A stretch of DNA of 64,000 bases from an uncultured Clostridia bacterium (GTDB taxonomy: Bacteria; Bacillota; Clostridia; Christensenellales; CAG-314): assembly GCA_947623225.1 (NCBI GenBank), contig CANQGO010000007.1, positions 230 through 64,229 of the forward strand. The letters are read 5' to 3'. The translations under genes were made by a program, and so were the position numbers. Below the pieces are notes generated by a model that saw nothing but the letters and a program-made list of their open reading frames with translations, made no database searches and was not told the origin of the DNA. Positions 1 to 64,000 of the stretch are shown here, piece after piece (the first letter of the stretch is position 1; each line of letters begins with the position of its first letter).

Positions 1-11
1 GGCTTGAAACC

Positions 12-1151
12 GTGAAATTGAGAAGCGACAGCGGCTATTCGAGTTATGAATCCGCAAAAACTCATCTCCCGATACTGAAAGCACATTTCGGGAATTGCCT
101 GTTACGCAATATCACTCCGCGAATGATACAGTCCTTCTACAACTACCTTACCACACGCACATACACGAAAAGCACCGTAACCGTCAAGAAGTCAATCCAA
201 GACCTCTTACGGGAGCATAAGTTAAACAAGACCACGGCGGCAAAAGCCTGCGGCATTGGAAAGCCCACTTTTGCGGCGGCTACGGTTATAGGCAGGAAAG
301 TCAGTTTGCAGACGGCTCAAAAGATATGCGGGTATTTCAAAATCCCGATAGACCGTTATTTTACCGTCGAAACCGTGCGGGAGAAATACTCCGTCGCCAC
401 GAACAGGGGCATACGGACACTTCTCGTTATGATACTCAACTCCGCACGGAAGCAACAGCTCATCGAGTACAACTACGCCACAAAGGAATATACCGAGCCT
501 ATCAAGGGGACGGAAAAGGGCAAGCGTTTTTACAGCGACAGCGAGGCACGGCGATTTCTCCAATTGACAATGGAAGAGAAAGACATCCGAAAGAAAACCG
601 TCTTTTCGCTATTCCTCTATTTGGGCTTACGCAACGCCGAACTATGCGGGCTTGAATGGCAGGATATAGACTTTGAACAAGGCACTCTCACCGTATCGCG
701 CAATTCGATTTACTTTTCCGACTTCGGCGTTTGCACGAAAGCACCCAAAACGCAAAACTCGGCGAGGACGGTATCAATGCCGCCGAAGCTGATAGAGTTA
801 CTGCACGAGTATAAGGAATGGTGGGACGACCAAAAGGAACAGCACGGCGACCTATGGCAAGAGAGCAAGCGGCTGTTCCTCAACGACAACGGGAAACCGA
901 TACACCCTTCCACGCCGAGCAACTGGCTTGAAAAGTTTCAGGCAGAACACGGGCTAGCCCACGTTTCTCCCCATGCGCTCCGACATACGAGCATAACCTT
1001 ACAAGTAATGGCGGGTATCCCCATAAAAGCCGTATCACAACGAGCAGGACACGCTAACGAGGCGATAACGCTTAATATCTACACGCACCTACTGCAAGAG
1101 GAAGATAGACGAGCCGCCGCAAAGTTCGATACTTACCTTTCGCCACAGTAA
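12..1151 (+). CDS. Tyrosine recombinase/integrase (N-terminus may extend beyond the window) with an internal XRE-like HTH insertion
   Basis: Catalytic motifs LGLRNAEL (R), APKT (K), HALRH (HxxR), AGH (H) and IYTH (Y); lies next to a tRNA. Confidence 0.95.
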   Translation: MKLRSDSGYSSYESAKTHLPILKAHFGNCLLRNITPRMIQSFYNYLTTRTYTKSTVTVKKSIQDLLREHKLNKTTAAKACGIGKPTFAAATVIGRKVSLQTAQKICGYFKIPIDRYFTVETVREKYSVATNRGIRTLLVMILNSARKQQLIEYNYATKEYTEPIKGTEKGKRFYSDSEARRFLQLTMEEKDIRKKTVFSLFLYLGLRNAELCGLEWQDIDFEQGTLTVSRNSIYFSDFGVCTKAPKTQNSARTVSMPPKLIELLHEYKEWWDDQKEQHGDLWQESKRLFLNDNGKPIHPSTPSNWLEKFQAEHGLAHVSPHALRHTSITLQVMAGIPIKAVSQRAGHANEAITLNIYTHLLQEEDRRAAAKFDTYLSPQ

Positions 1152-1174
1152 AGAAAAAAGAATCCGAGGAAAGG

Positions 1175-1202
1175 AAAAAGACTATCTTCCGATAGCCTTT
1201 TT
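1175..1202. terminator. Bidirectional intrinsic terminator between integrase and tRNA
   Basis: AAAAAGACTATC-TTCC-GATAGCCTTTTT hairpin with A/T tails between convergent genes. Confidence 0.7.
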
Positions 1203-1210
1203 CTTTGTTT

Positions 1211-1286
1211 TGGAGCTACTGGTCGGACTTGAACCGACGACCTGTTGATTACGAATCAACTGCTCTACCGACTGAGCCACAGTAGC
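1211..1286 (-). tRNA. tRNA-Thr(CGT), complete with encoded CCA
   Basis: Reverse complement GCTACTG TG GCTC AGTCGGTA GAGC A GTTGA TTCGTAA TCAAC AGGTC GTCGG TTCAAGT CCGAC CAGTAGC T CCA folds as a full cloverleaf. Confidence 0.97.
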
Positions 1287-1287
1287 A

Positions 1288-1405
1288 TTTTTACCTGTTT
1301 TTGCAGGTGTTTTTTACAGATTTTTTACAGTTTCTTTGCCGTTAGCGTCGCAATCCTCGATTTTCAGGCGATTTCCACGAGTTTTAGGTGGTTTTCAGGC
1401 GATTT
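1288..1405. repeat. Short direct repeats, candidate integrase arm-type or excisionase sites
   Basis: TTTTTTACAG at 1310-1319 and 1321-1330 (11-bp period); TTTTCAGGCGATTT at 1361-1374 and 1392-1405. Confidence 0.55.
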
Positions 1406-1433
1406 GCTACTGTCCGCACCATTCAACCAAATA

Positions 1434-1472
1434 ATTACGAATCACTCGCTCTACCGACTGAGCCACACCAGC
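1434..1472 (-). pseudogene. 5' half of a second, different tRNA-Thr(CGT), truncated just after the anticodon loop
   Basis: Reverse complement GCTGGTG TG GCTC AGTCGGTA GAGC G AGTGA TTCGTAAT, then unrelated sequence. Confidence 0.9.
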
Positions 1473-1489
1473 AATTGTATTGCTTACAT

Positions 1490-1518
1490 AGTATAGCAAA
1501 CAATTCGCGAATTGTCAA
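1490..1518 (-). promoter_or_regulatory. Sigma-A/70 promoter of the tRNA-Thr locus
   Basis: TTGACA-17 bp-TATACT directly upstream of the tRNA half. Confidence 0.85.
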
Positions 1519-1558
1519 AGATTATAGGGCAATTTAGTCCCTGTTTTTTTTCAAATAT

Positions 1559-2269
1559 CTACGCGAGCAGGGCGAGAGCCAGACCGAAGTAGATGAGCGT
1601 CTGTCCCGACAGGTAGGTGATCATTATATAGAAGTCGCGGCGGTTGATATCCTGCTTGTTGGTCACGTAATTGACGATGAGGTCGCTGACCACGTATATA
1701 AGGTAGCCCAGCAATATCATTATCTCATAGGGAACGAATCCGCCGTCCACTATCAGCAGTATGGCGAATGCTATATTGATGAAGTGGAAGCAGGCGTACG
1801 CCGGGCTGACGGTGGATATAGCCGCGCTGCCCTTGCCGCGCATGCAGTAGCCTATGATACCTGCCAGCACCACCACCAGCGCGAGTATGAGCCACACGTA
1901 CCAGGCGACGTGGTAGCTGAGCAGTTTTGTCTGATTGACAACGTTCAGCGTGTGCGCCACGGCAAATACCGCCGCACCGCTCAGGAAATACTTGGGTACT
2001 TTGTTGTTGATGAGCAGGATATCTCCTATAGCGGATATCCAGCAGGATATGTATACCAGCGGATGGTCCGGCACGAAGAACGCCATCGCCGCTCCCAGCA
2101 TCACCATGCACAGCGGCTTGGTCAGCTTGCGCCAGAACGGTATCATCAGAAAGCAAAATACCAGGTGCGCTACCACCACCGCCGCATACAGCGCGATGAA
2201 TATCCAAAATCCCGTTTCAAAGCCGATGCCCGTCTTGGCAAACGGCGAATCAATAGCCAATGCAGTCAT
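1559..2269 (-). CDS. YhhN/lysoplasmalogenase-family membrane protein
   Basis: Multi-TM protein with TKPL, SAIGDILL, FAVAH, VSDL and TYLSGQ motifs. Confidence 0.85.
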   Translation of the reverse strand: MTALAIDSPFAKTGIGFETGFWIFIALYAAVVVAHLVFCFLMIPFWRKLTKPLCMVMLGAAMAFFVPDHPLVYISCWISAIGDILLINNKVPKYFLSGAAVFAVAHTLNVVNQTKLLSYHVAWYVWLILALVVVLAGIIGYCMRGKGSAAISTVSPAYACFHFINIAFAILLIVDGGFVPYEIMILLGYLIYVVSDLIVNYVTNKQDINRRDFYIMITYLSGQTLIYFGLALALLA

Positions 2270-2350
2270 ATTTTCCTCTGTCTGTACGTTTTGTTGTATT
2301 GAGTATACCACATTACCGTTCAAATTGCAATGATTATTAGTACTTCCGCG

Positions 2351-3274
2351 TCACTTATGCGTCCGCCGCCTGCTCTGGCATACCACTATGACTATGTACG
2401 CCGCGAGCAGCACCGCGCAGGTGCCCAAGAGTATCGTATACATTGCCCAGGTAGGTATCTGCCTGCCGCCTACGTACAGGTTCCCGTCGAAGCCGTCCAT
2501 AAACGCCTTCACGCCCTCCTCCGACAGTCCCTGCCTGCTCAGCTCTTCCACATACCCCTGCATGAAGTGCTTGCGCATGATCCCCACGCCGTAGGTGCCC
2601 GGCAGTACGCCTATCACGTTGCGCATGCCGACGGAGAACTGCGACAGCGGCATGTACGCTCCGCAGATGAAGCCGTACAGACTGCTCACCAGACTGGAAA
2701 ACGCCGACAACGCGCCCTGCTGGGATATGAAACTCTCCACCACACCCGCCAGCAGCGTGCCGAAGAGCACACAGCACAGCGTATCCGCCAATATGAGCAA
2801 TACTCCCGTCACCGTTATGTACCAGCCCACTACAGCCAGATATACAAATCCCACCGCCAGTGCCGCCAGCATGACTATAAGCGTCACGATGAAGTTGCCC
2901 ACGAAGTAGCTCAGCGACAACGTCGCACTCTCTACCGGCGCGATCCTGAGGTCGTTGACCGTGCCATCTATCTTGTCCTGTATCATCACGGCATTGGAAC
3001 ACACCGCCACCGTCACCGAGCATACCGACATTACGCTGGAAAACAGCCAACTGCCCGCCAGCCCGTTGATGACGCGCTCCTCCGCCTCCATTCCGAACAG
3101 CCCCAGTATCCCCTTGAAACTATCTATGTATACCGTCCGCAAAAATGTAGCGAAGAGTACCAATAGTATCATCGGCGTGATCAGCGAGACAAAGAAAAGA
3201 AATTTGTCCTTGAAGTAGCATTTTATATTGCGCAAGGTCAACGCCCAAAATTTTCGCAATTCCGTCATATTCAC
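2351..3274 (-). CDS. ABC-2 type transporter permease
   Basis: About 6 TM helices, GAYMPLSQF motif, coupled to the ATPase gene. Confidence 0.9.
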   Translation of the reverse strand: MNMTELRKFWALTLRNIKCYFKDKFLFFVSLITPMILLVLFATFLRTVYIDSFKGILGLFGMEAEERVINGLAGSWLFSSVMSVCSVTVAVCSNAVMIQDKIDGTVNDLRIAPVESATLSLSYFVGNFIVTLIVMLAALAVGFVYLAVVGWYITVTGVLLILADTLCCVLFGTLLAGVVESFISQQGALSAFSSLVSSLYGFICGAYMPLSQFSVGMRNVIGVLPGTYGVGIMRKHFMQGYVEELSRQGLSEEGVKAFMDGFDGNLYVGGRQIPTWAMYTILLGTCAVLLAAYIVIVVCQSRRRTHK

Positions 3275-4179
3275 TCCTCCGTTATCTCCCTGTCCGTCAC
3301 GTTCAGAAATACGCTGTCCATGTCTCCCTTGAGCACTTCGTAGTCGTCGAAAAGTTCCGGACGCGCCGCTATCAGCCCCGTAGCCTCCGCCGTGCCCTTG
3401 ACCTGTATGTCTATGCAGTCCTTTTCTCTGCTTATTCCGTATCCGCGCTCCGCCAGGTACGCCGCTATCTCATCGAGGTGCGAATACACCCTCAGCGTGT
3501 CCTTGGCGTACAGCGTTTTCAGCTCGTGCGGAGTGCCCTCCGCCGCCTTCCTGCCGCCGTGCAGTATGATGACGTGGTCGGCTACCGACGCCTCTTCCAT
3601 ATAGTGCGTGGTGAGAAATACCGTCAGCCCCTGCTTTGTCCGCAGTTGCTCTATCACCCTCCACACCGTCTGCCGCGTCTGCGGATCCAGCCCCGTGGTC
3701 GGCTCGTCCAGTATCAGTAGCTCGGGATCGTGTATGAGCGCACGCGCTATGTCCGCACGCCGCCTCTGCCCTCCGCTCAGCTTGACAAGCGGTCTCTTCA
3801 GTATGTCCGACAACCCCAACAGGCTATCCATCTCTTCCAGCCTCTGCCGGTAACGTTTGCCGTATATCCCGTACAGTGCCGCCCTGCACTCGAGATTGTC
3901 CCGCACCGTCAGCCGCTTGTCCAGTACGGAGTTCTGAAATACCACTCCCACTTTGCTCTTGACGCTCTGCGCCCTCGTCTCTATGTCCTCGCCGCATACC
4001 TTGACTACGCCGCTGTCCTTGGGCAATATGCCGCTTATTATATTGATGGTCGTGGATTTGCCCGCGCCGTTCACTCCCAGGAAGGCAAATAGCTCCCCTT
4101 CACTCACGCGAAAGGACAGCCCGTCCACCGCCTGCACGTTCTTGTACGCTTTGCAAAGATCTTCAATCTCTATTACCAT
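3271..4179 (-). CDS. ABC transporter ATP-binding protein (multidrug type)
   Basis: GVNGAGKST, LSGGQ, LILDEPT and TTHYM motifs. Confidence 0.95.
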   Translation of the reverse strand: MVIEIEDLCKAYKNVQAVDGLSFRVSEGELFAFLGVNGAGKSTTINIISGILPKDSGVVKVCGEDIETRAQSVKSKVGVVFQNSVLDKRLTVRDNLECRAALYGIYGKRYRQRLEEMDSLLGLSDILKRPLVKLSGGQRRRADIARALIHDPELLILDEPTTGLDPQTRQTVWRVIEQLRTKQGLTVFLTTHYMEEASVADHVIILHGGRKAAEGTPHELKTLYAKDTLRVYSHLDEIAAYLAERGYGISREKDCIDIQVKGTAEATGLIAARPELFDDYEVLKGDMDSVFLNVTDREITEE

Positions 4180-4738
4180 TGTCCCCTCCGAATAGTTTCT
4201 CCTTGATGGCAAAGAATTCCTCCGTGAGCAGGTTGCTCACCGTCTCCCATTCCCAGTCCAGATACCCCGTGGCGTACATGGTCGCTATCCCGTGTACGTA
4301 TACCCACATGTGCGTGTGCATGCGTATAGCCGCTTCCTCGTCTATTCCGTAACTCATCGCCCGCTCCGCTTCCCGTCGGAAACGAATCTCGTCCGCCTCG
4401 ACGCTGTCTGCGGTCGTGTCCCGCATGAACATGTACTTGAAGTAGTTCGGCCGCTCCTTGGCAAAGCGTATGTACCCCATACCGCTGGCTTTGTACTCCG
4501 GATACCTTCCGCTGCCTATCTCCGCCGCGATATACTCGTCATAGCAGCCGCGTATCCGCTCGCACACCTCCCTCTTCAGCGCGCCCAGCCCGCCGAAGCA
4601 CAGGTATATAGGCTGCGTCGAGCATTCGCACCTCGCCGCCACGTCCCGCACGTTGAGCGCGTCCATTCCCCGCTCCTCCACTATCTCACATGCCGCCTGC
4701 ACTATCCTCTCCGCTTCTATCTGCTTCTTCGCCGCCAT
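4163..4738 (-). CDS. TetR/AcrR-family regulator (WHG-type C-terminus)
   Basis: N-terminal HTH VRDVAARCECSTQPIY; C-terminal WVYVHGIA. Confidence 0.92.
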   Translation of the reverse strand: MAAKKQIEAERIVQAACEIVEERGMDALNVRDVAARCECSTQPIYLCFGGLGALKREVCERIRGCYDEYIAAEIGSGRYPEYKASGMGYIRFAKERPNYFKYMFMRDTTADSVEADEIRFRREAERAMSYGIDEEAAIRMHTHMWVYVHGIATMYATGYLDWEWETVSNLLTEEFFAIKEKLFGGDNGNRD

Positions 4739-4760
4739 ATTCCACCTTCCTGCATGAAAA

Positions 4761-4790
4761 ATAACAACTGTTATTGATAACAATTGTTAT
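4761..4790. promoter_or_regulatory. Tandem palindromic TetR operators
   Basis: ATAACAACTGTTAT (4761-4774) and ATAACAATTGTTAT (4777-4790) just upstream of the tetR-ABC operon. Confidence 0.75.
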
Positions 4791-4838
4791 TTTATCCTAT
4801 CCATATAAAGTTGTCAAGAGTTTTTCCGGAAAATTCCG

Positions 4839-5576
4839 TCAGTGCCTGAGCAATTTTTCCACGAAGGGTCCGTTGCAGTGTTGCATGTCCACTATCACGA
4901 ACATATCCACGCTGCCGAATACGGTATCCACGAAGGGTTGAGCGGACACCCTGGCACCCAGCGTCAGATACGCTTTGAATAGCGGCGGCAGTGCCGCAAA
5001 TACTTCCTTCTCGTCGTACTCCGACGGCTCGGGCAGCGTCATCGGTCCCAACGTGTCGCGTGAGCGTATGCGCAGATCCTCATCTACGACATAGTTGTGC
5101 ACCATATAGGATATTTCCTTGGCATACCTGTCGCGGTCCGTTCCGAAGAAGCTGGCGTCTCCCACCAGATACCTGACGCCGTTGTCCTGCATGTATCTGA
5201 GAATGAATTTCCATAGCAGCAGCATCACCGCACCGCCGCGGTACTCCTTCTTGACCACGGCTCGGCTGAATTCGCATATCTTGTCGCCACGCCGCTTGAG
5301 TTCATCCAGGTCGTACTCCTCTTCACATACAAAGCGTCTGCCGTCGGTGAGGCTGTCGCTCTCTATCATGCGATAGTAGCCCACCACTTCGCCGGTGTCC
5401 TCTTCCTTGACTATGAGGTGACGGGCGTAGCCGTCGTACTCATTGACGTCCCGCTGCTCGGCGTTGGTATTGTCCGAGCGGTATTCCAATATCATATCAT
5501 TGTAGCGCAGGCGGTATATCCTCTCCATCTCCTCGGGCGTAGAGGCAAATCCCACCCAGAACTTGTGCTGTGGCAT
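4839..5576 (-). CDS. GNAT-fold N-acyltransferase, OlsB/N-acyl amino acid synthase-like
   Basis: YRLRY, DVNEYD..ARHL, VVGYYR, CEFSRAVV..YRGG, LPPLFKAYL and FGSVD motifs. Confidence 0.8.
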   Translation of the reverse strand: MPQHKFWVGFASTPEEMERIYRLRYNDMILEYRSDNTNAEQRDVNEYDGYARHLIVKEEDTGEVVGYYRMIESDSLTDGRRFVCEEEYDLDELKRRGDKICEFSRAVVKKEYRGGAVMLLLWKFILRYMQDNGVRYLVGDASFFGTDRDRYAKEISYMVHNYVVDEDLRIRSRDTLGPMTLPEPSEYDEKEVFAALPPLFKAYLTLGARVSAQPFVDTVFGSVDMFVIVDMQHCNGPFVEKLLRH

Positions 5577-5780
5577 ATTTCACTTCCCCCGTATGCTGCC
5601 GTTACTATACGGCAAATGCACCCCCATATCATACCATTTTACTCTGCCCCGTGCAAGTATTTTGGCAAAATATTTCACAAATATGAAATATTCTTTTGCG
5701 TAAAACCGCCGATAAGGTAATTGACGGCGCAGTTGTAAAGTAGTATACTTATGTCAAACCAAATATATAGAGGTATATTT

Positions 5781-6503
5781 ATGAAAAAGTTAGCAGAGAA
5801 AGTGGCTCTGGTCGCGCTGGTATGCATCACGTTCGTATTCGTGCTGCTGGCGGTGCTCTACGCCACGAATGTCATCCCCCAGAAAGAGATCTCCGAGAAC
5901 AGCGTCGCCATAGTCGTGCTGTGCGTGTTGTCCGTGCTGTATGCGGGACTGTCCGCGTATCTGCTCATCGTGAACTTCTCCGAAGCCATCAATGTCAAGC
6001 GGATTTTGCTCTTTTACGACGCCGACACCACCACCCGCGCCAGCCAGAAGGTAGTCAACAATATCGTTCGCGGCTGCGGTAAGGAGTTCCCTCAGCTGAA
6101 GATCAAGCGGACGGTATTCCGCGTAGACGACAAGATGGGCTTGATAGCCAATATCTATCTCGAGTCCCTTGTGGCAGAGGATATCGCCATATACATTCCC
6201 AAGCTCAAGTGCCTGCTGGAGAGAAGTTTCGCCGAGGCAATAGGTCTGAAACTGAACGCCGTCAACTTCGAAGTGGTCAAGCTCTCCAAGAAGTACGCTC
6301 CCGCCGACACCCTCGTGGAGCAAGCCAAGCAGACGCCCGGCTACGTGTCCGACGATCAACAGACGACAGACGACGATACAACAGATCCCGCTCCGACGGA
6401 AGAGCCTACCGCTCCCACAGAGGACGCGCCGACAGAGGAACCGCTCGAGGACGATGGCGACAAGCAGGAGGACATAGCCTCCGGCGAGAACGTCGACGCC
6501 TGA
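5781..6503 (+). CDS. AmaP/Asp23-like membrane protein with acidic disordered tail
   Basis: Two N-terminal TM helices, Asp23-like alpha/beta domain, D/E/T/P-rich tail; RBS GAGG. Confidence 0.55.
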   Translation: MKKLAEKVALVALVCITFVFVLLAVLYATNVIPQKEISENSVAIVVLCVLSVLYAGLSAYLLIVNFSEAINVKRILLFYDADTTTRASQKVVNNIVRGCGKEFPQLKIKRTVFRVDDKMGLIANIYLESLVAEDIAIYIPKLKCLLERSFAEAIGLKLNAVNFEVVKLSKKYAPADTLVEQAKQTPGYVSDDQQTTDDDTTDPAPTEEPTAPTEDAPTEEPLEDDGDKQEDIASGENVDA

Positions 6504-6562
6504 GCAGGGCATACACTCACGTAAATAAAAAATGTGTCGAGGTCATTCCCCGACACTTTTTT

Positions 6563-6898
6563 TCACCCTATCTTCAGCAATTCCTGCAGCAGCCCGTCCA
6601 GCCTTGCTCTCTGCTCGGCGTTGAGCAAGGGACGGATCCTGTTGGCAAACGCCGTCAGCTGCTCGTTGGATAGCTGACCGCGCGCCTTCTGCTCCAGCAC
6701 GTTGGCGACTATATCCCGCACCAGCTGCCCTTCCCCCTCCCGCTCGTACTTGGCGGCGAGGCGTTTCATCTGTTCCAGTTTGCTTTCGTACTCTTCCTGC
6801 GGCGTCTTGCCCGAGTCCGTAGCAGGCGAGGGCTGCTCGCTGTAGCCGTTGCGTTGGTTGACGAATATATTGCGAGGGTCGTTACTGTCGTATGGCAT
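6563..6898 (-). CDS. Small helical hypothetical protein
   Basis: RBS AAGGAG, host-like codon usage, terminator downstream. Confidence 0.7.
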   Translation of the reverse strand: MPYDSNDPRNIFVNQRNGYSEQPSPATDSGKTPQEEYESKLEQMKRLAAKYEREGEGQLVRDIVANVLEQKARGQLSNEQLTAFANRIRPLLNAEQRARLDGLLQELLKIG

Positions 6899-6979
6899 AT
6901 CTTCTCCTTATCGATTTAGTTGTTACTATAAATTATATGTCGGCATATAATGTAATGATTACAAAAAGGAGACCGCCGC

Positions 6980-7423
6980 ATGAATTTGTCCACCGTCGCG
7001 CTTATATTGCTGGCTTGGCACCTGCTTTCCGACAAGGCACCCAAGCCTTCCGCGCACGGCTGGACGGATATGCTGTCTGAGGACGTCCGCCGCGTCATAG
7101 ACAGCGCGCGCAAACTGTCCGACAAGCACTGTTCCGAAGAGGAACGCGCAGGAGCCATATTCGAGATAATGTCCAACCCCGCCCTGCAGAACATAGCCGG
7201 CAGAGTGTTCGCGCCCTCACAGCAACCTGCTTCCTCACCGCAGTCCGAACCATCACCGCCGCCATCATCACCATCGCCCGACCCCGACGTGAACAGCGAA
7301 GGCTACCGCTTCGAGACTCCCTCCGAGGCGTCGCGCGAGTTCTTCCGCCCCATAGATGACATAGCGGACAGCGAGGTCAAGCACAAACTCTACTGGTTCT
7401 ACGACCATTGGTACACCAAGTAG
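6980..7423 (+). CDS. Hypothetical protein with Pro/Ser-rich linker
   Basis: RBS AAGGAG, divergent from the previous gene, terminator at 7482-7517. Confidence 0.7.
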   Translation: MNLSTVALILLAWHLLSDKAPKPSAHGWTDMLSEDVRRVIDSARKLSDKHCSEEERAGAIFEIMSNPALQNIAGRVFAPSQQPASSPQSEPSPPPSSPSPDPDVNSEGYRFETPSEASREFFRPIDDIADSEVKHKLYWFYDHWYTK

Positions 7424-7481
7424 AGGCACCTGCTCCGTGGCAAAACGTCACGAAAGGCGATCTTACACGCAAAATACATAC

Positions 7482-7517
7482 AAAAACGGCTTGAAACACT
7501 TATTTTCAAGCCGTTTT
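7482..7517. terminator. Bidirectional terminator hairpin
   Basis: AAAAACGGCTTGAAA...TTTCAAGCCGTTTT between convergent genes. Confidence 0.7.
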
Positions 7518-7543
7518 ACTATTCCGTTTTGTTTACGCGACAC

Positions 7544-9133
7544 TCACGCCCAGTATGCGGCCGTCGCCGATATGAGCGAGGCGTAGTCTCTCAGTCCGTT
7601 GTACCCTTCGACTGTGGGAGTATAGCCTTTGCCGTGGATATTGACGCCCAGCGGCGAGTAGTAACTGGCGCAGGTGTAGTACACCGCCCAAGGGTAGTCT
7701 ATGGTATCGCCGTGGATATCCGTCACCTTGCCGGTGAAGGGCAGATCCTGCCAGGTCTGCGCTATGCCCTTGCCGTAGGTGGTAGTGCCCATCTGCACCG
7801 CCGTTTGATAGTCCAGCAGACAGCCCGTCAGCAATTCGCTTGCACTGGCACTGTTTCCATCCGTCCACACCACGATATCGCACTTGTCTGTGGGAGTCGG
7901 GAAGTACGCGTTGTAGTTGCTCGCCTTGTACGTGGGCACACTCATATGCGCAGGCTTGGGCATGTCGAGAGTGGTCACCAGCAGTTCGCCGCTTGCATTG
8001 CTCACGCTCTCCTTCTGCACCTCCGTCAGCTTGGCAGCCGTGATGAGTTGCGCCGCCACGTCGCTCACATAGTTCACATTGCCTCCGGGATTGCCCTTCA
8101 GATCCAGCACGAGGTGCTTCAGTCCGCGCGAAGCGAAGAGTTGCATCACCTCGATGAATTCGCCGGATGCCGACACCGTTTCGCCGTTGGAGTCCACCAC
8201 GTCCATGAATTCCGTTATACGCACATACCCCGTATCCGCAGGCAGTTCGTCCAGGTGCCTCATCTCCTCCGTAGTCGTGCTCGCGCCCAGGGGCTTACGC
8301 AATGCGGTAGATACATTGGTACAGTTCCTGCCGAAGTAGAACTCCACAAAGTGGTAGTTGTAGTTGGGATACAGCTGCATGATCGTTCCGCGAGTCAGCC
8401 GCTCCGCCACCATTGTGTAGCCGGTGGGATCGCTTTCGTCCCTGCGCAGTACGTGAAATGTCGCCGAGTACGTGAGTTCCAGTACGCTTCTTATCTCGTC
8501 GCTCGTGAGTTGGTCGAGGGGTATCTCGCTGTACGTTTTCCCGTTCAGAGTGGGCGCACCGCCCGAGCGGGTACGCGCGTCGTCTATGAGCACCACGAGG
8601 TCCCCTTCCTGCAACCTGCCGTAGGCAGGCGAGTCGGACACCACCGTGGACACCGTCATTCCCACGCCCTGCAGTATGGAGAAGGACACTCCGAATATCT
8701 GATCGCCGCCGCCCACCACCGTCGCGGTAGGATTGCAAAAGTCATAATACGTCTGCGGCGACATCAGTTGACAGAATCTGTCCCCTGCCGTCTGCATGAG
8801 TGCCGTTCCCGAACTTTCTATAGCCTCCGTCCACTCCTCGTCGGATATGTCCTGATAGTAGTTCTCGCGGAGATACTTCATCACTTCGTCCAGTATTTGG
8901 CTCGATTCGTCATCCGAATTGCGCGCCACCGACTGGAAGATATAGCACAGCAGCCACCCCAGCCCGATACATGCCACCAGTATGAAGCAGAGAAGAACGA
9001 TATACAGCGGCTTTTTGCCGGAACTCACCTTGTCCGGTTCGGGTCGCGTGTACCAGTCCGACGGGGGCGTAGGCTTCGCCTGCTCCTCTTTTTGCTTTTG
9101 TTTTTCATATTCGTCGTCGAAAAAGTCTGCCAT
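7544..9133 (-). CDS. S41 family carboxyl-terminal processing protease (CtpA-like), membrane anchored, with PDZ domain
   Basis: LDLKGNPGG, SASASELL and TTYGKG motifs; N-terminal TM; PDZ-like VVSDSPAYG. Confidence 0.9.
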   Translation of the reverse strand: MADFFDDEYEKQKQKEEQAKPTPPSDWYTRPEPDKVSSGKKPLYIVLLCFILVACIGLGWLLCYIFQSVARNSDDESSQILDEVMKYLRENYYQDISDEEWTEAIESSGTALMQTAGDRFCQLMSPQTYYDFCNPTATVVGGGDQIFGVSFSILQGVGMTVSTVVSDSPAYGRLQEGDLVVLIDDARTRSGGAPTLNGKTYSEIPLDQLTSDEIRSVLELTYSATFHVLRRDESDPTGYTMVAERLTRGTIMQLYPNYNYHFVEFYFGRNCTNVSTALRKPLGASTTTEEMRHLDELPADTGYVRITEFMDVVDSNGETVSASGEFIEVMQLFASRGLKHLVLDLKGNPGGNVNYVSDVAAQLITAAKLTEVQKESVSNASGELLVTTLDMPKPAHMSVPTYKASNYNAYFPTPTDKCDIVVWTDGNSASASELLTGCLLDYQTAVQMGTTTYGKGIAQTWQDLPFTGKVTDIHGDTIDYPWAVYYTCASYYSPLGVNIHGKGYTPTVEGYNGLRDYASLISATAAYWA

Positions 9134-9807
9134 TATTCACTCCTTAGTCTGTCGGTGAGCCATTCCAGCCGCTCCGCAGCCTCTCGCGCGCCTTCCGCGT
9201 CTCCCTGATACACCGACACTCCTCCGTCCAGCAGGACGGTATTGCCCCGAGCCTGTCGGCTGTCCGACGTCACAAGTATATGCGACGCTTCGCCGAATAG
9301 CGTCATCGTCCGCTCTATTTCCTCGTCGCTGTCGAAGTAGTCGTCCCACAGCACCCACTTGCGCGGCACCGTCAGCCCTCGTGCCAGCGCGACGCGTTTG
9401 CGTAGGCTTGGGTCAAGGTCTTTCGTCTTTGCCGTCACGTCCACGCCAGTCATCTCGGCACAGCGCAGCGCGATCTCCCTCCGCTCGCGGCGCGGTACCT
9501 TGCGCACCTTCAGCGGATATTCGATATTGTACAATATGCTCTTCCTGTCGAACAAGGCAGGCTTGCCCGGCAAGTAAAGTATATCCAAATCGGCATTTGT
9601 GATACCGCCAAGTTCCCGTCCGTCTACATATATCCCTCCGTCCGTGGCGGTTATATCCTTGACCAGCAGCCGACACAGCGACGTCTTGCCGCTCTGCGTG
9701 TCTATGAGCAGGGTGTTGACGCCCTCATCCAGCGTGAAGCTCAACCCCTTGAACAGTTCGTACTCGTCATATGGATACCGCAGACGCACCTCGCGAAATT
9801 CTATCAT
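9133..9807 (-). CDS. Degenerate ABC-type ATPase-like protein
   Basis: ABC fold cues (SGKTS, LFDRKSILYNIEYPL, RVALARGL), but Walker A is altered and the LSGGQ signature and Walker B Glu are absent. Confidence 0.7.
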   Translation of the reverse strand: MIEFREVRLRYPYDEYELFKGLSFTLDEGVNTLLIDTQSGKTSLCRLLVKDITATDGGIYVDGRELGGITNADLDILYLPGKPALFDRKSILYNIEYPLKVRKVPRRERREIALRCAEMTGVDVTAKTKDLDPSLRKRVALARGLTVPRKWVLWDDYFDSDEEIERTMTLFGEASHILVTSDSRQARGNTVLLDGGVSVYQGDAEGAREAAERLEWLTDRLRSE

Positions 9808-10379
9808 CCTTCCAGCTCGTCCAGCGTCAGCTTGTACGCCCCGATGAAGTTGTCTACAAAGTAGTCCACCTCGGGACTGTTGTAGGCGCGTATCTCTTCG
9901 AGAATGGTCTTTTCCGCTTTGGAAAATTCGGAATTGGACATTTTCACCTCGTCTATGCACTTGATATACGCGCACAGTTTGTCCGCATACTTGACAAAGC
10001 GGTGCTCCACGCTGTCACTGTCCTCTATGATACGCGAATACTCCGTGGCGAGTTCCTCCGGCAGGTGCGTCAACAGCCGCTCGTTGCTGTAACGCTCCAG
10101 TCGCTTGTACGCGTCGCGTATCTCGGGATTGAAATACTTGATGGGCGTTGGCAGGTCCCCCGTCAGCACCTCGCTGGTCTCGTGGAAGAGTGCCTTGACG
10201 GCTATGCTGTCGGCATTCAGGTGCCCGCCGAAGTACACGTTGGATATGGTAGCCAGCGCATGCGCGATGACCGCCACCTGCTGACTGTGCTCCATTATAT
10301 TCTCCATCATATTGGAGTGCATCAGCCCCCAGCGGTTGATATACTTCATTCGGTTAAGATAGGCGAAAAACTTGTACAT
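9804..10379 (-). CDS. yfbR: 5'-deoxynucleotidase (HD family)
   Basis: RMKYINRWGLM, ENIMEHS, HETSEVLTGDLPTPIKY and VKYADKLCAY motifs. Confidence 0.93.
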   Translation of the reverse strand: MYKFFAYLNRMKYINRWGLMHSNMMENIMEHSQQVAVIAHALATISNVYFGGHLNADSIAVKALFHETSEVLTGDLPTPIKYFNPEIRDAYKRLERYSNERLLTHLPEELATEYSRIIEDSDSVEHRFVKYADKLCAYIKCIDEVKMSNSEFSKAEKTILEEIRAYNSPEVDYFVDNFIGAYKLTLDELEG

Positions 10380-10543
10380 ACTCCCTCCGACCGACCTGCT
10401 GTCGGCACCGGACAAGCATATCTCCGCGCTTGCCTCATAGCCAGTTCCGGCAGGTCTCGTATTTTGTACTATTGTACCACATATTTTTGCAAATAACAAC
10501 AAAAAATGCAGCCGCAAGACGCGGCTGCATCACACTATAGGTT

Positions 10544-11419
10544 TTATTTCTGCTCGGCAGGCTCTGCCTGTACCGGCTGCGGTTCGTCCTCGTGGTGCAC
10601 ATACTTGATACACTTGCGCGGACAACCCTCGAGACACTTGTAGCAATGTATACACTTGCTGTAGTCGATGATGGGAACGTTGTTCACAAGGTGTATGGCT
10701 CCGGCAGGACAACTGCGTTCGCACTTGCCACAGGCGATACAGCCCGCTTGGCAACTGTTCATAACGTCCTTGCCGCGGCACTGGGTACTGCACGCGACAT
10801 ATACCTTAGCCGAGGCGGGGATACGCTTGATGAGTTTCTTGGGACAGGTCTGTATGCACAGTCCGCAACTGCGGCACAGATCGGGATCCACATGCGCATA
10901 GCCGTCGGCACACTCTATGGCGTGGTAGGGACACGCGTCCGCGCAACTTCCCGCGCCCATACAGCCCACTTCGCACGCTTTGCGTCCGCCGGCGAGCAGG
11001 TTCTGGCTCACGCAGTCGCCGTACCCTTGATAGTCGTACTTGTCACGGCAGCGCACGCCTCCGTTGCAGCCCACTACGGCTATAGTCGGCTCGGTGTTGC
11101 CCTCTACCGCTATACCGAGTATGTTGCTTATCTCGATACGCTTGTCAGTGGGAGTTTGTCCGCAACTGTCCAGCTTGGCTTTGCCCTCTACCAGTGCCTT
11201 GGCAAATCCCGAACAGCCGGGATATCCGCACGCACCGCAGTTGGCTCCCGCGAGGCAGTGCTCCACTTCCTTGATACGCGGATCTTCCTTGACCTGTGTG
11301 TACTTGTTTATAAGCAGTATCATCACTCCCAGCACGAGGGATACTATGACGACGATGGCTGCCGCGATGGCGATGCCTGCCCAGTTGATGGCTTGACCTA
11401 TAAGATACAATGCTGTCAT
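10544..11419 (-). CDS. rnfB: Rnf complex subunit B
   Basis: TM anchor, GANCGACGYPGC, several CxxCxxCxxxCP Fe-S motifs. Confidence 0.95.
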   Translation of the reverse strand: MTALYLIGQAINWAGIAIAAAIVVIVSLVLGVMILLINKYTQVKEDPRIKEVEHCLAGANCGACGYPGCSGFAKALVEGKAKLDSCGQTPTDKRIEISNILGIAVEGNTEPTIAVVGCNGGVRCRDKYDYQGYGDCVSQNLLAGGRKACEVGCMGAGSCADACPYHAIECADGYAHVDPDLCRSCGLCIQTCPKKLIKRIPASAKVYVACSTQCRGKDVMNSCQAGCIACGKCERSCPAGAIHLVNNVPIIDYSKCIHCYKCLEGCPRKCIKYVHHEDEPQPVQAEPAEQK

Positions 11420-11431
11420 AGCAGATCCTCC

Positions 11432-12073
11432 TTATACCAATGTGAATACATAGAATGCCATTGCCATGAAGCAAGCGGCAAGCATAGTGATGGGGAATCC
11501 CTTCAGTGCCTTGGCTACATGCAGTTTGTCCGCCTTCTGACGGAGTCCCGCGAGCAGCACTATGGCAAGGGTGAAGCCTATTCCGTAGAACAGTCCGCTC
11601 ACCACGGCACTGCCGTAGCTGTAAGCGTACCACATATTCACCCTGTGACCGAAGATGACGTCCACCATGTGGAACGCGCCTTCCGTGTTCTCGGCGACGG
11701 TGCCGATGACCAACTCAGCCACACCCAGTATGGCGCAGTTCGTCGTAACGAGGGGCAGGTAGATACCCATAGCCGAGTACAGACCGGGACTGAACTTCTT
11801 GAGCACCATCTCCAGTATCTGCACCAGCGAGGCGATGACCAGGATGAATACCAATATCTCCAGATACTCCAGCCCGAGCGGTACCAGCAGGTACACGTAC
11901 AACGGATAGCATACGGCACAGGTGATGACCATGACTGCCGTCACGGCGATACCCATTCCCACCGCCGAGTTGACCTTCTTGGACACCCCGAGGAAGGGGC
12001 ATATTCCCAAGAAGCGTGAGAGCACAAAGTTGTCTGCGAACAGCGCAGCGACGATTATAGCGAATATATCCAT
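11432..12073 (-). CDS. rnfA: Rnf complex subunit A
   Basis: FLGICPFLGVSKK and YLPLVTTNCAILG motifs. Confidence 0.95.
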   Translation of the reverse strand: MDIFAIIVAALFADNFVLSRFLGICPFLGVSKKVNSAVGMGIAVTAVMVITCAVCYPLYVYLLVPLGLEYLEILVFILVIASLVQILEMVLKKFSPGLYSAMGIYLPLVTTNCAILGVAELVIGTVAENTEGAFHMVDVIFGHRVNMWYAYSYGSAVVSGLFYGIGFTLAIVLLAGLRQKADKLHVAKALKGFPITMLAACFMAMAFYVFTLV

Positions 12074-12075
12074 GT

Positions 12076-12741
12076 CTATGCCTCCTCAGCAGCCGCTTTG
12101 TTTTCGGCTTCGACAGCCTTGTGAGCCGCTCTGTGTTTGAGTTTGCGCTCTACCGCGTTGTAGCACACGTTGAATATGGCAATGAACAGTGCAAATGTCA
12201 GGAACGCTCCCGCTTGATTGGCGAAGAAGGCTATGGAGAAGCCCTCCCACAGCGTGATACCGAACAGTTTGCCGCTGCCTAGTACCTCGCGTACTATAGC
12301 CATCAGCGTTATGGCGCAGGTGAAGCCCAGCCCCATGAACAGTCCGTCGCACGCGGAGTCCAGCACGGGATTGTGACTGGCGAAACTTTCCGCGCGTCCC
12401 AGAATGATACAGTTGACGACTATCAGCGGCAGGAACAATCCCAGCACGTCATACAGATCGGGCAGGAACGCTTCCATGAACATTCTGACCAGCGTGACGA
12501 ATGTAGCGATGATCACGATGAAGCAGGGTATACGTACCTTGTCCGGTATGATATTGCGCAGCAGCGATATGATGATATTGCTGCAGATGAGTACGAACGT
12601 GACCGCCGCGCCCATGCCGAGACAGCTTATAGCCGCCGTCGTGAGTGCCAGCGTCGGGCAGGTGCCCAGCACAAGACGGAATGTCGGATTCTGACGCACC
12701 GTTCCGTCCAGTGCTATTTCCTTGAATCTTTGTAATTTCAT
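12076..12741 (-). CDS. rnfE: Rnf complex subunit E
   Basis: LGTCPTLA and LPLIVVNCIILGRAE motifs. Confidence 0.95.
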   Translation of the reverse strand: MKLQRFKEIALDGTVRQNPTFRLVLGTCPTLALTTAAISCLGMGAAVTFVLICSNIIISLLRNIIPDKVRIPCFIVIIATFVTLVRMFMEAFLPDLYDVLGLFLPLIVVNCIILGRAESFASHNPVLDSACDGLFMGLGFTCAITLMAIVREVLGSGKLFGITLWEGFSIAFFANQAGAFLTFALFIAIFNVCYNAVERKLKHRAAHKAVEAENKAAAEEA

Positions 12742-12757
12742 ATCAGTTTGCCCTCCT

Positions 12758-14119
12758 TTACGCCGCGGCGGCAATGCACTTGACGTAGTAGTGACATGCC
12801 ATATTCATCGCATGGTTGATAGCCGTGCTGGAATATGTAGTTCCGTTCACTTTGTTGTCTCCCAGTGCTATTTCCGCTTCGCTTGCCTCCGTACCGACAT
12901 ACCAACTGCTCACCGTATCCCAGGCGGAGGTGATATTGTCGATGAAGGATTGTTTCTCGCTGGACAGGATATACCAGCCTTCCACTTTGCCGTCGGTGCC
13001 GATGACCACGTTGATGGTGACGGTGCCGCTCTCGAATCCGCCATTGCCGGTGGCTTCTATGACTACCGCGCCGTCCGCGCCGTTGTACACCTTGTTGACC
13101 GTGCCGTACTTGCTGTCCGAGGCAAGCCCCGCGTCCAACTCGGCTGTTCCGGTGTATTGGAAGCCTTCGTGCATCTTGCCTATCACATACTCGAAGTGGC
13201 TCAGGCTCTTCACCTTGTCCACGACCTCTGCCGTGGCGTTTTCGCTCTTGGCTACAGGCTCCGCAGCCAGCAACTCGTCATGAGTGAGTCCGGACTTGAC
13301 GATGACGATCTGACGGTTCTCGTCGGTGCCGTATACGTACGCCTCGAGTGTGTCGGCGTCCGCCTTGGTGCCTTCGAGATAGAAGGACAGTTTATTCTCA
13401 CCCACCGTGTACGCTTCGTATCCGTCGGAGTCGGTGACGATCGTGAACGTATACCCTTCCGCCAGCGCGCTTACCGCCTTGATGGCTTCGCTCTCCGGCG
13501 TGGTCACCAGTTCCAGTACGCTTATGCAGTACTCGCAAGCCGCCTTGACGGCATTGTTGATCGCCTTACTGGACATGGTGGTATTGGATACCTTGTTGTT
13601 GTCCACCGAGAAGGACTCGGAGGTGTATTCCGTGATGCTCTTGCCGACGTACCAGGTACTTCTGTGCGTGTTGGTTATGTTCGCCAGCAATGTCTCGCCG
13701 TCGGACTCCTTGATGGTCCATGCCTTGATCTTGGCGTCCTTGGAGGAGCCTTCGCCCTCTTCCTTGACCACCAGATACACCGTCACGGTACCCTTGTATC
13801 CGCCACCGCCCTTTGCGGTGAGCACGTACGCGCCGTCCGCCGCCTTCTTGACGTCTACGACGGAGCCGTAGCTGTTGGTGGCGTTGGAACTGTCTAACTT
13901 GAATGTTTCGTTGAATTCTTTGTCTCCCTCGCCGTAGTCGGGATATATCTTGCTCATGGAGTGAGCCAGCTTCTCTTCATCGCTGACATACAGCAAGTCG
14001 TTGCAGAGCGCGAGCAGTATGACGCATACCAGGCATATGATCACCAGTACCGCTACCGCCTTGACAGCGGCTATGAGCGCGGGATTTGCGGGTTTTTTGG
14101 TCTTTTCCATATCACTCAC
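12758..14119 (-). CDS. rnfG: Rnf complex subunit G with two FMN-binding modules
   Basis: Position between rnfD and rnfE; TM anchor; two similar modules (GGYKGTVTV..TTMSSKAI and GGFESGTVTI..TTYSSTAI). Confidence 0.85.
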   Translation of the reverse strand: MSDMEKTKKPANPALIAAVKAVAVLVIICLVCVILLALCNDLLYVSDEEKLAHSMSKIYPDYGEGDKEFNETFKLDSSNATNSYGSVVDVKKAADGAYVLTAKGGGGYKGTVTVYLVVKEEGEGSSKDAKIKAWTIKESDGETLLANITNTHRSTWYVGKSITEYTSESFSVDNNKVSNTTMSSKAINNAVKAACEYCISVLELVTTPESEAIKAVSALAEGYTFTIVTDSDGYEAYTVGENKLSFYLEGTKADADTLEAYVYGTDENRQIVIVKSGLTHDELLAAEPVAKSENATAEVVDKVKSLSHFEYVIGKMHEGFQYTGTAELDAGLASDSKYGTVNKVYNGADGAVVIEATGNGGFESGTVTINVVIGTDGKVEGWYILSSEKQSFIDNITSAWDTVSSWYVGTEASEAEIALGDNKVNGTTYSSTAINHAMNMACHYYVKCIAAAA

Positions 14120-15260
14120 CCTCCTTTGCTGCGGTAGCCTCTTGCGCTGCCTTCTTCACACGCTTTCTCTCCGGCTTGACATAGCCAAAGGGCTTGCGGC
14201 GAATGTACATATCGAACAGGGGCACCAATATATTGCCCAACAGAATGGCAAAGGACACCGCTTCACCCTTGATAGCCTTGCGCAGTACAGCGGTCAGAAT
14301 GCCGAGGAATGCGAAGTATATGTAGTTGCCGAGTTTTGTATTGGGAGTGGTCACATAGTCCGTCGCCATGAATATGGCACCGAGCATGAGTCCGCCGCTC
14401 AGTATACTGGGCAGAAATACCTCCCACGCGTCCACGAACTTGGTCCCAAGCAGAGCGGAGACGAATTTGCCGTTGGCGTTGTAGCAGCCGTCTATCCAGG
14501 CGATCAGTACGGACACAAGTCCCGTAGAGAGTATGTACACCAGCGGCCAGCGGAAGTTCAGAACGCCCCTGACTACAAGGTATATACCGCCCGCTATCAG
14601 CGCGAGTTTGCACGTCTCGCCGATACAGCCCGCAACGCCCGTGCCGAGGAACAGATCCAGATTGGTCAGCGTGCTCGTGGCTTCCGTGGCACCGCCCAGC
14701 AGCACCTGCAGCGGCGTGGCTCCCGCCGTCACCGAACCGTGACTGATGGGAGAAGAAAATTGTTTGATTTCCCCTGCCGGAGTAGCATAGCCCATCGCTC
14801 CGCCGAATGCCGCGCCGAATGCGATGAAGGCAAATATCCTGCCTGCGATGGCGGGGTTGACGATATTTTTGCCCGTTCCGCCGAATAGCATCTTGACTAC
14901 TATGACGGCGAATATGCTGGCGAATATACCTACATACCACTTGGAGGTGGGATACAGGTTCATTCCTATGAGCATGCCCGTCACCAGCGACGTGAAGTCG
15001 AATTCCGCTATTATCTGCTTGAACGGCTTCTTGCAGCACAGCAGATATATCCACTCTGCGGCTACGGAAGTGATACAGCATATGGCGAGATGCGTGAATG
15101 CAAGCAATCCCAGCGTGGGATATGCCGCATTTGCCGTACCCATCAGGATACACCCTGCTATGCATGCCGGCAGCAACGCAATGCAGACGTCTATCATTAT
15201 GCGACGGGTCGTACGCGGAGATTTGATATGCGGAGAACTTGAATATACGTAGTTAGCCAT
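14112..15260 (-). CDS. rnfD: Rnf complex subunit D
   Basis: SSSPHI, FGGTGKNIVNPA, AGATPL, GCIGET and FMATDYVTTP motifs. Confidence 0.95.
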   Translation of the reverse strand: MANYVYSSSPHIKSPRTTRRIMIDVCIALLPACIAGCILMGTANAAYPTLGLLAFTHLAICCITSVAAEWIYLLCCKKPFKQIIAEFDFTSLVTGMLIGMNLYPTSKWYVGIFASIFAVIVVKMLFGGTGKNIVNPAIAGRIFAFIAFGAAFGGAMGYATPAGEIKQFSSPISHGSVTAGATPLQVLLGGATEATSTLTNLDLFLGTGVAGCIGETCKLALIAGGIYLVVRGVLNFRWPLVYILSTGLVSVLIAWIDGCYNANGKFVSALLGTKFVDAWEVFLPSILSGGLMLGAIFMATDYVTTPNTKLGNYIYFAFLGILTAVLRKAIKGEAVSFAILLGNILVPLFDMYIRRKPFGYVKPERKRVKKAAQEATAAKEGE

Positions 15261-15261
15261 A

Positions 15262-16587
15262 TTATTTCTTCTCCTTTGCTTTGATTTTGGTCAGACGCAC
15301 GCTCTGCACTATAGGCCGCTTGGCAGGGCACACATACGCGCACGTGCCGCACTCGAAACAGTTGAGCGCGCCGTACTTGACGGCATTTTCCGTGTCGCCC
15401 ACCGTCGTGTAGAAGTCTATGTACATGGGCATAAGTCTCATCGGGCACACGCTCGCGCAGCGTCCGCAGTTGATACAGGGCGTGGGCAGCACCGTAGAGG
15501 CTTCCTTGTCCGTCAGCGCGAGCAGACCGCTGTCCGTCTTGGTGGTAGCCACGTCCAGGTTGATGAGGCTGTATCCCATCATGGGACCGCCGCTCACCAA
15601 CTTGACGGCGTCGTCCGTGAGTCCGCCGCACAACTCCACTATCTGCGACAGGGGAGTGCCTATGGCAACTTCTATATTCTTGGGATTGCGTATGCCTCTG
15701 CCGCTCACCGTCATCAGCCGCTTGTGCAGCGTCGTGCCGTTGACAACGGCGTCCCATACGGCGTAGGCAGTGCCTACATTGTCCACTATGCAACCTACCG
15801 CGGCAGGCAGTCCGCCTATGGGTACTTCACGACCCACGCAGGCCTTGATGATGGTTTTCTCCGCGCCTTGCGGATACTTCTTCTTGAGCAATACCACCAC
15901 TATGTCGCCCTCTTTACGGCTCTGCAGGGCTTCCTTGGTGTCGGGGATGACTCCGTCCTGAGCCAGCAGCGCGGCGTAGGCTTCGGGCTTGTTGTCCTCT
16001 ATGCCGATATATATGTTGCTCACGTTGATGGCTTTGGCTATCAACCGCACACCGGCGAGGAATTGCTCCGTGCGCTCTATCATCAGGCGATTGTCGCAGT
16101 TGAGATATGGCTCGCACTCGGCGGCATTGATGATGAGCGTGTCTACGGGGTCCTGCGGCTGCAACTTGACCGCCGTGGGAAATCCCGCTCCGCCCATACC
16201 TACTATACCGGCTTCGCGCACGCGCTCCACTATCTGCTCCGGCGTGGGATCGGTCAGGGGCGGCAGGGTGAACTTGTCCTGCTCGCCGTTGGACTTGATA
16301 TGTATGCAGTCCACGGCAACGCCCTGCGCATTCTTGCGCTTGACGATCTCCGCCACTTCACCGCAGACGGGCGAATGGATATTTGCCGAAACGAAGGCGG
16401 ACGCTTCCGCGATCAATTGACCCTCGATCACACGGTCGCCGACGTTCACGACAGGTTGTGCAGGTTTTCCTATGTGCTGGGACAGCGGGACATAGTAGTC
16501 GGTCACGATGGGCATCTGCTCTATCGCGACCGTCGCCGTCAGATCCTTGTTGTCCGGCACATGAAAACCACCTCTGAAAGTTCTCAT
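15262..16587 (-). CDS. rnfC: Rnf complex subunit C
   Basis: QHIGKP, GIVGMGGAGFPT, AECEPYL, GGPMMG and two Fe-S motifs. Confidence 0.96.
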   Translation of the reverse strand: MRTFRGGFHVPDNKDLTATVAIEQMPIVTDYYVPLSQHIGKPAQPVVNVGDRVIEGQLIAEASAFVSANIHSPVCGEVAEIVKRKNAQGVAVDCIHIKSNGEQDKFTLPPLTDPTPEQIVERVREAGIVGMGGAGFPTAVKLQPQDPVDTLIINAAECEPYLNCDNRLMIERTEQFLAGVRLIAKAINVSNIYIGIEDNKPEAYAALLAQDGVIPDTKEALQSRKEGDIVVVLLKKKYPQGAEKTIIKACVGREVPIGGLPAAVGCIVDNVGTAYAVWDAVVNGTTLHKRLMTVSGRGIRNPKNIEVAIGTPLSQIVELCGGLTDDAVKLVSGGPMMGYSLINLDVATTKTDSGLLALTDKEASTVLPTPCINCGRCASVCPMRLMPMYIDFYTTVGDTENAVKYGALNCFECGTCAYVCPAKRPIVQSVRLTKIKAKEKK

Positions 16588-16744
16588 ATACTAAACTACT
16601 CCTTTGATAGGATTTTGCGTGCATTGCGCACCACATTTATACAGTATATCACATAAAAAAATAATTGTAAATAATACGACAAGACAAAAAAAGCACTTTT
16701 TGCCGCGTATGCGTCATTGTACGCTTGCAAAGTGCTTTGTTGTG

Positions 16745-17398
16745 CTACGATCCCACCTGTCCCATCACGGTGATATTGCCGTTTTCTATCAGCAGACCGC
16801 CCTCGTGCCTCATCTTGTATACCGGCATGCCGTGCTCTCTATGCGCTCGCGCCGCACATGCGTCCTGCAATTCGGTGCCCAGATAGTGCACCTCCAGATC
16901 CAGCCCGTTCACCAGTCCCAAGCCGCGCTGCATACTGTACTCGGCATAGTCCTCGTCCGGCGTGATATGGTAGGTGCCCAGTTGCAGCATGGCTCCCGCC
17001 GAAGCCCCCGCGACTATCCCGCCGAAGCGTACTACCGCCTCCGTCAGCCCCATATCCTCCAGCCGCGCTATGGCTCTTTCAGGCATACCTCCCGTGAAGA
17101 AGAGCATCTCGGCGTCAGACAACTGCACAAGGTGATCCTCGTGCGAATAGGGATCCAGCCACTGTAGATCCTTACGCTCGTACCCGTAGGCGAGGAAAGG
17201 TCTCACTATATTCTCGTATTTCTCGCCCCCTTCGCCGTATATGCTCCGCCAGCTGTCCTCGTCCCACGCCTGCGTCGGACGGTAAGCCAGCGGCAGTATG
17301 AGCACGCGCGGACGATCTCTCAGCAGACCCTCCAGGTGCACGCGCGCCCACTCACCGTCGAAGTTGTAATAGTTGAGCAATATATTTGCCTTCGCCAT
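16745..17398 (-). CDS. Peptidase S51/PepE-like (class I glutamine amidotransferase-like fold)
   Basis: FFTGG, GASAGAM nucleophile elbow, GLGLV..EVHY. Confidence 0.8.
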   Translation of the reverse strand: MAKANILLNYYNFDGEWARVHLEGLLRDRPRVLILPLAYRPTQAWDEDSWRSIYGEGGEKYENIVRPFLAYGYERKDLQWLDPYSHEDHLVQLSDAEMLFFTGGMPERAIARLEDMGLTEAVVRFGGIVAGASAGAMLQLGTYHITPDEDYAEYSMQRGLGLVNGLDLEVHYLGTELQDACAARAHREHGMPVYKMRHEGGLLIENGNITVMGQVGS

Positions 17399-18714
17399 CA
17401 GTACATTTCCACTCCGTCTTTGCCCACGTAGGCATACGCTATCTTGTGCTCGGCAGGCTGCTCGCTGCCTATGACTATGGCGTCGGATATGAGCGTCTTC
17501 GCCTCGTCCAGTCCCTTGCCGTCACGGTGGAATACTTCGCACAGCACGTCGCCGCGGCGTACCTTGCTGCCTATGGCAACATGCATGATGACTCCGACGG
17601 AGAAGTCTATCTCGTCGCTCTTGGTCATGCGTCCGCCGCCCAGTCGCGTTACCGCTCTGCCTATATCCGCCGCCACCATAGATGTGACATACCCGTCGCA
17701 GGGCGATACCACGACGTCCCGCGTGCCTATCTCGAACCGCTCGGGGTGCAGTATGTAGTTTTCGTCACCGTGCTGCGCACGCACCATCTCGGCGAACTTC
17801 GCCAACGCTCTTCCGCTGTCTATCGCCGAGTCGAAGGCTTCCTCCGCACTCTGCAATGTATACTTGCCCGTCAATGCCAACAGCCTGAGAGCCACTTCCC
17901 GTATCTCGCGGTACAGACGGTTCTTTTTGCCCTTCAGCACGTCTACGATGCCTATGATCTCCAGCGAATTGCCCACGTGATCGGATAGCGGCTGCTGCAT
18001 ATCCGTGATGAGCGCGCCTATACGCTTGCCGGCTATGGTGCCTATGGCTACCATCTTTTTGGCAAGTTCCAACGCACTCTCGGGATCCGGCATGAACGCG
18101 CCGCTGCCGTACTTGACGTCCAGCAGTATGGTGTCCGAGCCGCTTGCCAACTTTTTGCTCATTATACTTGCGCATATGAGCGGAATGGAATTGACCGTAC
18201 CCGTCACGTCACGCAGCGCGTATATCTTCTTGTCCGCCGGCGCGAGATTGGCAGTCTGCCCTATCACCGCACAGCCGACGCGCTTGACCACTTCGAAGAA
18301 TTCCTCTTCGCTCAGTGCCGTGTCAAAGCCGGGTATGCTCTCCAGTTTGTCTATGGTCCCGCCGGTGAAGCCCAGTCCTCTGCCGCTCATCTTGGCTACG
18401 TACACTCCGCAGCATGCCAGTATGGGCGCGAGAGCCAGCGTCGTGCTGTCCCCTATGCCGCCGGTGGAGTGCTTGTCCACCACGATACCGCCCAGTGCCG
18501 ACATGTCCACCACCTCGCCGCTGTGCAGCATGGCGTCCGTCATGGCAAATGTCTCCTCGTCCGTCATCCCGTTGAGCAGGATGGCCATCAGCAGCGCAGA
18601 CATTTGATAGTCGGGAATGGTCCCGTCGGTGAATCCGTCTACAAAGAATTTTATCTGCTCGGCAGTCAACTCGCCGCCTACCTTCTTCTTCTCTATGATA
18701 TCTATGATATTCAT
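17398..18714 (-). CDS. pdp: Pyrimidine-nucleoside phosphorylase
   Basis: DKHSTGGIGD, KMSGRGLGFTGGTIDKLESIPG and YALRDVT motifs. Confidence 0.95.
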   Translation of the reverse strand: MNIIDIIEKKKVGGELTAEQIKFFVDGFTDGTIPDYQMSALLMAILLNGMTDEETFAMTDAMLHSGEVVDMSALGGIVVDKHSTGGIGDSTTLALAPILACCGVYVAKMSGRGLGFTGGTIDKLESIPGFDTALSEEEFFEVVKRVGCAVIGQTANLAPADKKIYALRDVTGTVNSIPLICASIMSKKLASGSDTILLDVKYGSGAFMPDPESALELAKKMVAIGTIAGKRIGALITDMQQPLSDHVGNSLEIIGIVDVLKGKKNRLYREIREVALRLLALTGKYTLQSAEEAFDSAIDSGRALAKFAEMVRAQHGDENYILHPERFEIGTRDVVVSPCDGYVTSMVAADIGRAVTRLGGGRMTKSDEIDFSVGVIMHVAIGSKVRRGDVLCEVFHRDGKGLDEAKTLISDAIVIGSEQPAEHKIAYAYVGKDGVEMY

Positions 18715-18897
18715 TCCTTCGCTCCTCGCTTTTCCTCTTTGCCGCAGTTACCTGCGTCTTTTTTAATTATACCATACATTTTCCCCTCATTCAATAGCCT
18801 TTTTGCGCATTTTTGCAACCAAAGCCCCGCTCTGCACGGTCCGGATATGAAATACGCCTCCCGAGATCCCTTCCCGAGAGGCGTATGTGCTACTTTA

Positions 18898-20124
18898 TCA
18901 GCCGAATATATTGCGCAGGCGTTCTATCTTGTCCTCCGACAGCGTGCCGTTGTCCTCTATGCGATCTATCGCGTCCCGGATACTCTGCGTCTGCTCCTCC
19001 GTGAGATTGTCGGATATGTCGGACGCGCAACCCTCTATGATGGGCAACGCCAGACTGCTCTCGCCTATCTTGCCTACTATCTCGTCCGCTTGCTCCTCCG
19101 TGAGTACGTCCTGACGGGTGTAGTCATACAGGTCGCTGATGATACTGCCCTCTTTGAGGAACTCCACCTCGCTTATATCCAACCCGGACAAGTCGACGGG
19201 CAGATCGTTGGTTTGGCTGAGCGAGTTTATAAGAATGTTCAACGTGGCAAGCGCGTCGTCGGACATGCCCGACTTGATATCGTCCAGATTCTTCAATATC
19301 TCCTGCAGATCCTCAAAGTTCCCCGACAGGATGATATCCGCAAAGTCCATATTGCTCAGCTTGATCATTTCCTTCGCCATCTGCACCGCACCGCTCAGCG
19401 AATCCACCAATGCCGGCAGGTTGGTATTCTTCCCCTCCGACATGGGCACTGTGGATATCCACTCAAATGGCTTGCCCGTCAGCTTGTCGTAGAATACGGC
19501 AATGCCGCTCTCGGGATACCCCGTCAGTGTCTGCATGATACTGAACTGTTCGTCTGCTCCCTGCTCGGAACCTTCCGTCGTCTCACTTGACAGATCATTT
19601 GCCATAACGGCGACCTTGCCCACCTGCGTGAGCAGCCCCGACACCGCCATGCACAGCGCGACAGCTACCGCCGCTCCCTGCACCAAGCCTATCAGCCCGC
19701 CGAACAGCCTGTGTCTACGCACCTTTTCCTTGCGCTTCTCGCCGTGGCGGAATATGGCATTGCATATGGGCGAGACGATGATCCAGGTGAGCAGCAAGAG
19801 CAACAAGAAAAGTAAGATATAACTCACCACCTTGACTATGCTCTGCACCAGAGGTACGAGTATCTCGCTGAGATCCACGCCCTGCATCGCCTCCGTCAAC
19901 GTATTGCACAGATACTCCATCCCAGTCATATCGGTGCCCGGCATCTTCATATTGGTGAGGGCGTTGCCCAACGGTCCGCACAGCAACCCCGCCAGAATTA
20001 TACACACCACCGTCACGACGGTACGCGCCAGCGAGCGTTTGAACCCGCGTATCAAGCCTACCAGTAAGCCTATCACAACGGGCAACACCGTGAACACTAA
20101 GACCATCAACATTATAAAGTTCAT
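18898..20124 (-). CDS. Membrane protein with CvpA-like N-terminus and helical C-terminal domain
   Basis: GLIRGFKRSL start, 4 TM helices, RLFGGLIGLVQG. Confidence 0.55.
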   Translation of the reverse strand: MNFIMLMVLVFTVLPVVIGLLVGLIRGFKRSLARTVVTVVCIILAGLLCGPLGNALTNMKMPGTDMTGMEYLCNTLTEAMQGVDLSEILVPLVQSIVKVVSYILLFLLLLLLTWIIVSPICNAIFRHGEKRKEKVRRHRLFGGLIGLVQGAAVAVALCMAVSGLLTQVGKVAVMANDLSSETTEGSEQGADEQFSIMQTLTGYPESGIAVFYDKLTGKPFEWISTVPMSEGKNTNLPALVDSLSGAVQMAKEMIKLSNMDFADIILSGNFEDLQEILKNLDDIKSGMSDDALATLNILINSLSQTNDLPVDLSGLDISEVEFLKEGSIISDLYDYTRQDVLTEEQADEIVGKIGESSLALPIIEGCASDISDNLTEEQTQSIRDAIDRIEDNGTLSEDKIERLRNIFG

Positions 20125-20201
20125 TCCGTTTTCTACTCCTGTTTGTATTGTATTTTACCCGAATTTGCACTTCTTACACGTTTTTTTCAATTTTTTGCCG
20201 C

Positions 20202-20732
20202 TCAGCACGCGCTCGCATGCTTGGCAAGGAACTCCTCCATCGACACATGCGTATGCACCGGACGGTCAAGCGGATTGTACTTTTCCGTCTCGGGCAGAGT
20301 CACCATGGTATATTCGTCTCCGCCGCCGCTGTAGAAGCTGTGCGCGTCTCGGACGATCTTCTGTACATACCTTTTCTCGTTCACCCAGCCCGCTGTCGGC
20401 TCGCCTTCGCAGAATATTTCCAACTTCTCGCAGCCATAGAATGCGTCCTTTTCGATACTCTCCACGCTCGCGGGTATCCATATTGCGCACAGCTCTTTGC
20501 ACCCGGCAAACGCCCTCGTGCCTATACTGTTCAGCCCGCTGTTCAGCAGCACGCACTTCAGCGCAGACCCCGCGCAGCAACCGCCGTTGATACTCACCGT
20601 ATTGTCCGGCGTAGCGACGAATTGGGCACTTTGCGCGCTCAGCCTCACCGCTATCACGCCGTCGGTGCTCGATTGCACATTGAAACTGCCCTCTTTGGCG
20701 AAAATTTTATCGAATTCCTCCTGGATCTTCAT
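20202..20732 (-). CDS. Short BspA-type leucine-rich-repeat protein
   Basis: LNSIGTRAFAGCKEL and IPASVESIEKDAFYGCEKL repeats. Confidence 0.8.
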   Translation of the reverse strand: MKIQEEFDKIFAKEGSFNVQSSTDGVIAVRLSAQSAQFVATPDNTVSINGGCCAGSALKCVLLNSGLNSIGTRAFAGCKELCAIWIPASVESIEKDAFYGCEKLEIFCEGEPTAGWVNEKRYVQKIVRDAHSFYSGGGDEYTMVTLPETEKYNPLDRPVHTHVSMEEFLAKHASAC

Positions 20733-20900
20733 ATCCCTCTCCTTGCCGTGTGTTGGCGTCATACCGTAATTATAACAAATTATACACAAATGTGTCAATT
20801 TAATTACAGCGTTCGCCGTTTAAGTGCCGACGGCTCTGCATACAAGAATTCCCGCCGGAAGGGACCGACGGGAATGTAGTTACGCTGTAACGATAGTAGC

Positions 20901-21968
20901 TTACTCGCAAAGTTGAGCGAAGTACTTGATGGTGCGGACCATCTGAGAAGTGTAGCTGTTTTCGTTGTCGTACCAGGAGACTACCTGCACCTGATATGTG
21001 TCGTCGTCCAGCTTCTGCACCATGGTCTGCGTAGCGTCGAAGATGGAACCGTGAGTATCGCCGATCACGTCGCTGCTGACGATCTGATCCTCATTGTATC
21101 CGAAGCTCTCGCTCTCTCTGCTCTTCATGAAGGCGTTAATGCTCTCCTTCGTGATATCGTGACCCTTCACTACCGCCACGAGGATGGTCGTGCTGCCGGT
21201 GCAGACGGGAACGCGCTGCGCACTGCCGATGAGTTTCTTGTCCAGTTCGGGAATGACCAGACCGATAGCCTTGGCTGCGCCTGTGGAGTTGGGAACGATA
21301 TTGCAAGCGGCTGCACGCGCACGGCGAAGGTCGCCCTTACGATGCGGACCGTCCAGCACCATCTGATCGCCCGTGTATGCGTGTACCGTAGTCATGATAC
21401 CGGAGACGATGGGAGCATAGTCGTTCAGAGCCTTTGCCATGGGAGCCAGGCAGTTGGTCGTGCAGCTTGCCGCGGATATGATCGTATCGGAGGGAGTCAG
21501 GATACCTTCGTTCACGCCGTATACGACTGTGGGCAGATCGTTGCCTGCGGGAGCGGAGATGATGACTCTCTTCGCACCTGCGTCTATATGAGCCTGCGCT
21601 TTGGCTTTGCTGGTGTAGAAGCCCGTGCACTCCAGCACTACGTCTACTCTGAGCCTTCTCCAGGGCAGTTTCTCCGCCTTAGCCTCGGCGTAGATATTGA
21701 TGGTCTTGCCGTTGACGGTGAGCGTACCGGGAGTGATCACCTTCTTGCCGTCCTCGGACATTACCGGCTCGGTGCTGCTGACGGTGTCAGCCAACTCGTA
21801 ACGCTTCTGAGCCGTGTCGTACTTCAGCAGATGCGCGAGCATCTTGGGGCTGGTCAGGTCGTTGATGGCGACGATCTCATATCCCTTCGCTCCGAACATC
21901 TGACGAAATGCAAGACGTCCTATCCGTCCAAAGCCGTTGATTGCAACTCTTACTTTTTTCTGTGCCAT
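20901..21968 (-). CDS. gap: Glyceraldehyde-3-phosphate dehydrogenase type I
   Basis: [26 protein letters not shown] and WYDNE motifs. Confidence 0.98.
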
Positions 21969-22192
21969 TGTGAGATTCCTCCAAAAAATTTTTAGTTGGT
22001 TTTGCAATACTTCTTTACTAAAAATACGTATTGTGGTACAATATCCTTAACGGAATATGCCCTTAGGTGTCCAGATCCACCATTTCAAATTATAGCACAA
22101 GGCAAAAACTTTGACAATATCCTATCGATATTTTTTTGCCATAAAATTCCGTTTCACTTTGTATAGAATATATTTATGTCGGAGGAATCACT

Positions 22193-23128
22193 ATGCCACT
22201 CGTTACAACCACAGAAATGTTCAAAAAGGCGTATGCAGGAGGCTACGCCATAGGCGCGTTCAATGTCAACGACATGGAGATGGTCCAGGCCATCGTCGAG
22301 GCAGCCAACGAATGTCACTCTCCCGTGATACTGCAGGTATCCGCAGGCGCGCGCAAGTACGCCAATCCCGTCTACCTCAGGCACCTCGTGCAGGCAGCCG
22401 TGGAGACGACGGATATCCCCATCGCTCTGCACCTGGATCACGGCGCGGATTTCGATATCTGCAAAGCGTCCATAGACGGCGGCTTCACCTCCGTCATGAT
22501 AGACGCCAGTTCCAAGCCCTGGGAGGAAAATATAGCCGTCACGCGTAGCGTCGTGGAGTACGCGCATGCGCACGGTGTAGTCGTCGAGGCAGAGTTGGGT
22601 AAGCTCGCAGGCGTAGAGGACGACGTACATGTAGAGGCTGCCGACGCACTGTTCACCAGCCCCGACGAGGTGGAAGAGTTCACCGCCCGCACCGGCATAG
22701 ACAGCCTCGCCATAGCCATCGGCACCAGCCACGGAGCATACAAGTTCAAGCCCGGTCAGGATCCCAAACTGCGCCTGGATATTCTGGAAGAGGTAGGCAG
22801 ACGCCTGCCCGGCTTCCCCATCGTACTGCACGGAGCCAGCAGCGTGCCACAGGACAAGGTGGCATTGGTCAACAAGTACGGCGGCGATATGCCCAACGCC
22901 ATCGGTATCCCCGAGAGCGAACTGCGCAAGGCCGCACGTATGGCAGTATGCAAGATCAATATAGACAGCGACCTGCGTGTGAGCTTCACCGCCGCAGTAC
23001 GCAAGCACTTCGCCGAGAACCCCTCTCACTTCGACCCCAGACAGTACCTGGGCGACGCCCGCGCCATGATGAAAGAGATGGTCAAGCACAAGATCACCGA
23101 CGTGCTGGGCAGTGCGGACAAGGCATGA
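22193..23128 (+). CDS. fba: Class II fructose-bisphosphate aldolase
   Basis: LHLDHG, EAELG, GTSHGAYK, VLHGASS and KINIDSD motifs. Confidence 0.97.
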   Translation: MPLVTTTEMFKKAYAGGYAIGAFNVNDMEMVQAIVEAANECHSPVILQVSAGARKYANPVYLRHLVQAAVETTDIPIALHLDHGADFDICKASIDGGFTSVMIDASSKPWEENIAVTRSVVEYAHAHGVVVEAELGKLAGVEDDVHVEAADALFTSPDEVEEFTARTGIDSLAIAIGTSHGAYKFKPGQDPKLRLDILEEVGRRLPGFPIVLHGASSVPQDKVALVNKYGGDMPNAIGIPESELRKAARMAVCKINIDSDLRVSFTAAVRKHFAENPSHFDPRQYLGDARAMMKEMVKHKITDVLGSADKA

Positions 23129-23186
23129 CGTCCTGCATATAAGAGGCCCCCACCGCTCGACCAAGCGGTGCAAAAATTGTTCAAAC

Positions 23187-23224
23187 GAAAAACGACTTGA
23201 TACTGCGTGTTTCAAGTCGTTTTT
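23187..23224. terminator. Bidirectional terminator hairpin
   Basis: AAAAACGACTTGA...TCAAGTCGTTTTT between convergent genes. Confidence 0.65.
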
Positions 23225-23247
23225 AGATATGTTTTTCGTATACTCTG

Positions 23248-23841
23248 TCACAGCGGACTGGGGTAATACTTCTTGGGCAGACGTCTGAGCCTGTCCGCCG
23301 CTTCCCTTGCCTTCTCGTGACCCTTTGCCGCCGCCTTTTCGTACCACTCGAGTGCTCTCACCGCGTCCCTCGAATCCCGCTCGTCCGGATACCATTCCAG
23401 TTGCGTCCTGTACTTGCCGAGCAATATGGACGCGCTGTACTTTTCATAGATCACGCCCAGTTGGTACATGGCCTCCACATTGCCGAGTTCGGCGGCTTTT
23501 TTGTAATACCGTATGGCAAATTCCCTGTTTTGAGACATTTGAAATGTCTTGTCGCCGCGGTCATACGCCGAGCCCATCATCAGCAAAGCGGGCATATAGT
23601 TACCGCCAGCGGCACCGCTCAGCCATCTGCCTCCAAGTTGTGCGCACGTCAATTGTTCGAAATACGGCAGTCTGTAGTATAACTTCTGATACAGCAATGC
23701 CAATTCGTACTTTGTCTCGGGATCGTCACTGCTTTCCACCTTCTGCTCGAGCGCGTCTATCTTTTGCAGCAGTTCCCTTGTACTGTCGTCACTTACCGGA
23801 AATGAGTAAAATGCCTTGGTCGTATAATATTCCATCGTCAC
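23248..23841 (-). CDS. Sel1-repeat protein
   Basis: AIRYYKKAAELGNVEAMYQLG and ALEWYEKAAAKGH repeats. Confidence 0.88.
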   Translation of the reverse strand: MTMEYYTTKAFYSFPVSDDSTRELLQKIDALEQKVESSDDPETKYELALLYQKLYYRLPYFEQLTCAQLGGRWLSGAAGGNYMPALLMMGSAYDRGDKTFQMSQNREFAIRYYKKAAELGNVEAMYQLGVIYEKYSASILLGKYRTQLEWYPDERDSRDAVRALEWYEKAAAKGHEKAREAADRLRRLPKKYYPSPL

Positions 23842-23863
23842 TGCTCCTGTATATATCGGCGCG

Positions 23864-24517
23864 TCAGTCTATGATGCCTAACTTCCACAATTTTTCCTTC
23901 GCCAGCGTATCGCCCGCGTCTCTTGCACGGCGATAGTATGCTATGGCTTTGTCTTTGTCTCTGCTCATATAGTAGTCGCCCAGACGATGATATGCGCCCG
24001 GATAGTTCAGCGCGGCTCCCTTGTTGCAGTAGAACAGCCCGAGATTTTCGTCGCGCGGCACTATCTTGCCTTCCAGATATATATTCGCCAGACGGGATAT
24101 GGCATATATGTAGTTCTGGTCGGCGGCTTTCTTGTACCAGGCTATGGCTGCCAGCGGAAAGTCCTTCTCCAGCCGCAGTCCGAGACGGTACTGCCCCTCT
24201 GCCACGCCCATCTGAGCCAATTCCTCGTACAACTTGGTTATCCAATCATACGGTTGCTGCTCCGTAGTCCATATCTCCGCCTGCCTCAGCATGGCGAGCG
24301 CGTTCTTCATACTCACCGCACGCGCCAACCAGGAACGGGACTTGCTGCGATACTCACGCTGCGCGTCGTACTCCCCTATTCCCGACAGAGAGTCATACAG
24401 CCTGTACAGCAGCCAGGCGGCGTTGCCGTCTCCCGCTTCCGCTTTGGGCGTCAGCTCCTCTATGCTCTTTTTGGGATTTCCCGAATACTTGCTGTAGTCG
24501 TCCTTGTATGCGTCCAT
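23864..24517 (-). CDS. Sel1-repeat protein
   Basis: AEAGDGNAAWLL, AIAWYKKAADQ and AIAYYRRARDAG repeats. Confidence 0.88.
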   Translation of the reverse strand: MDAYKDDYSKYSGNPKKSIEELTPKAEAGDGNAAWLLYRLYDSLSGIGEYDAQREYRSKSRSWLARAVSMKNALAMLRQAEIWTTEQQPYDWITKLYEELAQMGVAEGQYRLGLRLEKDFPLAAIAWYKKAADQNYIYAISRLANIYLEGKIVPRDENLGLFYCNKGAALNYPGAYHRLGDYYMSRDKDKAIAYYRRARDAGDTLAKEKLWKLGIID

Positions 24518-24621
24518 GACAGATATCCTCCTTCACTGCCGCACGTTTCCGTATGTAAGGGCATACCCTCACGGCAACTGCGGCACTTGTGTTATAATTA
24601 TTACATATTACGCCGTCGTTG

Positions 24622-25413
24622 TCAACGGTCGTTCGTGTATTTGTCTGCAGCCTCCACGTCGTACACCAACGGCTTGCCGTATACCCGCTCGTAGACCTCT
24701 ACCCACTTGGCATAGCACTCGTTGCACATATCTTCGGCGTTTTGCTTGTCCGTCTCTCCCTCTGTCGGGTAGATAGGCTCCAATATATTTACAACGGCGT
24801 GCTTGCACCTGCCCTCAAACGTCACGAATAGTGGTATGACGGGCACATGGAACTTCGCCGCATAGCGAAACGCGCCCGTCTTGAGGGGACGCGGCTTTTC
24901 GTAATGCTGCCACAGTGCCTCTTCGGGATAGAAGTTGACTACCGCACCGTTGTCCAGCAGGGTACGGAGAGTCTCGGACAACTTTTTCTGTGCGGCATAT
25001 CCGCCGCCGAGGGACAGGAATCCGGCACGGCGCAGGATAAAACCGCCCAACCCCTTTTTGTTGTTGTGCGGTGCGCCGGTGTGGTAACTCCGATAGTGCC
25101 CTATCGCCTGCTTGACGAAGAGCGTATCCAACACGGATATGTGATTGCATACGCATATCGCTCCGTCGATACCCTTGATATTTTTCCTGCCGCGTATCCT
25201 CAGCCCGTAGCGAAAGAGACAGAGTACCGGACCGAAAAGGAATGTCACCGTACGGCAAAACAGGCAGGACATACGATAGAAAAAGTTCGTCCGTACGTAC
25301 TTGTAGTCGCCGTCGGGCATTATATACCGCTTGCCTTGCGGCAGATAGTCCACGTCGAAGGCTCCCTCCGCCTCCAGCCTGCTAATTAACCGATTGCGTT
25401 TCTTCTTTCTCAA
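24622..25413 (-). CDS. 1-acyl-sn-glycerol-3-phosphate acyltransferase family protein (PlsC-like)
   Basis: NHISVLD (HxxxxD), FYPE, KTGAF and VPVIP motifs. Confidence 0.88.
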   Translation of the reverse strand: MRKKKRNRLISRLEAEGAFDVDYLPQGKRYIMPDGDYKYVRTNFFYRMSCLFCRTVTFLFGPVLCLFRYGLRIRGRKNIKGIDGAICVCNHISVLDTLFVKQAIGHYRSYHTGAPHNNKKGLGGFILRRAGFLSLGGGYAAQKKLSETLRTLLDNGAVVNFYPEEALWQHYEKPRPLKTGAFRYAAKFHVPVIPLFVTFEGRCKHAVVNILEPIYPTEGETDKQNAEDMCNECYAKWVEVYERVYGKPLVYDVEAADKYTNDR

Positions 25414-26587
25414 TTTTGTGCTTGACCTGCTCGTATACTATATCCGCGATCTGCTCGCCGCCGTCCACCGTCTTGTTGATATGCTCGGCTATGGCTTGTC
25501 GACAGCCGTCCAGCGCGGAAGGATCCGCTATATATTCGTTGATGAGTTTCAATGCCGTTTTTCGGTGAAAAGCCGTGACTCCGCACCCGTAATGATTTAC
25601 GAACAGCCTGCATGTGGCGCGTTCTATGGGATGAGGACAGAAGTCCACCATGACGGGCGTCCCCACGAACAGACTGTCCAGTATGGCGTTGGGTCCTGCT
25701 TTGGTCACGAACAGATCGCACGCGGCATAGTACTCGTATATCTTCTCCGTGAAGCGGATAGGTATGAGCGTGATATTGCTCGGTACCTGCTCCGCCAGAC
25801 GCGCCGTTTTCTCGTACAACTTCTCGTTTTTCCCCGCGAGGAATACTATCGTCAGCGGCTGACGGACATGCTTGACCAGATATCTGCAATACTTCGCAGA
25901 CTTGGACAGCGCGTACGCCCCGTCGGCTATCATGATACAGAACTTGTCCTGCGGTATGCCGTACTTCTCGCGGCATTGCTGCTTGGTCATAGAGAATTCA
26001 CGTACGCACTTACGCACCGTGAAGTACACTTGCCGCACCTTGGAGTAGTCGAATTTGCGCTTGCGTATAGCCTCCGTGCTGGCGAGACTATTGTTGGTGA
26101 TGAATACGTCGCAGCGTCTGTCCCACCATACGTGGACGTTGTTGTCCGGGTTGTAACTGATGACCGTCACTTCCCTCTCCGAGGCATAGCGACGCTTGTA
26201 CTCCATCGCGCAAAACGTCACGAAGTAGTGCGTGGATATGATCACGTCCGGCTGCCGTGCATGGAACGCCTCTACCAGTTCATTGACCGCCTTGCGGAAG
26301 AATACGTGATGGACGAGGTTCATAAACGGCCTCTTGCCGAGATTCATCACGGCGAATATCATATCGCCGTAGTGCCAGTATTTATTGGTTGCCTTTGTCT
26401 GATTGATGAGAAATCGTTCGAATTTGATAAGCGTCTGATCGTGGTCGTCCTCCATTATCTTCGATTCGACGATCTCCATCTCGTCACCGTACCTGTTCTT
26501 CAAGCCGTCGGCTATAGCCTGCGCGGACATGATATGCCCGAATCCGGACTCTATGTACGTGACGAGTATGCGCGGTTTTTGTTCCAT
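25382..26587 (-). CDS. MGDG synthase/UgtP-like GT28 glycosyltransferase
   Basis: GFGHIMSAQA, PDVIISTH, LAGKN and DLFVTKAGP motifs. Confidence 0.88.
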   Translation of the reverse strand: MEQKPRILVTYIESGFGHIMSAQAIADGLKNRYGDEMEIVESKIMEDDHDQTLIKFERFLINQTKATNKYWHYGDMIFAVMNLGKRPFMNLVHHVFFRKAVNELVEAFHARQPDVIISTHYFVTFCAMEYKRRYASEREVTVISYNPDNNVHVWWDRRCDVFITNNSLASTEAIRKRKFDYSKVRQVYFTVRKCVREFSMTKQQCREKYGIPQDKFCIMIADGAYALSKSAKYCRYLVKHVRQPLTIVFLAGKNEKLYEKTARLAEQVPSNITLIPIRFTEKIYEYYAACDLFVTKAGPNAILDSLFVGTPVMVDFCPHPIERATCRLFVNHYGCGVTAFHRKTALKLINEYIADPSALDGCRQAIAEHINKTVDGGEQIADIVYEQVKHKIEKEETQSVN

Positions 26588-26801
26588 ATTATCTACCTGT
26601 GTGCTTTTTCCTTTGTCGAGTTTGCCTTCCCGACGGGATCTGCCCTATTGCATTTTGCCCGTCATTCCGACTCGTCTATGATACACTCCCATTGTCAAAA
26701 TAAAGTAAACTTCGACGGTTTTCTCCCGTCAAAAATACCTGCCGAATCACTCCGCGAGCATATCGGCAGATATATCCTGTTCATCTACGACTGCGGATAA
26801 G

Positions 26802-28022
26802 TTATCTGAACTCCCTGTACAACTCCACCAGCTGCAGCAGCACCTCGAGACACTTGTCCATTTCTTCCCCTATGGCGTACTCGTACCTGCCGTGGCAGTT
26901 GTATCCGCCCGTGAAGAGATTGGGACAGGGCAATCCCTCGTAGCTCAGTCTCGCGCCGTCGGTACCGCCGCGTATGGGCACCACTTTTGGCGCGACGCCT
27001 GCGCGCTCCATAGCCTTCTCGGCATTTTCCACCAGATGGATATGCGGCAGTATCTTTTCCTTCATGTTGTAGTAACTGTCCTCTATATCCGCCGACACGG
27101 TGCCATCGCCGTACTTGTCATTCAGAAAAGCGACTATCCGACGGAAAAGTTCCTTCTTTTGCTCGAACTTGCCCTTGTCGTGATCGCGGATGATATAGTA
27201 CGCCGTCGCGCCGTCGCAGGTGCCCTGCATACTGTCCAGATGGAAAAAGCCTTCATATCCGCTCGTATAGCGGGGATTCTGCTCTACCGGCAGCATACCC
27301 TGCAATTCCATCAATATGAGGTTGGCATTCACCATTATATCCTTGGCAGAGCCGGGATGCACGGACATGCCCTTGACCTTCACCTTGGCAGACGCCGCGT
27401 TGAAGTTCTCGTATTCCAACTCGCCCAGTCCGCCACCGTCCACGGTGTATGCTCCGTCAGCGTCGAAACGCGCCACGTCGAAGAAGTCCGTGCCCCGTCC
27501 CACTTCCTCGTCGGGAGTGAAGGCTATGCGTATGGTGCCGTGCTCGATCGTGTTGGAGGCGAGTATCTCGGCAAGCGTCATTATGGCTGCTACTCCCGCC
27601 TTGTCATCCGCGCCCAGCAGCGTCCTTCCGTCCGAGCTGATGACGGTCTGTCCCACATGACGGAGCAGATCGGGGAATTGCTTGGGCGAGAGCACATACC
27701 CGTCGGCAAGGCGTATGTCTTTGCCGTTGTAGTTCTCCGTCACCACCGCATGTACGTCCTTGCCGCTGACGGCTGAGGAGGTATCCACATGGGCTATGAA
27801 GCCCAACTTGTATCCGCCGCTCTTCACATTGGCGGGGATGGTGGCGTAGACATATCCGTATTCGTCCATGTCCGCTTGTATGCCCATGTCCGTCAGCTCG
27901 TCACGGAGCATACGCAGCAGGACTTTTTGCTTGTCACTGCTGGGAAATTGCTCCACGTCGGGCACAGACTCGGTGTCTATTCCCACATATTTTATAAACC
28001 TTTTCAGTAACTTTTCGTTCAT
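26802..28022 (-). CDS. pepT: Peptidase T
   Basis: AHVDTS, LLGADDKAG, PDEEVG, VHPGSAK and IRGGTDG motifs. Confidence 0.96.
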   Translation of the reverse strand: MNEKLLKRFIKYVGIDTESVPDVEQFPSSDKQKVLLRMLRDELTDMGIQADMDEYGYVYATIPANVKSGGYKLGFIAHVDTSSAVSGKDVHAVVTENYNGKDIRLADGYVLSPKQFPDLLRHVGQTVISSDGRTLLGADDKAGVAAIMTLAEILASNTIEHGTIRIAFTPDEEVGRGTDFFDVARFDADGAYTVDGGGLGELEYENFNAASAKVKVKGMSVHPGSAKDIMVNANLILMELQGMLPVEQNPRYTSGYEGFFHLDSMQGTCDGATAYYIIRDHDKGKFEQKKELFRRIVAFLNDKYGDGTVSADIEDSYYNMKEKILPHIHLVENAEKAMERAGVAPKVVPIRGGTDGARLSYEGLPCPNLFTGGYNCHGRYEYAIGEEMDKCLEVLLQLVELYREFR

Positions 28023-28040
28023 GTTCCACCTCGATCGACC

Positions 28041-28649
28041 CTACGCCATACCGTTGTATGCCCTGTCCTCGTCCAGGTACGTGGCTTGCAGATCGGCTAT
28101 GTGCAGCAACAGTACGAGTTTGTACTTGGCAAGTGCCTCCGACAGGGAGAAGCTACCCCCTTTGACGCGCTCGTCGAAGCCGCCCATGTGCCAGTTGATA
28201 GCCATCGCCTCCTCCGGCGTCAGCTTGACGAACTGCGACACAATGAATACCGACTTCTCTCCGTGCCCGTACGGGAACTTCTCCTCCACCTTGAAGTAGG
28301 GCTTCTTGACCCACTCGGTACCCTCTTTGACATTGCGCATCTCCGTCACATAGTAGTTGACTTTGCATACGTCATGCATCAGTCCGCATATGGCCAGCGT
28401 TTCCTCGCCGAACTCTTCGCCGTAGTTTGCGCCGTACTCGTATTCCATCAGCCGCTTCAGCCGCTTGTATACGTTGATGGAGTGCTGACACAGTCCGCCG
28501 TACTCGGCAAGATGATAGCGTGCCGATGCCGGCGTGGTGAAAAAGTCGCTGTTGGTCAGATACTCCAGCAACTTGTCCGCACCGTCGCGATGGATATTTG
28601 CCTTGAATATACTTATGAATTCCTCTTTTGCACTATTGACGTCGATCAT
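28041..28649 (-). CDS. HD-domain hydrolase
   Basis: PASARYH..GGLCQHS, MHDVCK, GHGEKS, WHMG and AD motifs. Confidence 0.88.
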   Translation of the reverse strand: MIDVNSAKEEFISIFKANIHRDGADKLLEYLTNSDFFTTPASARYHLAEYGGLCQHSINVYKRLKRLMEYEYGANYGEEFGEETLAICGLMHDVCKVNYYVTEMRNVKEGTEWVKKPYFKVEEKFPYGHGEKSVFIVSQFVKLTPEEAMAINWHMGGFDERVKGGSFSLSEALAKYKLVLLLHIADLQATYLDEDRAYNGMA

Positions 28650-28662
28650 TGTATGTTCTCCT

Positions 28663-29130
28663 TTAGTTGTTTTTCAATTGTTCCAGCCACAAGGACTTAT
28701 CGAATCTCACATTGGCAGGACTGGTAGAGGGCAGCCGCACCAGCGGCAACGCTCCCGTGTATACGCTCGCAGTCAGTCGGTACGCGGTGCTGCCGTTGCA
28801 CAATATCTTACATATGGGGCACCGCGACAGCAATATGGACAGGTCCACCATGCGTACGTTGCGCAATTCGGCGTCCATAGAGCCTTCCGTGTCGCAACTG
28901 TCCACTATATCCCATAGCGCGACTCCGTGACTGAGGCACAGCCGCTTCTTGTCCTCTACGGCGACGGGCACTTGCTCGCCATACGCTTCTGCAAGCACCT
29001 GCCAGAATCTGTTTTGCTTGTTGCCGTAGTAAAACGCCTGCTCGCGAGACTTGACGCTCGGGAAGCTGCCCAATATGAGTATGCGGCTGTCCGCGTCGTA
29101 TACCGGCGCGAATCCGTTGTAGTGTCCCAT
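28663..29130 (-). CDS. DNA-deoxyinosine (hypoxanthine) glycosylase, UDG superfamily
   Basis: LILGSFPSVKS, YYGNKQNRFW, LWD and LPSTSPAN motifs. Confidence 0.9.
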   Translation of the reverse strand: MGHYNGFAPVYDADSRILILGSFPSVKSREQAFYYGNKQNRFWQVLAEAYGEQVPVAVEDKKRLCLSHGVALWDIVDSCDTEGSMDAELRNVRMVDLSILLSRCPICKILCNGSTAYRLTASVYTGALPLVRLPSTSPANVRFDKSLWLEQLKNN

Positions 29131-29165
29131 CCTATATACACCACCTTGTTGCTTACTGAATTATA

Positions 29166-30515
29166 CTACATTTTGCGCCCGATTGCAATATACCCGTAGC
29201 GTTTATTGTTGACGGCGAACATGACCAGACATAGCAGCAGGGCTACCAACTCCGCCACCGGAGTGGACAGCCATATACCGTCCAACCCCAGCCACAGCGG
29301 CAACACGAAAATGCACACCAGCTGAAACACCAGCGTGCGTCCAAAGGACACTATGGCAGATATCAGCCCGTTGCTCAACGCCGTGAAGAAGGACGAGCAA
29401 AACATGCAATATCCGCAAAACAGGTAGCAGATAGAGTATAGCCTCATTCCTCGCGCCGTCATCTGCAGCAACACTTCGCTGTAGCTCACGAATATCCGCG
29501 CTATGACGTCGGCAAGGGATATGGCAAATGCCGCCATTGCCACGCTCGTGACCGTGAGGATTATCATGGACTTTTTGAATACGTTCTGCAGTTGCGCTCG
29601 GTTTTGCGCGCCGTAGTTGTACCCCACTATCGGTGCCACGCCCAGACAGTAGCCTATGAATATGGCAACGAATACGAATTGTACGTACATTATCACGCCG
29701 TATGCCGCCACTCCGTCGTCCCCAACGGTACGCGTGAGTTGCCAATTGTAGATGATGGACACCAGCGACATGGCTATATTCCCCAGCAACTCGCTCGAGC
29801 CGTTGACGCACACCTTGCCTATCACGCGCAGGTTCAGACGAAATGGCACGAAGCGCAGCAGACTGCTGTTGGGACAAAAGAAGTATATGAGCGGCAATAT
29901 CCCGCCTACCGCTTGTGACATGGCTGTGCCTATCGCAGCCCCTGCCACCCCCATCTTGCACCCTATAATGAATACCGCGTCGAATACCATATTGGTCACT
30001 CCGCTCACCAGCGTGAACACAAATCCCAATCTGGGCTTTTCCGCCGTGATGAAGAAGCTCTGAAACAGATTCTGCAGCATGAAGAAGGGCAACGCCAATA
30101 TAAGTATCTGCGAATACACCACCGCGTCGTCCAGCACCGCCCCCGTCGCACCTATCATCGCGCCTATGGGCCGCAGCATAAAGAAAAATCCCGCGGCAAA
30201 GATCACGCCCAATACAAACGTGACCGTCACTATGAGAGTGAAGTACCTGTTCGCGCTCGGTCCGTCCTTCTCGCCCAGCGTCTTGGACACCACAGCCGTA
30301 CCGCCCGCGCCGAACATGAACCCCACCGCACCCAGTATCATGATGACGGGGAAAATATAGTTTATCGCCTTGAAGGGTATGTCTCCTGCGAAGTTGGACA
30401 CGAAGATGCCGTCCACTACCGAGTAGATGGACGTGAATATCATCATAAGTATCGGTCCGAGGCAGAAGCGAAGCAGTCTGCCGTATGTAAAGTTGTCCGA
30501 GAGTTGTATCTTCAT
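29166..30515 (-). CDS. MATE family efflux transporter
   Basis: 12 TM helices, YSVVDGIFV, GVAGAAIGT, GYNYGA. Confidence 0.93.
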   Translation of the reverse strand: MKIQLSDNFTYGRLLRFCLGPILMMIFTSIYSVVDGIFVSNFAGDIPFKAINYIFPVIMILGAVGFMFGAGGTAVVSKTLGEKDGPSANRYFTLIVTVTFVLGVIFAAGFFFMLRPIGAMIGATGAVLDDAVVYSQILILALPFFMLQNLFQSFFITAEKPRLGFVFTLVSGVTNMVFDAVFIIGCKMGVAGAAIGTAMSQAVGGILPLIYFFCPNSSLLRFVPFRLNLRVIGKVCVNGSSELLGNIAMSLVSIIYNWQLTRTVGDDGVAAYGVIMYVQFVFVAIFIGYCLGVAPIVGYNYGAQNRAQLQNVFKKSMIILTVTSVAMAAFAISLADVIARIFVSYSEVLLQMTARGMRLYSICYLFCGYCMFCSSFFTALSNGLISAIVSFGRTLVFQLVCIFVLPLWLGLDGIWLSTPVAELVALLLCLVMFAVNNKRYGYIAIGRKM

Positions 30516-30711
30516 ACTCACCAAAGCAGTTTTTCTTACGCGCCCGATAGTCCGCACTACGGGAGCCGACTTGTATCATATTATATCATTATTCGTTCAT
30601 TGTCAAACAAAGCAGCCCTCTGTAACACTTTTGCGCACCAAATCATATCCTACAACAGACTAAGATCTAGTCGAATACGAAAGCCGAGCATCTCGGCGAA
30701 TGGAGGTATAT

Positions 30712-30960
30712 ATGTTTAACGGTTTGTTCAACGAAGGCGGCTATGACGGCACCGGCGGCGGCTGCACAGGAGGCTGCGGAGGCGGAATGACTCTCGGCGG
30801 CTGCAACTGCACCTGGATATTGCTCATCATCCTGTTTTTGTGCTGCTGCGGCGGAAAGCTCAAAAATTTCAGCCTGAACGTCAATCCTTGCTGCCTTATC
30901 CTGCTGACGGCGTTGCTGTTCTGCACGGGCGGGATCTCCGTAGGTCACGGCTGCAAATAG
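30712..30960 (+). CDS. Small Gly/Cys-rich hydrophobic protein (clostridial high-cysteine, spore-coat-like)
   Basis: RBS GGAGG; GGCxCxWILLIILFLCCCGG motif; CATATCCT sporulation-type -10 upstream. Confidence 0.7.
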   Translation: MFNGLFNEGGYDGTGGGCTGGCGGGMTLGGCNCTWILLIILFLCCCGGKLKNFSLNVNPCCLILLTALLFCTGGISVGHGCK

Positions 30961-31052
30961 CGCGTCCTCTCGATACTCTCTTGTACATAGCCAATGACAA
31001 AAAGGGCTGCCCCGTACTCGGGCAGCCCTCCATATTGCGTCCTGCAGACGTT

Positions 31053-32033
31053 TTATTTTGTTTGCGGCAGGTCACCGTCCTGCTCCAACTCTATTTCCTT
31101 GTTGGCAAAGCCTTTGCCTATGACCTCTTTCACGTTTTCCACGTAGGCAAATGCGGTCGGGTCTACCTGGTTGATGACGCGGCGTGCCTTGACCAGCTGC
31201 GACTTGTATATAACGCACAGCAGCATCTCCTTCTCGCGGTGAGAGTATCCGCCTACCACCTTCACCTGCGTGATTCCGTGCTTCAGCTGCGCCGACAGGG
31301 CTTGCGCCATTTCTTCCGGCTTCTCGGTGGTGATCTCCAACTCTATTGCCGAAGAAAAGCCCTTGAATATGCTTTCTTGCACTATCTGGCACACAAACAG
31401 TGCCGCGATGGAGTATATGAACATATTCAGTGCCTCGCCGACGGTATGATTGACTATCCCGTACACGACGGACGCTACGGTTATGACTATGGCGTTTGCA
31501 AGCAGTATGAATCTGAGCGCGTCGCTGCTGCTTTTCTTGGAATACTTCTGCACTATCAGCCCGACTATATCGGTACCGCCCGTAGACGCGTTGACGGACA
31601 GGAGCAGAGGCAGCGATATGCCGTGCAGCGCGCCGCCCAGCACCACATACAGTACATTGTCGTAGTTGCCGGCTTCATCCGTCATCACGGACTTGACCAA
31701 CTCCGCCACGTTCAGCACGCGGAATACCACCAGTTCCGTCGCCAGCATGAGCAGATAGACGGTCGTCTTGAGCGCGAAGCGCGTACGGTATCTGCAAAAG
31801 CAGTATATGAGTATGGGTATATTCAGCGCGATGAGCCACAGACCGGCAGAGAAGTACCACTTAGACGCGGATAGCCCCGACAGCAGTATGTCGAGAATGG
31901 AAGATATACCCAGCACACCGCCTACGATGGCGTTTGACGGCAGCAAAAATACTTCCACCGCCACCGCAGTCGCGAGACTTGCGCAGAATATTATAAGGTA
32001 TTGTTTCAGATTATAGACGAATGTCCTTTTCAT
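31053..32033 (-). CDS. YitT family membrane protein
   Basis: GGVLGIS, NIPIL, STGGTDI, C-terminal DPTAFAYVENV (DUF2179-like). Confidence 0.9.
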   Translation of the reverse strand: MKRTFVYNLKQYLIIFCASLATAVAVEVFLLPSNAIVGGVLGISSILDILLSGLSASKWYFSAGLWLIALNIPILIYCFCRYRTRFALKTTVYLLMLATELVVFRVLNVAELVKSVMTDEAGNYDNVLYVVLGGALHGISLPLLLSVNASTGGTDIVGLIVQKYSKKSSSDALRFILLANAIVITVASVVYGIVNHTVGEALNMFIYSIAALFVCQIVQESIFKGFSSAIELEITTEKPEEMAQALSAQLKHGITQVKVVGGYSHREKEMLLCVIYKSQLVKARRVINQVDPTAFAYVENVKEVIGKGFANKEIELEQDGDLPQTK

Positions 32034-32956
32034 TTGGTTTTGTAACTCCTGTTGAAGGTCGGCCTGCTGAACACATCATACACGTCCTTGATGAATACGA
32101 ACGCATGCGGATCGCGCGCCTTGATGAGCTGCTTCAGATACTGACGCTGACGATATTGCACCACGACCATGACTATCTTGCGCTGCGGCTCCTCTGGATC
32201 CGTTTTTTCCACGTCCACGCAGCTGCACCCTCGCTTAAAATAGTCCGTTATGTCCTGTACGAGTTGCTCGTATTCGGTGGTGACTATCATGAACTTCTGC
32301 GGGTGGTTGAGTCCGCGCTTGAACATTCCCATGAATGTAGACCCCAGCACGACATACGCCAGCGAATAAAACACTATGGTCAGATTCTCATGCTCTATGA
32401 CTATGACTATCACGCTGCCCACTACGGCTATCAAAAAGTTGGATATCATGATCACCTTGGACAGGTCTATCTCCGGGTGGAATTTGTGCACTATACGCGC
32501 GATGACTTCCGTGCCGCCGTTGGAGCCGTTGTACTCGCTGGCAATATACATGGAAAAGCCTATGCACACCGCCGCGAATATCACCCCTATCGTACGCGAC
32601 TCGGTGAATTGCGGTATACGCATATACGGGAACACCGCCAGCGCACCCGTGCATACAAATGTGGCATATATCGTCTTGATGGTGTAGTCTCCGCGCAGAA
32701 ATACGACCGAACATATAAGCAGCGGAATATTGATGATAAAGTAAACCAATGACATGAGTTGATCGTAGCCTACGCTGTCCACGAACAACTTGAGTATATA
32801 CGTGAGCGCGGAGCTGAGTCCGCTGAAACCGCCGGCGATCAACTTGGTAGGGTTGAGAAATACGTACAACGTGACGGCATTGAGCACTCCTGCCACCGTC
32901 ATCCATACATACTCTTTCAGTTTGATAGCAAATGATCTTGCCGTCGGTCTTTTCAC
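32030..32956 (-). CDS. YitT family membrane protein (tandem paralog)
   Basis: GGFSGLS, NIPLL, SNGGTEV and DPHAFVFI motifs. Confidence 0.88.
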   Translation of the reverse strand: MKRPTARSFAIKLKEYVWMTVAGVLNAVTLYVFLNPTKLIAGGFSGLSSALTYILKLFVDSVGYDQLMSLVYFIINIPLLICSVVFLRGDYTIKTIYATFVCTGALAVFPYMRIPQFTESRTIGVIFAAVCIGFSMYIASEYNGSNGGTEVIARIVHKFHPEIDLSKVIMISNFLIAVVGSVIVIVIEHENLTIVFYSLAYVVLGSTFMGMFKRGLNHPQKFMIVTTEYEQLVQDITDYFKRGCSCVDVEKTDPEEPQRKIVMVVVQYRQRQYLKQLIKARDPHAFVFIKDVYDVFSRPTFNRSYKTK

Positions 32957-33077
32957 TACAGTATCCCCTTGCAACAAAAGAGATTTTGTACAATAGCATA
33001 ATACAAAATCTCTATGAATAAATATAACGCCAACGTAGATTTCTGTCAATTATTTGACGGAATTTGCGCAAAATTTG

Positions 33078-34928
33078 TCAGAACTTCGCCGTCAGTTTTT
33101 TCAATATGACGTAGCCGTTATGCTGCAGATCGCAACTGCCCGAGTACTTGCGCCCCGTGAGCACATCCTCGTAGGTATCGCCGAGATACAGTTTGTATAT
33201 GTCATGACCGCGATTGACGGCGACCATTACATGCTGATCCGCTTCCGTATCCACCCGTTCGAAGGCATACACTCCGCGTTCCGCCGCCAGTTGGTGAAAG
33301 TCTCCGTCGGCGAACACGGACAGTTTCCTGAGCTGACCGAGTCGGCGATAGAAGTCCAGCATTAGTTTGTTTTCCTCGCCCCACGGATAGCACGCCCGGC
33401 AAAACGGATCCTTGTATCCCTCTACAGCCACCTCGTCTCCATAGAACACGCACGGGAAGCCGAACATGGTATATTGCAGCACCGCCGCGATCTTCAGCAA
33501 CTTGCAACCCTCTTTGTATTGGTAGTCGTTGAGTTTAGTGCGCGCCATAGCCTCCTTCGGGGCGTTGTCCAGCCTGTTTCCCGCGAGATTGGTGAGTATA
33601 CGCGCCGTATCGTGCGTGCCCAATATATTCATCAGGTTGTTGCGCACGAATCTCGGATAGTTGTTGACGATATCGAATACGACATGCGACAGAGCCTGCT
33701 CGTTGCCGTCCCGTACAAAGGAGATTATGCCATTCATCAACGGATAGTTCATCACACTATCCAGCTGACTTCCGTCCAGATAGTGACGGCGTACGCCATA
33801 GTCCACCTTGTTGGAAGCGTCCTCCCACACCTCGCCGATGATGACGGCGTCGGGTTTTTCCTTCTTGGCGGCGGAGACTATCTTGTCCAGCATACAGTCG
33901 GCGACCTCGTCCACCACGTCCAGCCGCCAACCGGATGCACCCTCTCTAAGCCAGCGCGGCACTATACCGTTTTGGGAAGTGAAGAACCGCTGCGCGCCCT
34001 TGCTCTCCGCGTTGATACGAGGCAGACTGCGGAAGTTCCACCAGCACTCGTAGCTCCCGTCCGGATATATCCTGAACCAGTCGCGATAGGGCGAAGATGG
34101 GTCGTTGTATGCGCCGCCTTCGCCGTACTTTTTGCCCAGATTGAAGTATCTGGAACTGCTGCCGACGTGGTTGAATACGCCGTCCAGTATGATACGCATG
34201 CCCAGTTGCCCTGCTTTGTCGCACAGTTCGCGGAAGTCATCCGCCGTACCGAACATGGGATCTATCTGCTCATAGTCCTCAGTATCGTACTTGTGATTGG
34301 AGTATGCCTTGAATATGGGATTGAGATACAGCGTCGTGACGTTGAGAGACTTGAGATAGTCCAACTTGGCTATAACGCCTCTCAGATTGCCCCCGAAGAA
34401 GTCGCGGTTGCGCACCACTCCGTCCTCTTCTCTGTAGAAGGGCTGCTCTCCCCAGTGACGCATGACCTTGTCCTCGGTGGCGACAGTCTCGCCTGTAGCG
34501 CAGAACCTGTCCACCATGATCTGGTACATTACGCCCTTGTTCAGCCAGGTGGGCGTAGAATACTGCTTTTTGTACACGGACAGTTGGTAAGGTACGACGT
34601 CGCTGAAAAACATTTGCGCGCGTTGATCCGCGCCTATGCCTATATACCGCTCGTACCGTACTCCGTCCATAACGAAGTAGTACCAATACAGTCCTCTTTT
34701 CAGCTGTATGTCCGCCAGATAGTTGTCGTATCCGTCGCCGCTGACGTCTTTGTACATGACGTATTCGCTGCGAAATACTTTGTCGTCGCCATATACCACC
34801 AGCGTGACCTTCTCGGGGTTGACCAGCTGATGGATCTGGATCCTTATGCCGAAACGCACGCCTTCGTCTACCGCTCCGACGACGGACTTGTAGAATTCGT
34901 CTGTGGGATTATACTTGACGTAGTCCAT
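33078..34928 (-). CDS. GH13 neopullulanase/cyclomaltodextrinase-like glycosidase
   Basis: YQIMVDRF, LDGVFNH, GWRLDV, GEVW and GTHD motifs. Confidence 0.93.
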   Translation of the reverse strand: MDYVKYNPTDEFYKSVVGAVDEGVRFGIRIQIHQLVNPEKVTLVVYGDDKVFRSEYVMYKDVSGDGYDNYLADIQLKRGLYWYYFVMDGVRYERYIGIGADQRAQMFFSDVVPYQLSVYKKQYSTPTWLNKGVMYQIMVDRFCATGETVATEDKVMRHWGEQPFYREEDGVVRNRDFFGGNLRGVIAKLDYLKSLNVTTLYLNPIFKAYSNHKYDTEDYEQIDPMFGTADDFRELCDKAGQLGMRIILDGVFNHVGSSSRYFNLGKKYGEGGAYNDPSSPYRDWFRIYPDGSYECWWNFRSLPRINAESKGAQRFFTSQNGIVPRWLREGASGWRLDVVDEVADCMLDKIVSAAKKEKPDAVIIGEVWEDASNKVDYGVRRHYLDGSQLDSVMNYPLMNGIISFVRDGNEQALSHVVFDIVNNYPRFVRNNLMNILGTHDTARILTNLAGNRLDNAPKEAMARTKLNDYQYKEGCKLLKIAAVLQYTMFGFPCVFYGDEVAVEGYKDPFCRACYPWGEENKLMLDFYRRLGQLRKLSVFADGDFHQLAAERGVYAFERVDTEADQHVMVAVNRGHDIYKLYLGDTYEDVLTGRKYSGSCDLQHNGYVILKKLTAKF

Positions 34929-37345
34929 TACATTCTCCAGATACGCGTAGCGTACTCACGCACCGCTCTGTCTGCGGCGAAGCGTCCGCTCTCGGCGATA
35001 TTTTTGAGGGACATCCTGTTCCAGTGCCGCATGTCTTTGTATGCGGAGTCCATCTTATCATATACCGCCATATAGTCGGCAAAGTCGGCAAAGCACATAT
35101 ACGGATCCGCCACAGGGTAGTTACGCAGCAGATAGTTGCTTATGTTTTCGAATGTCTCTCCGGCAAAGCCGTTGTTCAACTCCTCTATGATGATACGCAG
35201 CTTGGGTATCTTGAAGTAGTAAGAGGTGCTGTTGTAGCCCGTCTCCCACAACTCCGCCACTTCCTGCGCGTTCATTCCGAATATGAATATATTTTCGTCG
35301 CCTACGCTGTCGTGTATCTCCACGTTGGCACCGTCCATCGTACCCAGCGTGATGGCTCCGTTGATCATGAACTTCATATTGCTGGTGCCGCTGGCTTCTT
35401 TGCCTGCCAACGAGATCTGCTCGGATATCTCCGCTGCGGGTATGAGGTCCTCCGCCATCGTCACGCTGTAGTTTTCCATGAATACGACATTGAGTTTTTG
35501 ACGGATCTTCGGCTTGGTCTCCAACTCCTTCTGTATGCAGCATATGAGCTTGATGACCTCTTTCGCCGCATAGTAGCTCGGTGCCGCCTTCGCTCCGAAG
35601 ATAAATGTCTGCGGAGTGACGTCCAGATCCGGGTTCTCCTTCAGGTCGTGATAGAGGGAGATGATCTTCAATACGTTGAGCAGCTGCCGCTTATACTCGT
35701 GCAACCTCTTTATCTGTACGTCGAATCGCGTATCGGGATCGATCCTGACTCCCAGCCGCTGCATGGCACGCTGGGCAAAACGTTGCTTGTTCGCAAGTTT
35801 GATCTGCGTCATACGCTCATGCACGCTTGCGTCGTCGAGGTATGCGTTGAGTTTGGTCAGCTGACTTGCGTCGGATACAAAGCCGTCGCCGATAAGATCC
35901 TTGAGCAACCCCGTGAGTCCGGGATTGGCTTGGCACAGCCATCTGCGATGAGCGATACCGTTGGTGACATTGGTGAACAACTGCGGTTCCAGTTCGTAAA
36001 AGTCACGGAACAGGTTCTTTTTCAATATCTCACTGTGCAGTTCGGACACGCCGTTGACGCTGTGCGAAGATATGATGGACAGGTTCGCCATACGTATCTG
36101 ACCGTATGCCATGATGGCGAGGTCGGATACCTTCTTGAAGTCCTGAGTCCTGTCGAAGAAGTCCTTGCACGCGCGTTCGTTGATCTCTACTATGATCTGG
36201 TATATGCGCGGCAGCAGTCTCTGGAATATATACTCCGGCCAGCACTCCAACGCCTCCGCCATGACGGTGTGATTGGTATAGGCTGTCACCGACTTGACCA
36301 TAGACCACGCCTTGTCCCAGTCCATATGATACTCGTCTATGAAGATACGCATGAGTTCCGGTCCGCACAGAGCCGGGTGCGTGTCGTTGATATGCACCGC
36401 CACAAGGTCGGTGAATTTGTCAAAGTTGCCGTACCGCTTGTAGTGGTCCGAGACTATATTCTGCATGGCGGCGGATACGAGGAAGTACTCCTGCTTGAGC
36501 CGCAGCGTCTTGCCTTCTTCGTGGTCGTCGTTGGGATACAGCACCTTTGTGATCATCTCCGCCTGAGACTGCTCCTCCAAGGCTCTCAGATATTCGCCCT
36601 GTCCGAATGTGCGGAAGTCGAATGGCTTATTCGTTCTCGCAGCCCATAGTCTCAGCACGCCCACAGCCGTCGCGTCATAGCCTTCCACCACCATATCGTA
36701 GGGGAATGCCTTGACTTCCTGACAGTTCACCTGCTGATACACGGGGCCCTGATCCGTCCATATTTCCTTGACCTCTCCGCCGAAACGCACTATCTGCGTC
36801 TTGTCGGCGCGTTCTTTCAGCCACACTTCGCCGCCGGGCAGCCAGTTCTCCGGCAGTTCCGTCTGCCAACCGTCCACTATTTTTTGTTGGAAGAATCCGT
36901 ACTCAAAGCGCAACGAGTGCCCCATGACGGGATAGTTCTCCTTGGCAAGACAGTCGAGATAGCACGCGGCGAGTCTGCCCAGACCGCCGTTGCCCAGACC
37001 TGCGTCCGGTTCGCAATCGTATATGTCGTTGATATCCACGTAGTAGTACTTCTTCAGGGTATCGGCGAACAGTTCTTCCATTTCCATATTGAAAAGGTTG
37101 TTTTTCAGACTGCGCCCCATCAGAAATTCCATCGACAGGTAGTGGACTCTCTTCCTGTCGCGAGCCTTGTGCTGTCTGTTGAAAGCGGTACGCTTCTCCA
37201 GTAGCATATCCCGCACTACGCTGGCTACGCACTTATACAGCTGCGCGTTGGTCAATTCGCTCGCGGAGATACCATACGCCTTGTTGGACGCGCTCTCTAT
37301 CATGTCTTTGATGCGCGCTTTTGTGAGTACATTTGTCGTCGTCAT
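34928..37345 (-). CDS. glgP: Glycogen/maltodextrin phosphorylase
   Basis: GLGNGGLGRLAAC, INDTHP, KRLHEYKRQ and EASGTSNMK motifs. Confidence 0.96.
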   Translation of the reverse strand: MTTTNVLTKARIKDMIESASNKAYGISASELTNAQLYKCVASVVRDMLLEKRTAFNRQHKARDRKRVHYLSMEFLMGRSLKNNLFNMEMEELFADTLKKYYYVDINDIYDCEPDAGLGNGGLGRLAACYLDCLAKENYPVMGHSLRFEYGFFQQKIVDGWQTELPENWLPGGEVWLKERADKTQIVRFGGEVKEIWTDQGPVYQQVNCQEVKAFPYDMVVEGYDATAVGVLRLWAARTNKPFDFRTFGQGEYLRALEEQSQAEMITKVLYPNDDHEEGKTLRLKQEYFLVSAAMQNIVSDHYKRYGNFDKFTDLVAVHINDTHPALCGPELMRIFIDEYHMDWDKAWSMVKSVTAYTNHTVMAEALECWPEYIFQRLLPRIYQIIVEINERACKDFFDRTQDFKKVSDLAIMAYGQIRMANLSIISSHSVNGVSELHSEILKKNLFRDFYELEPQLFTNVTNGIAHRRWLCQANPGLTGLLKDLIGDGFVSDASQLTKLNAYLDDASVHERMTQIKLANKQRFAQRAMQRLGVRIDPDTRFDVQIKRLHEYKRQLLNVLKIISLYHDLKENPDLDVTPQTFIFGAKAAPSYYAAKEVIKLICCIQKELETKPKIRQKLNVVFMENYSVTMAEDLIPAAEISEQISLAGKEASGTSNMKFMINGAITLGTMDGANVEIHDSVGDENIFIFGMNAQEVAELWETGYNSTSYYFKIPKLRIIIEELNNGFAGETFENISNYLLRNYPVADPYMCFADFADYMAVYDKMDSAYKDMRHWNRMSLKNIAESGRFAADRAVREYATRIWRM

Positions 37346-39207
37346 TTATTTTCTCCCTGTATTTTTTTACGTTTTGTCGAAGGTTTGTAATAGTACAGCA
37401 CGCTCGCCGCAGGCATCGTGAACTCTGCATATCCTTCATCATTGGTATGGATATCCGTCACCACGTCCACTCCTCTGCCGCCGAAGCGGGATTCGTCGCT
37501 GTCCAGTATGAGTTGATAGTCGCCCTTGTCCATATAGAAACCGTACTTGCGGTAGTCGTATATGCTGAAATTGATGATGACCAGCACCGTATTACCGCGA
37601 TTGTCCATTCTCTCGAATGCCAACACATTGTTTGCGCTGTCGTCGGCAAGCAGCCACTTGAATCCCGACCAGTCCGAGTCGTTCTGATACAACGGCTTAT
37701 ACTTTTTGTATATACCGTTCAGCGTCTGTACGAATAGTTTGTGGCTGTCGTGCTTTGGGTATGTCAGCAGCATCCAGTCCAGCTCCTTGCTCTCCGACCA
37801 CTCGTTCCATTGCGCCAATTCCACACCCATGAAGTTCAGTTTCTTGCCCGGGTGTGCATATTGGAAACCGAGCAACGCCTTCAGTTGAGCGAATTTGCTG
37901 TCGTAGTCGCCGAACATTTTGTTTATGAGGCTGCCCTTCAGGTGCACGACCTCGTCATGCGAGAGGGGCAATATGAAGTTTTCGGAATAGGCATAGCACA
38001 TGGAGAAGGTGAGTTGGTTGTGATGCTCCGCACGCCACAACGTGTCCGTTTTCATATAGGACAGCACGTCGTTCATCCAGCCCATATTCCACTTGTAGTT
38101 GAAGCCCAGACCGCCCACGTATGTGGGATGAGTCACTTTCGGGAAGGCTGTCGACTCTTCCGCCACAAACAGCGCGTACGGACACGCTTCGAATACCTTG
38201 CAGGAGAGTTTGCGCAGGAAGTCTATCGCTTCGAGGTTTTCCTTGCCGCCCCACTTGTTGGGACGCCATTCGCCGTCGCGCCTGTCATAGTCGAGATACA
38301 GCATGCTCGCCACGGCGTCTACTCTCAGCCCGTCGAAGTGGAATTCTTTCAGCCAATACAGCGCGTTGGACACCAGAAAGCTCTGCACTTCGTAGCGCGA
38401 ATAGTCGAATATCCTCGTGCCCCAGTTCTTGTGCTCCTTTTTGAACTCGTCGGCACTCTCGTAACAGCATGTGCCGTCGAACTCTATCAATCCGTGCGCG
38501 TCCTTGCAGAAATGCGCCGGCACCCAGTCGAGAATGACGCCTATGCCCGCCTTGTGAAATTTATTTATGAGGAATTTCAGATCGTCCGGCGTACCGTACC
38601 GACTCGTCGGCGAATAGAATCCCGTCGACTGATATCCCCAACTGCCGTCATACGGATGCTCCGACAATGGCATGAATTCCACGTACGTGTACCCCATCTT
38701 CTTGACGTAGGGCACCAGATACTTGGCAAGGTCGCGGTAAGTGTACATTCTTCCGTCGTAGTGACGCCGCCAACTGCCCGCATGTACCTCATAGATATTC
38801 ACGGGACTCTTGTAGATGTCCTTTTTCCTCTGTTTCTCTATCCATTGCTCGTCCGACCAGACGAAGGGTTCCTCCGGATCGTATATGATGCTCGCCGTCT
38901 TGGGACGCACTTCCGAGTACCGCGCGTACGGATCCGCTTTATAGAGTATGCCGCCGTACTGCGTCGTGATAGCATATTTATAGCAGTCCCCGTTGCGCGC
39001 TTCGACGGTTATCTGCCAGATACCGTCCTCGAGTACCATCTTGTCGTGCGCAAACAACCAATTGTTGAAGTCGCCCACTATGCAGACCTCTTTGGCGTTA
39101 GGTGCCCATACGGCGAAGTGATACTGTCCGTCCGCCACCTTGTGACAGCCCAGCAGTTCATACGCGTCGGTACTGTCGCCGTTGTAAAAATCCGTAAATC
39201 TGTTCAT
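37342..39207 (-). CDS. glgB: 1,4-alpha-glucan branching enzyme
   Basis: VWAPNA, IYEVHAGSW, SWGYQ, DGLRVDAV, AEEST and LSHDEVVH motifs. Confidence 0.97.
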   Translation of the reverse strand: MNRFTDFYNGDSTDAYELLGCHKVADGQYHFAVWAPNAKEVCIVGDFNNWLFAHDKMVLEDGIWQITVEARNGDCYKYAITTQYGGILYKADPYARYSEVRPKTASIIYDPEEPFVWSDEQWIEKQRKKDIYKSPVNIYEVHAGSWRRHYDGRMYTYRDLAKYLVPYVKKMGYTYVEFMPLSEHPYDGSWGYQSTGFYSPTSRYGTPDDLKFLINKFHKAGIGVILDWVPAHFCKDAHGLIEFDGTCCYESADEFKKEHKNWGTRIFDYSRYEVQSFLVSNALYWLKEFHFDGLRVDAVASMLYLDYDRRDGEWRPNKWGGKENLEAIDFLRKLSCKVFEACPYALFVAEESTAFPKVTHPTYVGGLGFNYKWNMGWMNDVLSYMKTDTLWRAEHHNQLTFSMCYAYSENFILPLSHDEVVHLKGSLINKMFGDYDSKFAQLKALLGFQYAHPGKKLNFMGVELAQWNEWSESKELDWMLLTYPKHDSHKLFVQTLNGIYKKYKPLYQNDSDWSGFKWLLADDSANNVLAFERMDNRGNTVLVIINFSIYDYRKYGFYMDKGDYQLILDSDESRFGGRGVDVVTDIHTNDEGYAEFTMPAASVLYYYKPSTKRKKIQGENK

Positions 39208-39208
39208 T

Positions 39209-40681
39209 CTAACCCTCCGTGCGCTCCGTCGCCACAGTCAGTGCCCGCAGCCACTTTGCATTCTTCAGGGAGAGATCTCCCCTCTTAGCCATATATTTCC
39301 AGCAGCCCAGCGTTCCCGGTATATTCATACGGGAAGCCGTATCCGCTTCTACTATATCCTGCATACTGTATATGACCAATTCCGCTTTGCTTTCGGCGAG
39401 AAGTTTGATCAGATCGCGCGCTATATGCTCGCCGTCTTTCAGTCCGGTGATCTCCAACGCTTTGCTCTGCTGCCACTCTTCCAGACTCTGCCACCAGCCT
39501 ACGGTAGTATCGTTGTCGTGAGTACCGAGATAAGCCACGCAGTGCTCATTGAAATTGGCAGGCAAAAACGGATTGGACGGATTGCCGTCGCAACCGAATT
39601 GCACTATTTTCATACCGGCAAGTCCGCATCTGTCGCGCAGTTCGAGAACGCTGTCCGGTATATCTCCCAGGTCCTCGGCTATGATGGTGAGATCGGGGAA
39701 CGTTGTCTGTATATGCCGCAAGAAGTCGTAGCCGATACCCTTGATCCAGTGTCCTTTGCGCGCGGTCTTCTCACCGTACTTGACGGCATAGTAGCTGTCA
39801 AACGCACGGAAATGGTCTATACGCAACACGTCGAACAACTCGCCGCACTTGCCCACACGGCGCGTCCACCAGTCGAAGTTCTGCTTCTTCATCGCGTCCC
39901 AGTCGTAGAGGGGATTGCCCCACAGCTGACCGTCCTCGGAGAAGTAGTCGGGCGGCACTCCCGCCACCCAGTTGGGACGGCGATCCGCCGTCAGGTCGAA
40001 CAACTCCGGGTGCGCCCATACGTCGGCGGAATCGTAAGCGACATATATGGGTATATCTCCGATGAGTTTGATACCGGCCGAGCGGAGTTTGTTGCGAAAT
40101 GTTTTCCATTGCTTGTCGAAAATATACTGACAAAATACAACGTAGTCCACCTCGTCCGAGAGCAATTGGGCATACTTGTCCAGAGCCTCGGGCTTGCGCA
40201 TGCGTATGTCCTCGTCATCCCACTCCAGCCAGGACTTGCCATCGAAGTGCTTCTTCACCGCACAGAAAAGAGCGTAGTCCCTGAGCCAGAATTTGTTATG
40301 TTCGCAAAACTCGTTATAGTCTGCAGGCGGATCGTTTTTGATGAACCGGGCAAACGCCTCACGCAGTATGATATCCTTGTGAGAGATGGCATAGCCATAG
40401 TCATTGCCCCGCGCATGCTTGGACTCGGACAGCGTCTCCGGACTTACAAGCCCCTCACGGCACAGTTCCTCCGCGTCTATCACCAGCGTATTACCGGCAA
40501 ACGCAGACGGCGAGGCATATGGAGAATTTACAAAGTCGGTAGGTGTGATGGGAAGTATCTGCCAATATTCCTGTCTCGCTTCCCGCAAAAATTCAATAAA
40601 CTTGTCCGCCTCCGCCAGCGTTCCAACTCCGCTCGATGAGGGCAGCGACGTTATGTGCATCAATATTCCGCTCGATCTCAT
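39209..40681 (-). CDS. malQ: 4-alpha-glucanotransferase (GH77)
   Basis: GILMHITSLP, GDIPIYV, GVPPDYF..GQLWGNP, RIDHF, AEDLG and GTHDN motifs. Confidence 0.96.
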   Translation of the reverse strand: MRSSGILMHITSLPSSSGVGTLAEADKFIEFLREARQEYWQILPITPTDFVNSPYASPSAFAGNTLVIDAEELCREGLVSPETLSESKHARGNDYGYAISHKDIILREAFARFIKNDPPADYNEFCEHNKFWLRDYALFCAVKKHFDGKSWLEWDDEDIRMRKPEALDKYAQLLSDEVDYVVFCQYIFDKQWKTFRNKLRSAGIKLIGDIPIYVAYDSADVWAHPELFDLTADRRPNWVAGVPPDYFSEDGQLWGNPLYDWDAMKKQNFDWWTRRVGKCGELFDVLRIDHFRAFDSYYAVKYGEKTARKGHWIKGIGYDFLRHIQTTFPDLTIIAEDLGDIPDSVLELRDRCGLAGMKIVQFGCDGNPSNPFLPANFNEHCVAYLGTHDNDTTVGWWQSLEEWQQSKALEITGLKDGEHIARDLIKLLAESKAELVIYSMQDIVEADTASRMNIPGTLGCWKYMAKRGDLSLKNAKWLRALTVATERTEG

Positions 40682-40848
40682 AGTTTCCTCTTTCAAAAAA
40701 GTTTAGATACGGCAGTACCCCTGAGGGCATACTCCCACACAAAATATATTTTACCATTTATTGACTACAAAAGCAATTATTTGAAATATACCCGTTCAAA
40801 AAAATCACAATATTTTTTTCGTACTTCCGCTATTTTTTTGCTGTTCGG

Positions 40849-40877
40849 TTGACAAATCGAAACGAAGTGAATATACT
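40849..40877 (+). promoter_or_regulatory. Sigma-A/70 promoter upstream of the EamA gene
   Basis: TTGACA-17 bp-TATACT. Confidence 0.8.
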
Positions 40878-40894
40878 ATTAGCAAAAATAAATA

Positions 40895-40980
40895 ACCGAA
40901 GGAAATGTGGGAGAAATCCCTTGTCCATTCGCCTCGGTAATGCAACGACAGACTAATATTTTAGTTTGCCGTTTTTATTT
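40895..40980 (+). promoter_or_regulatory. Structured leader with terminator (candidate riboswitch/attenuator or sRNA)
   Basis: Nested stems ACCGAAGG/CCTCGGT, AATG/CATT, GGGA-GAAA-TCCC, followed by a 13-bp hairpin and a U-rich tail. Confidence 0.5.
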
Positions 40981-40984
40981 GAAA

Positions 40985-41941
40985 ATGAGTGCAGAAAGAA
41001 GACATGTTTTAGGGCTGTGTATGCTCATAGCGGTAGCCGTATTGTGGGGTGCGGGCTTTGTGCTGAATGCGCAATTGCTTTCTCTCGGCTTCGGCGATGC
41101 TCCTCAGCTGCTCAATGCATTGCGTTTCGTCATATCCGCGCTCTGTCTGCTGGCGATCTTCAACAAAAAGATACACCTGGACAAGCACATATTGCTCTAT
41201 GGCGCGGTAGGCGGAGCATTGCTGTGGGCAGGCTTTCTGTTGCAACTTATAGGGATGAAATACACCACCCCCTCCCACAGCGGATTCTTCACCGCTTCCT
41301 ATGTCATAGCGGTGCCCTTCATAGCCTGGATCGTCTACCGCAAACATCCGCATTGGAGCATCTTCGTCGGTGCGGCTGTGGCTATAGCGGGACTGACCGT
41401 GCTCAATTTCAACAATGAAGAGACGGGTTTCTCCCTTCAAGGCGACCTGCTCACATTGGCAGGCGCGCTCTGCTTCGCCTTACAGATAGTCTGGGCAGAC
41501 TACCTGCTGAAAAAGGGCAAAACCGACTATATACAGCTCACCTTCTGGCAAATAGCATTCGCTGCGGTGCTGTTTCTGGGCTATACCCTCATCTTCGAAA
41601 GCAAGCACTATGCCGCTATGCACTTCGACGCCGGGACGGAACTCTGGCGACTCGCCATCGTCATTCTGGGCGGTACGGCATTTGCCTACTACGCGCAGAC
41701 GTTTGCTCAGATACACCTCAGCCCTTCCGAGACCTCCCTTATTCTTTCCTGCGAGTCTCCCATAGGAGCCTTCATCTCCATGTTGATAGGGATGGAACCC
41801 TTCGCCTGGCAGACTATTGCGGGCGGCTTGCTGGTGATATGTGCCGTTGTATTGGTGGAACTCGTCCCCGAACTGCACCGCAAGAGACGGCACGCAGATG
41901 ATTCTCCTACGGATGCTCCGCCCGACGGGACGGATACGTAA
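40985..41941 (+). CDS. DMT/EamA family transporter
   Basis: 10 TM helices, LWGAGF, LRF, GMKYTT, GDLLTL and ESPIGA motifs. Confidence 0.92.
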   Translation: MSAERRHVLGLCMLIAVAVLWGAGFVLNAQLLSLGFGDAPQLLNALRFVISALCLLAIFNKKIHLDKHILLYGAVGGALLWAGFLLQLIGMKYTTPSHSGFFTASYVIAVPFIAWIVYRKHPHWSIFVGAAVAIAGLTVLNFNNEETGFSLQGDLLTLAGALCFALQIVWADYLLKKGKTDYIQLTFWQIAFAAVLFLGYTLIFESKHYAAMHFDAGTELWRLAIVILGGTAFAYYAQTFAQIHLSPSETSLILSCESPIGAFISMLIGMEPFAWQTIAGGLLVICAVVLVELVPELHRKRRHADDSPTDAPPDGTDT

Positions 41942-42006
41942 CGCCTACTCATAGGTACAAAAAAATCAGCGTCGCATTTGCACAAGCGACGCTGTTTTTT
42001 TACGCT

Positions 42007-43941
42007 CTAAGCCTTTTTGACGGTTATTATATTTTCCTCGCGGACGTCTTTGGTGAAGCCGTCGTCTATGTATTGCCTATATTCCTCTCCGTCTCCGAGC
42101 AGTACCACGTCACGCATATCCGTTTTAGCCGTGCAAGGACCGCCCTTGCACACCGGAACGCATCTGCCCTTACGGATATAGAATACGACCTCGTTGAGTC
42201 CCACCTGTATCCTGCGCAGCCCTTTGGGTATTTGCTCGCACTCGAAGCCGTTGCCGTCATACCTCACTTCCGTCATCTCTTCCGGTAGCCACACCACTCT
42301 GTCCTTGGCTCCCTTTTCAATGATGGGAGCGATCATAATGCTATCGCCCACCAGCAATTGATCTTCTATATTGCGGGAGCGTTCGTCTGCGTACTCGAAG
42401 CCCAGCGGTTTGATATACATATCCCCGTGCAGAGCGGCTTTCACATACTCGGAGTAGATATATGGCAGCAGTTTGTAACGCAACGACACTATACTTCTGA
42501 AGTCGTCGGTACCGCTGTATCTGTAGCACTCCTGTTTTCTTGTCAGTATAGCAGAGTGGTTGCGCATCAGCGGCGTGAACGCGGAAAACGCCAGCCATCT
42601 GAGCATCAGTTCCCTGCCGCAGTTGCCTCCGAAACCTCCCGTGTCCGCTCCGCTGTACAGAAATCCCACCATATTCAGCGAAGGCATCATCTTGACGTTT
42701 CTCACAAGATGATCCCACGCCGAGGCGTTGTCTCCCGTCCATATACCGCCGTAACGGTGCGCTCCGACGTACGAAGAGCGGCTGAAGAGCAAAAATCTGC
42801 CGGGCAGCATCTTGTCCAGCTGCTCGCTCGCCGCACGCGTCATCAATGCGCCGAAAAGATTGTGCACCTTGTCGTGCAATACCCTCTTGCCATCTATATT
42901 GTGGTAAAAATTGCGATAGTCTTTGTATGCGTTGGTCTCCTTCTCGCTCTCTGTCGAGGGCGACGGCGTGAGCGCGTTGAGCACGCCCGTATACTCGCTG
43001 TAGAATATAGCCGGTTCGTTCATGTCGTTCCAGAAACCTTCTATACCCATATCCGTCAGTTTGCGATACTCGTTGCCGAACCACTCCCTGCACTTCGGTT
43101 GGAAAAAGTCGGGAAAGTGCGTCATGCCCGGCCATACTGCCGCCTTGAACAGTCCGCCTTCGTGATTGGTACAGAAGTATCCGCGCTTGACGCCTTCTTC
43201 GTACGTCTCATTGCCCGGCTCGACCTTGACTCCGGCGTCTATGATGGGCACCAGCCTCAGTCCCCTGCTGCGCATACTCTCCGCATATTCTTTCAGGTCG
43301 GGAAAGCGTTTTTTGTTAACAGTGAAGTCGATATACCTGTCCATATAGTCTATATCCAGGCATATCCAGTCCAACGGAATATCTGCATTGCGATATCCGT
43401 CCGCCACCGCGTCTATGTCCTTTTGCCGCTTGTACCCCCAGCGGCTCTGTCCGAAACCGAACGCCCACAGCGGCGGAATGAAACTGCGCCCTATCAACGA
43501 CAAAAATTCCCGCGTTACTGCGTAGGCATTGGCCCCGTCCATCTCCACTACTTTTACGTTTTTGTCACAGCGCACCACGATCTTGCCGCTGCCATGATAG
43601 TCCACCTCGAATATAGCCTTTGCCGGAGTGTCGAAGAATGTCCCGACGCAGCCGTCGCCGTCTATGAGCAGCAGATTGTGCGAGCCGTACAGAGAGGGCA
43701 TATCGTCGGTATGGTGCGGATTGTCCGTATTGTAACTGACATATCTGCCGCCCCGCTTGTTGATACCGCGCACCTGCTCCCCCAGCCCGTATACTATGTC
43801 CCGCTCGGCAAGTTCGTACACAAATACCAATTCGTTTTCCTTCTCTTCCACCTGCCAATAGCGCAACGTCTCTGCGCTTTCCGCGTCTCTGACCAGTGCG
43901 CCCGTGTCCATAGGTGAGCCGAAAATTACCTGTTTTGCCAT
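42007..43941 (-). CDS. GH31 alpha-glucosidase
   Basis: YGLGE, LDIDYM, FWNDMNEP, WTGDN and GADTGGF motifs. Confidence 0.94.
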   Translation of the reverse strand: MAKQVIFGSPMDTGALVRDAESAETLRYWQVEEKENELVFVYELAERDIVYGLGEQVRGINKRGGRYVSYNTDNPHHTDDMPSLYGSHNLLLIDGDGCVGTFFDTPAKAIFEVDYHGSGKIVVRCDKNVKVVEMDGANAYAVTREFLSLIGRSFIPPLWAFGFGQSRWGYKRQKDIDAVADGYRNADIPLDWICLDIDYMDRYIDFTVNKKRFPDLKEYAESMRSRGLRLVPIIDAGVKVEPGNETYEEGVKRGYFCTNHEGGLFKAAVWPGMTHFPDFFQPKCREWFGNEYRKLTDMGIEGFWNDMNEPAIFYSEYTGVLNALTPSPSTESEKETNAYKDYRNFYHNIDGKRVLHDKVHNLFGALMTRAASEQLDKMLPGRFLLFSRSSYVGAHRYGGIWTGDNASAWDHLVRNVKMMPSLNMVGFLYSGADTGGFGGNCGRELMLRWLAFSAFTPLMRNHSAILTRKQECYRYSGTDDFRSIVSLRYKLLPYIYSEYVKAALHGDMYIKPLGFEYADERSRNIEDQLLVGDSIMIAPIIEKGAKDRVVWLPEEMTEVRYDGNGFECEQIPKGLRRIQVGLNEVVFYIRKGRCVPVCKGGPCTAKTDMRDVVLLGDGEEYRQYIDDGFTKDVREENIITVKKA

Positions 43942-43975
43942 GTTTTCACCCGATCCACTGTATTTCCACGCTCTG

Positions 43976-44311
43976 TCATGCGATCATGCCGAGCACGTTG
44001 AAACCCAATATGGACAGCAACGCCAGCACGGCGAAGATCCAGAACAGTATTCTGAAAGTCCTTCCTTTGCTTTTGGAATGAGCATAAGCGGCAAGAAATA
44101 CGCTTATGAAGAGCGCGAGATTGGCAATGAGATTGAGAACGCTCAGTACCGTATTCATCACCGAACCTGCACTGCCTATCACGTTCCACTTGATAAGGCA
44201 TTGTATTATGAAGGTGATGATCCCAGCGATACCGGAGATGATGATCCCCCAGAATGCGGTAGCCTTGACTATGCCGTAGTTGCTTGCTGTTTCGCTTGAT
44301 TTTTTGGACAT
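43976..44311 (-). CDS. Small three-TM hypothetical membrane protein
   Basis: RBS AGGAGG; three hydrophobic segments. Confidence 0.7.
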   Translation of the reverse strand: MSKKSSETASNYGIVKATAFWGIIISGIAGIITFIIQCLIKWNVIGSAGSVMNTVLSVLNLIANLALFISVFLAAYAHSKSKGRTFRILFWIFAVLALLSILGFNVLGMIA

Positions 44312-44492
44312 ATATGCCTCCTGCTTTGTATGATGATTATATTGTACCACCTTATCCGTCCGATAGCAACTGTCGATACGCTATACGTTGACGATTTTTT
44401 TCACCCACCAAGCAAATGCGGACCCGCTCTTTTCAAGAAGCAGGTCCACTATTGCCGTTTGTTATTTTTCCGCTCGGCTCATTCGCTGTCCG

Positions 44493-45185
44493 TCACTGCG
44501 CCTCGGGAGTATCCGCACTCTCTGCCGTTTCCTCTACAGTCTGCGAAGTATCTACGTCCGACGGAGCAGCCGCGCCTCGCTTTTTTCGACGGAATATCTT
44601 ATTGCGAAATAGAATAAGGGTAAAGACAACAAATGCGACCAACAAAATAGCGAATGTCACGATGGATTGGACAAGTCCCTTCGGACAGTACCCCAGCAGC
44701 AGAAGCAATCCTCCGCCGAATGCTATAGCGGGCAGTCCCGAATACACCATATTCGACGCGGCGGGCGTTTCGAGTTTCGGGTCGATCTCGCGCAGCAGTA
44801 TCATGCCGTTGCTTGCCGTGCCAGTCAGCATTCCGAACATGGATATAAACCCTTCGTGTTCGTACCCTTTGTATATGTGGTTGGACACAAGGCGAATGTA
44901 CGCAAATGTCGCTACGGCTCCCACCGTGCATATGATGAGCAACTGCCACCACATAGAAGAAAATTGGTTCCAGTCTATAGCCGCAACGCCGGCGATGATC
45001 ATCATGTCGAACATAAATCCGCTGATACGATCGAGCAGGAAGTTGTTGGTCAGCTCGCGATGGATGATCTTCTTTCTTCCGAGCAGATTGAGTATCTGGC
45101 GCGTCACCAGAGCGAGCAGCGAACCGAGCAGGAAGTTGAATCCCCATATGAGATCGACGTTGACCAGTCGCATGATCAGGTATGG
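44493..45185 (-). pseudogene. 3' fragment of a sodium:glutamate symporter (GltS-like); 5' part missing
   Basis: RISGFMFDMMIIAGVAAI and FGMLTGTASNGMILLREIDP motifs; in-frame stop and AT-rich DNA just upstream. Confidence 0.7.
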
Positions 45186-45735
45186 AGGTTATTGTGTCTA
45201 TTGTTTTGAAATACTTTTATATCTTTCTAACAGATCTTTCGATTGTTACACTCCACTCCCCATCATTGTCCCAAAGACTCAAATCGGACAATACCGGGCA
45301 AATATTCTCGATGTCTTTGTCGATATTGACATATATCGCTTCATCAAACCAAACATGACTTTTGGAGAAAGTATACGCATGCTTTTCCGTTCTTATCACT
45401 ATCGCCATATCGATAATAATATTATACCCTTTATAACAACATATTTCAAGTATCTGACATGCTATCATCAAAATCTATGAAATACATTTATTCATAAATC
45501 ATTAGGCTCTTTTGCCATACAATTCCTTGTTTTCAAATCAAGTGTAACTTGCCTGAAAAGAAATATTTTATTCGTTTTTTTACCCTTTTGGGCTCACAAA
45601 AAATGGCTATCTCGTTAAGAAATAAGCCCCAATGTGCAAACATGGAGCAAAAAAGACCTGCCCCGAATAACGGAGCAGGTCATCAATGTTATTTAACGAA
45701 TATTGGATCTTTCTACCCCATGTGGCGGATTCGCC

Positions 45736-48378
45736 TTATTTGCGGGGGTTCTTGATATTCGCTTGCGCTGCTGCAAGGCGAGCGATGGGCACGCGGTAAG
45801 GCGAGCAGGACACGTATGTCAGGTTGATATTGTGAGCGAACTCTATGCTGCTGGGATCGCCGCCGTGTTCGCCGCAGATACCGCACTGCAATTCGGGACG
45901 AGTGCCGCGACCGAGTTCGACAGCCATCTTCATCAATTTGCCCACGCCTATTGTATCCAGACGTGCAAACGGATCGGACTCGTAGATCTTGCTTGCATAG
46001 TAGCTGGGCAAGAACTTACTTGCGTCGTCACGGCTGAATCCGAAAGTCATCTGAGTCAGGTCGTTGGTGCCGAAGGAGAAGAATTCCGCTTCCTTGGCGA
46101 TCTCGTCTGCCGTGAGTGCAGCACGAGGTATCTCGATCATGGTACCTACCTGATAGGTGAGTGTCGCACCGCTTTCCGCTATCACGCTGTCGGCTGTAGC
46201 GACTACCGTCTTCTTGACATATGCCAACTCTTTGACTTCGCCCACCAGCGGGATCATGATCTCGGGCACCACATGCCAATCGGGATGACGCTTCTGCACA
46301 TTCAGAGCGGCTTTGATCACCGCACGGGTCTGCATGACGGCGATCTCCGGATATGTGACTGCCAGACGGCATCCGCGGTGACCCATCATGGGGTTGAATT
46401 CGTGCAAAGCGTTGCATATTTGCTTGATTTGAGCGACGCTCTTGTGCTGAGCCTTTGCCAGTTCTTCTATATCACGCTCATCTGTGGGGACGAATTCGTG
46501 AAGGGGCGGATCCAGGAAGCGGATGATGACGGCCTGTCCGTGCAGTGCTTCCATAAGTCCTTCAAAGTCGGCCTGTTGGAGAGGTTCGATCTTCGCCAAG
46601 GCGACTTCTCTTTCCTCCTTGGTCTCGGAGACTATCATCTCGCGGAACTTATCTATACGTCCTTCGCCGAAGAACATATGCTCCGTACGGCACAGACCGA
46701 TACCTTGTGCGCCCAGTTCAAATGCACGCTGAGCATCTTGCGGAGTATCCGCATTGGTACGAACTTCCAACGCCTTGTATTTGTCCGCAAGGCGCATGAT
46801 GCGTCCGAAATATCCGCTGTTGGGATCGGCGGGAACGGTCTTGATCTGTATGTCGTAGATCAGACCTGTAGAGCCGTCCAGCGAGATGGGATCGCCTTCA
46901 TGGAAGATCTTGCCGCCCAGTTCGAATTGCTTATTGGCTTCGTCCATCTTGATGTCACCGCAACCGGACACGCAGCATGTACCCATACCGCGAGCGACAA
47001 CTGCAGCGTGAGAGGTCTGTCCGCCGCGAACGGTCAGTATGCCCTGCGCATACTTCATACCTTCGATATCTTCGGGGCTGGTCTCCAGACGTACAAGCAC
47101 CACTTTCTTCTTCTGTTTGCCCAGTATTACGGCGTCCTCCGGAGTGAATACTACCGTACCAGTTGCAGCACCGGGACTTGCAGCGATACCTTTGCCGACC
47201 ACATTGCTCTGGGCCTTTGCAAGAGCGTCCGCGTCGAATGTCGGGTGCAGCAGCATATCCAGCGACTTGGCGTCTATCTGCATGAGTGCCTCTTGCTCCG
47301 TGATCATTCCTTCGTCTATAAGGTCGCAAGCGATCTTGATAGCGGCGGCAGCTGTACGCTTGCCGTTACGCGTCTGCAACATATACAGTTTGCCACGTTC
47401 GATGGTGAACTCCATATCCTGCATATCTTTGTAATGGTGTTCCAAAGTCTCGCATACTTGGAGGAATTGGTTGTAGACGTCAGGCAGCACTTCGGCCATC
47501 TGACTGATGGGCATCGGCGTACGTACGCCGGCGACCACGTCTTCGCCTTGCGCATTCATCAGGAATTCACCCATGAGTCCCTTTTCGCCTGTGGCGGGAT
47601 TACGCGTGAACGCAACGCCCGTGCCGCAATCGTCACCCATGTTGCCGAATGCCATCATCTGTACATTGACTGCGGTACCCCAGCTGTAGGGTATATCGTG
47701 GTCCATACGGTACACGTTGGCGCGAGGGTTATCCCAGCTGCGGAACACCGCTTCCACCGCCGCGAACAGCTGCTCCGTCGCGTCCTGCGGGAAGGGCTTG
47801 CCTATCTTTGCCTGATACTCCGCCTTGAACTGTCCGGCGAGTTCCTTGAGGTCATCGGCAGTCATCTCTACGTCGAACTGAATGCCGCGCTTTGCCTTCA
47901 TCTCATCGATGAGTGCTTCGAAATATTTCTTGCCGACTTCCATGACGACGTCGGAGAACATCTGAATGAAACGTCTGTAGCAGTCCCATGCCCAACGGGG
48001 ATTGCCGCTCTGCTCTGCGAGTACTTCCACCACTTCATCGTTCAGACCGAGGTTGAGGATGGTATCCATCATACCGGGCATGGACGCACGTGCGCCGGAG
48101 CGTACGGATACAAGCAGGGGATTCTTCTTGTCGCCGAACTTTTTGCCGGTGATCTTTTCCAACTTCTTGATATAACGAAGAATGTCGGCTTTGATTTCGT
48201 CATTGATACGTCTGCCGTCTTCATAGTACTGCGTGCACGCTTCGGTGGAGATGGTAAATCCCTGAGGTACGGGCAGACCGATATTGGTCATTTCCGCAAG
48301 GTTGGCTCCCTTACCGCCGAGAATTTCACGCATGTTCGCGTTGCCTTCGCTGAACAAATAGATAAATTTTTTTGCCAC
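45736..48378 (-). CDS. ppdK: Pyruvate, phosphate dikinase
   Basis: LGGKGANL, SVRSGA, GGQTSHAAVVAR, GLCRTEHM, FGTNDL and ICGEHGG motifs. Confidence 0.98.
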   Translation of the reverse strand: MAKKFIYLFSEGNANMREILGGKGANLAEMTNIGLPVPQGFTISTEACTQYYEDGRRINDEIKADILRYIKKLEKITGKKFGDKKNPLLVSVRSGARASMPGMMDTILNLGLNDEVVEVLAEQSGNPRWAWDCYRRFIQMFSDVVMEVGKKYFEALIDEMKAKRGIQFDVEMTADDLKELAGQFKAEYQAKIGKPFPQDATEQLFAAVEAVFRSWDNPRANVYRMDHDIPYSWGTAVNVQMMAFGNMGDDCGTGVAFTRNPATGEKGLMGEFLMNAQGEDVVAGVRTPMPISQMAEVLPDVYNQFLQVCETLEHHYKDMQDMEFTIERGKLYMLQTRNGKRTAAAAIKIACDLIDEGMITEQEALMQIDAKSLDMLLHPTFDADALAKAQSNVVGKGIAASPGAATGTVVFTPEDAVILGKQKKKVVLVRLETSPEDIEGMKYAQGILTVRGGQTSHAAVVARGMGTCCVSGCGDIKMDEANKQFELGGKIFHEGDPISLDGSTGLIYDIQIKTVPADPNSGYFGRIMRLADKYKALEVRTNADTPQDAQRAFELGAQGIGLCRTEHMFFGEGRIDKFREMIVSETKEEREVALAKIEPLQQADFEGLMEALHGQAVIIRFLDPPLHEFVPTDERDIEELAKAQHKSVAQIKQICNALHEFNPMMGHRGCRLAVTYPEIAVMQTRAVIKAALNVQKRHPDWHVVPEIMIPLVGEVKELAYVKKTVVATADSVIAESGATLTYQVGTMIEIPRAALTADEIAKEAEFFSFGTNDLTQMTFGFSRDDASKFLPSYYASKIYESDPFARLDTIGVGKLMKMAVELGRGTRPELQCGICGEHGGDPSSIEFAHNINLTYVSCSPYRVPIARLAAAQANIKNPRK

Positions 48379-48591
48379 GTTTTATTCCTCCAAAAAATAG
48401 TTTACACATATTAGGCTCTTTAGTGCCCATACGCGTTTATTTTACAATATTTTACCAAAATACACAAGCACTTTGAAATAAAATTTCTTCAGACATACAA
48501 TGATTTATTCTTCCTGTCCATATTGCGAAAATCTTATATATGTGGTATATTTATAAATAAACCATCTGTATTCGGCAAACGGAAGTAAAAT

Positions 48592-51500
48592 ATGACCGCG
48601 ATAGTCAAAAAAACGATATTGATATCCATGTGCATCGCCCTGAGCATGGCGATGGCTTTCGCATGCCTGTCTGCCGGAGCCGAAGCCGTGACGGACTATT
48701 CGCAGAAAGGATATTCCTTCAGTACCGTATCCGCAGCGGAAGTACTCAGACAACTCCACGCCGACTTCTATGCAGGGGAAGAAGAATACCTGCTCACGCA
48801 TCCCGAACTGGACATAAGGTACAGCGATCACATACTGTCGAGCGCGGTAGGCATATCCTACGAGCCGTCCGACGATACCGTTTCCGTTCGTCCGACAGAG
48901 TATTCGTATACCGCTGCCAACGGCAAGACCATCGTGTGGACGCCGACGCATGTGGACGGTGCGGAGATGACAGACGGTGTGGCACAGGTCACAGCAGGGC
49001 AAAGGGACTACGTGACGGTGGACTATACGGCGCAATTACCCATAGACGCCGATGAGCTTAATGTATTGCTGACTTACTACTACGACGCTGCCAAGCAGCA
49101 ATCCGACAGATTGGCCGCCCACAACAGAGCCGTTGCCGACTATGCCGCTTACGTGGCGGCATTGGAGACGTACAACGAATTGCTTGTACCGCAATACGAG
49201 CAATATCTCCGCGACTATGCCGTATGGAAACGCGCAAACGACAAATATATCGCGTATGAGAATGAATACGCACGGTATCTTGCGGAGCAAGGCGCCTATG
49301 ACCACTACGACCCGATCGAGGCGCAGGCACAGTACGAGGCCGACATGCAACTCTACCAGCAATATCTTGCCGATATGGAACTGTATGAGCAACTATACGC
49401 CCAATATCTCACAAGTATGAACGATCCGGAGGTCCTGAAATACCGCACTCAGCTGTCGATACTTGCATACATATACGCCAAATGTGAAAAATGTTCCCTG
49501 TATGCCACTCTCTCCGGCGATCTGGTGACGCAGATATTCGGCAAAAAGGAAGAGCTGAAGATGGCACTGGTCATGGAGGGACGGGATACGGAGGCAGTCA
49601 ACCGCGCGGACAGAGCGATACGCAACCTGCGCGATTTGCTGAAAAAATATGAACTTTGCAAGACGGATGAGGAAAAATATGCGTTTTATATCACCTGCTA
49701 CGACGATTTGAGCCTCAACTGTGCCAATATGCTACGATGTCTGGACTACTTCTATCGGACGGACTTCATCAAAAACTATATAAAAAATAACAACAAAACC
49801 AGAATTTTCGAGATCACTATAGCCCAACTGTACGAGTTGACCGTCGCCTTAGACGACGAGACGGTCGCCAACTACGAAGAATATTTCAACAAACGTTCTT
49901 CCGACAGAGGGTATTTCGACGAAAACTATACCATAAGCGGCAAGACGCCTGCGGACATATTGGGCGAGTGCGTTATAGAGGACACCGATTCTGCGCGTCC
50001 GTCGGAATACGGAGTACCGTATATCCCCCAAGAGCCTGTCCGACCAGATGAGGTCACCAAGCCATTGCCCCCTTCCCGTCCACAGCAGCCCATCGCGCCC
50101 ATTCCCGTACCCGAGGCGGGACCGGAACCGCAACGCGTACCGGAGCCGCAATTGCCCGAAGAGGTATCGCCTCCGCTTCCGTTGCAGTTGTCTCCGGAAG
50201 AGCAGTCTCTACAGCAGACGTTTGACGCAGGGATGACTCCGCGCGAGCCGCGCACGGACGGATATATGTTGACCGTCCATACGCAGATAAAGAAATATTT
50301 CCGCAACCAACAGACGGTCGAAGTATTTTTCTACGAGTCCCGGGACGCGAAGGAGCCATACTTCATTTCCGATGCGGAACGCGGAAGTTTCGTAGAGCAG
50401 CCGACACACTTGCCCACCGAGCAAAAAACGGGCTACGTATGCGTCTTTGACGGGTGGACGTACTCCGATGGCGAGGCTGTGGACTGGAACGAACCGCGCG
50501 AGGGCACGGAACTGCACGTATACCCTCGATTCCAAGAAATACCCAACGAATATCCCGTCACCTGGATCATAGACGGCACGGCACACACACAATATGCCGC
50601 TTACGACAGCTATCCGCACTACGACGGCACCCCGACCAAGACAGCCGACGCCGACGGAAGGCAGTACCGCTTTGTCGGTTGGGATAGGGATATAGTACCC
50701 ATGACGGACCTTCCCGTCACTTACGAAGCGAGATTTGAACCAAGTTGCCTCATCACCTGGATCACGGAGGACTCTCAGACTGTGACGTCCTGCTGGAAGG
50801 GCGAGGTGCCCGTATATCCATACGGTACCCCCACCAAGCCTCCGTTCGGATACTACGAGTACATATTTGACGGCTGGGACCATACTCCGACAGACGCGCA
50901 GGGCGACAGCGTGTATCGCGCGATATTCACACCGCTTACCGTACTCATGGGAGGCGGACGCCCCGCACTGATCAGGTACGAGACCGACAGATGCATTGCG
51001 GAGTTCACCTCCGGCGAGTCCGACGCCCTGTACATACGTCGATTGCTCGATATAGCGTATACACGCGACTCGGGCGTCTATCTGGTGAACCGCAACGGTC
51101 CGACCGTGTTGGATATAGACAGCGCGGATATATATAGATTGGTACAAAACGGCGTCGCCTACTTACGTTTCGAACGTGAGCAGACGGGCTTCCGCGAATA
51201 TCGCTATGCCCTGCACCTGTATGACGAGCAAAGCAATGAAATACGCTGCGATTGCGACATAGCCGTGACGGTATCCGACGCTATGAATTCCGCCAACTCA
51301 AAGTTATACGCCGCCGATGACACGTCACACCCGTTGCGCCTGAGCGTAGCGGACGGCAAGACAAACTTTTCCGTGCGGGACGGACAAGAATACATAGTAG
51401 TCACCAGATACAATGTCTTTGTGTCCGGTACCTGCGCGGAATATGTTTTTGTAAACGCCGAAAGCGGCCTCATACACAATGACACGGTAAGTATATCCAT

Positions 51501-52020
51501 TGGAGATATTCCCGAAGGCAAATATATCCAACGTCTCGTCGCTATTGACGTGTCCGGTAACGAGATTGCCGTCATCGACAACCGCTTCTCCGTTCCCTCC
51601 GACGACGTGACCGTCTTTGCCGTATTGGCGGACAGATACTATACCGTTCGGTTCAGATCGGACGGAAAAGTCATCAGTACGCGTACTTACAAGTACGGAG
51701 ATATTCCCGAATCCCCCATCACTCCCTTCAAGGCTCCGGACGGAGAATACTCTTACAACTTCATCGGTTGGGACTCGGACATATCCGTCGTATACGCCGA
51801 CGCCGTATACAATGCGGTATTCGAAGCCGTGCCTATGGAGAAGATCGCAACGGACATGTCCAAGCAGCTCAAGTGGGCTATCGCCGGAGTATCTGTGATA
51901 GGCGTTGCGGTGCTATTTCTCGCAGTTGGATTGCCCGTGATCCTTGTCCGCCGACGCAGAAAAGCGTCTCGCGCGAAGGCCGCTGCCGAGTCCAAGTCCG
52001 ACGCGGGAGCCAAAGAGTGA
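48592..52020 (+). CDS. Large cell-surface protein: Tyr-periodic helix, head domain, Pro-rich segment, B-repeat-like domains, C-terminal TM anchor
   Basis: Signal peptide; helix rich in Y/A/E/Q; PxxP tract; four YxFxGW repeats; TM followed by RRRRK. Confidence 0.8.
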   Translation: MTAIVKKTILISMCIALSMAMAFACLSAGAEAVTDYSQKGYSFSTVSAAEVLRQLHADFYAGEEEYLLTHPELDIRYSDHILSSAVGISYEPSDDTVSVRPTEYSYTAANGKTIVWTPTHVDGAEMTDGVAQVTAGQRDYVTVDYTAQLPIDADELNVLLTYYYDAAKQQSDRLAAHNRAVADYAAYVAALETYNELLVPQYEQYLRDYAVWKRANDKYIAYENEYARYLAEQGAYDHYDPIEAQAQYEADMQLYQQYLADMELYEQLYAQYLTSMNDPEVLKYRTQLSILAYIYAKCEKCSLYATLSGDLVTQIFGKKEELKMALVMEGRDTEAVNRADRAIRNLRDLLKKYELCKTDEEKYAFYITCYDDLSLNCANMLRCLDYFYRTDFIKNYIKNNNKTRIFEITIAQLYELTVALDDETVANYEEYFNKRSSDRGYFDENYTISGKTPADILGECVIEDTDSARPSEYGVPYIPQEPVRPDEVTKPLPPSRPQQPIAPIPVPEAGPEPQRVPEPQLPEEVSPPLPLQLSPEEQSLQQTFDAGMTPREPRTDGYMLTVHTQIKKYFRNQQTVEVFFYESRDAKEPYFISDAERGSFVEQPTHLPTEQKTGYVCVFDGWTYSDGEAVDWNEPREGTELHVYPRFQEIPNEYPVTWIIDGTAHTQYAAYDSYPHYDGTPTKTADADGRQYRFVGWDRDIVPMTDLPVTYEARFEPSCLITWITEDSQTVTSCWKGEVPVYPYGTPTKPPFGYYEYIFDGWDHTPTDAQGDSVYRAIFTPLTVLMGGGRPALIRYETDRCIAEFTSGESDALYIRRLLDIAYTRDSGVYLVNRNGPTVLDIDSADIYRLVQNGVAYLRFEREQTGFREYRYALHLYDEQSNEIRCDCDIAVTVSDAMNSANSKLYAADDTSHPLRLSVADGKTNFSVRDGQEYIVVTRYNVFVSGTCAEYVFVNAESGLIHNDTVSISIGDIPEGKYIQRLVAIDVSGNEIAVIDNRFSVPSDDVTVFAVLADRYYTVRFRSDGKVISTRTYKYGDIPESPITPFKAPDGEYSYNFIGWDSDISVVYADAVYNAVFEAVPMEKIATDMSKQLKWAIAGVSVIGVAVLFLAVGLPVILVRRRRKASRAKAAAESKSDAGAKE

Positions 52021-52050
52021 TTACCCGACCGGATATACGTCGAAAACTAT

Positions 52051-52082
52051 AAAAAAACGTTCTTTTTACGGACGTTTTTTTT
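52051..52082 (+). terminator. Intrinsic terminator
   Basis: AAAAAAACGTTC...GGACGTTTTTTT hairpin. Confidence 0.6.
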
Positions 52083-52184
52083 GTTTACCTATTGACAATG
52101 TTTTTTATGAAGAATAAAATATTAGTTAGTATAGGCGTGCGTACGCGCGCGCGTATGACGAAAATTCTGACGAAGGAGACTCTT

Positions 52185-55100
52185 ATGAAAAGAACCTACG
52201 GCAAATTAAAAACGGTGCTGCTTGCGCTGCTGTGCATGGCACTCGTATTCAGTTTGGCTTTTGCCTCCATCGCCGTGGCAGAGCCGCAACAGACAAGCGG
52301 CCCCATCACGGTCACGCATGACACAGACAACAAGACTTTGACTGTCACTCTGGACGCATTGCGTTTGGGCGACATAAGCAAGACTACCCTCTCCGATGCG
52401 GGAGATGAGATAGTCGAAGCGGTCAAGGCTATCATCTTTGACCAATTTATTTCCGATGGATCCCCTGTCGCCGCCGCGATCGATGAGGAAGGCGGAGTCG
52501 ACTCTTCCATGTTGGGCGAGTATCGCGACACATTGACAGACAAGCTCAAAGAACCGGGGCAACTGGACAAATATCTCGAAGGCGGATATGATATCCTTAT
52601 CAAACAGGCTGCTGCAGAGTACAACAAAACTCACGAGATGCCCCCTGATGACATCGTCAAGTTCGTACAGGAAGTTCACGATATCGTCAACGAAGCGATA
52701 AATGATCAATACTCTGGCGACACGAACAAGATAGAAGAACTGCAGGAAAGAAATCGGGCAAAGGTCAACGAGTTGGCAGAAACGATACAGGATATAGTAG
52801 ACGGCAAAGAAGATTCTTTGACTCTTGCAGACTTGCTGAATGCCATCGAAAAATTGACCGTAGGAGACAACACCATACGTGATGACGGTTGGCAAGCGGA
52901 AGGGATCAAAAACCTGATAGGTGACCTGTTCGAGCAGATATCCCGCGCAGACAAGGAACTAACGATCAGTTACGATATAGTCATCACCACCGCTTTCGGC
53001 GAGGCTAATATCACCATCCGGTTAGAGATTGGCAACTATGACGGCTCGGATATACAGACCGTCATCCGCTTCTTCCAGGACAACCTCAGTTTCAGAAAGA
53101 TCGACGGCGTATGGACCCTGAATGTAAATGTGCCCGATAGTGTCAACGTTCTTGCACTGTTCGAGTACCTGCCCGCAAGCGCACAGCGCGACCTGTTCGA
53201 GTTGAGCGACAAGACGGGCGGCGAGATATTCGATTTCATAGACGGCTACACCACCGAGCAGACTCTGGAACTGTTCAAGGGAATAAACTATGACGCAGCC
53301 TTCGGTGCATTGCTCGACAGAGACATAGTAGGTACCGACCTCGTCGTAGATCTCTTCCACGACTTCATTAAGGCGTTTGCTTCCAAGTCCGATTTGGACG
53401 AAGTGGAAAGTTGGCTGCGCGACAAAGGCTTCAACGGACTGCACAAGGATCTCAGGTGCTTCGTAGATGCCGCATTGGATGAGATGCATGCGCTCGGTGC
53501 TGCAGATTGGACGGAAGAAGAGTTCAGAGACTATCTGAGAGACGGATTCCACGCCTCCATCAACAGGATACTGGACGAGGTCCAAAGTCAAAACGGTCTG
53601 GAACCTCTCTGTAACCACGTCAAAAACTTCTTCAAAGAACTGCGCGATTACACATTTGGCTTCATAAAAGAAGGCAAACTCACCAATATCGTCTCCGGCG
53701 GCAACCTGTCTTGGAGCGGTAAAGTGGATATCATCGCCAAGGACTACGACGTAGTGCTTACCAGGATCGCACGCGCTGTTTCCGACTTCTTCGGCATCGC
53801 CGACAGAGCGACCGTAGACAGTTTCGTGACTTGGTTAGATAACAATATAAATTATAAGGACGTTGCTCTCTCGCTCCATGCAAGCATACCTCAGATCAGC
53901 AAAGTAACGTACAGTTACAACGGCAAGACTGTAACCGGTTTGCTTCCCAACGGTGTCAATGTCGCCGACTTCGGACCCGATGCGGGCAAAGACGGCAAGG
54001 ATATCATAGCCTGGCTGTGCAACGACGAAGTGATTGACAAAGTAAACGGCGACGCTACCTACACCGCCGTGACGGAATTCGACGTCGCTATCGGCGTGGA
54101 CGGTATAGAGGGTGCCGACGGCATCTATCAAAAAGATTACGACCGCAAAGACTTCACTCTCTCCGCCGATGTGATCAGCGGCGAAGGTCACCCCGGATAT
54201 ACATATCAATGGTACAGAGCGAGCATAGCCGATCCTACCCACTTCGAACCCATAGAGAACGCGACCGCCTCTTCGTTGAAGGGCAGCAATGTCTCCGACA
54301 GCGGCATATACTACTGCCGCATTACATCCGATCTGTCCGATGACTTTGCTTACAACACCGACGAGGTGAGCATAGATATCGCGCCCAAGTCCTTCACGCT
54401 GGCAGACGCCTGGGACTACACTCAGCCTCTGACATACACAGGCAAGACGTTGTCCATAGACCTGACTGCTGAAGCCAAGGCCGCACTGAACAACGAATTC
54501 GGGCCCAAGTGGCAGCTGGAAAACAATTCCGCAATAGATGAGGGCACTTACACTGCACGCGTCACCCTTACAGACAGCGCGATGGCAGACAACTATGAAT
54601 TGGATATCCATCAGGAATGGGAGATCGTCAAAGTACAGACGGACCCCAACGCCCCGGCAAATCCCGACGGTGAAAAGGGACATGTATTCACTGTACAAGA
54701 CCAAAGCGGAAACGCTCTCGTGATCGACGGCACCACCATTCAGATCAAGGACGTCACGGGTGCCGTGAACAAGAGTTTCACCGTGACCGGTTCCAAGACC
54801 AACTATGGTATTGGTTACTTCAAGGAAGTTCTCACCCAAAACAACAAAAATCTCAACGCCACCATCATCCAACTGCTTGACTTGAAGTTCCTGGACAAGG
54901 ACGGCAAAGAATATGACGCAGAAGGCACCTTCGAAGTGACTTTGATGAATGCGGAATTGTTCGGTTCCGTATCGCAACAAAACCTGATAGTCATACACAT
55001 TCACAAAAATGCACAGACCCTGCTCACCGCCAATGTGGCGAACGGCAGTATCACCTTTACCGTCAATAACTTCTCAAGTTTCGCCATATTGTCCAATGCC

Positions 55101-55958
55101 GTCGCAGAAGAAGGCGTAGACACTTGGTGGATCTGGGTACTGCTTGCGATAGTCATCGTTCTGAATATAGTCATCATACTCCTGTTGCTCCTGCGCAGAA
55201 AAGACGACTCCGAACCAGACGAGCCGCAGGAAGCCTCCGACGATACTGCAGCGACAGAAGAACAGCCGCAGGAAGAGACTCAAGAAGAACAACCTCAGGA
55301 AGAACCGCAAGAACAACAGCCTCAGGAGGAGCCGACTCAGGAAGAGCAACCGCAAGAAGAACAACCTGTACCGGAGCCCACTACTATTACAGAAGACGCG
55401 GCTCCCGTAGAAGATACTGTTCCCGCAGAGCCTGCCGACAACACACCCATCATAGATCCGTTCGTAGCGACACAAGGCACGACGCTTGACAGAAGTTTCA
55501 CCGCGCGCCTGTGCCAGGCAGATGAGTCCTTGAAGGAAGCCTACTCCGCTATCAAGAACGAATTGCTCTCCTACAAGAAGATACGCTCGCGTACAAGTTG
55601 GAAGTTCGACTCCTTCTACAAAGGACGCAATAAGTGCGCTATCGTGCTGATACGCGGCAAGAAACTCAGCCTGTACCTCGCTCTCGACGCGCAAGAACTG
55701 GCTCCCAAGTATCACGCCAAGGACGTTTCGGACAAGGCTCGTTTCAAGAGCGTACCCACCCTGGTCAAAGTAAGCGGCAAGCGTTCGCTACTGTACGCTA
55801 AGCAATTGATCGCTCTGATGATGGAGCGTCTCGGCGCAGAACACGGCACAGCGGAAAACGTCAACTACAAGATACGCACAAGATCCACCGATTCGCTCAT
55901 ACGCGACGGATTCATCAAAGTGAAAGAGTCAAAGGGACGTTTCGCTTCCAAGAAGTAG
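52185..55958 (+). CDS. Large single-pass membrane protein with Ig-like ectodomain, acidic linker and basic cytoplasmic domain
   Basis: RBS AAGGAG; signal peptide; YQWY..DSGIYYC Ig-like domain; TM WWIWVLL..LLLRRK; EEQPQ repeats; RSFTARL..KNELLSY..LYLAL domain. Confidence 0.82.
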   Translation: MKRTYGKLKTVLLALLCMALVFSLAFASIAVAEPQQTSGPITVTHDTDNKTLTVTLDALRLGDISKTTLSDAGDEIVEAVKAIIFDQFISDGSPVAAAIDEEGGVDSSMLGEYRDTLTDKLKEPGQLDKYLEGGYDILIKQAAAEYNKTHEMPPDDIVKFVQEVHDIVNEAINDQYSGDTNKIEELQERNRAKVNELAETIQDIVDGKEDSLTLADLLNAIEKLTVGDNTIRDDGWQAEGIKNLIGDLFEQISRADKELTISYDIVITTAFGEANITIRLEIGNYDGSDIQTVIRFFQDNLSFRKIDGVWTLNVNVPDSVNVLALFEYLPASAQRDLFELSDKTGGEIFDFIDGYTTEQTLELFKGINYDAAFGALLDRDIVGTDLVVDLFHDFIKAFASKSDLDEVESWLRDKGFNGLHKDLRCFVDAALDEMHALGAADWTEEEFRDYLRDGFHASINRILDEVQSQNGLEPLCNHVKNFFKELRDYTFGFIKEGKLTNIVSGGNLSWSGKVDIIAKDYDVVLTRIARAVSDFFGIADRATVDSFVTWLDNNINYKDVALSLHASIPQISKVTYSYNGKTVTGLLPNGVNVADFGPDAGKDGKDIIAWLCNDEVIDKVNGDATYTAVTEFDVAIGVDGIEGADGIYQKDYDRKDFTLSADVISGEGHPGYTYQWYRASIADPTHFEPIENATASSLKGSNVSDSGIYYCRITSDLSDDFAYNTDEVSIDIAPKSFTLADAWDYTQPLTYTGKTLSIDLTAEAKAALNNEFGPKWQLENNSAIDEGTYTARVTLTDSAMADNYELDIHQEWEIVKVQTDPNAPANPDGEKGHVFTVQDQSGNALVIDGTTIQIKDVTGAVNKSFTVTGSKTNYGIGYFKEVLTQNNKNLNATIIQLLDLKFLDKDGKEYDAEGTFEVTLMNAELFGSVSQQNLIVIHIHKNAQTLLTANVANGSITFTVNNFSSFAILSNAVAEEGVDTWWIWVLLAIVIVLNIVIILLLLLRRKDDSEPDEPQEASDDTAATEEQPQEETQEEQPQEEPQEQQPQEEPTQEEQPQEEQPVPEPTTITEDAAPVEDTVPAEPADNTPIIDPFVATQGTTLDRSFTARLCQADESLKEAYSAIKNELLSYKKIRSRTSWKFDSFYKGRNKCAIVLIRGKKLSLYLALDAQELAPKYHAKDVSDKARFKSVPTLVKVSGKRSLLYAKQLIALMMERLGAEHGTAENVNYKIRTRSTDSLIRDGFIKVKESKGRFASKK
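55255..55370 (+). repeat. Coding tandem repeats encoding EEQPQ units
   Basis: Imperfect GAAGAACA(A/G)CC(G/T)CA(A/G) units within the cytoplasmic linker. Confidence 0.75.
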
Positions 55959-56096
55959 ACGATCATTTTCCCACCCGATACAGATCCCGTCAGGTACAAT
56001 ATCCTGACGGGATTTTTATGTGGGCACACGAGCAAAATGTTGTTTACTTTTACCCATATTTGGTGTATACTGATAAACAAGCCGGTCTTTTGATAT

Positions 56097-56475
56097 GGGG
56101 GTGTTTTCAGATTCGCCCGGCGTTGAAGGAGACTTGATAAGCGCGTCGCAGTGCCGCTGCGTCATCAAGGCAAAACTAAAATTAAATGCTAACAACAATA
56201 GCACTTCTCGTCAATCCACAAGATTGGCATTTGCCGCTTAGTTAATACCGGCACGTAGGCTTCGGCTTGTTGCGTAGTCGAACTACCTGCGTAAGAATAC
56301 GCAAATAGATCCCGAGCGGTGACACCGAGACGCTCGGAGTCGAAATCTTTTTCGGTGCGGGTCTCCGTAAGTTGGTTTGCTCTCTTACGGCGACGACATT
56401 GAAAGTAAACTGTGCGCGAAGAAAGTCAGGTAGTCTTACGTTGGTACACGGGTGCAATTCCCGTCACCTCCACCA
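56097..56475 (+). ncRNA. ssrA: tmRNA; tag peptide ANNNSTSRQSTRLAFAA
   Basis: GGGGGTG 5' end pairs with CACCTCC-ACCA 3' end; T-arm ACGGG-TGCAATT-CCCGT; tag ORF 56188-56241 ends in LAFAA-stop. Confidence 0.95.
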
Positions 56476-56482
56476 TGTCACG

Positions 56483-56519
56483 CAAATACGCACCTCTGTT
56501 TTCGGGTGCGTATTTTTTT
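56483..56519. terminator. Terminator after tmRNA
   Basis: AAATACGCACC...GGTGCGTATTTTTTT. Confidence 0.8.
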
Positions 56520-56548
56520 GTTGTCTTTATTTTCCGTAAAACTGCCCC

Positions 56549-56959
56549 TCAACGCAATTCGAGGTCGTATATGTCCTCGAAAGGCACACAAATACCGCTT
56601 TCCAATGTCAAAGTGCGATCGTACGCGTCCAATTTTTTCAATCTGCCAGACGCGACAAGATATTTGCCTCCGCTCTTTTTGCCGTCGGGACAAAAATAAG
56701 TAATTTTGACAGAGGGGAACTCCCCGTTTTGCTCCTCAAGCAGCAGGAGGGTTTCGTTCAACTCTTCCACTCGCGCGTCGTCCAACTCGATACGTTCTTC
56801 CGTGATACGCGCCGCCTCGTCTATTTCGTCGTCAAAGCCTTTCAGCGCGGCAAACGGACTGAACTGAGCGGCACGATCGCCGACGGACATATGCGCCCTG
56901 TTTGCAGAGACATGCCGCGGCAAATCTATTATGTCTTTATAGTTGTCCTTATGTTTCAT
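56549..56959 (-). CDS. YolD-like protein
   Basis: YKDIIDLP.H.S..R..MS..DRAAQFSPFAAL motif; overlaps the polymerase stop codon. Confidence 0.88.
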   Translation of the reverse strand: MKHKDNYKDIIDLPRHVSANRAHMSVGDRAAQFSPFAALKGFDDEIDEAARITEERIELDDARVEELNETLLLLEEQNGEFPSVKITYFCPDGKKSGGKYLVASGRLKKLDAYDRTLTLESGICVPFEDIYDLELR

Positions 56960-58434
56960 TTCCTATGTCCGCCTATTTGTCCGTTGCGCTCCACCGTGGT
57001 CGCGCCCTCTTTCATATCGCTTCCCTTTATAAGGGCGTTCTTGCCATAGCGATCGTGTATGGAGAGCAGGATATTTTGCATATCTGTCTCTTTTGCGGTG
57101 CATATTCCGCTGTGTACCGCCTGATACGTAAATATGTCTGCCTGCTCATACTGCGGCGAAGTTACGCCTATGTCGCTTTGGACATGATTGGCTACGACAT
57201 ACATACGCCTTACCAACATATCCTTGCTCACTATACTGTCATACAGTCGCGAAACGGCGTCCGCTATCTCCGCAGTCGAGTCGGTATACCCTCTCAGATT
57301 GACCGTGCCGTGCGCATGCTTGGGCACTTTACGCCCCCAGTGATCCATATGCGCTTGGGCTGCACTCTCCGACGAGTTCGTGCTTATCGCATTCTCCACG
57401 TCGTACCCCACCGTCAATACGATCTGGTCCGTTTTCAATCCCTTTTCCACAAGATCCAACACCAACACTTCCGCCATCTCACGGACTACCAACTTGCCCT
57501 TTTCGAAGGAATACGGACGACTCAACACCTGCCCGTTACTTACGCTATTGGTCTGCGGCTTGTACGCCTTGACATCCGCGATAGTGACAGGTTCATAGCC
57601 CCATGCATGGTCTATAAGCAACTCGGCATTGACGCCGAACAACTTGTAAAGCAGTGCCTCATCGCACAACGAGCAACGGGCTATATCCCCCATAGTGTGC
57701 AGCCCCGCTCGGTCAAGTTTCTGCGCATAGCCCTCGCCCACTCGCCAGAAGTCGGTGAGCGGCGTGTGTGACCAGAGACTGCGGCGGTAACTCTTCTCGT
57801 TCAGTTCCGCGATGCGCACTCCGTTCTCGTCCGGTTCTACATGCTTGGCGACTATATCCATAGCCACCTTGGCAAGATACATATTGGTGCCTATACCTGC
57901 CGTCGCCGTGATCCCGGTACTATCCAGCACATCCTTGACGATCCGAGCAACGAATTCGTGTGCCGTCAGACGACAAGTACGGAGATATGCCGTTATATCC
58001 ATAAAAACTTCGTCTACAGAGTACACATGTATATCTTCGGGCGATACGTACTTGGTGTATATCTTGTATATACGAGTGCTGTACTCCATATACAGTCCCA
58101 TGCGGGGCGGTGCTACTATACAGTCCAATGCCAACGTCGGGTCGGCAGCAAGTTCATCCGCCTGAGCGGAGTTGCCCTCCAATTTGTGTCCCGGCGCACG
58201 GGCGGCACGCTTGGCATTTATCTTTTCTATAGCCTGCACCACCTCAAACAATCGCGCCCGTCCTGGCAGACCGTACTCCTTGAGCGCAGGCGATACCGCA
58301 AGACATATGGTTTTCTCCGTACGGCTTTCATCTGCCACCACCAGATTGGTATTCAGCGGATCCAGTCCGCGCTCTCGGCACTCCACTGAGGCATAGAAGG
58401 ACTTCAGATCTATAGACACATATTGCTTGTCCAT
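56956..58434 (-). CDS. Y-family translesion DNA polymerase (UmuC/ImpB-like)
   Basis: IDLKSFYASVEC, YSVDE, GIGTNMYLAKVAMD and RNGQIGGH motifs. Confidence 0.93.
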   Translation of the reverse strand: MDKQYVSIDLKSFYASVECRERGLDPLNTNLVVADESRTEKTICLAVSPALKEYGLPGRARLFEVVQAIEKINAKRAARAPGHKLEGNSAQADELAADPTLALDCIVAPPRMGLYMEYSTRIYKIYTKYVSPEDIHVYSVDEVFMDITAYLRTCRLTAHEFVARIVKDVLDSTGITATAGIGTNMYLAKVAMDIVAKHVEPDENGVRIAELNEKSYRRSLWSHTPLTDFWRVGEGYAQKLDRAGLHTMGDIARCSLCDEALLYKLFGVNAELLIDHAWGYEPVTIADVKAYKPQTNSVSNGQVLSRPYSFEKGKLVVREMAEVLVLDLVEKGLKTDQIVLTVGYDVENAISTNSSESAAQAHMDHWGRKVPKHAHGTVNLRGYTDSTAEIADAVSRLYDSIVSKDMLVRRMYVVANHVQSDIGVTSPQYEQADIFTYQAVHSGICTAKETDMQNILLSIHDRYGKNALIKGSDMKEGATTVERNGQIGGHRK

Positions 58435-58455
58435 TTATACCTCCGCGACAAAAAT

Positions 58456-58469
58456 AGAACATAATTTCT
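58456..58469. promoter_or_regulatory. LexA (DinR/Cheo)-type SOS box
   Basis: AGAAC-ATAA-TTTCT, one mismatch to GAAC-N4-GTTC, about 20 bp upstream of the polymerase start. Confidence 0.65.
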
Positions 58470-58561
58470 AAAATAATTGTAATACTTGGAATCGTATTTG
58501 TCAATAGAAGTTTTCCCAAAATACGAAAATAAACACACCGACGGCGAATCGGTGTGCAAAA

Positions 58562-59761
58562 TTACAATTCTATATTGTTAAACTTGAGCAATTCCCGCGC
58601 AGACTGGACGCTGTCAGGCCCCGTCGCATTCTTGATAGGTGCGAATTCCCTCTCGCGTACCACCTCAAACGGCAGACAACTTCCTGACAGTCGGACGGCG
58701 TCCAATATGAGCGTTTCATATTTATACACTTCTTTGGGTACCGGCTTGCCTTCTGTCCCGACGGACAGGTTCATCGTTTTCTTTACTCTGTGCACAGGCA
58801 GCCGTGCCGCCGAGATCCGACGTAGTCTGTCCGCCTTGAAGAGGTAATTCAATATCACTCCGAAGCCATACACAAGGTTGCCTTCCGCGTCTCGCTCATT
58901 CGCCATTTGCGCCGTCAGTTCGTAGTACTCTATGACCGAGGGCGCGCCATTCTCCAAGCACAACACCCCGACCTTCTCTTCCGGATAGCGTTTGCGCACG
59001 AATTTCGCTCCGCAATCCCTCCCGGACAGGACCGTCGCCCCGACAAATAGCGGATCTGCGATACGCTGCAGAACATTGTCCACGGCGAACACATTGAGCC
59101 ACTCTATCTCCGGAAACAGGTCCAACTGTCCGCTTTCCTTCAGCGAGTCGAACCAACCGCCGTTACCGTCGGGAGAACATACCACGCCGCCGTTACCGTC
59201 ATATATCAATCTGCCCTGCAGATCCGTGACAGGCGCATCATGCTGGACGAAAAATTTCACATATTGTTCGGGATAACCGAAATAGTTATTCTTTTGCAAA
59301 AATTCACGAGTGGCACTGTCGTTGCCGCTGCAAGTCATGATGAACAGCGCGACCCAGCAACCGACTCTCTTGCAAACACCCGTCAGATTGGCAAACAGCC
59401 TCTCAAAAACGGTCATATGCCGCGATATACCTATATCGTAGCACCCCTTCGGTCCATCAAAACCCAAACGCGTTCCCTGACCTCCTGCCAGGAGCACCGC
59501 GCCCACTTTGCCCGCACGCAGAGTATCGATGCCCACCCCTTGAAAAGCGGCGTTATCGCGGCGTATCTCCGACAAAGAAAGCCCCCGTATCGGACGTATA
59601 TCACTTTTGTTTTCAAGCGCGGTATCGCCCGACTCTATCATCCGCCAATGGATATCGGATATCTGCCGTTCGAATGAGCGACGCCGCTCGCCTGTCAGCC
59701 CGTCATATACTGGCAAAAGGTGCTGTTGGTTATGTACAATTAGTATTTGTCGAATATCCAT
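58562..59761 (-). CDS. UDP-N-acetylhexosamine pyrophosphorylase-like (UAP1/UDPGP family)
   Basis: LAGGQGTRLGFDGPKG, PDGNGG, VDN, EKVG, EYYE, K.E..I.D and REFAPIKN motifs. Confidence 0.88.
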   Translation of the reverse strand: MDIRQILIVHNQQHLLPVYDGLTGERRRSFERQISDIHWRMIESGDTALENKSDIRPIRGLSLSEIRRDNAAFQGVGIDTLRAGKVGAVLLAGGQGTRLGFDGPKGCYDIGISRHMTVFERLFANLTGVCKRVGCWVALFIMTCSGNDSATREFLQKNNYFGYPEQYVKFFVQHDAPVTDLQGRLIYDGNGGVVCSPDGNGGWFDSLKESGQLDLFPEIEWLNVFAVDNVLQRIADPLFVGATVLSGRDCGAKFVRKRYPEEKVGVLCLENGAPSVIEYYELTAQMANERDAEGNLVYGFGVILNYLFKADRLRRISAARLPVHRVKKTMNLSVGTEGKPVPKEVYKYETLILDAVRLSGSCLPFEVVREREFAPIKNATGPDSVQSARELLKFNNIEL

Positions 59762-59861
59762 TTATTCGTCACCGACTAACAATTGTGTTTTATATTTTAC
59801 TACAAATTAGATTATATTGCAAAGATACGAAAATATGCCCTTGCGGCATATTCCACGCACA

Positions 59862-60785
59862 CTACTTCTCCAGAGAATGGATGAACTTACTCAGAACCGG
59901 TTTCACTCTGCCTATATCGCCATACTCCGGACACTGCACCGCCACGACCAATCCGCTCTCCGTCAATACGTTTGTGATCTGCCCGTATGCCCCGTCGGCG
60001 CGGTAAGATTTGCCGCCGTCAAACGGGGACATCCAGAATTGGTAGCCGTATCCGCACGACCAGGCGTCTGCCGGGTCGCCGTCTGTCTCTATTCTCTTGG
60101 TCGTAGCTTCTTTTACGTACCACTGCGGGATCAATTGCTCATCCCGCCACTTGCCGCCGTTGAGCGTGATCTGACATAGGCGCATCATGTCCGTCAGCGT
60201 CATATACAGGCCGCTCGCGCCGAATTCGTATCCGTCGGGGTCTGTCTCCCACAATGGATATGGCATTCCTGCAGGTTTGAAAAGACGCTCATACAGATAG
60301 TTGCGCATGCTGCACCCGGTAGCTTTGGCAAACATTCTCGCCGCGAGATATGTGTCTCCGTTGTTGTAGCAAAATCTCTCCCCGGACGGATATTTCAGCT
60401 CGCGCGACAGGATATATCTGAGATAATCGGGATATCCTTCGCCCCGCCTGCGCTCATCCTCACCCAGATAAAATGCGCCGTAGCCGCTGGACATGGTAAG
60501 CAAATGTCTCAGAGTGATATTCTCCACTCCTTCGGGCGGCGATGCAGGCAGCTTATCCGGAAAATAATCCACTACTTTGTCGTTCAGCGACATACTCCCA
60601 TCGTCTATAGCCATGCCTATTGCCACGGACGTGTAACTCTTAGTATGAGAATATATACAACGCGGACGCCTGTTCGGAACAAAATGATGCTCTGCGAGCA
60701 CACTGTCTCCGTCTGCCACCGCGATACCTTCCACATACAGCCCTTCCGACTCGACTTCTTTGATAAACTCGTCCAATTGCCTCAT
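59862..60785 (-). CDS. Serine hydrolase (beta-lactamase/transpeptidase-like fold)
   Basis: SHTK (SxxK), LRHLLTMSSG, YNN (YxN), YGYQFW and ADGAYGQ motifs. Confidence 0.9.
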   Translation of the reverse strand: MRQLDEFIKEVESEGLYVEGIAVADGDSVLAEHHFVPNRRPRCIYSHTKSYTSVAIGMAIDDGSMSLNDKVVDYFPDKLPASPPEGVENITLRHLLTMSSGYGAFYLGEDERRRGEGYPDYLRYILSRELKYPSGERFCYNNGDTYLAARMFAKATGCSMRNYLYERLFKPAGMPYPLWETDPDGYEFGASGLYMTLTDMMRLCQITLNGGKWRDEQLIPQWYVKEATTKRIETDGDPADAWSCGYGYQFWMSPFDGGKSYRADGAYGQITNVLTESGLVVAVQCPEYGDIGRVKPVLSKFIHSLEK

Positions 60786-60900
60786 ATTCTCTCTCCCGCT
60801 CGGATGATAACTCTATCCTACCACAAACGCACTCATTTGTAAATAAACTTATTCGCGTTATCGCCCTTGCCGTACATACATACAAGCCCGCCATATGGCG
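60600..60900. repeat. 301-bp direct repeat, copy 1
   Basis: Identical by eye to 63376-63676; the ORF track shows identical 84-aa ORFs in both copies. Confidence 0.95.
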
Positions 60901-61031
60901 ACCGCACGCCAGCTGCCGACGACGGGATAGTTGTTATCCTCTGTGTCATCACCGCAAGCGGAAAGGCACACAATACAAAATATAACCGCCAAAGTCAGCA
61001 ACAGACCCTCTACGATCTTCTTTCGTTTCAT
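60858..61031 (-). pseudogene. Truncated lipoprotein gene fused to the repeat at 60900
   Basis: Signal peptide with lipobox LSAC, then GDDTEDNNYPVVGSW, after which the frame runs into the repeat and stops. Confidence 0.7.
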
Positions 61032-61443
61032 TTCTCTTCGCTCCTGTATCGTATTGCATAGACAGCGCACAGCGATAGATACACCTCTGCCAAACGTCAC
61101 CTTTGCATCACAATAATAGCAAATAACTTCTCTTGCGTATACTACAAATTGTAGTTGAATATCCGGGGTATTTTTTGCTGCCGCCTGCACACAATAACTC
61201 GACCTTTTCCGCTTGTCGGGCTTTGCGCCCCGAGCCCTTCAATGTATAAATATAAAGTTCTGCGGAAAATCCCCCTAAACTTATCCAAAAAATTTAAAAT
61301 TTTCCAAATCTAACCGGACTTTTCAACCACAAATGCCCGGGAATATAACAAAAAAGCGCACTCCATTGCCGCACTACTTGCTTTGTATTGCAGTAAGTTG
61401 AGTGTCGCTTATTTTATCAAAGTATCATTTTGATTAGACATTA

Positions 61444-63255
61444 TCAAAGACTTTTATAATATCTCTCTATTAGTTTCGCCATAAGAAAACGTCTCTTGGC
61501 AAGAAAATCATCATAGTTTTCAACCGCCATATTCTCTACTCCATCAGGGATACAATTCTCTTCCAAGTTTTTCTTATAAACATTTAGGTCTGAAATATTT
61601 CCCAAAATGATTTTTCTTGTTTTGCATTGGTGAATAACTTTTGAGAAATATACGCATGGAGCATCATCACTTATAGCCTTGTTTACTTGTGTATCAAGAT
61701 ATATATAGTTGGCGACTTGATTATATTTGGTTTTCGAATCTACTCCGTTATTCTTAAGATAAGCGCGTGGGAATATGTGATGAACGTCGCCAGAAATACT
61801 TATAAGATCGGAAATTTTAGTTCCATTCATAAGCATAGAATTGCAATTCAAATTGATCTGCGCCGCCAAAAAGACATTAAATGCCGGGCTATTAACTGAA
61901 GAGGTTTCAAGATTTTGTGGAAGTGTGACATTCCAAAATGTATCCGATAGATTTGCTGCCTCTGCATCGTCGATGAAATTCAAAAATCCTTTTTCTTGTA
62001 TGCTCCGCATATCCCGATCCATCATGGTCTCGGGAGATCCGATATAACGCGAAGTCAGAGTCGCCAAAACAAACCATTTTTGAACGTAACGTTTTATCTG
62101 CACATTTGGGATCGATTTGTCCTGTAAAAGAATCAAATACAATGTATATGCGAAGTCCAGTGTCATTGTTGAGTTCAGCAGTTTGCTAGACACAAATCCT
62201 GCGCCCTTAATTGCCATGATAAATTGAGCAAAATTGTATTGATTAACAAAATTCATTATTCCCGCGCCCAATTTTGCATAGGAATCTTGCACAATATCCT
62301 CACGGAATTCTTTGGTCTTGAAATCACGACCGGAAAGCAAACTTACAAGATCTGCAAGTTTTCCGCGACGAAATTGATGCATAAATGAAACTCTTAACAT
62401 GTCACCGTAATCGGGGTCAAAGATATCATCGTAATCATTCGCAAGCCATTTAATCTTATCCGCATAAGGAGACGCTTGAAATTCCGTATCATGCGTTATT
62501 TGCGGATAAAACTCCGGTTTTACGGCAAGATGACAAAAGTAATCTACTGCTTTTCTCATCAATCCGCCACCATGTACAGTATCTGCTGCCATTTTCGACA
62601 TTACAAAATCAGATTGACTCAATTCTGTGCCTTTTGAATTGATCCGGATAAAAATCTCCGTCACCTCGTCAATATCCAAGCCATGGTCAAGTTCGATAAC
62701 CCCAATTTGCCTGTTTGCTATCGATTTCAACTTCAATATTGTTTCGGATAACTCTTCCGGATCAACGGTAGGATTGTTGTTTAAGTATTCATTTTCAAAT
62801 GTACGTTGCTTAAACCCTGTAGAAAAAACTAAGGATATATCCGGTATCCAGCGTTTATCTCTTAAATGTGAGGCATCTTGAACAGCAAAACGCTTGGTTT
62901 CATCATCTGCTATTGGATTAAATGCTATGCGAATACGATCTTTATTGAAATCTTGATCAAGAACTTCAATTCCCGCGATAGCAGCCATAAGCGCAGTAAT
63001 TCGCTGTTGCCCATCTATGAGTATTTTCTTACCGTTTGCGATGCCGCCATCTTTTGTACGAACATCTGGATTTTTCCAAGTTATAATATAACCCGTAGGA
63101 TAACCGTTATAAAGTGAGTCAATTAAGTCTCTGACTTGACTGCGTTTCCATACAAAAGGTCGTTGTATTTCAGGAATAACAAAATCATCAATTTCAATAA
63201 GCCCCAATATTGCACTTATAGAATATTGCATCAAGGTAAATTTTTCTCCGGTCAT
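61444..63255 (-). CDS. GmrSD-type (DUF262 + DUF1524/HNH) modification-dependent restriction-like protein
   Basis: IPEIQRPFVW, IDGQQR, FIRINS and DVHHIFP..N..N motifs; AT-rich relative to flanks; RBS AGGAGG. Confidence 0.88.
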   Translation of the reverse strand: MTGEKFTLMQYSISAILGLIEIDDFVIPEIQRPFVWKRSQVRDLIDSLYNGYPTGYIITWKNPDVRTKDGGIANGKKILIDGQQRITALMAAIAGIEVLDQDFNKDRIRIAFNPIADDETKRFAVQDASHLRDKRWIPDISLVFSTGFKQRTFENEYLNNNPTVDPEELSETILKLKSIANRQIGVIELDHGLDIDEVTEIFIRINSKGTELSQSDFVMSKMAADTVHGGGLMRKAVDYFCHLAVKPEFYPQITHDTEFQASPYADKIKWLANDYDDIFDPDYGDMLRVSFMHQFRRGKLADLVSLLSGRDFKTKEFREDIVQDSYAKLGAGIMNFVNQYNFAQFIMAIKGAGFVSSKLLNSTMTLDFAYTLYLILLQDKSIPNVQIKRYVQKWFVLATLTSRYIGSPETMMDRDMRSIQEKGFLNFIDDAEAANLSDTFWNVTLPQNLETSSVNSPAFNVFLAAQINLNCNSMLMNGTKISDLISISGDVHHIFPRAYLKNNGVDSKTKYNQVANYIYLDTQVNKAISDDAPCVYFSKVIHQCKTRKIILGNISDLNVYKKNLEENCIPDGVENMAVENYDDFLAKRRFLMAKLIERYYKSL

Positions 63256-63351
63256 GGGCACCTCCTGCAAAGCTATAAAAATCATTTGGATTTTAAGCCA
63301 TATCGAGCCTAAATACGATACAACTTACTAAGACAAATAGATTTTACCCGA

Positions 63352-63561
63352 TTATACGAATATTGTCAATTGCATATCGTCTATAGCCATGCCTATTGCC
63401 ACGGACGTGTAACTCTTAGTATGAGAATATATACAACGCGGACGCCTGTTCGGAACAAAATGATGCTCTGCGAGCACACTGTCTCCGTCTGCCACCGCGA
63501 TACCTTCCACATACAGCCCTTCCGACTCGACTTCTTTGATAAACTCGTCCAATTGCCTCAT
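63352..63561 (-). pseudogene. Duplicated 5' fragment (62 codons) of the serine hydrolase
   Basis: Identical N-terminus MRQLDEF..AIDD, then diverges at 63376. Confidence 0.9.
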
Positions 63562-63676
63562 ATTCTCTCTCCCGCTCGGATGATAACTCTATCCTACCAC
63601 AAACGCACTCATTTGTAAATAAACTTATTCGCGTTATCGCCCTTGCCGTACATACATACAAGCCCGCCATATGGCG
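63376..63676. repeat. 301-bp direct repeat, copy 2
   Basis: Identical by eye to 60600-60900. Confidence 0.95.
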
Positions 63677-63684
63677 GGCTTGTA
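63657..63684. repeat. Perfect 28-bp palindrome
   Basis: TACAAGCCCGCCAT|ATGGCGGGCTTGTA; copy 1 retains only the first 20 bp. Confidence 0.9.
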
Positions 63685-63782
63685 CCGACGACGCGACCGA
63701 TGCTGCTGCACCTTGTCATTATATACATTTGACGCGCCGGCCTCTGACTACAACCGAATCGCGCAGATACCATCCTATGCGC

Positions 63783-64000
63783 TTACCCATTCTTCGCCAT
63801 TCGCGGCCGCGGACTTATATATAATTCCATTTTTCCTTTTTTCTCCAGTATGGCAGCCAACTTCTCATACGGCAAATTCTCTCCATCGATCTTTATCCTA
63901 TGCCACCTGCCAAACTTGTCATTAAATTTCTTCGCAAACATTATCTCCGCGAAACTCGGATACTTGGTTTTACCTTCGTCGTCTGCCAAATTATATACCA
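63783..64000 (-). CDS. C-terminal part of a hypothetical protein entering from beyond the window
   Basis: Frame VYNLADDEGK...MAKNG-stop is open to the window edge. Confidence 0.5.
   Translation of the reverse strand, partial: VYNLADDEGKTKYPSFAEIMFAKKFNDKFGRWHRIKIDGENLPYEKLAAILEKKGKMELYISPRPRMAKNG

Follow-up and report, generated by a model that had tools for sequence, protein, structure and literature searches.

The left end of the window, a 64,000-nucleotide stretch of contig C7 from the genome of an uncultured Clostridia bacterium (G000), very probably records the insertion of an element of about 14 kb into the host gene for tRNA-Thr(CGT), with the host gene left unrepaired and a complete tRNA-Thr(CGT) supplied by the element. 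Positions 3-1442 of the window are the integrase-side end of this element, and the window from 1443 on is host DNA. The G000 assembly is a 1.48 Mb, 92%-complete bin in 52 contigs from a metagenome source; because just 229 bp of contig precede the window, the body and far end of this copy lie out of view. Both can be followed in a second genome, G041 (the same genome as G331), which carries a different family label from G000 (f8 as against f1).

Read along the minus strand, the junction begins with the host tRNA promoter, TTGACA-17-TATACT (1518-1490), which matches 11 of 12 consensus positions and has a TG extension. It is the sole promoter-like site detected by a simple consensus match over the span 1100-1620 around the junction. 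The orphaned 5' half of the host tRNA-Thr(CGT) follows (1472-1434, minus strand; GCTGGTG...AGTGA TTCGTAAT), and over its 39 nt it is identical (39/39) to the start of the native tRNA in same-genus relatives. It ends in a 9-bp common core, ATTCGTAAT (1434..1442, minus strand), which was defined in G041 by comparing the element tRNA with attL and attR. The core is the 7-nt anticodon loop with one base of the anticodon stem on either side, the last of the 5' strand and the first of the 3' strand. In both hosts the switch from host-specific to element sequence falls at this core and, as read from these alignments, the crossover is within it. Phage P22 uses tRNA-Thr(CGU), and Williams reportedly sorted tRNA integration sites into sublocation classes in 2002.

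Exactly 147 bp of element arm (the P' arm; 1433-1287, minus strand, from the sequence and its comparison with G041) separate the core from the element tRNA, which is co-oriented with the broken host gene. Direct repeats in this spacer (on the plus strand, TTTTCAGGCGATTT twice and TTTTTTACAG(A/T) twice) are candidate arm-type integrase sites. The consensus scan gave no minus-strand promoter-like site within 1287..1433; as this was a simple consensus match, a weak promoter may exist in the spacer. The host promoter now faces the stump and, beyond it, the arm and the element tRNA. This last (1286-1211, minus strand) is a complete tRNA-Thr(CGT) with acceptor GCTACTG, anticodon stem GTTGA/TCAAC and an encoded CCA, detected by ARAGORN and by the Rfam tRNA model (73.4 bits; threshold 29 bits); its cloverleaf folds at -27.2 kcal/mol (z -3.9). 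In the gap from the end of this tRNA to the stop codon of the integrase, we read by eye a hairpin, GGCTATC-GGAA-GATAGTC and then TTTTT (1175..1197, minus strand). It is missing from the terminator scan output and conserved in G041, and is likely to be a two-way terminator. The convergent tyrosine integrase ORF (3..1151, plus strand) starts at the first base of the contig and has lost its 5' end there, leaving 459 aa, where the full G041 ORF has 477 aa; its Pfam domains are Phage_integrase (9.5e-28) and, in the SAM-like N-terminal part, Phage_int_SAM_3 (9e-07) and Phage_int_SAM_5 (9.5e-07). All the parts named in the earlier note, from the promoter and 5' half through the repeat-bearing spacer, complete tRNA and hairpin to the convergent integrase, were present on rereading. 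The host flank holds a gene for a YhhN-family membrane protein (1559..2323, minus strand; Pfam), with ABC-2 transporter genes upstream, and matches G019, G018, G008 and G009 at 69-73% nucleotide identity.

The host gene is not restored at this junction, as had been proposed. The proposal also had the 5' half stop directly after TTCGTAAT, and it does end there, but the sequence that follows, TATTTGG...CAGTAGCA, is not random and, at about 1426-1405, resembles a decayed tRNA 3' part. Because of this stretch the junction hybrid (1472-1405) exceeds the Rfam threshold of 29 bits, at 31.3 bits. The hybrid has no T arm, no ARAGORN tRNA call and no cloverleaf fold. Since a decayed 3' part lacking a T arm is all that the element end provides, two dead pieces are what remain of the host gene. 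Intact GCTGGTG-type tRNA-Thr(CGT) genes are present in seven genomes of the same genus (G019, G018, G009, G022, G011, G023 and G016), none of which has a half tRNA beside a full one, and the identical promoter stands before the intact gene in all five whose upstream sequence was viewed (G019, G018, G009, G022 and G011); these are element-free relatives of the kind that the earlier note had asked to compare. No second tRNA-Thr(CGT) was found in G000, nor among the 38 of 39 Rfam tRNA matches in G041 whose anticodons were typed.

The element of the window is also found in G041, at 98.06% nucleotide identity over 1,704 bp. There the host 5' half is a different one (GCTACTG..CAGCTGA), preceded by a DAGK-type gene and by a promoter unlike that of G000, and it meets element sequence at the same base as in G000, at ATTCGTAAT. 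The spacer is 100% identical from 1416 to 1287, with two differences at 1419 and 1417, and a TTACAGA-type spacer repeat is found again at the far arm of the G041 element. The two element tRNAs differ on both sides of the T-stem pair 1236/1224, with pairing kept. As the tRNA at 1211-1286 is present in two hosts with identical flanks, it belongs to the element, which upholds the claim that a whole, divergent tRNA of the same anticodon was brought in: the same spacer and tRNA stand behind differing host 5' halves. This tRNA is identical at 59 of 76 positions to the native tRNA of the host genus and at 72 of 76 to the G041-type native tRNA, and the gene of the window recurs, identical, in a third element variant in G046. 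At the far end of the G041 element, 14,350 bp from the junction and behind non-tRNA element DNA, lie the host 3' half and its terminator. Together the 5' half and the far-end 3' half give exactly the intact tRNA of G049, G054 and G036, and G049 also has the upstream gene, promoter and downstream terminator of the G041 locus. The sole block common to attL, attR and the element tRNA of G041 is ATTCGTAAT; the G041 junction hybrids lack a T arm and have no ARAGORN call and no cloverleaf fold, with an Rfam score of 35.6 bits against the threshold of 29.

These comparisons bear on standard integration, in which the complete tRNA (1211-1286) would be the regenerated target and the half tRNA an older, unrelated scar. 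That is the usual arrangement where an integrase is convergent with a tRNA, and distant relatives of the integrase mostly have one tRNA beside them and no additional half (7 of 11 tRNA-bearing loci, and 8 of 9 in another set). Here, however, the two hosts are of different families and have different native tRNAs, yet both carry the same 147-bp spacer and the same 5' portion of the complete tRNA; homology between the G000 and G041 loci reaches 1474, by the 5' end of the stump, and does not break off inside the complete tRNA; and the fragment at the G041 far end is the partner of the stump, not of the complete tRNA, stump and fragment adding up to the native gene of relatives. The duplicate of the element tRNA 3' end that standard integration calls for is not at the G041 far end. 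We regard this explanation as very improbable.

Insertion without repair also makes a prediction for G000, where the far end would be expected to hold the host 3' half (TCACTAGG...CACCAGCACCA), running ..CACTAGGTCGGGGG..CACCAGCACCA after the core. Exact and degenerate patterns did not find this half in G000; the sole CACCAGC match was rejected, being tRNA-Leu(CAA) on C1. Nor did blastn or tblastn find an element body in the assembly that matched the G041 element beyond generic LRR similarity. Because the far end, host 3' half and element body are absent from the assembly, the G000 copy could be a truncated relic: the same mechanism would have operated, and a dead integrase-end remnant would now be fixed and immobile. 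With no other part of the G041 element in 1.48 Mb at the DNA or protein level, and with the contig ending inside the integrase gene, this deserves some weight; against it, the integrase frame is open across all 459 codons present and 100% identical in amino acids to the copy in the complete G041 element, and 92%-complete bins in 52 contigs often miss mobile DNA. A relic in G000 thus seems to us unlikely.

Contigs from four public runs in three studies were compared with the junction. They carry pieces of the layout in the order full tRNA, spacer, 5' half (for example, 203 nt over 1261-1463 and 162 nt over 1294-1455), and a spacer variant is also present in all four runs. No contig of these runs bridges element DNA into the unique flank of the G000 host, so C7 is the one contig that records this junction. 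Public contigs with loose ends at 1434 and intact native-type tRNAs were rejected as the empty site of the strain; they come from related species, since their intact tRNAs stand behind other promoters. Given a metagenome source, several related tRNA-Thr(CGT) contexts in the four runs and the lack of an independent contig across 1400-1535, C7 might falsely join the junction of a foreign element to the host promoter through shared tRNA sequence. Yet host-specific GCGAGTGA (1449-1442) lies within 8 nt of element-specific TATTTGG (1433-1427), and the longest stretches in common with the junction of the other host are 20 nt and 11 nt, lengths that would presumably not confuse an assembler whose words are 21 or longer. 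Junctions of the same kind in G041, G046 and G047 likewise speak against a false join, which we think hardly credible.

The co-oriented half-plus-full layout recurs in four more cases: in G046, with a spacer of about 128 nt; in G047; in G173, at tRNA-Thr(GGT) with a spacer of just 27 nt; and in G181, at tRNA-Arg(CCT) with a spacer of 131 nt. The tRNA-Thr(GGT) and tRNA-Arg(CCT) layouts accompany distant relatives of the integrase of the window, so that the suggested pairing of integrase homologs with a full and a half tRNA holds for G173 and G181 and fails at the single-tRNA loci counted above. The integrase itself, as query, had no match in G046, G047, G049, G054 or G055 at E 1e-30, and its relatives did not exceed 35% identity in metagenome contigs or 31% in viral contigs. 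A 22-nt junction pattern, searched in 185,579 species genomes, returned G041 and one groundwater contig without a tRNA, which is taken to be a chance match; it had no match in viral contigs. In the collections searched, two copies in all of the exact element were found, those of G000 and G041. In G046 the replacement tRNA adjoins a gene for a Macro-domain protein rather than an integrase gene, and G047 has an array of stumps.

We propose that the tyrosine integrase would recombine the 9-bp core with the host tRNA-Thr(CGT) gene, that the 5' half would remain behind the host promoter while the 3' half moves to the far end of the element, as seen in G041, and that the complete element tRNA would compensate for the broken gene. 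When integrated, the host promoter would transcribe through stump and arm into the element tRNA, which RNase P may release from the read-through transcript; once the element is excised as a circle, its other arm, which has a promoter-like site facing the core, could drive the tRNA instead. Such promoter capture is supported by the lack of a promoter-like site between stump and tRNA, by the four further co-oriented layouts, and by a core-facing site, TTGACT-17-TAAAAT, in the far arm of the G041 element. Decoding of ACG would then depend on the element. As G041 also carries tRNA-Thr(TGT) and tRNA-Thr(GGT), tRNA-Thr(CGT) may be dispensable and its replacement a convenience, not a necessity. With a match needed over just 9 bp, differences in both the acceptor and the anticodon stem of a host's tRNA-Thr(CGT) would not keep the element out.

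More tentatively, these loci may represent, in this order of gut Clostridia, a guild of small integrase elements that use 9-bp tRNA landing pads, place promoter-less replacement tRNAs right behind the cut, overwrite tRNA genes serially and move tRNA alleles between families, with at least three integrase lineages about 30% identical and with tRNA-Thr(CGT), tRNA-Thr(GGT) and tRNA-Arg(CCT) as targets. A replacement tRNA would be the next target since the same core lies inside it, as the stump array in G047 suggests. If this is true, elements and not vertical descent set the tRNA-Thr(CGT) sequence of a lineage, and the host's own tRNA promoter expresses a foreign tRNA.

Unrepaired insertion with a supplied tRNA has several consequences. 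It extends a strategy proven until now only in actinobacteriophages to integrative elements of gut Clostridia that are not phage-like, and one element in two families, with target tRNAs that differ in both stems, is natural evidence for the predicted benefit. Island finders built around a regenerated tRNA plus its displaced 3' fragment will overlook or misplace elements of this sort and, in genome annotation, a tRNA reported as the host's is in fact foreign. The replacement tRNA keeps a constant place, 27-147 nt behind the stump and co-oriented with it, a pattern suggesting that attP, tRNA and integrase form a compact cassette; such a cassette could be developed into a tool for integration in bacteria that resist engineering.

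The general principle of a split tRNA gene and an element's own replacement tRNA is already published: tRNA-dependent lysogeny was first described in 2024 in mycobacterial phages (Guerrero-Bustamante and Hatfull, mBio 2024, PMC10865867), with Fionnbharth/K4, Cluster L, Cain and the Gordonia phages BrutonGaster, OneUp and Mollymur among its cases. Common to those actinobacteriophages, as that text presents them, and to our element are a tyrosine integrase with an arm-binding domain, here the SAM-like N-terminal part; an attB inside a tRNA gene, here evident from the 39/39 match to relatives and from the two halves that flank the G041 element; putative arm-type sites flanking the core; and a core too short to rebuild the tRNA (8-17 bp there and 9 bp here, where hybrids score 31-36 bits against Rfam, with attR taken from G041 only). 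The element also carries its tRNA, the tRNA-Thr(CGT) at 1211-1286. The systems differ in that the actinobacteriophages are temperate phages of Actinobacteria whose need for the tRNA was shown by genetics (PMC10865867), whereas the present hosts are uncultured gut Clostridia of two families. Unlike those phages, the element has no phage structural genes that we could find: among the 20 non-integrase ORFs in G041, searches of Pfam and PHROGs gave no capsid, portal or terminase family, and the element is not recognizable as a temperate phage from these ORFs. One protein, of collagen/BspA-LRR type, matches PHROG 'tail' families; a rolling-circle Rep (PF23343, phrog_942), XRE and HTH_17 proteins and cargo genes are also encoded, and as six larger ORFs are without a match in either collection, a very divergent virus is conceivable.

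In Fionnbharth the tRNA, which overlaps gene 37, is placed elsewhere in the genome and was shown to have a promoter of its own (PMC10865867); the tRNA of our element is co-oriented with the broken gene at 147 bp from the core, and the stretch between holds no promoter-like site. The mycobacteriophage Gaia (Cluster X) has an 8-bp core in tRNA-Leu(CAA) and its own tRNA-Leu(CAA) 'downstream of Int' (PMC10865867); it too combines a short core in a tRNA with a tRNA adjoining the integrase gene, but the phage is large, its tRNA and its integrase family are different ones, and a host promoter reading its tRNA goes unmentioned in the main account. In Sinorhizobium meliloti, prophages like Mesorhizobium phage Lo5R7ANS occupy tRNA-Leu(UAG) (PMC11476347); Lj965, a prophage of Lactobacillus johnsonii, is another case, as cited in PMC10865867. 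In these, as outlined there, a tRNA gene is likewise inactivated and a functionally equivalent prophage tRNA is closer to those of other taxa; they differ in being prophages of Proteobacteria and Lactobacillus. Classical islands of the Islander type share the convergent tyrosine integrase, the anticodon-loop crossover and the displaced 3' fragment at the far end (PMC4383910); in them, by that description, the 3' part carried by the element regenerates the target, whereas here the element end offers a decayed 3' part only and the 5' fragment is displaced too. A limited search of papers found none describing a replacement tRNA set for reading from a captured host promoter. What is distinctive of the present element among these systems is its lack of phage structural genes, the position of its replacement tRNA directly behind the core in the path of the host promoter, and its presence in two host families.

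On the minus strand of the window, a host gene of the YhhN family (2323-1559) is followed by a TTGACA-17-TATACT promoter (1518-1490; 11 of 12 positions, with a TG extension), the only promoter-like site returned by a promoter scan of 1100-1620, and by a 39-nt tRNA 5' half recognized by reading the sequence (1472-1434; GCTGGTG...GCGAGTGATTCGTAAT). This stump is separated by a 147-nt spacer, containing two direct-repeat pairs, from a complete tRNA-Thr(CGT) (1286-1211) that is called by ARAGORN, scores 73.4 bits in Rfam and folds as a cloverleaf (z -3.9). A tyrosine integrase ORF (3..1151) converges on the complete tRNA, and its stop codon is reached after a hairpin and T-run lying between the two. 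Only 229 bp of contig C7 (CANQGO010000007.1) lie to the left of the window, and the integrase is truncated by the contig start.

To trace the stump, window 1150-2400 was used as a query against 41 genomes: G000, the assembly that holds the window (as G000:C7:230-64229), 24 congeneric genomes and 16 from the same order. An intact tRNA-Thr(CGT) with the GCTGGTG acceptor, the feature that the earlier note proposed to look for in element-free strains, is present in at least seven same-genus genomes (G019, G018, G009, G022, G011, G023 and G016), a count that covers the returned loci looked at and eight further stretches. The promoter is identical to that of the window in all five of these genomes in which the upstream region was seen (G019, G018, G009, G022 and G011). 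The stump matches the first 39 nt of the same-genus native gene at 39/39 positions, and by this identity is the host's own tRNA gene; a search of the whole G000 assembly found the native 3' half to be absent. The complete tRNA is identical to the native gene at only 59/76 positions and is 89-94% alike to tRNA-Thr(CGT) of other families in the order.

The native locus shows some variation of its own. The tRNA-Thr(CGT) is collinear with the YhhN gene in G019 and the window; in G018 (L003, G018:C6) and G009 (L005, G009:C30) it is inverted together with its promoter. U55 is present in nearly all tRNAs; the native T loop in G019, G018, G009 and G022 (L002, L003, L005 and L007) is TCCGATT, with C at this position. 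The T loop of the element tRNA is TCCGAGT in the copy of G041, a second host genome, and the usual TTCAAGT in the window copy. Downstream of the intact native gene in G009:C30 (L013, ~4510-4620 and 4950-5060) are two pseudo-tRNA copies 442 bp apart, in each of which a 5' half stops at TTCGTAAT and a 3' part (CACTAGGTCGGGGG..) resumes after ~43 other nt; both resemble scars left by earlier insertions into this core.

Both junctions of the element can be read in G041, where an integrase 100% identical at the protein level is encoded midway along an 80-kb contig. The two hosts belong to different families (f8 for G041, listed as G331 in the order-wide search, and f1 for G000), and their loci share 98.06% identity across 1,704 bp, a match that extends from the start of contig C7 as far as the 5' end of the stump at window 1474. 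The stump in G041 has the sequence type native to that host (GCTACTG..GCAGCTGA), follows a DAGK-type gene and a promoter differing from that of the window, and joins the same element sequence (TATTTGGTTGAATG...) immediately after TTCGTAAT. At the far end, 14,350 bp away, non-tRNA element DNA (...GTAGGGTCAGTATT) leads into ATTCGTAAT, a tRNA 3' half and a terminator. When joined, the stump and this 3' half give exactly the sequence of the intact tRNA in G049, G054 and G036, and therefore the host gene was split in the anticodon loop over a 9-bp core; G049 and G041 also share the upstream gene, promoter and downstream terminator. Judged from these two junctions, the host gene is restored at neither, and the spacer and complete tRNA travel with the element; standard integration is thereby excluded. 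The two parts of the claim in the earlier note, that a host tRNA is split and left unrestored and that the element brings a whole, divergent replacement, are thus both borne out. Beyond the host 3' half in G041 (L076 4440-4560, minus strand) lies a further tRNA 3' fragment, this one decayed, which reads GGTCGCCGGTTCAAGTCCG, ~40 nt, CGGTAGCTC and is accompanied by a repeat of the downstream flank; an element that targets the T loop may have left this scar.

Past the core, the element end resembles a decayed tRNA 3' part, in which a short stretch separates TTATT from CAGTAGCA. The resulting junction hybrids score 31.3 bits (window) and 35.6 bits (G041) in Rfam, only just above its threshold of 29. 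Counted by hand in the window, the variable loop and T arm, which require 22 nt, are left with only 17, and in both hosts the hybrids gave no ARAGORN call and no cloverleaf in folding. The hybrid is not a tRNA. The element tRNA, unlike the hybrid, looks maintained: its two copies differ at 6/76 positions, and two of the six differences fall on both sides of one T-stem pair and keep the pairing.

The element tRNA always has the orientation of the broken gene, and the promoter scan found no promoter-like site between it and the stump. The captured host promoter would read through the core and arm into this tRNA. The far arm in G041 carries a TTGACT-17-TAAAAT site directed toward the core, which in an excised circle would lie upstream of the element tRNA. 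G041 also encodes tRNA-Thr(TGT).

Contigs from four public runs (three studies) were aligned to window 1-2400. The integrase region is present in 4/4 runs, including one 10-kb contig with the differences of the G041 variant, and contigs of 203 and 162 nt reach from the complete tRNA or spacer into the stump. A spacer variant with 79 other nt in place of 89 also occurs in 4/4 runs. None of the contigs among the four runs bridges the element into this host's unique flank.

In G041 the element encodes, besides the integrase, a rolling-circle Rep (PF23343, phrog_942), an XRE regulator and a 69-aa protein with a weak HTH_17 match that is a possible excisionase; on the opposite strand are a Tpt1/KptA RNA 2'-phosphotransferase (3.6e-43), an adjoining GTPase with a fused SAM-lyase-like domain, a protein of the collagen/BspA-LRR type and several ORFs without a match. 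The 20 ORFs scanned gave no match to capsid, portal or terminase families, and it is therefore named an integrative element and not a prophage. TTACAGA(T) repeats, at least two on each of both arms, are putative arm-type integrase sites. The Tpt1/KptA and GTPase cargo lies at L076 6886-8762, minus strand; an RNA-repair-type enzyme on a tRNA-replacing element may be more than coincidence.

Across the order, 35 of 301 genomes match the integrase at E 1e-40, and 30 integrase loci were taken. Eleven of the 30 have a tRNA within ±1.5 kb, and in four of the 11 (G000, G041, G173 and G181) an extra 5' stump lies upstream of a complete tRNA of the same anticodon. G173 has tRNA-Thr(GGT), a 27-nt spacer and an integrase 32% identical to that of the window, with the matching host-type 3' half on a separate contig; G181 has tRNA-Arg(CCT), a 131-nt spacer and a 30% identical integrase, with the matching half 11.7 kb away. 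Further variants at tRNA-Thr(CGT) occur in two relatives of G041. G046 combines a different spacer with a replacement tRNA identical to that of the window; in G047 two or more additional units, each with an element-type 5' half cut at the same base, come after the host stump and arm, an array that reaches the contig end and may in part be an assembler loop. This array points to the replacement tRNA as a target in its own right. In a public-collection set of nine tRNA-adjacent loci, a stump was present at the G041 locus only.

Other repeats accompany tRNA genes in these genomes. A ~100-bp stretch downstream of the G181 element tRNA (L218 1330-1430), with a terminator and TTTTGGAATAATTTT-type repeats, recurs nearly unchanged downstream of the far-end host 3' half (L225 1545-1645); this is explained either by past capture of an entire tRNA locus by the element or by a second related element directly adjoining it. 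Outside the window, G000:C12:53511-53906 holds three tandem tRNA-Thr(GGT) copies lacking the 5' acceptor strand, 163 bp apart and each followed by a terminator, at a contig end adjoining an XRE-like gene; the end of C44 (G000:C44:1-64) carries the start of the intact tRNA-Thr(GGT). G000:C38:1-407 holds three tandem partial tRNA-Arg(ACG) copies (Rfam model positions 6-65), 172 bp apart, each preceded by a GC-rich motif ending ..CACGAGCCGAAGGCGAGTAT. Similar motifs adjoin partial tRNAs in G011, G039 and G009, and the C38-type repeats possibly form a family of their own among tRNA-associated repeats.

The feature in the window is real and its original interpretation correct, and the same strategy has already been published as tRNA-dependent lysogeny (PMC10865867). 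In the passages of that paper drawn on here, several phage clusters integrate at 8-17 bp cores without rebuilding the tRNA, viable lysogens require the cognate phage tRNA, and occurrence beyond Actinobacteria is expected, with Lj965 cited. A Sinorhizobium survey, in the part cited here, describes two prophages whose integration inactivates tRNA-Leu(UAG) and which bring a substitute (PMC11476347). In contrast to the phages of tRNA-dependent lysogeny, the element described here was found without phage structural genes. It is further distinguished by a compact core-arm-tRNA module, predicted to be transcribed from the captured host promoter, by its presence in two host families and by the recurrence of the arrangement in three integrase lineages.
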